From: a phage
Strand: one strand, 5' to 3'
Sequence record: PZ049712.1
Length of the DNA: 3,063 nt
Shown here: piece after piece, positions 1 through 3,063 of the stretch
Layout: each line of letters begins with the position of its first letter
Numbering within the stretch: the first letter of the stretch is position 1
Translations under genes and position numbers: made by a program
The notes under the pieces: generated by a model
What the model was told of the DNA's origin: nothing
Database searches by the model: none
Seen by the model: only the letters and a program-made list of their open reading frames with translations

Positions 1-1708
1 GCCGCACCGCCTCGATTCCAACCGTCGTGATGCGCCCTTGCAGTTGCTCGCGAACGATTAGCCGCACTGATCCGGCCATCAATTCGTCCCCCTGACGAGC
101 GCTGCCATCGAGTGCCTCCTTTATCAACTGATCCAGGGGTTGCCCCTTTTCCGCTGCCAGGTCGATACCGTAGGAATTCCACACATCTTCAACCTTGGTG
201 CTGCCCTTGAGCCGGAGTTCAAGGTTTGGCAGATCGGTTCTTGACGCTTCTACCGCCTGGGAAAAAACGCAGTCAACGAAAGGCTGATTGTTTGGCTTGA
301 GGACGACAAACAGATGATCACCGGCTTCAAGCCTGGTCGACCCTCGAGGCGGTATGACGGCCGACCCTCGCGTGATCATCGCCACGACTACGCCTTCGGG
401 CAACGCCATCTGCGAGAGCAAACGGCCGGCGGCTCTCGCATCGTTACCGAGCGTGTATTCGACGATTTCCGCGTCGACATCGTGCAGTGACGAGATTTCG
501 AGAGTCGCGGCGGGCGTCGCTGGTGGCTTCTCCGTCAGCCCCAGCTTGCGCGCGACGAGCGGGAGCGTAGAGCCCTGCACCGTCGCCGATAGCAGAACTA
601 CGAAGAACACAACATTGAAGATCAGGGGCGCATTAGGCAGTCCGAAAAGCAACGGGAAGATTGCCAGGATGATCGGCACCGAACCACGTAGGCCTACCCA
701 GGAAACGAGTGCCGTCTCCCTGAGATTGAAGCCAAAAAGCGCAAGCATTGGTGCGACGGCCAGCGGCCTGGCCAGCAACACCAGGACCAGTGCAATCACC
801 AACCCCTCGACCCACACATCGAGCAGCGAAACCGGATCGACGAGCAGGCCGAGGACTACGAACATGGTGATCTGGCTAAGCCATGCCAGGCCATCCATGA
901 ACAGGAAGGTGCTGCGCTGGAAAACGAATTTCTGGTTTCCGATCATCACGCCAGCGACGAAGATCGCCAGAAATCCGCTGCCGCCCAGATTCGCGGATAC
1001 TCCATAGGCGAGCAATCCGCCGGCCGCAACAAGCACCGGATACAAGCCGGTCGCGACCAGTTTTATCCTGCTCAGCAACCTGAGTATCGACCATCCGACA
1101 CCAAGCCCGACCAGCGCACCTATCCCCATCTGCATCAAAAACATCTGAAGCAGACCCCAGCCAAGCGGCATGCTGTTAACCAGCACCTCCAACAAGCCCA
1201 CCGTCAGAAAGATGGCCATGGGGTCGTTGGACGCGCTTTCAATCTCCAGCACCGACTTGAGCCGCTGATTGATGTGAATTCCGGCGTTTCGCAAGAGAGA
1301 AAATACGGCTGCAGCATCGGTCGAGCCGATGATCGCACCCAGCAACATGCCTTCCAGAACTGGAAGCTCAAGCATCCAGGCAGCTGCGAGCCCCGCGATT
1401 GCGGCCGTTGCGAGTACCCCAACTGTTGCCAGCAGAGACGCTGGCTTCCAAACCTTCCTTATGGACGAAACGGGCGTTTGCAGGCCGCCGTCAAAAAGGA
1501 TAAGCGCCAAAGCCAGGGTGCCGAGGGCATGCGCGGCAACGGCATTATCAAAAACGATCCCGCCGATACCGTTCTCACCTGCAAGCATGCCGGTGATCAG
1601 GAACAACACGAGCACCGGCAGCCCCAGACGGGCCGACAGTTTGCTGGAGAGCACACCGAACAGGATCAGTACTGCTGCCAGCAGCAATAGCTTGTCAATT
1701 GCAAACAC
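1..1708 (-). CDS. nhaP2: K+/H+ (monovalent cation:proton) antiporter, CPA1 family NhaP2/CvrA type, with C-terminal RCK_C (TrkA-C) domain; partial, 3' end beyond the window edge (569 codons present, no stop)
   Basis: Reverse-strand hand translation with codons starting at 1708, 1705, ... is open all the way to position 2. An in-frame TAA (plus 1718..1720) lies immediately upstream, so GTG at 1708..1706 is the first possible start. Product begins VFAIDKLLLLAAVLILFGVLSSKLSARLGLPVLVLFLITGMLAGENGIGGIVFDNAVAAHALGTLALALILFDGGLQTP, which closely parallels the E. coli NhaP2 N-terminus as I recall it. About 390 aa are hydrophobic multi-helix sequence (e.g. LIFNVVFFVVLLSATVQG), followed by a soluble segment LEISSLHDVDAEIVEYTLGNDARAAGRLLSQMALPEGVVVAMITRGSAVIPPRGSTRLEAGDHLFVVLKP typical of RCK_C. 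The plus-strand track ORFs here (354..1007, 1274..1690, 1329..1721) are Ser/Thr/Ala/Arg-rich antisense shadows. Family assignment is from memory, not a search. Confidence 0.85.
   Translation of the reverse strand, partial: MFAIDKLLLLAAVLILFGVLSSKLSARLGLPVLVLFLITGMLAGENGIGGIVFDNAVAAHALGTLALALILFDGGLQTPVSSIRKVWKPASLLATVGVLATAAIAGLAAAWMLELPVLEGMLLGAIIGSTDAAAVFSLLRNAGIHINQRLKSVLEIESASNDPMAIFLTVGLLEVLVNSMPLGWGLLQMFLMQMGIGALVGLGVGWSILRLLSRIKLVATGLYPVLVAAGGLLAYGVSANLGGSGFLAIFVAGVMIGNQKFVFQRSTFLFMDGLAWLSQITMFVVLGLLVDPVSLLDVWVEGLVIALVLVLLARPLAVAPMLALFGFNLRETALVSWVGLRGSVPIILAIFPLLFGLPNAPLIFNVVFFVVLLSATVQGSTLPLVARKLGLTEKPPATPAATLEISSLHDVDAEIVEYTLGNDARAAGRLLSQMALPEGVVVAMITRGSAVIPPRGSTRLEAGDHLFVVLKPNNQPFVDCVFSQAVEASRTDLPNLELRLKGSTKVEDVWNSYGIDLAAEKGQPLDQLIKEALDGSARQGDELMAGSVRLIVREQLQGRITTVGIEAVR
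270..510 (-). other. Segment of nhaP2 encoding the cytoplasmic RCK_C/TrkA-C regulatory domain (approx. residues 400-480)
   Basis: Translated residues about 400-480 (LEISSLHDVDAEIVEYTLGNDARAAGRLLSQMALPEGVVVAMITRGSAVIPPRGSTRLEAGDHLFVVLKPNNQ) follow the membrane domain and have the small mixed alpha/beta pattern of RCK_C domains, including the recurrent G-D-x-L-x-V motif context. Boundaries are approximate. Confidence 0.6.
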
Positions 1709-1714
1709 CGAAGG

Positions 1715-1719
1715 TCCTT
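1715..1719 (-). promoter_or_regulatory. Shine-Dalgarno (AAGGA) for nhaP2, 6-nt spacer to GTG start at 1708
   Basis: Minus-strand sequence reads ...TTAAGGACCTTCG GTG; AAGGA is the reverse complement of plus 1715..1719, the spacer CCTTCG is 1714..1709, and GTG is 1708..1706. Confidence 0.55.
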
Positions 1720-1818
1720 AATTATCTATGCACCGCATTTCTCGCGAGCAGACGCAACGTCGTGATAAGCCGGCGAGCCGACCACACCGCCGGATCAGGT
1801 CAGTTGTAGCTCAGGAGT

Positions 1819-1839
1819 AAAAAGCGCTCATTTTGAGCG
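1819..1839 (-). terminator. Weak intrinsic-terminator-like motif on the minus strand (5-6 bp stem, then C + T5)
   Basis: Minus-strand reading: CGCTC-AAAAT-GAGCG followed by CTTTTT. Stem is plus 1825..1829 pairing with 1835..1839; the T-run is the complement of plus A1819..A1823. The stem is short, so this is low confidence. It would stop minus-strand transcripts arriving from the pgpA side before they enter the nhaP2 promoter/leader. Confidence 0.2.
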
Positions 1840-1908
1840 ATGTTCGATACCTAGCGGTCGAATCGATTTCATGCCAGATGTTGCGAGGCCTTTCTCGCGC
1901 AATGCCAA

Positions 1909-2400
1909 ATGGTCACCCTAGAGGTTCGACAATTGATCTTTGAGCAAGTCGTTTTATTGATTGCCACTGGTTTCGGGCTGGGGTCTTTACCCTGGGTGCC
2001 TGGAACCTTCGGATCACTGCTGGGGATACCACTGGCGTGGTGGCTCTGGGGGCAGGCGCTGACAAGGCAACTGCTGGTCATCACCGCGCTGCTGGCGGTC
2101 GGCGTTCCGCTGTGTCACTGGGCCTCGCGTTGGCTTGGAGGCGGTGATGCCGCGCAGATCGTTGCCGACGAGTACTTCGCCTTTCCACTGGTTTTTTTGG
2201 GAGTGGCCACAACCCATCGATGGTGGCTACTAGGTGCGGGATTCGCACTGTATAGGCTTTTCGATATCACCAAACCGCCCCCCATTGATTTCGTCGAAAC
2301 CATTGGTGGTGGCTTGGGTATCGTTTTTGATGACGTGCTGGCCGCGCTATTGGCTTGGCTCGTTCTGCGTGGGACACAAGCAGTTTGGAGACGCCCGTAG
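1909..2400 (+). CDS. pgpA: Phosphatidylglycerophosphatase A (PgpA), complete
   Basis: Track ORF 1909..2400 (163 aa). It carries PgpA family signatures: LLIATGFGLGSLPWVPGTFGSL (the G-x-G-x-x-P-x-x-P-G-T-x-G-S motif), QIVADEYFAFPL, FALYRLFDITKPPPIDF and GGGLGIVFDDVLAALLAWLVL, which parallel E. coli PgpA segments AVGFGSGLSPIVPGTMGSL, FVIFRILDMWKPWPI and HGGMGIMIDDIVAG (recalled from memory). Stop TAG at 2398..2400. The start is ambiguous between ATG 1909 (no obvious SD) and in-frame TTG 1933, which is preceded by GAGGT at 1921..1925. Confidence 0.88.
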   Translation: MVTLEVRQLIFEQVVLLIATGFGLGSLPWVPGTFGSLLGIPLAWWLWGQALTRQLLVITALLAVGVPLCHWASRWLGGGDAAQIVADEYFAFPLVFLGVATTHRWWLLGAGFALYRLFDITKPPPIDFVETIGGGLGIVFDDVLAALLAWLVLRGTQAVWRRP

Positions 2401-2588
2401 CTCCAGCTCAAAGTCACCCCTACCGACAGTGATTCTAGGCCCAGTCACTCCGCTGCTGTCTGAAACGTTGCATAGGCCAAGATGCTCTCGGCTACAGGTC
2501 GACACCTCGTGTGCTGCTTTCTAGGACGACCCACTGGTCGGCTGTCATGAAACAGGTCCAACCTGCATCAGGTCAGTGTATACCGGTA

Positions 2589-2605
2589 GCGGCCGGTCGG
2601 GCCGC
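2589..2605 (+). other. Stable all-GC hairpin (6-bp stem, 5-nt loop) in the presumed ORF3 leader, 10 nt upstream of the SD
   Basis: GCGGCC-GGTCG-GGCCGC: 2589..2594 pairs with 2600..2605 as six G:C pairs, loop 2595..2599. No T-tract follows (next bases aggctctctggag), so it is not a canonical rho-independent terminator. Confidence 0.35.
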
Positions 2606-2614
2606 AGGCTCTCT

Positions 2615-2618
2615 GGAG
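2615..2618 (+). promoter_or_regulatory. Shine-Dalgarno (GGAG) for ORF3, 6-nt spacer to ATG 2625
   Basis: Sequence ...ctctGGAGatttcgATGtcg; GGAG is at 2615..2618 and ATG at 2625..2627. Confidence 0.55.
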
Positions 2619-2624
2619 ATTTCG

Positions 2625-3063
2625 ATGTCGAAAAAGGCACTGACCCCGCCCTCTGCGGCCTTGCATTTCAATCCATTACGCGTGCAACTCGAACGGCTAC
2701 GTAACGAGATGACGAGCGACGCCTGCCTGGCATCGCTGAAAAATATCCAGGTTCATGAGTGCTACAGGCAAAGCGCCGAGAACCTGCTGCAGTACCTATG
2801 TCTTCGTCGCCATGACCTGCGCGAGTTACAAGCGCAGCTTGCCGAGATCGGTTTGTCGTCCTTGGGCCGCGCCGAGGCGGCAATACTCGCAGCTGTGACA
2901 TCGGTGATGGGCGTGTTGCAGCGGCTCGAAGAGCCGAATACCCAAGAGCCCAAGGCCCCTGAGCGTGGTCTCCACGAGGGTGAGCGTCTATTGGCGGCTC
3001 ACGCCGACGCGCTGTTTGGAAAGGCCCGTGGCACGCGCTCGATTCGAATCATGGTGACCCTTC
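2625..3063 (+). CDS. Hypothetical protein, 5' partial ORF (146 codons in window, runs off the right edge); uncharacterised N-terminal region ending in a pyruvate-kinase-like beta-strand motif (TRSIRIMVTL). Possible PK-family enzyme with an N-terminal extension; unconfirmed
   Basis: Open frame from ATG 2625 to the window end, absent from the track because it has no stop in the window. GGAG at 2615..2618 sits 6 nt before ATG 2625. Translation: MSKKALTPPSAALHFNPLRVQLERLRNEMTSDACLASLKNIQVHECYRQSAENLLQYLCLRRHDLRELQAQLAEIGLSSLGRAEAAILAAVTSVMGVLQRLEEPNTQEPKAPERGLHEGERLLAAHADALFGKARGTRSIRIMVTL. Codon third positions are GC-biased like the neighbouring genes. The antisense track ORFs 2668..2901 and 2762..2953 are Arg-rich shadows. 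The final RIMVTL resembles the KIVCTLGP strand that opens pyruvate kinase barrels, but that is only about 6 residues of similarity. An in-frame upstream ATG at 2547 has no SD and would add a low-complexity Ala/Gly-rich 26-aa extension. Confidence 0.6.
   Translation, partial: MSKKALTPPSAALHFNPLRVQLERLRNEMTSDACLASLKNIQVHECYRQSAENLLQYLCLRRHDLRELQAQLAEIGLSSLGRAEAAILAAVTSVMGVLQRLEEPNTQEPKAPERGLHEGERLLAAHADALFGKARGTRSIRIMVTL

Follow-up and report, generated by a model that had tools for sequence, protein, structure and literature searches.

The 200-nt intergenic region between a K+/H+ antiporter gene of the nhaP2 type, read on the minus strand, and pgpA, read on the plus strand, carries a perfect palindrome next to a short A/T run. 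The question raised by this locus is whether the two together act as a regulatory element, a transcription terminator in the first place, or merely happen to stand side by side. From the analysis of the window (the whole stretch of 3,063 nt) and of related loci, the best reading is that palindrome and A/T run are incidental, allele-specific sequence without dedicated function, to which we give a probability of about 60%; as a functional element, the site is most likely not real.

On the plus strand the letters are AAAAA (1819-1823), G (1824), CGCTC (1825-1829), ATTTT (1830-1834) and GAGCG (1835-1839). Read on the minus strand, CGCTCA-AAA-TGAGCG (1839 to 1825) is followed by one spacer base, C, at 1824 and by TTTTT (1823 to 1819). 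An earlier, sequence-only reading of this DNA had described the element as CGCTC-AAAAT-GAGCG, C and TTTTT on the minus strand at 1819-1839, exactly as the sequence has it, with a stem of 5 bp; since A1830 and T1834 can also pair, the stem extends to 6 bp and the loop shrinks to 3 nt. The element is therefore a perfect 6-3-6 palindrome on both strands (CGCTCA-TTT-TGAGCG, 1825-1839), able to form a 6-bp RNA hairpin with four G-C pairs, and the T5 run (A5 on the plus strand) could be read directly from the letters. On the plus strand the palindrome comes after the A5 run and is followed by ATGTTCGA, with no T-tract on that side, which had also been noted correctly. The free energy of the hairpin, a calculation proposed with the sequence-only reading, was -7.0 kcal/mol on the minus strand (RNAfold; z = -2.6, equalled by one of 200 shuffles), and the plus-strand hairpin was slightly more stable (-7.8 kcal/mol, z = -2.0).

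Only two bases separate the window from a segment of Stutzerimonas (Pseudomonas) stutzeri A1501 (CP000304.1), as from many other Stutzerimonas genomes. In A1501 the hairpin falls at 3678380-3678394 and the T-run at 3678374-3678378, both read on the minus strand. The window corresponds to positions 8093-11155 of locus L001 (1-20492), and the gene context was read in this locus and in L002-L010. The antiporter gene begins with a GTG at 1708-1706 on the minus strand, preceded by an AAGGA ribosome-binding site (1719 to 1715); its product of 573 aa carries the domains Na_H_Exchanger and TrkA_C and scored 676 bits against NCBIfam NF003715 (potassium/proton antiporter), for which the cut-off is 309. 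The end of the T-run lies 110 nt from this GTG, so that the element is upstream of the antiporter gene at the distance of about 110 nt given before. On its other side the element stands about 85 nt upstream of pgpA (Pfam PgpA; from 1909 or 1933 to 2400, plus strand), downstream of which a gene for a long-form pyruvate kinase (NF011314) starts at 2625 on the same strand. In the 20-kb loci, all genes called rightward over more than 9 kb, including pgpA and the pyruvate kinase gene, were on the plus strand, and the minus-strand open reading frames across pgpA were antisense frames of 50 to 71 aa. No minus-strand transcription unit therefore ends at the hairpin, which bears out the earlier remark that no minus-strand gene ends there.

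The nhaP2-pgpA-pyruvate kinase cassette lies in a mobile island, as it is surrounded by IS transposases, IS21 genes, a group II intron reverse transcriptase and cusRS-like genes, together with a TraI_2 relaxase; a phage-type integrase and CDF and MerR metal-resistance genes are further neighbours. On the opposite strand, the call of an IS3-type transposase gene runs about 100 nt into the 3' end of nhaP2. A search of plasmids with positions 1600-2000 as query gave zero matches.

Terminator-like sites were no more frequent than in shuffled sequence. Under a lax definition, the window held 4 such sites against 2.8 +/- 1.7 in shuffles, and the 20-kb locus held 19 against 17.5 +/- 4.4. A strict pattern, chosen after the site had been seen (perfect stem of at least 6 bp, loop of 3 to 8 nt, uninterrupted T5 within 8 nt), was present in 3.7% of dinucleotide shuffles of the window, or in 9.3% if a 5-bp stem was allowed. 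In real DNA it occurred 23 times in 644 kb of related gammaproteobacterial loci (61% G+C), i.e., 0.11 times per 3 kb with both strands counted. Among 20 pattern matches ranked by how stably the 36 nt ahead of their T-run fold, the site (-9.8 kcal/mol) came 17th. The clear terminators among the strict matches had G+C-rich stems of 7 to 11 bp, energies of -12 to -22 kcal/mol and often T6 to T8; CCCGGCCTTCGGGCCGGG followed by T8 and GACCCCCTTCGGGGGGTC followed by T6 are plain examples from the 644 kb. We know of no sharp stability threshold at which an intrinsic terminator becomes functional. A perfect 6-3-6 palindrome in 200 nt was reached or exceeded in 22% of shuffles. The site is real and mildly unusual, yet it belongs to the weak end of its own class, and its excess over chance is marginal. 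A second terminator-like match in the window (CTGGGGTCTGCTTCAG then ATGTTTTTGA, 1145-1160, minus strand) lies within the coding sequence of nhaP2, on the strand of that gene, and, with three G-C pairs, is presumably a chance match.

From PgpA homologues, genome and metagenome scans and further look-ups, four alleles of the region were distinguished. The window itself has allele A, which was found by far most often, in many loci. Allele A' (L101 and, similarly, L096) encodes a PgpA 93% identical to that of the window. Allele B was found in L029, L038, L092, L095 and L013, allele C in L064, L091 and L102, and allele D in L103, where the nhaP2 gene is not upstream. Distant pgpA loci of the Halomonas group had neither nhaP2 nor the sequence block that precedes pgpA in the window.

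The hairpin was present only in alleles A and A'. At the 15 homologous positions allele A reads CGCTCATTTTGAGCG, allele B CGTCCAGTTTGTGCG and allele C CGTTCAATTTGTGCG. All B and C sequences lack two of the six minus-strand pairs, no change is compensatory, and the homologous folds reach only -1.8 kcal/mol in B and -0.3 in C. A terminator scanner returned no terminator-like site in the intergenic regions of L038 (allele B) and L064 (allele C), and in allele D the palindrome sequence is wholly missing. The minus-strand T-run is a T5 in L029 and L038 (displaced by 3 nt), a T4 in L013 and TTTCT in L064, L091 and L102. In A' (L101) all 21 bases are unchanged, although 5 nt have been inserted about 20 nt upstream and the downstream sequence carries substitutions. 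Among the allele-A copies, the sole hairpin variant was T1834C in L009 (CP025149.2; L009 9926), which disrupts the closing A-U pair and reduces the stem to 5 bp (-6.6 kcal/mol). L038 can form another hairpin, interrupted and of 10 bp, that stops one base short of the T5 (-10.1 kcal/mol, z = 0.1), and this interrupted hairpin, shared by L029 and L038, is no better than those of shuffles.

Identity to alleles B and C varied along the region. It was 87-90% in the nhaP2 coding sequence, 36-58% in the poorly conserved intergenic centre (1746-1818) that adjoins the element on its left, 67-71% in the element itself (1819-1839), 75-83% in the pgpA-proximal block on its right (1840-1908), 88-100% at 1909-1932 and 80-93% in pgpA (1933-2400). 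The element thus borders on the least constrained stretch, and the palindrome lies where a fast-evolving centre of the divergent promoter region meets the conserved block in front of pgpA. Past the pgpA stop codon, window positions 2401-3063 were only about 0.3 identical to L038, L064, L013 and L029, which is the level of unrelated sequences. As B and C show no similarity beyond that stop, the gene for the long-form pyruvate kinase is context of A and A' only, and nhaP2 plus pgpA form the conserved module.

Two proposals for this region were rejected. A small plus-strand open reading frame (1728-1820), whose TAA stop falls where the A-run begins, stops after 10 codons in allele B. The idea that an imperfect palindrome had been 'perfected' by substitutions specific to allele A, whether selected or due to templated quasi-palindrome correction, was dropped because three alleles give an unrooted comparison, the outgroup D is without the site, and the site had been ascertained as perfect in the first place.

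These data bear directly on the proposal that the site ends transcripts. The sequence-only reading had suggested a terminator of antisense or divergent transcripts coming from the pgpA side, or the 3' end of a small RNA, and had added that the short stem might be a chance structure. The former found no support, as the hairpin is weak, no co-directional gene precedes it over more than 9 kb, no RNA family matched, B and C no longer form the stem and D lacks the site; the latter is favoured by the weak stem, by non-conservation and by a position with no gene upstream. Description and gene context of that reading therefore stood, and its functional part gained no support. Spelled out, the proposal would be a weak intrinsic (Rho-independent) terminator on the minus strand that insulates the nhaP2 promoter from antisense or pervasive transcripts begun within or beyond pgpA. 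The geometry is canonical in minimal form (6-bp stem with a G-C base, 3-nt loop, 1-nt spacer, U5), the strict pattern is rare in shuffles, and the interrupted hairpin of L029 and L038 also ends just before a T5 at the equivalent place. Against such an insulator stand the low rank of the hairpin among pattern matches in related DNA, the lack of enrichment of terminator-like sites over shuffles, the loss of the stem in B and C and, in C, of the T-run as well, and the absence of a co-directional gene upstream over more than 9 kb. In proteobacteria it is mostly Rho that stops pervasive antisense transcription, which counts further against it. We consider an insulating terminator unlikely.

The constrained sequence of the intergenic region is the pgpA-proximal block, not the hairpin. 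Across alleles A, B and C its conservation is on a par with that of coding sequence. This block (1840-1932, plus strand), which adjoins the element on the right and includes a GAGG ribosome-binding site at 1921-1924, probably comprises a putative promoter, the leader and the ribosome-binding site of pgpA. An nhmmer search with positions 1815-1945 against all loci recovered it only in Stutzerimonas-type alleles and in none of the Halomonas-group loci, with allele D (L103) aligned from about 1854 onwards. The block travels with pgpA, as it is kept in L013, where nhaP2 is truncated, and largely kept in D, where nhaP2 is absent. L013, which is Stutzerimonas kunmingensis BUN14, retains only a fragment of nhaP2 (residues 404-436; L013 3800-3935); its deletion has removed the first 403 nhaP2 codons and the intergenic region up to about 1818, and the right endpoint adjoins the homologue of the hairpin site.

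Judging from the sequence, the true start of pgpA is probably the TTG at 1933 and not the ATG at 1909 given by the list of open reading frames and the gene caller, since homologues, most of them about 157 aa in length, begin to align at query residue 7-10. The conserved GAGG is 8 nt upstream of this TTG, and the ATG at 1909 is a GTG in L013. In L103, a metagenome contig, block and TTG start lie at about 3783-3873 and the pgpA start of the gene caller at 4001 (108 aa; region 3783-4327), which suggests that this pgpA is frameshifted or truncated. Within the leader, GTCGAATC at 1857-1864 can pair with GGTTCGAC at 1923-1930 over 8 bp, a pairing that spans half of the GAGG site and the spacer before TTG 1933 and could act as a candidate mask of pgpA translation. 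Nearly all of its positions are invariant, which makes covariation uninformative, and by a rough estimate a helix of this length is not unexpected.

The scan with the promoter tool gave no sigma-70 promoter, be it in the window, in allele B or in allele C, and in a crude position-weight scan for sigma-70 on both strands the best scores (6-7.6) were below the mean best score of shuffles (8.2). A weak plus-strand -35/-10 candidate at 1844/1867 is conserved in position. By eye, no consensus for sigma-54, AlgU, Fnr/Anr, CRP/Vfr, CopR/CusR, LexA or Fur was seen. A literature search found no map of transcription starts or 3' ends for A1501, and the supplements to an A1501 Hfq-CLIP paper held no match to the coordinates of the locus, to 'pgpA' or to 'nhaP'. 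As no credible promoter could be placed for nhaP2 or pgpA, rival readings of the site stay alive.

One of these takes the palindrome as the operator of a dimeric regulator and the A5 as a UP-like or DNA-bending element, controlling nhaP2, pgpA or both in allele A only. Operators are typically found between divergently transcribed genes, where this perfect 15-bp inverted repeat is located; it would lie at about -55 to -40 relative to the weak candidate promoter at 1844/1867, and it is unchanged in A'. However, it is not kept in B, C and D, whereas the neighbouring pgpA block is; the motif CGCTCA-N3-TGAGCG is single-copy per locus, with no second copy in the 100 loci searched; no regulator gene consistently adjoined the cassette in the loci examined; and no credible sigma-70 promoter was found against which the palindrome could be placed. 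To our knowledge, no operator consensus matches it. Control by a dimeric regulator is accordingly improbable in our estimate.

At the RNA level, a search of Rfam 15 with the whole window gave no match on either strand at E <= 10. The minus-strand sequence from 1935 to 1706 (230 nt) folded no better than shuffles (z = +0.38), its consensus fold showed no covariation, and on the plus strand positions 1819-1945 also folded at shuffle level (z = -1.04). RNAalifold proposed on the plus strand a different helix of 4 bp, 1825-1828 with 1853-1856, which shares its left arm with the hairpin. The paired arms are CGCT/AGCG in A, CGTC/GACG in B and CGTT/AACG in C, with two compensatory changes and one C·A mismatch in L013. 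Its covariation score was reached by 8 of 500 shuffles, and it comes from three lineages only and from a helix picked by the predictor; being within the stated false-positive range of the tool, this covariation is a weak signal, to be treated as a possible lead and not as a finding.

In a further reading, nhaP2 would have an attenuator or a riboswitch-like leader with hairpin and U5 as its terminator (expression platform), or a short minus-strand RNA would end at the site, in either case with a promoter inside the conserved block at 1840-1935. Hairpin and U5 do lie between the conserved block and the nhaP2 start, and the 3' arm of the hairpin (1825-1828) has the alternative partner just described. 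Against this, Rfam 15 includes curated ion-responsive leader families and none matched; neither the 230-nt leader nor the minus-strand consensus fold showed a signal; the conserved block accompanies pgpA even in loci with no nhaP2 (L103) or a truncated one (L013); the terminator would be 110 nt away from the start codon, and C has lost it; and the covariation has the restrictions given above. We regard a leader or small RNA of this kind as very improbable, and its narrower version, an unrecognised attenuator in which a long antiporter leader uses hairpin and U5 as terminator arm and 1825-1828/1853-1856 as alternative structure, as slightly more remote still; if true, it would place an ion-responsive leader for a K+/H+ antiporter on a mobile island. 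A plus-strand hairpin at the 5' end of the pgpA leader, for instance as an mRNA stabiliser, is highly doubtful as well: the plus-strand form is the more stable one and five of its six pairs survive in B and C through U-G wobble, but a T·T or C·T mismatch stays in mid-stem, nothing covaries, the B and C folds (-5.4 and -3.6 kcal/mol) use other pairings and are no better than shuffles, allele D lacks the sequence, and no promoter was found upstream of 1825.

We therefore return to incidental, allele-specific sequence as the preferred reading. The weak stem, the chance-level counts, the lack of a gene ending at the site, the loss of the stem in B and C and the missing Rfam and fold signals together lead us to infer that a dedicated function is absent. 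Some observations go the other way: the strict pattern is uncommon in shuffles and the local fold has a z of -2.6, A' retains the complete element despite nearby differences, and L029 and L038 keep a T5 with an interrupted hairpin one base before it, itself at shuffle level. Non-conservation is moreover compatible with a function gained by allele A alone, which is the commonest allele (an identical PgpA protein is indexed in 915 blocks of the searched collection). If RNA polymerase crossed the site on the minus strand, hairpin and U5 could cause weak, leaky termination at most, and there is no sign that the cell makes use of it. Should the site be functional after all, it would be an ordinary weak terminator or operator of a familiar kind, one more weak insulator in a mobile island. 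The value of this check is thus a negative one: the letters alone do not justify annotating the site as a terminator or as a small-RNA 3' end.

Compared with known systems, the element has a partial resemblance to several classes. As in intrinsic terminators, a G-C-based stem-loop is followed by a U-run, here in a minimal form with a 3-nt loop and one spacer base. Unlike the clear terminators of related genomes (-12 to -22 kcal/mol), its 6 bp yield only -7.0 kcal/mol; its setting is a divergent promoter region in which no transcription unit of the same strand ends, and hairpin and U-tract are not retained in orthologous regions. Cis-regulatory RNAs and small RNAs of Rfam are recognised by a covariance-model match, of which the whole window had none, and structured leaders and attenuators by a fold above shuffles together with covariation; here the fold stayed at shuffle level and the helix of the element had no compensatory change. 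With UP elements and A-tract bends it shares an A5 in an intergenic region upstream of a possible pgpA promoter; it differs from them in having no convincing core promoter and in an A-run whose length and position vary between alleles. The 6-bp arms, the 3-bp centre and the position between divergent genes resemble operators of dimeric factors (e.g., 15-bp sites of the TetR or LacI type), although such operators are expected to be conserved or repeated and this palindrome is non-conserved, occurs once per locus and has no cognate regulator nearby. Only when everted do its half-sites resemble the symmetric lac operator core TGAGCGCTCA, which we take to be a coincidence. The site should accordingly be filed neither under intrinsic terminators nor under operators of dimeric regulators.

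What the first reader, a model, noticed from the sequence alone, without database searches (positions are those of the whole stretch)
1909..1935. pgpA start codon ambiguity: ATG 1909 without SD versus TTG 1933 with GAGGT
The longest ORF starts at ATG 1909, but the sequence upstream (cgcgcaatgccaa) has no purine-rich SD. A GAGGT (1921..1925) lies inside the first codons and sits 7 nt before an in-frame TTG at 1933, which would give a 155-aa protein starting LIFEQVVLLIATGFGLG. Either length is compatible with PgpA family proteins.
Basis: seen in the sequence. Interest (0 to 1): 0.2.

Follow-up and report, generated by a model that had tools for sequence, protein, structure and literature searches.

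The report
PgpA-family gene probably starts at TTG
A small membrane-phosphatase gene of Stutzerimonas stutzeri has two possible start codons, and comparison with relatives indicates that the real one is most likely the downstream TTG with a ribosome-binding site rather than the upstream ATG of the older annotation; this is an ordinary annotation correction that newer RefSeq records already make.

Summary
ATG 1909, GAGGT 1921-1925 and the in-frame TTG 1933 are exactly where stated, and ATG 1909 has no Shine-Dalgarno (SD) sequence.

Comparative evidence favours TTG 1933:
- **Outgroups.** About 30 outgroup orthologue loci start at an ATG 11 codons before the GFG motif, with stops just upstream. 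In the Stutzerimonas clade that codon is ATC (1936) and TTG 1933 is the codon directly before it.
- **SD strength.** The SD before TTG pairs at -6.5 kcal/mol. That matches both neighbouring genes and the outgroup starts.
- **Conservation.** In 12 distinct clade sequences the SD hexamer and TTGATC never vary, and 1920-1938 has 1 variable site in 19 (gene-body mean 5.7).
- **ATG 1909 is not conserved.** It is GTG in S. kunmingensis, removed by an 8-nt deletion in S. xanthomarina, and an Arg codon in one metagenomic variant. Five of the six substitutions in 1909-1920 change the amino acid.

Public annotation gives 155, 163, 173, 186 and 195 aa for this gene. Recent RefSeq entries already use the 155-aa TTG form, one of them on DNA identical to the window. 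I put TTG 1933 as the main start at about 0.85; only N-terminal mapping would prove it. Novelty and interest are low.

The parts
1920..1926 (+). Shine-Dalgarno element (AGAGGTT; core GAGGT 1921-1925) serving TTG 1933
   Evidence: It pairs with the 16S 3' end (ACCUCCUUA, canonical sequence assumed) at -6.5 kcal/mol, leaving 6 nt between the paired block and the start. The hexamer 1921-1926 is invariant in 12 distinct clade sequences. The nearest outgroups carry GGAGA (L017) and GGAGGTT (L018) at the matching position.
1927..1932 (+). Spacer between the SD and the start codon (CGACAA)
   Evidence: It has one variable site in the clade, 1928 G>A in S. nitrititolerans L056. Its length differs by about 1 nt from the nearest outgroup L018, as expected for non-coding spacer.
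1933..1935 (+). TTG, the most likely initiation codon (gives a 155-aa product starting fMet-Ile-Phe-Glu)
   Evidence: It is invariant in all clade haplotypes. It lies one codon upstream of the position of the outgroup ATG start. NCBI already uses it as the start on DNA whose start region is identical to the window (L057; P0129 = WP_437207844.1).
1936..1938 (+). ATC (Ile), a relic of the ancestral ATG start codon
   Evidence: About 30 outgroup loci (26 distinct start regions) have ATG exactly 11 codons before the GFG motif, and the clade has ATC there. Outgroup L020 reads TTG ATG ATT GAA, against TTG ATC TTT GAG in the window.
1909..1911 (+). ATG used by the older 163-aa annotation; probably lies in the 5' untranslated leader
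   Evidence: It has no SD. It is GTG in S. kunmingensis (L003, P0141, P0142, P0145), removed by an 8-nt deletion (1909-1916) in S. xanthomarina L058, and an Arg codon in P0155.
1912..1919 (+). Stretch between ATG 1909 and the SD that evolves like non-coding or unconstrained sequence
   Evidence: In the first nine sequences, the variable sites in 1909-1920 are 1909, 1916, 1918 and 1919, all at codon positions 1 or 2. In the gene body, 78 of 142 variable sites are at position 3. L056 adds one synonymous change, GTC>GTA.
1933..2400 (+). Coding sequence of the PgpA-family protein as re-delimited (155 codons plus stop)
   Evidence: Pfam PF04608 matches at E = 9.6e-34 over residues 17-155 of the long form. 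Variable sites at codon positions 1/2/3 are 40/24/78 of 153 each, so the gene is under purifying selection.
1831..1889 (+). Conserved upstream block, presumed promoter or operator region of the gene (function not established)
   Evidence: It is conserved across clade haplotypes, while DNA further upstream is unrelated between lineages. There is no sigma-70 consensus and no Rfam match. A 1-nt indel at about 1889/1890 shows the adjoining stretch is non-coding.

Best explanation
Translation of this PgpA-family gene most likely starts at TTG 1933.

The GAGGU at 1921-1925 pairs with the CCUCC of the 16S rRNA 3' end. This places the UUG, 7 nt downstream, in the ribosomal P site, where initiator tRNA reads it as fMet. 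The product is a 155-aa protein beginning M-I-F-E.

The ancestral start of the family was an ATG at the next codon, now ATC 1936. It was lost in the Stutzerimonas clade, and initiation moved one codon upstream to a TTG served by the same retained SD.

ATG 1909 lies in the 5' leader. It is in frame only because no stop happens to intervene, so longest-ORF gene calling picks it.

- **Shown:** the geometry, the SD pairing energy, conservation of SD and TTG, loss of ATG 1909 in relatives, and the position of outgroup N-termini.
- **Inferred:** that ribosomes actually initiate at TTG, and the order of evolutionary events.
For: 1. **Family N-terminus.** In about 30 outgroup loci the only start upstream of the near-invariant Glu/Asp is an ATG 11 codons before GFG. 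In-frame stops at -13 to -20 exclude longer forms in most of them. The clade has TTG at -12, ATC at -11 and ATG/GTG at -20. Alignment A1 puts the outgroup Met on I10.
2. **SD.** Pairing is -6.5 kcal/mol before TTG 1933 and essentially none before ATG 1909. Both neighbouring genes have comparable SDs at similar spacing: -5.8 for the antiporter (GTG 1708, minus strand) and -6.4 for ATG 2625. The outgroup ATGs have SDs with a median of -6.1, and 14 of 18 are at or below -4.
3. **Nucleotide-level constraint.** In 12 distinct clade sequences, 1920-1938 has 1 variable site in 19, against a gene-body mean of 5.69. Only 7 of 441 windows do as well. The SD hexamer and TTGATC have none, including at wobble positions, whereas half of gene-body third positions vary.
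4. **ATG 1909 is dispensable.** It is GTG in L003 and in P0141, P0142 and P0145. An 8-nt frame-shifting deletion removes it in L058, whose gene is otherwise intact and 98.7% identical to L016. P0155 has Arg there.
5. **Codons 1-4 evolve unlike coding sequence.** Five of the six substitutions there change the amino acid.
6. **Existing annotation.** NCBI already annotates the 155-aa TTG form on a start region identical to the window (L057). The exact 155-aa sequence is on 60 contigs.
7. **Start-codon strength.** UUG belongs to the efficient class, at 10-100% of AUG. AUC gives only 1-2% (bioRxiv 10.1101/063800).
Against: - There is no direct evidence for the N-terminus: no Ribo-seq, N-terminal peptide or TSS map was found.
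- ATG is intrinsically the better start codon, and TTG starts only about 3% of genes (E. coli figure).
- ATG or GTG is retained at 1909 in most haplotypes, and the peptide EVRQ is conserved. That conservation is equally explained by constraint on the SD and spacer nucleotides.
- The motif GAGGT-N5-9-DTG is not rarer than chance in the window alone.
- The clade sample is small: 12 distinct sequences and about 7 distinct start-region haplotypes.
- In L058 and P0155 other upstream in-frame starts exist, so those genomes do not force TTG.
- In L058 the deletion could be a recent inactivating mutation.
- 467 contigs carry the 163-aa call, though these are automatic calls.
Confidence: 0.85

Rival explanations
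1. ATG 1909 is the sole real start, as in the older annotation. The result is a 163-aa protein made by SD-independent initiation, and the internal GAGGT...TTG is coincidental.
For: ATG is the strongest start codon and gives the longest ORF. ATG or GTG is kept at this position in 5-6 of about 7 haplotypes. The 163-aa form is the commonest public call, on 467 contigs. The NCBIfam E. coli-type model aligns from residue 9, so 8 extra N-terminal residues are not unusual for the family.
Against: There is no SD, while both neighbouring genes and the outgroup orthologues use one. ATG is deleted in L058 and is an Arg codon in P0155. Substitutions in codons 1-4 are almost all non-synonymous. No outgroup has such an extension, and most cannot, because of stops. 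The wobble-invariant SD, spacer and TTG block is unexplained under this reading.
Confidence: 0.05
2. Both starts are used. TTG 1933 is the main, SD-driven start, and ATG 1909 gives a minor 8-residue-longer isoform in strains that retain it.
For: Both codons are in frame with no intervening stop. ATG or GTG is retained in most haplotypes. There is no significant RNA structure that would occlude either site (z = 0.69).
Against: Nothing positively supports initiation at 1909. The extension peptide is not conserved: it shows L>V, T>I and L>T changes, is deleted in L058, and is replaced by unrelated peptides where other upstream starts fall in frame.
Confidence: 0.08
3. Initiation still occurs at the ancestral position, now the non-canonical ATC 1936 (10 nt after GAGGT), or at the downstream TTG 1957.
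For: ATC 1936 is homologous to the outgroup ATG, and its SD spacing (10 nt) equals that of L017 and is close to L018. ATC is invariant in the clade. TTG 1957 is in frame and mostly conserved.
Against: AUC initiates at only 1-2% of AUG, whereas the adjacent UUG is in the 10-100% class. TTG 1957 has no SD (-1.9 kcal/mol), is CTG in L016, and would remove the near-invariant Glu12.
Confidence: 0.02

Closest known systems
Canonical SD-led bacterial initiation at a near-cognate UUG start codon (about 3% of E. coli genes; Hecht et al., bioRxiv 10.1101/063800)
   Same: A 5-nt core SD complementary to the 16S 3' end sits 7 nt upstream of a UUG. Both SD and start codon are conserved in relatives. The SD strength is equal to that of neighbouring genes.
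   Different: Nothing mechanistically different. The only twist is historical: the UUG appears to have taken over from an adjacent ancestral AUG that mutated to AUC.
N-terminal over-extension from longest-ORF gene calling (a well-known annotation artefact, corrected by homology-guided start selection in current pipelines; my own knowledge)
   Same: An SD-less in-frame ATG upstream of the conserved N-terminus is chosen when no stop intervenes. Close relatives receive inconsistent N-termini of 155, 163, 173, 186 and 195 aa, depending on which upstream stops and starts happen to be present.
   Different: None. Recent RefSeq proteins (WP_437207844.1, WP_417780377.1, WP_332822722.1) already carry the short form.
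E. coli PgpA (phosphatidylglycerophosphatase A; NCBIfam NF008288 / PRK11068)
   Same: It has the same Pfam domain, PF04608 (E = 9.6e-34), and the family's conserved Gly/Pro/Asp motifs. It is a small hydrophobic protein of similar length.
   Different: It scores 92.5 bits against an equivalog cut-off of 226. Its flanks are a Kef-type antiporter and a PK-domain gene, with no thiL in the window. It is an accessory gene found in few Stutzerimonas species, and its nearest relatives are in Halomonadaceae. The enzyme activity is untested.

Membership tests
PgpA family (Pfam PF04608) | Match to the family HMM above the gathering score | tested here: met
   116.8 bits against a cut-off of 28, E = 9.6e-34, residues 17-155 on model positions 1-139 of 141.
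PgpA family (Pfam PF04608) | Family-invariant residues present (GxGxG, PGT.G, D80, ADE 86-88, R116, D119, K122, DD 141-142) | tested here: met
   These columns are invariant or nearly invariant in the 35-sequence alignment A1 and are present in the window protein.
PgpA equivalog (NCBIfam NF008288, E. coli-type pgpA) | Score at or above the curated equivalog cut-off | tested here: not met
   92.5 bits against a cut-off of 226. File it as a 'PgpA family protein', not as pgpA proper.
PgpA equivalog (NCBIfam NF008288, E. coli-type pgpA) | Phosphatidylglycerophosphate phosphatase activity | not testable with these tools
   This needs an enzyme assay or complementation of a pgpA pgpB pgpC mutant.
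SD-led initiation at TTG 1933 | SD complementary to the 16S 3' end at about 5-9 nt from an AUG/GUG/UUG codon | tested here: met
   GAGGU, -6.5 kcal/mol, 7 nt before UUG. The anti-SD sequence was assumed canonical. The SDs of the two neighbouring genes support that assumption.
SD-led initiation at TTG 1933 | SD and start codon conserved in relatives beyond the coding-sequence background | tested here: met
   0 of 6 and 0 of 6 variable sites. 1920-1938 has 1 variable site in 19, against a mean of 5.69, and only 7 of 441 gene-body windows are as conserved.
SD-led initiation at TTG 1933 | Predicted N-terminus coincides with that of orthologues | tested here: met
   The outgroup ATG is at -11 codons from GFG and the window TTG is at -12.
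SD-led initiation at TTG 1933 | Direct detection of initiation or of the N-terminal peptide | not testable with these tools
   No initiation-site or TSS data set for S. stutzeri was found in the paper library.
Initiation at ATG 1909 (SD-independent or leaderless) | Start codon conserved among close relatives | tested here: not met
   GTG in L003, P0141, P0142 and P0145; deleted in L058; Arg codon in P0155.
Initiation at ATG 1909 (SD-independent or leaderless) | Codons after the start evolve as coding sequence (excess of synonymous change) | tested here: not met
   Five non-synonymous changes and one synonymous change in codons 1-4. The numbers are small.
Initiation at ATG 1909 (SD-independent or leaderless) | Transcript 5' end at or just upstream of the ATG | not testable with these tools
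   There are no TSS data, and no consensus promoter was found in 1650-2000.

The most novel reading that the evidence does not exclude
Strains that retain ATG 1909 make two isoforms of the phosphatase, a main TTG-initiated 155-aa form and a minor SD-independent 163-aa form. On this reading, the one-codon start migration (ancestral ATG>ATC, with takeover by the adjacent TTG on the same SD) was selected to lower expression of a horizontally acquired membrane enzyme.
Probability: 0.08. Interest if true: 0.2.

Novelty: already known. Interest (0 to 1): 0.1.

Why it matters
The main value is annotation hygiene. The same gene carries five different N-termini in public databases, including the 163-aa UniProt/GenBank entry for S. 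stutzeri A1501 (A4VPY2 / ABP81033.1). The evidence here says which one to trust, namely the 155-aa form.

It is also a clean small example of two things. First, a start codon can shift by one codon while keeping its ribosome-binding site. Second, close-relative comparison (indels, loss of the candidate ATG, wobble-invariant SD and start) can settle a start site without experiments.

It has no wider biological consequence unless the protein's N-terminus turns out to matter for membrane insertion.

Tried and rejected
- **Rfam.** A scan of the whole window at E<=1 found nothing, so there is no leader or riboswitch.
- **Promoter.** A sigma-70 scan of 1650-2000 gave no consensus hit, so a TSS could not be placed relative to ATG 1909. 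By eye I also found no convincing sigma-54 or extended -10 element in the conserved block 1831-1889.
- **RNA structure.** The fold of 1880-1975 is no more stable than shuffles (z = 0.69). The weak hairpin that includes the SD is not conserved, because codon 11 varies. I therefore rejected structure-based regulation.
- **Motif-frequency test.** It was uninformative in a 3-kb window.
- **Stop codon between 1909 and 1933.** I looked for one in relatives and found none. I did find an 8-nt deletion, an Arg codon and a GTG at 1909.
- **Register error.** My first ungapped conservation map was out of register upstream of about 1895 because of a 1-nt indel. I redid it with MAFFT. The in-gene statistics were unaffected.
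- **Literature.** A search for S. stutzeri TSS or initiation maps found nothing relevant.
- **TTG 1957 and ATC 1936.** I considered both as starts and rejected them.

Full report
**What is in the window**

The 3063-bp window carries three genes.
- The 5' 569 codons of a Kef-type cation/proton antiporter lie on the minus strand (Na_H_Exchanger plus TrkA_C). Its start is GTG at 1708.
- A 163-codon ORF runs from 1909 to 2400 on the plus strand and matches Pfam PgpA (PF04608, E = 9.6e-34, residues 17-155).
- A plus-strand ORF begins at ATG 2625. In relatives it is the N-terminus of a 622-625-aa pyruvate-kinase-domain protein.

The PgpA-family protein is identical to ABP81033.1 / A4VPY2 of Stutzerimonas (Pseudomonas) stutzeri A1501. 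It scores well below the NCBIfam PgpA equivalog cut-off, at 92.5 against 226 bits. It is therefore a PgpA-family paralogue, not demonstrably pgpA itself.

**Checking the observation**

- ATG 1909-1911 is the first start codon after the in-frame stop TAG 1852.
- The preceding bases, cgcgcaatgccaa, have no purine run.
- GAGGT is at 1921-1925.
- TTG 1933-1935 is codon 9 of the ORF, 7 nt after GAGGT.
- The two products are 163 and 155 aa.

I computed duplex energies with the canonical 16S 3' end (ACCUCCUUA, assumed). The value is -6.5 kcal/mol upstream of TTG 1933, which only 4% of all window positions reach. There is no useful pairing upstream of ATG 1909.

The two flanking genes have SDs of -5.8 (AAGGA before GTG 1708, minus strand) and -6.4 (GGAG before ATG 2625) at comparable spacing. 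SD-led initiation is therefore the local norm.

As a bare motif the feature is not rarer than chance. GAGGT-N5-9-DTG occurs once against 1.26 expected.

**Orthologue N-termini**

A protein search returned 3746 homologues. Close Stutzerimonas relatives (80-100% identity) carry the MVTLEVRQ-type extension. More distant orthologues (50-70% identity, mostly Halomonadaceae and some Pseudomonas) are 154-160 aa and begin M-[ILV]-[ED].

I anchored every fetched locus on the conserved GFG.G...P..PGT motif.
- About 30 outgroup loci (26 distinct start regions) have one candidate start upstream of the conserved acidic residue. It is an ATG exactly 11 codons before GFG.
- In-frame stops at -13 to -20 codons rule out a longer form in most of them.
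- In the Stutzerimonas clade, position -11 is ATC (window 1936, Ile10), -12 is TTG (1933), and -20 is ATG or GTG (1909).

At the nucleotide level the outgroups read NTN ATG NTN GAR. Pseudomonas sp. B10 (L020) reads TTG ATG ATT GAA, and the window reads TTG ATC TTT GAG.

The simplest reading is that the family's ancestral ATG start mutated to ATC in this clade. The nearest outgroups have their SD at the matching place: cGGAGAttgaacactaATG in L017 and GGAGGTTaaacgctgATG in L018, compared with GAGGTTcgacaaTTGATC in the window. SD energies before the outgroup ATGs have a median of -6.1 kcal/mol, and 14 of 18 are at or below -4. The window's -6.5 is typical.

**How the 24 nt between the two candidates evolve**

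I collected 12 distinct clade sequences, representing about 7 distinct start-region haplotypes, from genomes and metagenomes.

*Gene body (1939-2397).* Variable sites at codon positions 1, 2 and 3 are 40, 24 and 78 of 153 each. This is ordinary purifying selection on a functional protein.

*SD, spacer and start (1920-1938).* This stretch has 1 variable site in 19. The gene-body mean for 19-nt windows is 5.69, and only 7 of 441 windows do as well. The SD hexamer and TTGATC have no variable site, wobble positions included. The one change is in the spacer: 1928 G>A in S. nitrititolerans.

*Codons 1-4 (1909-1920).* These carry A1909G, C1916T, C1918G, C1918A with T1919C, and C1914A. Five of the six change the amino acid. 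Codon 11, just after TTG ATC, is TTT, GCA or ACG. This fits a poorly constrained second or third residue.

*Upstream.* A 1-nt indel at about 1889/1890 shows that the region is non-coding.

**Natural knock-outs of ATG 1909**

- In S. kunmingensis the codon is GTG. This is seen in L003 and in proteins P0141, P0142 and P0145, where gene callers then jump to upstream ATGs and produce 173- or 195-aa products.
- In S. xanthomarina GCA_048260365.1 (L058) an 8-nt deletion removes ATGGTCAC (window 1909-1916). The deletion is not a multiple of three and ends 4 nt before the SD. SD, spacer, TTG and the whole gene are intact, with 98.7% nucleotide identity to L016.
- The L058 frame shift brings a different, SD-less ATG (the equivalent of window 1871) into frame. 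It encodes an unrelated peptide, so the extension is not a conserved part of the protein.
- In the metagenomic variant P0155 the residue at the 1909 position is Arg, which is not a start codon. Its DNA could not be fetched.
- TTG 1933 is present in every DNA sequence examined. Every protein call that reads through that position has Leu there.

**State of public annotation**

The exact 163-aa sequence is on 467 contigs and the exact 155-aa TTG form on 60. RefSeq holds 155-aa entries:
- WP_437207844.1 (S. stutzeri)
- WP_417780377.1 (S. xanthomarina)
- WP_332822722.1 (S. kunmingensis)

It also holds 163-, 173-, 186- and 195-aa entries for the same gene.

In L057 (GCA_051450685.1) the start region is identical to the window, ATG 1909 included, and NCBI's call is the 155-aa form. 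The correction therefore already exists, but it has not been propagated.

**Mechanism and likelihood**

The best explanation is ordinary SD-led initiation at UUG 1933. GAGGU pairs with the anti-SD, the UUG 7 nt downstream is read by initiator tRNA, and the product starts fMet-Ile-Phe-Glu.

In E. coli, UUG belongs to the 10-100%-of-AUG class, whereas AUC gives 1-2% (bioRxiv 10.1101/063800). After the ATG>ATC change, the adjacent TTG is therefore the obvious heir to the retained SD. An outgroup with TTG ATG (L020) shows a plausible intermediate.

My estimates are as follows.

| Reading | Probability |
|---|---|
| TTG 1933 is the main start | 0.85 |
| Dual use of TTG 1933 and ATG 1909 | 0.08 |
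| ATG 1909 alone | 0.05 |
| ATC 1936 or TTG 1957 | 0.02 |

The geometry, energies, conservation and loss of ATG are shown. Actual initiation at TTG is inferred.

**Caveats**

- The clade sample is small and its sequences are phylogenetically related.
- In L058 and P0155 other in-frame upstream starts exist.
- The anti-SD sequence was assumed, not read from this genome.
- No TSS, Ribo-seq or N-terminal data were found.
- No promoter could be placed.
- There is no Rfam element and no significant RNA structure.

**Verdict**

The test favours TTG 1933. This is a routine start-site mis-annotation that newer RefSeq records have already corrected, with a minor evolutionary footnote: a one-codon start migration on a retained SD. 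Novelty: already known. Interest: low.

Noticed in passing
window 1831-1889 (+): A block of about 60 nt upstream of the gene is well conserved across clade haplotypes, whereas 1711-1830 is unrelated between lineages. It has no sigma-70 consensus and no Rfam hit. It is presumably a promoter or operator of unknown type.
   Followed up: partly
L056:1-400 (S. nitrititolerans GCA_018441575.1); junction at about window 1903: An IS-type transposase gene (rve domains, minus strand) replaces everything upstream of the gene to within about 6 nt of the ATG-1909 position. The conserved upstream block is therefore absent in this species.
   Followed up: no
window ~2322-2326 (T5 run) and ~2275-2283 (C-rich run ccgcccccc): Truncated or frameshifted alleles of the gene recur in public assemblies. 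P0124 and P0125 end at ...GLGIVF, just before the conserved DD motif (59 and 12 contigs). This is consistent with a +1 T in the T5 run, which would create TGA. P0005 (204 aa, 13 contigs) shifts at the PPP codons into the overlapping +ORF 2234-2524. These could be real inactivation, homopolymer slippage or sequencing error.
   Followed up: no
window 1909-2400 and loci L011-L022: The gene looks accessory and possibly horizontally acquired. Only four close GTDB species representatives have it. The downstream neighbour is a PK-domain gene in the window, L016, L057 and L058, but PhoX on the minus strand in L011-L013. The nearest outgroups are Halomonadaceae in unrelated contexts, next to a ParE/PaaA2 toxin-antitoxin pair or a resolvase.
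   Followed up: partly
window 2625-3063 (+): The ORF from ATG 2625 has no Pfam hit over its first 146 residues. In relatives it continues into a 622-625-aa protein with a pyruvate kinase (PF00224) domain, so this is a pyruvate kinase with an unusually long, uncharacterised N-terminal extension.
   Followed up: no
window 1708 (-): The antiporter gene starts with GTG, preceded by AAGGA 6 nt upstream (-5.8 kcal/mol). This is another non-ATG, SD-led start in the same window. The divergent intergenic region is 224 nt if PgpA starts at TTG 1933.
   Followed up: yes
window 1825-1839 (-): There is a terminator-like hairpin, CGCTCAAAATGAGCG followed by CTTTTTACTC, on the minus strand inside the divergent intergenic region. 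No convergent gene needs it, and 0.4 such sites are expected by chance, so it is probably fortuitous.
   Followed up: no
L004 (MAG DALYUY010000431.1): Its upstream region matches the L011 / S. kunmingensis type, while the 5' end of the gene matches the window type. This suggests recombination near the start region. The locus also has a frameshift, but coverage is only 2.3x.
   Followed up: no

Follow-up and report, generated by a model that had tools for sequence, protein, structure and literature searches.

The right-hand end of the 3,063-nucleotide stretch of DNA analyzed here (the window) carries the beginning of an open reading frame, ORF3, and with it the question of what protein opens with some 140 unassigned residues and then enters a strand resembling that of pyruvate kinase (PK). 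An earlier note, made from the letters of the sequence, had cited two peptides of this frame (LLQYLCLRRHDLRELQ...VLQRL and TRSIRIMVTL), both of which are found in the window translation, and had placed the frame downstream of pgpA; the gene in question (1909-2400) is indeed PgpA-like, matching PF04608 at 116.8 bits. An in-frame TAG at 2436 precedes the frame of ORF3, which then stays open from position 2439 until the window ends at 3063. We read ORF3 as the beginning of a long-form PK gene, a paralogue of the NF011314/PRK14725 family and presumably of the Pyk2 type, in a bacterium of the Stutzerimonas stutzeri group, and assign this reading a probability of roughly 0.8. All features described below lie on the plus strand.

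The earlier note could assign the N-terminal region to no domain that it recognized. For Pfam and the PDB this judgment stands: the 146/172-aa fragment encoded in the window has no Pfam match at E<=1, and its matches to PDB sequences are those expected by chance (best E=0.33). It does not stand for the curated NCBIfam models, one of which covers the region. Residues 29-172 of the long translation match positions 3-147 of NF011314 (E=1.3e-33, 116.2 bits), the 614-position NCBIfam profile of PRK14725, which is named "pyruvate kinase" and has a curated cut-off of 642 bits.

The same locus was identified on three public contigs. One of these, L002, is a Logan assembly that is 99.6% identical to the window over positions 249-3061 and includes the stop codon; the others, L001 (98.5% identical, 41 gaps) and L003 (97.3%, 63 gaps), are noisy long-read assemblies. 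The window itself holds the N-terminal domain (N-domain) and one strand of the barrel, and the remainder of the gene was taken from L002: window positions 2625-3062 joined to L002 positions 2814-4253 encode a protein of 625 aa. This joined protein matches NF011314 at 825.5 bits over positions 3-612 of 614, well beyond the curated cut-off; the alignment is collinear from end to end, and no substantial difference sets the protein apart from the family. Extension of the ORF and a Pfam search of its full length had been proposed in the earlier note as the means of judging whether it encodes an N-terminally extended, possibly regulated PK variant. The joined protein supports that proposal: PF00224 follows RIMVTL and is its sole Pfam match (170.7 bits, cut-off 30 bits). 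There is no match to the PK_C domain PF02887 at E<=1 in the joined protein, and its score against the canonical PK equivalog TIGR01064 (210.2 bits) is under the 306.4-bit cut-off of that model.

The joined protein belongs to a large and already annotated set. A database search returned >7,900 homologues of 613-690 aa, all with PF00224 alone; nearly every named one is a "pyruvate kinase", and among the 120 matches listed one is a "hypothetical protein". P0121 is 96% identical to the joined protein over 625 aa, and P0123, a "pyruvate kinase" of Stutzerimonas stutzeri, is 100% identical. The gene is therefore already known, as a curated NCBIfam family, as public pyruvate kinase records and through a characterized member of the same layout, which is discussed below.

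The domains were placed on an AlphaFold2 model of P0121, with 117 homologues as input (pLDDT 89.4, pTM 0.85). The predicted order is a set of N-terminal helices, the PK barrel, a B domain insert, the barrel remainder, a final helix and a disordered tail. The first beta-strand of the PK TIM barrel, R-I-M-V-T-L (residues 141-146, window positions 3045-3062), is modeled as a strand at 141-145 and aligns with 'kivctlg', residues 5-11 of the Mycobacterium tuberculosis PK 5wrp. The earlier statement that canonical PKs start at this strand is borne out by Escherichia coli PykF, whose residue 3 falls at profile position 143. Solved PKs could be aligned with HMMER over residues 137-216 and 364-601, and between these two stretches the model places an all-beta B (lid) domain at 217-363, inserted after barrel strand 3. 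In the part of the protein that comes from L002 and P0121, the chain is predicted to end after the last barrel helix, with the final helix, a long one, at 584-608 followed by the disordered tail. When searched with Foldseek, the full model groups with PKs (E about 1e-27).

Catalytic residues were then mapped by alignment to PKM2 and the M. tuberculosis PK, using PKM2 numbering. R169/N171 correspond to PKM2 R73/N75, D203 to D113, R210 to R120, K421 in SDKGINFP to K207 in SKKGVNLP, K484/E486 to K270/E272, D515 to D296, and T547 to T328. These catalytic and ligand residues are invariant in 117 family members, with the exception of K421, which is nearly invariant (>=90%); the residues that bind metal, PEP and nucleotide are all conserved. 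Together, model and alignments show a PK-fold enzyme whose catalytic core is intact. The active site departs from that of canonical PKs in two respects. S77 is A173 in the long-form protein, and MLSGETAKG is MLN----KG, where S-G-E-T is reduced to N579 and G-E-T-A is deleted; M-L-N-K-G is invariant in the NF011314-type family. A third difference lies in the motif DLAGPKLR, in which Lys takes the place of the Glu of K+-dependent PKs; Lys at this position of GPKLR is reportedly (Oria-Hernandez et al. 2006) a signature of K+-independent PKs.

The long form thus shares with canonical PKs (PykF/PykA; PF00224 plus PF02887) a TIM-barrel A domain with an inserted B lid, the catalytic Lys, Glu, Asp, Arg and Thr residues, and the nucleotide-binding Lys. 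It differs in the size of the B domain, ~147 aa in place of ~100 aa, and in having Ala and Asn where canonical PKs keep S77 and S-G-E-T. Canonical PKs possess a C-terminal allosteric and tetramerization domain, whereas the long form has none and instead features a six-helix N-domain that canonical PKs lack. The effector site of ordinary PKs lies in the C domain, as does their C-C tetramer interface. Neither the absence of PK_C nor the enlarged B domain had been foreseen in the earlier note.

The characterized protein of this layout is Pyk2 of Corynebacterium glutamicum (NCgl2809, WP_011015482), the subject of a study by Chai et al. (2016; PMC5112673). Pyk2 has a 67.6-kDa subunit with a 120-aa N-terminal extension, an A domain formed by residues 128-213 and 346-606, and no C domain; it elutes at ~431 kDa in gel filtration, which was read as a hexamer. 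The enzyme requires Mn2+ and a monovalent cation, is activated by FBP and is inhibited by ATP (PMC5112673). Its layout is like that of the long form, which likewise comprises an N-extension of ~120-135 aa and an A domain that a large insert interrupts, with no C domain and a mass of ~67 kDa. Furthermore, the reverse complement of the Pyk2 qPCR primer WZ1168 encodes TLPTEA, which matches VTLP[ST]EAA, a family-specific motif located where the N-domain meets the barrel (VTLPSEAA in the long-form protein), and the primer-encoded peptide AHFIHPQ also fits a family motif; the comparison consists of these short peptides and the published domain boundaries. On these grounds Pyk2 is treated here as a presumed member of the NF011314 family. 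Two differences are apparent. The proteobacterial long-form proteins carry GPKLR, described above as a reported K+-independent signature, whereas Pyk2 is reported to need a monovalent cation. In addition, pyk2 and ldhA are co-transcribed in Corynebacterium (PMC5112673), whereas the window gene follows a pgpA-like gene and has no conserved neighbor.

By analogy with Pyk2 activity, the long-form enzyme would move phosphate from PEP to ADP to yield pyruvate and ATP, and is likely a slow, conditional back-up to canonical PykA/PykF. The kinetics of Pyk2 are nevertheless poor, and PK may for this reason not be its main physiological activity. The enzyme has a kcat of 4-8 per second, a specific activity of about 2 U/mg and an S0.5 for PEP of 4.6 mM, or 2.2 mM with FBP, which alters the kinetics only 1.4- to 2-fold (PMC5112673). 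It could be argued from these values that the family is PK-like but does not comprise physiological pyruvate kinases, its members being phosphotransferases that prefer another substrate or need an activator, with the invariant patch of the N-domain forming part of the substrate or activator site. Such a proposal is also favored by the constant loss of S-G-E-T and the Ala at S77 across the family, the TIGR01064 score of 210 bits vs a 306-bit cut-off, and an N-domain core that is conserved like the barrel and has many invariant polar residues. We consider it unlikely, since a strain deleted for both pyk1 and pyk2 grows on ribose once pyk2 is supplied, over-expression of pyk2 leads to higher PK activity, and the S0.5 of Pyk2 for ADP (0.33 mM) is a normal value (PMC5112673). 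The conservation of the metal, PEP and nucleotide ligand residues likewise argues for a PK, and across 80 genome loci no conserved neighbor indicates another pathway.

The N-domain lies within the window. It is family-specific, spans residues 1-136 (window positions 2625-3032), and is predicted to comprise six helices (15-29, 32-40, 45-61, 66-74, 84-102 and 116-131) in ~135 aa ahead of the PK (beta/alpha)8 barrel. Its conserved core, residues 45-102 (2757-2930), was examined in a full-length alignment of 117 sequences (A1) and a fragment alignment of 116 sequences (A2). The core motif reads S-A-x-N-L-L-x-Y-L-x-L-R-R-x-D-L-R-x-L-Q-x-x-L-x-x-x-G-L-S-S-L-G-R-x-E, and its part from N-L-L onward is present at window residues 53-84. 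Within the motif, N53, L54, Y57, R61, R66, Q69, L72, G76, S78, S79 and E84 are invariant in A1, and the same set is invariant in A2 save for L54 and R66, which are nearly so (>=90%). Measured as the majority fraction, mean conservation is 0.75 in the N-domain core vs 0.77 in the catalytic barrel.

Whether this domain is conserved as a fusion or also occurs separately had been raised in the earlier note. Searched with phmmer against a set of 1.84 billion representative proteins, residues 1-132 matched 1,792 clusters (50% identity clusters, E<=0.001). The match is N-terminal in the best 150 of these 1,792 clusters, and every match long enough to judge has PK motifs downstream at the expected spacing. 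Five short "hypothetical proteins" encoded on long contigs (P0012, P0014, P0063, P0066 and P0089) were considered as candidates for a stand-alone N-domain and rejected, as all enter the PK strand: in P0012, P0063 and P0089 the strand is followed by apparently out-of-frame sequence, and P0014 and P0066 end within the barrel. Because each continues into the PK strand, these five are truncated or frameshifted PK genes. Given the downstream PK motifs and the broken nature of the short proteins, the N-domain, as judged from these matches, occurs only in fusion to the long-form PK.

Structural comparisons yielded no relative for the domain. Modeled alone, the N-domain reaches a pLDDT of 84.6, and a Foldseek search with this model returned nothing at E<=0.001 and no PDB fold relative. 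A PDB search with the profile of the N-domain alignment retrieved only the barrel start and, weakly, the N-termini of trypanosomatid PKs, which match the last helix. In these PKs, residues 4-20 of Leishmania PK, just before barrel strand 1, align weakly to profile positions 122-141, corresponding to the last helix and the linker. The N-terminal segment of eukaryotic and trypanosomatid PKs is ~20-40 aa, without a counterpart of the core at 45-102, and these enzymes keep the C domain, whereas the long form does not. No solved structure containing the N-domain was found by PDB sequence, profile or fold searches, and our literature search returned no structural paper on the long-form PK and no paper under the name PRK14725.

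Because the C domain, and with it the tetramer interface and effector site, is missing from the long form, the N-domain probably supplies oligomerization, allosteric control, or both. Its invariant Arg/Ser-rich patch (R61, R62, R66, G-L-S-S-L-G-R at 76-82, and E84) is a candidate interface or site for a phosphorylated effector. As a weak hint, residues 75-83 form a loop when the whole protein is modeled and a helix when the domain is modeled in isolation, a switch that could be explained by contact with other parts of the protein. A bolder reading is that the N-domain is a new fold that replaces the C domain and drives a non-tetrameric (hexameric) assembly, that its patch binds an effector or substrate, and that the family has a role other than glycolytic PK. 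Taken as a whole this is unlikely; if true, the weak PK activity of Pyk2 would be a side reaction or that of an un-activated state.

The long-form PK family itself is widespread. We detected it in at least seven phyla, among groups that include Gamma-, Beta- and Alphaproteobacteria, Bacteroidota, Acidobacteriota, Planctomycetota, Verrucomicrobiota and Gemmatimonadota. Its Actinomycetota members include those of Mycobacterium, Mycolicibacterium, Kocuria and Microbacterium, and span Mycobacteriales as well as other orders. Gene neighborhoods were surveyed at 80 genome loci, where no neighboring gene family occurs in >5 loci. The large neighbor clusters that emerged from this survey were rejected, as they consist of ORFs that lie within the PK gene itself, antisense or in another frame. 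P0135, P0143 and P0122 each have a context of their own, and even a 94%-identical copy has other neighbors. The long-form PK gene appears to stand alone, and its surroundings offer no clue to the role of the N-domain.

Variation of gene context even among 94%-identical copies is also what might be seen if the locus were a decaying pseudogene. Three further observations could be read in this way: the near-identical L002 carries a 1-nt deletion within the PK gene at window position 2944, the homologue in S. stutzeri KOS6 is broken into two overlapping ORFs, and transposase fragments lie near the gene in L001 and L003. Decay is nevertheless very improbable. The frame in the window is intact, including at position 2944, and collinear with the NF011314 profile, and close relatives have intact copies of 623-632 aa. 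Sequencing error may account for the indels elsewhere, given the noise of the long-read assemblies L001 and L003 (41-63 gaps). Moreover, pN/pS is 0.32-0.39 in comparison with two relatives; this ratio and the 1,792 clusters matched by the N-domain also speak against a chance ORF. Window positions 2625-3063 hold the start of a real gene under purifying selection.

This segment comprises the first 146 codons and one base of the 625-codon long-form PK gene and corresponds to NF011314 positions 3-147. Sequence comparison places the translation start at ATG 2625, which the earlier note had favored over an in-frame ATG at 2547. The strong ribosome-binding site described there is readily seen as a Shine-Dalgarno GGAG at 2615-2618, 6 nt 5' of ATG 2625, and the block CTCTGGAGA at this site is unchanged in L086, L006 and L002. 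The NF011314 alignment begins 1-2 residues after Met-2625, and the nearest full-length homologues start with MSKKA, MSNKA or MSEKA, equivalent to ATG 2625. In two relatives, L086 (94% protein identity) and L006 (84%), the upstream ATG is kept, and it is out of frame because 2 extra nt lie between the two ATGs; it there starts a separate 14-codon ORF closed by TAG. A start at ATG 2547, giving a 172-aa N-terminal region in the window, is therefore improbable in the extreme: it is in frame with the ORF here, with no intervening stop, but it has no Shine-Dalgarno before it, and the profile alignment, the homologue N-termini and the 2-nt offset in relatives all speak against it. Positions 2547-2624 are accordingly annotated as an upstream in-frame ATG and conserved 5' leader outside the PK coding sequence. 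A scan of 2300-2700 for promoters and terminators found none, the RNA fold of the leader is not significant (z = -1.3), an Rfam search of the window gave no match at E<=1, and a megablast search of plasmids gave no match.

For annotation, this is a routine call of an NF011314 pyruvate kinase starting at ATG 2625. There is also a practical consequence, in that at least one public record starts inside the N-domain: P0123 has its start placed at residue 55 and so lacks half of the domain. Overall, in a family with >7,900 homologues the classic allosteric C domain has given way to a helical domain at the N-terminus, for which there is neither a Pfam model nor a solved structure, and the single biochemical study describes an unusually slow, hexameric, FBP-responsive enzyme. 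The N-domain bears on how a PK can be regulated without a C domain, and on whether such paralogues truly act as a glycolytic back-up.

The long-form pyruvate kinase (PK) gene lies in a variable region. Within two near-identical, noisy long-read contigs, L001 (2302-2784) and L003 (800-4300), transposase fragments matching HTH_Tnp_1, DDE_Tnp_ISL3, and DDE_Tnp_1 are found a few kb from the PK locus; in L086 (4038-5445), the PK copy (94% identical at the protein level) is instead flanked by a gene of the PEP_mutase family, together with an APH fragment and eutCBH. On the Pseudomonas caspiana contig L005, a polyphosphate kinase 2 (PPK2) gene (7905-8822) follows the PK family member on the opposite strand, in convergent orientation, a pairing that did not recur in the 80-locus neighbor analysis.

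In the window itself, the gene upstream of PK (1909-2400, + strand) encodes a PgpA-like protein of 163 residues, which passed the Pfam PF04608 threshold with 116.8 bits. For the NCBIfam PgpA equivalog, its score of 92.5 bits falls short of the 226-bit cut-off. It may be a divergent second copy rather than the housekeeping phosphatidylglycerophosphatase A. Divergent from this gene is a cation/proton antiporter gene (2-1717, - strand; PF00999 Na_H_Exchanger, 192 bits), whose product features a C-terminal TrkA_C regulatory domain and whose 3' end lies beyond the left window edge.

The PK gene is preceded by a leader of ~120 nt (window 2505-2624), to which L086 5880-6000 and L006 2880-3000 correspond (L006 being the Stutzerimonas stutzeri KOS6 locus). 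Comparison of the window with L086 and L006 revealed that this leader is kept among S. stutzeri-group relatives, while the genes further upstream vary. A search of the window against Rfam returned no match at E<=1, and the predicted RNA fold of the leader was not significant (z = -1.3). The relatives feature a 14-codon upstream ORF in the leader, encoding MKQLHPTLGQFHYR or MKRVHPAVGQSHYR before a stop codon, the first codon of which is the ATG equivalent to window 2547. Between this ATG and the PK start, the window and L002, a public contig 99.6% identical to it, possess 2 nt fewer than the relatives, and ATG 2547 is therefore joined in frame to the PK ORF in these two sequences.

The PK reading frame is broken in two relatives. 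L002 carries a 1-nt deletion at 2696 (window 2944), within the linker of the family-specific N-terminal domain, and the KOS6 copy is split into two ORFs (3001-3789 and 3689-4900) that overlap at L006 3689-3789. These breaks may reflect sequencing errors or gene decay. The public S. stutzeri pyruvate kinase entry P0123 (571 residues, 100% identical) begins at PK residue 55 (MQYLCL...), corresponding to window 2787, where codon 55 is CTG (Leu); the conserved N-terminal domain is thus halved by the public annotation.

Follow-up and report, generated by a model that had tools for sequence, protein, structure and literature searches.

The window analysed here, a stretch of 3,063 nt, matches Stutzerimonas (Pseudomonas) stutzeri A1501 (CP000304.1) at 100% identity, as it does several further assemblies. 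Two genes, encoding a Na+/H+ exchanger and the phosphatidylglycerophosphatase PgpA, are followed in the window by the 5' part of a pyruvate kinase (PK)-family gene, ORF3 (Table 1). The called start of ORF3, at position 10717 of the A1501 region surrounding the window (L001), corresponds to ATG 2625 of the window, and the orthologs start at the same position. An ATG at 2547 had been put forward in the earlier note as an alternative start, but this codon shares the frame of the gene in the allele group of the window alone. It is out of frame in ortholog L009 (whose leader is 2 nt longer), L010 and L011, lacks a Shine-Dalgarno sequence and would encode residues that are not conserved, and it was dismissed as a start codon. 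Because ORF3 starts at ATG 2625 and not at 2547, the spacer between pgpA and ORF3 comprises positions 2401-2624, i.e., 224 nt.

Table 1. Genes and sequence features of the 3,063-nt window, in window coordinates.
Feature	Position	Strand	Remarks
Na+/H+ exchanger with TrkA_C domain	2-1708	-	Divergent from pgpA
pgpA (phosphatidylglycerophosphatase A)	1909-2400	+	Pfam PF04608, E=1e-33; upstream neighbour of ORF3
Distal spacer, holding copy 1	2401-2518		Fast-evolving; except in the pgpA-PK alleles, PK orthologs have nothing clearly corresponding upstream
Copy 1, extended 5' to TTCTAGG	2433-2466	+	1-nt deletion (GTC-TGAAAC), no -10 partner; a non-conserved look-alike of the box
Copy 2, extended	2519-2553	+	97-100% identical in L087 and L214; homologous in all orthologs of at least 65.5% protein identity
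9-mer CCACTGGTC (CC-N5-TC)	2531-2539	+	CC and TC invariant in 9 lineages; ends 2 nt 5' of the box
Invariant box CTGTCATGAAAC	2542-2553	+	96.8% mean pairwise identity in 9 lineages; top PWM match in the window, 20.8 bits
Upstream ATG inside the box	2547-2549	+	Not a start codon
Spacer of 18 nt between the blocks	2554-2571	+	Length fixed (17 nt in L013), sequence free
GTCAGT, putative ECF-type -10	2572-2577	+	GTC..T invariant; variants GTCAGT, GTCTGT, GTCATT
GC-rich inverted repeat GCGGCC-ggtcg-GGCCGC	2589-2605	+	In the presumed 5' leader; kept in most orthologs, absent in L092
Shine-Dalgarno GGAG	2615-2618	+	6 nt 5' of ATG 2625; kept just before the start codon in all orthologs
ORF3, 5' part of a 625-aa PK-family gene	2625-3063	+	Pfam PF00224; leaves the window at its 3' end

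The antiporter gene and pgpA form a conserved module, and the pair is also present in three relatives (L215-L217; pgpA identity 82-86%) in which the PK gene is not found downstream of it. Given this occurrence of the module without the PK gene, the pgpA-PK junction is a secondary fusion of two units. In L215/L216 (3501-6267), a convergent phoX with tonB-exbBD lies downstream of the antiporter-pgpA pair in place of the PK gene. The A1501 region around the window (L001 1-20492) is rich in mobile elements, with IS21-type transposases, a group II intron reverse transcriptase and an integrase, and also encodes a TraI_2 relaxase, CusRS and CzcD/MerR. An identical PgpA protein was indexed in 915 blocks of assemblies, suggesting that the three genes of the window are part of a widely spread genomic island. 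The spacer matched nothing in the plasmid database (blastn in distant mode). The PK-family protein (window 2625-3063; L001 10717-12594) has an N-terminal stretch of approximately 170 aa without a Pfam match. PK-family proteins of similar length (613-689 aa among the matches listed) and 45-55% identity occur in Acidobacteriota, Chlorobi, Desulfobulbaceae, Dadabacteria and others, and Stutzerimonas species additionally carry a second PK-family paralog of about 54% identity. In S. stutzeri this uncharacterised and widely distributed PK-family gene (~620 aa) probably lies on a genomic island together with the antiporter-pgpA module.

The pgpA-ORF3 spacer holds an imperfect direct repeat, whose description in the earlier note proved correct: CACTCCGCTGCTGTCTGAAAC at 2446-2466 (copy 1) and CACTGGTCGGCTGTCATGAAAC at 2532-2553 (copy 2) are identical in 17 of 22 columns once a single 1-nt indel is allowed for, and both the heptamer CTGTCAT (2542-2548) and the ATG at 2547 were confirmed. 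The repeat is longer than first noted, extending over approximately 35 nt (2433-2466 versus 2519-2553), with copy 1 lying 86-87 nt upstream of copy 2. A repeat search aligned 2433-2460 with 2519-2546 (28 nt, 71% identity), with TTCTAGG beginning both copies and TGAAAC following the indel. In a Smith-Waterman self-alignment of the 224-nt spacer the repeat was the best local match, scoring 17 compared to 10.2 +/- 2.0 in dinucleotide shuffles, and this score was reached in 1% of 300 shuffles (p ~0.01). In the whole 3,063-nt window, 18 distinct direct self-alignments scored at least 17, with a top score of 22, and comparable two-copy families that are clearly due to chance were also listed by the repeat search of the window. 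The heptamer CTGTCAT itself was observed once, with 0.38 occurrences expected, and was present in 69 of 200 shuffles. The excess of the repeat over chance is weak and marginal. Within pgpA we also observed an 18-nt direct repeat (2211-2228 and 2297-2314, 83% identical) whose copies likewise lie 86 nt apart; this agreement is probably a coincidence.

We gathered PK orthologs from one genome per species and from metagenome assemblies, together with relatives of pgpA. Apart from the 100%-identical alleles, pgpA and the antiporter gene were found upstream of the PK gene only in L087 (PK 96% identical) and L214 (PK 97%, pgpA 93% identical). In the remaining orthologs pgpA was absent and another gene was located upstream each time, namely in L009 (93% PK protein identity), L012/L088 (83-84%), L010 (77%), L089 (73%), L011 (72%), L090 (70%), L091/L092 (67-68%) and L013 (66%). 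Despite these differing neighbours, approximately 110 nt 5' of the PK start, including the box of copy 2, were homologous in all these orthologs (93-66% identity).

Comparison of these regions, which the earlier note had proposed as a check on the conservation of both copies, set the two apart: copy 2 was kept, whereas copy 1 was not, even in the closest alleles sharing the gene order of the window. In L087, copy 1 was 72.7% and copy 2 100% identical to the window, compared to 82.5% for the distal spacer (2401-2518), 98.1% for the proximal spacer, 97.4% for the 3' end of pgpA and 96.6% for the PK coding region. The corresponding identities in L214 were 81% for copy 1, 95.5% for copy 2, 72.9% for the distal and 96.2% for the proximal spacer, with 93.1% for the whole pgpA coding sequence and 96.7% for the PK coding region. 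The 12-nt core of copy 1, GCTGTCTGAAAC in the window, carried three substitutions in both L087 and L214 (GCTATCTGCAGC), converting TGAAAC to TGCAGC, and read GCTGTGACCAGAAAC in L009 and GCTGCGGACAAAAAT in L012. No allele other than those 100% identical to the window had a TGAAAC at -164, and copy 1 was absent from the more distant orthologs. When the window was scanned with a position weight matrix (PWM) built from nine orthologous boxes, copy 2 ranked first (Table 1) and copy 1 scored -0.6 bits (rank 100 of 6104), which is at background because of its 1-nt deletion; moreover, no GTC was present 17-19 nt downstream of copy 1. Judged from these comparisons, the constraint acting on copy 2 does not extend to copy 1, which is an unconserved look-alike, and the repeat itself bears no evidence of function. 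The distal spacer in which copy 1 lies was weakly alignable to L009 and L012, and a search for it as the native 3' flank of pgpA in the relatives L215 and L217 revealed no convincing homology past the stop codon. Third codon positions of the PK gene were 97.9% identical to L087. Comparing the three pgpA-PK alleles, the distal spacer has diverged far more than its flanks (93-98% identical) and much faster than third codon positions of the flanking genes, for which either a recombination patch or local hypermutability may be responsible.

As to its origin, copy 1 may be what is left, after decay, of an old duplication of the sequence read below as a -35 region, or a chance resemblance, in either case without conserved function. 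A true tandem duplication, in which some 86 nt upstream of the PK gene were copied and the upstream unit has since decayed and is non-functional, is a reasonable possibility to which we would give somewhat less than even weight. Both copies start with TTCTAGG, and the self-alignment can be stretched to 2401-2466 versus 2485-2553, but the stretching gains no score (17 both ways). Copy 1 of L087 agrees with copy 2 at some positions (CGGCT) at which copy 1 of the window differs, as would fit independent decay, and L009 carries a copy-1-like GCTGTGACCAGAAACG at the aligned position, which hints that such a sequence may be old and that some past function is possible. Against this, self-similarity above chance was seen in the allele of the window only (p ~0.01), the spacers of L087, L214-like alleles, L009 and L012 being at shuffle level, and the 18 window-wide self-alignments score equally well. 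The local duplication named as an alternative in the earlier note may thus still account for copy 1, but it is indistinguishable from chance.

Copy 2, on the other hand, could be confirmed as a real conserved cis-element upstream of ORF3, since it is homologous in orthologs down to 65.5% identity notwithstanding other upstream genes. The element, which 11 lineages of down to 66% protein identity share irrespective of the upstream gene, reads CC-N5-TC-N3-(C/T)TGTCATGAAAC, 18 nt, GTC(A/T)(G/T)T, approximately 37 nt, GGAG, N5-8 and the start codon. Among nine lineages, the mean pairwise identity fell from the value given for the 12-nt box in Table 1 to 38.6% in the 18-nt spacer and rose again to 89.8% in the GTC..T block. 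The pattern GAAAC-N17/18-GTCWKT was found upstream of every ortholog of at least 65.5% identity, upstream of none of the approximately 70 orthologs of 65% or less, and nowhere else in about 0.9 Mb of fetched loci. In L013, CTGTC is replaced while ATGAAAC and GTCTGT are kept; the constrained core is therefore ATGAAAC...GTC and not the Pho-like heptamer. Copy 2 belongs to a promoter-like element that is conserved, had not been annotated before and is of a known kind.

These results bear directly on the proposal of the earlier note that the two copies, approximately eight helical turns apart, form an operator pair, possibly for PhoB, and make ORF3 expression dependent on conditions such as phosphate supply. 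The repeat does exist as the best local self-alignment of the spacer, and with a crude 18-bp Pho consensus copy 2 was the best site in the window (five mismatches) and copy 1 tied for second (six mismatches). Furthermore, copy 2 resembles a PhoB operator (CTGTCATAWAWCTGTCAY) in having the first half-site CTGTCAT (7/7) followed by an A-rich linker of 4 nt, and relatives of the pgpA module adjoin phoX. In contrast to a Pho box, the second half-site is missing: four of the five mismatches of the 18 positions fall there, leaving 3/7 matches in the window, and it varies freely with 2-4/7 mismatches in all 10 lineages. There is no direct-repeat period of 11 bp either, the nearest upstream GTC-containing repeat being 7-8 nt off, and no conserved TAnnnT was found at the position, approximately 10 bp downstream, at which a Pho box needs a sigma-70 -10. 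Sites with up to five mismatches are expected 0.42 times per window, with such a site in a third of random windows, and those with up to six 2.9 times. L013 retains the element after losing half-site 1, and phoX is a neighbour only where the PK gene is absent. The Pho box at copy 2 was hence rejected and, with copy 1 changed in L087 and L214, absent from all other orthologs and at PWM background, we regard an operator pair as highly improbable.

We consider it fairly probable that the copies are not a functional pair, copy 2 being part of an extracytoplasmic function (ECF)-type promoter and copy 1 a relic or chance resemblance. Copy 2 would provide the upstream half of a promoter for the PK-family gene, with the element lying approximately 47 nt before the GGAG and ATG at 2625; an alternative sigma factor of the ECF (group IV) type would use GAAAC (2549-2553) as its -35 and GTCAGT as its -10. 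The predicted transcription start is then near 2583-2586, with a leader of approximately 40 nt, and the conserved CC-N5-TC 9-mer just 5' of the box may be an activator site. What we read as a promoter signature is that two invariant blocks keep their distance although the sequence between them is free; that the element is a promoter, and its sigma class and start site, are deduced from sequence conservation. The -35 elements of group IV sigma factors carry an AAC motif with an upstream G (PMC1540707), and both are found in GAAAC at 2549-2553, which is invariant in 11 lineages, with a conserved -10 (GTC..T) following after a constant interval of about 16-17 nt, the spacer being free in sequence (38.6% identity). 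A scan for sigma-70-like promoters found none in the spacer region, in which no conserved sigma-70 hexamers occur at usable positions, and the only terminator-like site found by a terminator scan (1839-1825, minus strand) lies outside the spacer.

Among known systems, the element is most readily compared to promoters of AlgU/sigma-E (RpoE) of Pseudomonas and E. coli (-35 GGAACTT), which likewise consist of two blocks across a free spacer. The AlgU consensus is GAACTT-N16/17-TCTNN (PMC7641640), and the algU promoter of A1501 has the -10 GGGTCTAT (PMC9141998). The spacing fits, as the AAC-aligned distance from C to TC is 19 nt here (18 nt in L013), equal to N17 (N16), and the -10, GTCAGT/GTCTGT (TCAGT/TCTGT when set against TCTNN), is of the same (G)TC(T/A) type. 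The -35 differs: GAAAC followed by variable bases matches GGAACTT/GAACTT at 4/7 positions, agreeing only at the upstream G and AAC. It lacks the TT tract, and conservation here reaches upstream into TGTCAT and not downstream into TT. The ECF factor sigma-W of Bacillus subtilis recognises promoters of the form TGAAAC-N16-CGTA. Its -35 is identical to the TGAAAC found here, whereas the -10 is GTCAGT and not CGTA, the spacer is 18 and not 16 nt, and the host is a gammaproteobacterium; we take the sigma-W resemblance as a lead only. No literature on a Pseudomonas ECF consensus with a TGAAAC -35 was found, and the SigX consensus was reported to be undefined.

Metagenome contigs were scanned with TGTCATGAAAC-N18-GTCWKT in search of a regulon or of a sigma gene under its own control. 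The scan gave 80 loci, which were chance matches, mostly on low-GC contigs and many inside long open frames, L147 alone being the island itself. No regulon thus backs the promoter model, and no cognate sigma gene was found. Should the ECF-type reading be true, the box would help to track down both the sigma factor and the stress signal controlling the PK-family enzyme. A speculative PhoB operator pair is replaced by a testable promoter model for an uncharacterised PK-family gene, although the impact is limited. A more far-reaching version, which we offer as speculation and think improbable, is that an ECF sigma factor not yet assigned (or AlgU with an AlgR-like activator) controls the atypical long PK-family enzyme in Stutzerimonas, with CC-N5-TC-N3-CTGTCATGAAAC-N18-GTCAGT as its signature promoter, and that copy 1, as a half-decayed second -35, still weakly binds the factor and modulates expression in the island allele.

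One feature speaks against a promoter as the whole explanation: the invariant TGTCAT extends 6 nt upstream of GAAAC, beyond the needs of a -35 alone, and the box may therefore be read by a transcription factor instead of a sigma factor. A transcription-factor site overlapping or replacing the -35 is the main rival to the ECF promoter reading, albeit one that we find rather doubtful. Here the box of copy 2 would be bound by an activator or repressor, the promoter proper would lie elsewhere or overlap it, and copy 1 would still be non-functional; the CC-N5-TC 9-mer might be read by a LytTR regulator resembling AlgR, or TGTCATGAAAC by another factor. The invariant stretch of 11 nt, together with the conserved CC and TC preceding it, indeed exceeds a typical -35, and on direct reading the box is nearly palindromic around CATG, TGTCATGAAA being its own reverse complement at 8/10 positions. 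What a single operator would not lead one to expect is the GTC..T block at a fixed 18 nt across a free spacer, which is the arrangement of a two-block promoter, and conserved sigma-70 hexamers are absent from suitable positions. The 9-mer just upstream of the box agrees with the AlgR binding-site consensus CCGTTCGTC at 5-8/9 positions (PMC4787818), 6/9 in the window, but this resemblance mostly amounts to the four invariant bases that coincide with the consensus, the central positions of the 9-mer being variable. We therefore treat the AlgR-like 9-mer as a possible lead only.

Other known binding sites were considered and rejected, since their required second parts were absent or not conserved: on direct reading, a sigma-54 site (TGGCAC-N5-TTGC) for copy 1 and a LexA site (CTGT-N8-ACAG) for copy 2, and, on comparison with their consensus sequences, sigma-32 and FleQ.

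Alternatively, the conserved block might act at the RNA level, through a 5'-UTR structure or riboswitch or through a short upstream open reading frame (uORF) beginning at ATG 2547. The invariance of ATGAAAC and the retention of the GC hairpin at 2589-2605 in most orthologs would suit such a role. Nevertheless, there was no Rfam match at E <= 10, folding of the spacer was no better than that of shuffles (z = 0.08), and RNAalifold predicted 0-4 weak pairs in the leader or the whole conserved region, while a uORF from 2547 would lack a Shine-Dalgarno sequence and have neither frame, length nor residues conserved. An RNA-level function is accordingly a very remote prospect, and an ECF-type promoter remains our preferred reading of copy 2.

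The second-best match to the box PWM in the window was CTGGCATGAAATCG at 1864-1877 on the minus strand (14.6 bits), in the divergent spacer between the antiporter gene and pgpA. It forms inverted repeat I9 with copy 2, has the opposite orientation, lacks a GTC at N17-19 and is followed on the minus strand by the terminator-like hairpin with a T-run (1839-1825), upstream of the antiporter start. Among the more distant PK orthologs, no upstream TGTCAT was found besides those of L014 and L015 (56% identical), where it occurs within (C/T)TGTCATCC(G/A)GACTTTGACTG, 33 nt upstream of the start of the PK ortholog; this position (-33) differs from that of copy 2, and GAAAC is absent. The orthologs of the Pseudomonas oryzihabitans group (L026, L031, L033, L037, L039 and L041) carry another conserved block, CTGGCAACACTTGGCTTTTCAC, approximately 100 nt upstream of the PK gene, which resembles a sigma-54 -24/-12 element but has the spacing GG-N9-GC, one base short of GG-N10-GC.

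Follow-up and report, generated by a model that had tools for sequence, protein, structure and literature searches.

The spacer between pgpA and a long pyruvate kinase gene probably holds a promoter region that travels with the kinase gene

Layout of the locus

The window, i.e., the whole stretch of 3,063 nt that we analyzed, contains three genes: one for a CPA2 Na+/H+ exchanger with a TrkA-C domain, followed on the other strand by pgpA and by the 5' end of a third open reading frame, ORF3 (Table 1). The ORF3 product has a pyruvate kinase barrel, to which PF00224 is assigned in gene calls, and scores 825 bits (cut-off 642) with NCBIfam NF011314, the PRK14725 family of long pyruvate kinases. 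We refer to it below as the pyruvate kinase (PK) gene. Its start codon at 2625 matches the N-termini of 24 homologues in an alignment that reaches down to 50% identity, and the same start is given by gene calls in 10 genomes. Together with the pgpA stop codon at 2398-2400, this start codon delimits a spacer of 224 bp (2401-2624), the length of which is not unusual for genes on the same strand, given that the spacers upstream of homologous PK genes range from 94 to ~555 bp. A scan for tRNA and tmRNA genes returned none.

Table 1. Positions of genes, predicted control elements, and repeats in the window.
Feature	Position	Strand	Remarks
CPA2 Na+/H+ exchanger with TrkA-C domain	2-1708	-	
pgpA (phosphatidylglycerophosphatase A)	1909-2400	+	Pfam PF04608, E 9.6e-34; stop TAG 2398-2400
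ORF3, 5' end (PRK14725-type pyruvate kinase, 625 aa)	2625-3063	+	exceeds the right window end
Distal, context-specific part of the spacer	2401-2530	+	130 bp; weak hairpin only, no canonical terminator
Weak hairpin	2428-2449		-4.9 kcal/mol; no U-tract
Degenerate duplicate of the predicted promoter's upstream half (TTCTAGG...CTGTC-TGAAAC)	2433-2466	+	86 bp upstream of the predicted promoter itself
Conserved upstream box CCACTGGTCGGCTGTCA	2531-2547	+	consensus CC-R-Y-N-N-R-TC-k-N-c-TGTCA; directly 5' of the putative -35 element
Putative -35 element TGAAAC (G-A-AAC, group IV sigma type)	2548-2553	+	invariant in all 12 motif-bearing lineages
Putative promoter spacer, 17 nt	2554-2570	+	length kept, sequence free
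Putative -10 element GGTCAGT	2571-2577	+	core GTC 2572-2574 invariant; consensus N-GTC-W-K-T
Predicted transcription-start region	2578-2588	+	predicted start ~2582-2586; holds TATACC 2579-2584
GC hairpin GCGGCC-GGTCG-GGCCGC	2589-2605	+	-12.5 kcal/mol; in the predicted 5'UTR
Shine-Dalgarno sequence GGAG	2615-2618	+	6 nt before the ATG; C-T-C-Y-GGAGA in all lineages
AGTCAC, two copies	2412, 2443		
CAGGTC, three copies	2495, 2553, 2569		
TAGG, three copies	2436, 2473, 2522		
Shared 11-mer ATCAGGTCAGT, two copies	2567-2577, 1794-1804		

Genomic context of the pyruvate kinase gene

The exact pgpA protein of the window is encoded by many genomes of Stutzerimonas (Pseudomonas stutzeri group) including strain A1501 (CP000304), and its gene always belongs to a genomic island that also carries IS elements, genes for copper and zinc resistance and for a TraI_2 relaxase, and the reverse transcriptase of a group II intron. 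The 625-aa protein with the pyruvate kinase barrel is always encoded 224 bp 3' of this island pgpA, and the spacer is identical to that of the window in ten genome copies. In a plasmid database, the single relevant match was a distant pgpA (66.8% nucleotide identity) in a chromate-resistance context, and the spacer had no match. In the literature, we found neither a usable map of transcription start sites for A1501 nor an account of the island's gene trio or of PRK14725.

We gathered homologues of the PK protein and retrieved their genomic surroundings for comparison. A tblastn search of 79 genome loci placed pgpA upstream of PK in a single one, the 100% copy L011, and lineage L091 (a 96% copy) likewise carries the pgpA 3' end; in the lineages other than the island copies and L091, there is no pgpA upstream of PK. 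Judged by adjacency across genomes, pgpA and PK hence do not form a conserved operon. PK genes with 66-94% identity sit behind unrelated genes on either strand, e.g., genes for a histidine kinase, a TonB-dependent receptor, or a DUF3618 protein. In three lineages (L092, L097, and L098), PK and its upstream gene are on different strands, and these neighbors include a fragment of an aminoglycoside phosphotransferase (APH) gene and a gene of the carboxymuconolactone decarboxylase (CMD) family. Since the upstream gene points the other way, PK must be transcribed on its own in these three lineages.

A conserved bipartite block precedes the pyruvate kinase gene

When the window is compared with other PK loci, nucleotide homology begins not at the pgpA stop but at 2505-2527, ca. 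100-120 bp before the PK start codon. Because homology sets in upstream of this codon and not at it, the proximal part of the spacer belongs to PK and moves with it. From the alignments, we place the boundary such that the proximal 94 bp (2531-2624) travel with the PK gene and the distal part belongs to the junction with pgpA. The suspicion that the spacer is not inert was thus well founded for its proximal part, which is clearly constrained.

The proximal block is found in 12 lineages counting the window, and the PK proteins of the other eleven are 66-96% identical to that of the window. An alignment of the upstream regions reveals a bipartite motif that consists of cTGTCATGAAAC, a gap of 17 nt in 11 lineages and of 16 nt in one (L013), and then GTCAgT, where the second block has the consensus (G/A/T)GTC(A/T)(G/T)T and is near-invariant along with cTGTCATGAAAC. 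Mean pairwise identity, taken from 10 independent lineages, rises and falls accordingly along this stretch: it is 0.36 further upstream (2518-2531), 0.74 in the upstream box (2532-2547), 1.00 in TGAAAC (2548-2553), 0.39 in the 17-nt gap (2554-2570), 0.83 in the GTC block (2571-2577), and 0.32 downstream (2578-2592). The GTC block lies 35-49 nt before the start codon in every lineage. Two short conserved blocks at a fixed distance with a free interior, always placed and oriented alike with respect to the gene, are the textbook mark of a -35/-10 promoter pair.

Among the closest relatives, some of the conservation could reflect shared descent. The lineages with 66-77% PK identity argue against this explanation because their flanking non-coding DNA cannot be aligned.

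We found the motif only upstream of this PK clade when we searched both strands of ca. 1 Mb of collected loci with a regular expression and an nhmmer profile, and a strict pattern scan of metagenomes gave two matches that are both upstream of PK genes. The motif is absent from L106 (65% PK identity) and from homologues with at most 56% identity, which have other upstream sequences, with the exception of Azomonas macrocytogenes (L014; PK 53% identical), where we read tcaTGAAAG-N16-GGTCTGA. This sequence has GAAAG in place of AAC.

The distal part of the spacer (2401-2530) is common only to the lineage of the window and L091. Between these two, its divergence is 16.9%, whereas the proximal part and the flanking coding sequence have diverged by 1.1% and 1.4-2.5%, respectively. 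We considered and rejected hypervariability of the distal spacer: the divergence of this pair is a mosaic in which another bin of 100 nt, within PK, also has 17 differences, which argues for a lack of constraint or a patch of recombination instead of hypermutation. The distal part is also not a dispersed repeat, as no other copies exist in the ca. 1 Mb of collected loci. These 130 bp would be unconstrained junction DNA left when a PK cassette landed behind pgpA in the island.

The block resembles an ECF-type promoter

We consider it probable that the proximal 94 bp are the PK gene's own control region with an ECF-type (group IV sigma) promoter and that the distal part is junction DNA. An alternative sigma factor would then bind both blocks and start transcription of PK independently of pgpA. 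The possibility of an internal promoter had been raised by the initial annotation, and a promoter-like element is indeed present, in the form of an ECF-type candidate recognized by its conservation.

The -35 elements of group IV promoters combine an upstream G with an AAC motif and have G or A in between (PMC1540707; for the -35 pattern also PMC5758882), while ECF -10 elements are short and often CGT-like with spacers of 14-17 nt (PMC5758882). TGAAAC has both the upstream G and the AAC in all 12 lineages (TGAAAG in one distant relative), and the invariant GTC follows at a distance within the described range. The G-A-AAC -35 element, the short -10 element, a spacer within 14-17 nt, and the distance from AAC to TC therefore point to an ECF-type promoter. 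The likeness extends to well-studied examples such as the Bacillus subtilis sigma-W promoter TGAAAC-N16-CGTA, which has the same G-A-AAC -35 (PMC5758882, PMC1540707), and more generally includes a short -10 element with GTC, which is near the CGT/CGTC type, a spacer of 16-17 nt whose sequence is free, and conservation close to consensus. However, there are also differences: the -10 element of ECF promoters is CGT-A/C but N-GTC-A/T-G/T-T here, 17 additional bp are conserved upstream of the -35 element, and an autoregulated sigma gene or any other regulon member is not seen in the ca. 1 Mb of loci.

The core GTC is only similar to the described CGT, and it is preceded by G, A, or T. The search of ca. 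1 Mb of collected loci gave neither a further regulon member nor a sigma gene that bears the motif. In lineage L095, a cluster of ECF sigma factor, FecR, and TonB receptor genes lies upstream of PK, and no similar motif was found 5' of the receptor gene.

Similar systems include the AlgU/RpoE (sigma-22/sigma-E) promoters of Pseudomonas and E. coli. The Pseudomonas AlgU consensus is GAACTT-N16/17-TCTNN (PMC7641640), and the predicted PK promoter shares its distance of 19 nt between AAC and TC, reading TC(A/T)G at the latter; the -10 element of the Azomonas relative, GGTCTGA, is a further likeness. In contrast to AlgU promoters, the -35 element here is GAAACN instead of GAACTT and lacks the T-rich tail (NG for TT), and the -10 element ends in T, not A. 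Because the tail of the -35 element and the end of the -10 element deviate from the consensus, AlgU is a candidate and, from these motif comparisons, only a lead to the responsible sigma factor. For another factor, SigX, the consensus is reported to be undefined (PMC7641640, PMC3875570).

Other promoter classes fit less well. A pattern scan found no sigma-70-like site in the whole window including both strands of the spacer. TATACC at 2579-2584, which the initial annotation had proposed as a -10 element, does not qualify as one: the hexamer varies among homologues (ATACCG, CTACCG, TTTCCG, TTCCCG, TAACCG, and others), positions 17 nt 5' of it show no conservation, and the hexamer itself comes after the conserved -10-like block, where transcription is predicted to start. 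We therefore rejected a sigma-70 promoter at this place, where the scan has no site and the hexamer positions are unconserved. RpoH (sigma-32) recognizes CTTGAAA as -35 element and CCCCATNT 13-15 nt downstream. CATGAAA matches this -35 element at six of seven positions, but the -10 would be the CCCCAT site, and sigma-32 was rejected because this site lies in the unconserved spacer. In the alignments, we further found no conserved GG/GC at the -24/-12 spacing of sigma-54 promoters, and a Pho box was discarded since there is a single CTGTCAT with no second repeat 11 bp away.

Transcription usually starts 5-9 nt downstream of the -10 element, which would place the start of the PK transcript at ca. 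2582-2586. The start region is poorly conserved except for a partial T-N-N-CCG-T pattern.

The upstream box and its likeness to AlgR sites

The upstream box averages 1.47 bits of information per position and may be an extended -35 element or an activator site. With these conserved 17 bp upstream of the -35 element, the block exceeds a typical ECF -35 element, and the additional part could be a transcription factor site.

The block might indeed be mainly an operator for a transcription factor, such as a response regulator of the AlgR kind that binds 2531-2553, next to a weak sigma-70 or other promoter. The conservation of the 17 bp upstream of TGAAAC speaks for such an operator, as do tandem CCTGTCG/CCTGTCA sequences in some lineages (L096) and the first nine bases of the box, which in four lineages (CCGTCCGTC, CCGTCCATC, CCGCTCATC, and CCATTGGTC) match the AlgR box CCGTTCGTC at seven to eight of nine positions, the first three of these being the ones that we count in its favor. 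Variants of the AlgR box such as CCGTTCATC are known to be bound (PMC4064291, PMC4787818). A precedent exists in algD, where an AlgU promoter is combined with the AlgR box RB3 at -45 (PMC4064291): the CC..(G/A)TC 9-mer would lie at ca. -53 to -45 from the predicted PK start and thus reach the RB3 position, but RB3 has the opposite orientation, and far-upstream sites like those of algD are not seen here.

Nevertheless, we regard a block that is mainly an operator as rather unlikely. The 9-mer of the window itself (2531-2539, CCACTGGTC) matches the AlgR box at only six of nine positions and lacks the GT core, and several other lineages reach only five to six. The fixed gap of 17 nt to an invariant GTC, which in turn precedes the ATG by 35-49 nt, is typical of a -35/-10 pair, there are no sigma-70-like hexamers on either strand that would serve the operator as promoter, and their would-be positions are unconserved. 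Nor does a factor site preclude an ECF promoter. The AlgR-box likeness is a lead only and keeps alive the idea that a transcription factor, in addition to a sigma factor, reads part of the block.

Joining both leads, the 47 bp of 2531-2577 could be a composite envelope-stress control region with an AlgU-type promoter and an AlgR-like box that forms a portable cassette with the atypical PRK14725-type PK. We find this combination doubtful. If it were true, a stress sigma factor would control an enzyme of central metabolism at every site that the cassette reaches, such as a metal-resistance integrative element.

Read-through from pgpA

The leading idea of the initial annotation was that pgpA and PK form an operon by read-through, to which we add the corollary of an essentially inert spacer. 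One of its premises is confirmed: a pattern scan found no intrinsic terminator on either strand of 2401-2624, and the spacer has no run of at least four T or A. Both genes are on the same strand, too, which together with the missing terminator and T-run would suit an operon. Read-through itself is not needed, and the adjacency of the two genes is not conserved. As described above, pgpA and PK are neighbors only in this island lineage, while PK keeps its block behind genes of the opposite strand in L092, L097, and L098, and the clear constraint on the proximal 94 bp is at odds with an inert spacer. Moreover, the 224 untranslated nt with their C-rich and G-poor beginning (28 C and 16 G in the first 80 nt) could support Rho-dependent termination, and from this base composition it is conceivable that pgpA transcripts end in the spacer in this way. 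An operon with an inert spacer is thus improbable in our judgment, but transcripts that read through from pgpA may contribute somewhat to the expression of PK.

The predicted leader and its hairpin

Transcription from the predicted start would give the PK mRNA a 5'UTR of ca. 40 nt with the GC hairpin near its 5' end and an exposed GGAG at its other end. In the minimum free energy (MFE) fold of 2584-2627, the Shine-Dalgarno sequence is unpaired and not sequestered by the hairpin. Across 13 sequences, 83% of the cells of the hairpin alignment are paired and the loop has 3-5 nt; this variable loop length argues against a DNA operator of fixed spacing. Most likely, it is a stem-loop that stabilizes the mRNA by shielding its 5' end. 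Known mRNA-stabilizing stem-loops at 5' ends are alike in having a stable GC hairpin few nt from the (here predicted) 5' end and a free Shine-Dalgarno sequence, but the case here differs from them in its weak covariation and in a start site that is a prediction.

It had also been proposed that the spacer carries a regulatory leader or a small RNA, but a search of both strands of the whole window yielded no Rfam match at E-values up to 10. That the spacer encodes a small RNA on one of its strands or a structured leader acting in cis, be it a riboswitch, an attenuator, or a thermosensor, is very improbable in light of this and several other results. The conserved GC hairpin is the best argument for such an RNA, supported by one compensatory change from G-C to A-U (L101) and by L105, where a hairpin of unrelated sequence (AGCA/UGCU) occupies this position. 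However, the covariation of the hairpin is not significant (146 of 500 shuffles), RNAalifold found no consensus structure for 13 5'UTRs, and the region 2395-2640 has no excess folding stability (MFE z-scores of 0.19 and 0.02 for the two strands). The unpaired Shine-Dalgarno sequence, the absence of a U-tract after any hairpin, the unconserved distal half, and a predicted leader of only ca. 40 nt likewise speak against regulation by RNA structure. A large structured RNA element in the spacer is therefore already largely refuted.

Minus-strand promoter and upstream start codon

Read on the minus strand, the two blocks become CTGACC, 18 nt, and TTTCAT, which match TTGACA and TATAAT at four of six positions each and could be taken for a divergent or antisense promoter. 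This is highly improbable, since the critical A is missing from position 2 of TTTCAT, the -35 reading is poorer in other lineages (CAGACT), the scan finds no such site, and the blocks always have the same place and orientation with respect to PK whichever gene lies upstream. We give almost no credence to the idea that the ATG at 2547, which is part of an invariant ATGAAAC and in the window is in frame with ORF3 without a stop in between, starts a leader peptide or a longer form of PK: its frame relative to PK is off in six of 11 sequences of other lineages, where it runs into stops after 10-16 codons or none and a 2-nt indel occurs, the peptide is not conserved beyond what the DNA motif forces, CTGTC and no purine-rich Shine-Dalgarno sequence precedes it, and the N-termini of homologues align at 2625, all of which suggests that this ATG belongs to the -35 block and is not a start codon.

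Consequences for the picture of the locus

With an ECF-type promoter in the proximal 94 bp as the preferred reading, the gap between pgpA and PK would be long because it holds PK's own promoter and leader plus ca. 130 bp of unconstrained junction DNA. The operon picture is corrected accordingly in that PK appears as an autonomous gene, probably under stress-sigma control, and not as a passenger of pgpA, and the distal half of the gap would be junk from gene rearrangement within a mobile island. This explanation is mundane and differs from the one first proposed: the spacer is an ordinary promoter region with no new type of element and no new RNA. The two short blocks and the predicted start nevertheless offer a testable handle on an uncharacterized and very widespread family of long pyruvate kinases, and the conditions that activate the predicted promoter would hint at the purpose of the enzyme.

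Repeats within the spacer

Re-reading the sequence confirmed that the short repeats and other features listed by the initial annotation are all present (Table 1). Their density was taken as a possible signal, which holds for one longer internal repeat but not for the short repeats, as these are mostly incidental. The spacer has 12 repeated 6-mers, where dinucleotide shuffles have 6.5 ± 3.0 and 5% of them reach 12, and a 6-mer present three times occurs in 13% of shuffles, so that the repeat density is marginal, i.e., barely above chance. The longer repeat emerges from a self-alignment of 2433-2466 with 2519-2553 that scores 24, as compared with 15.8 ± 2.0 for shuffles (1 of 200 reaches the score). 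This degenerate duplicate contains a TGAAAC at 2461-2466, has TGCAGC at that site in L091, and lacks a GTC block at the right downstream spacing. It is probably a decaying relic and explains part of the internal repetition of the spacer.

The 11-mer ATCAGGTCAGT shared with the region upstream of pgpA is a match of about chance level (roughly 0.3 expected by our own estimate). Its copy at 1794 was rejected as a second promoter because AAC is missing at the -35 distance and the copy is compatible with chance; the copy at 2567-2577 overlaps the -10 block. Two of the three copies of CAGGTC similarly lie inside the predicted promoter, and only the copy that overlaps the -10 block is kept in homologues.

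Conservation of the putative pyruvate kinase promoter

The putative ECF-type promoter of the pyruvate kinase gene ORF3 (TGAAAC, a 17-nt spacer and GGTCAGT) has a recognizable counterpart far from the Stutzerimonas copies. In Azomonas macrocytogenes (L014:3890-3950), tcaTGAAAG-N16-GGTCTGA lies 5' of a pyruvate kinase homologue that is just 53% identical, and the TCTGA of its -10 element is a textbook match to that of the envelope-stress sigma factors AlgU/sigma-E. Because this distant relative keeps the motif with such a -10, the promoter type may be older than the Stutzerimonas clade. A pyruvate kinase lineage without the motif is represented by a Pseudomonas sp. locus (L106:2995-3088; 65% identical), where the gene follows a same-strand peptidase U32 gene after only 94 bp, so that the promoter module has been lost or replaced there.

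Stutzerimonas also has a second group of pyruvate kinase paralogues (L016, L018 and L019; 55% identical) with a conserved cCAACgg-N17-TCCGA ca. 60-100 nt 5' of the gene. This sequence differs from the TGAAAC/GTC motif, but the AAC-N19-TC spacing is found in both.

Within the window, the 11-mer ATCAGGTCAGT at 1794-1804, 5' of pgpA, exactly repeats the sequence around the -10 block in the pyruvate kinase promoter, with ca. 0.3 such matches expected by chance. At the -35 distance from this copy, AAC is absent and GAGCCG is found instead (1775-1780).

Sequence variation and island context

All 11 near-identical copies compared differ from the window solely at 3056 and 3062, near its right end. Between the island copy L001 and the 96% copy L091, divergence across window coordinates 2244-4943 is strongly mosaic. 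Each 100 nt contains 0-17 differences, patches lie at 2444-2543, 3344-3443 and 3544-3643, and the pattern suggests recombination between pyruvate kinase alleles.

In the 20-kb contexts of L001-L010, the trio of CPA2 exchanger, pgpA and pyruvate kinase genes sits inside a mobile island that carries IS21 and IS3-family elements, a group II intron reverse transcriptase, a TraI_2 relaxase and an integrase alongside metal genes (Cus/Cop-type two-component and P-type ATPase genes and a CDF/MerR pair). At its 3' end, the exchanger gene overlaps a called IS3-type transposase gene, and the exact pgpA protein is listed by 915 blocks of the sequence collection.

Encoded protein and an additional hairpin

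Features of the pyruvate kinase gene and the divergent intergenic region
Feature	Location	Strand	Description
ORF3	window 2625-3063, on into L001:10717-12594		PRK14725-type long pyruvate kinase, 625 aa
Terminator-like hairpin	window 1825-1839	minus	CGCTCAAAATGAGCG then CTTTTTACTC

The ORF3 protein has a conserved N-terminal extension of ca. 140 aa, and its alignment to PDB relatives is confined to residues ca. 335 to 625 (best stretches 333-624). Homologues with ca. 50% identity occur in Pseudomonadaceae, Thiobacillus, Nitrospira, Planctomycetes, Acidobacteria and Bacteroidota; a literature search on the PRK14725-type family found nothing.

The hairpin lies in the divergent intergenic region immediately 5' of the start of the CPA2 exchanger gene and could terminate an antisense transcript or serve as a leader or attenuator for this gene.
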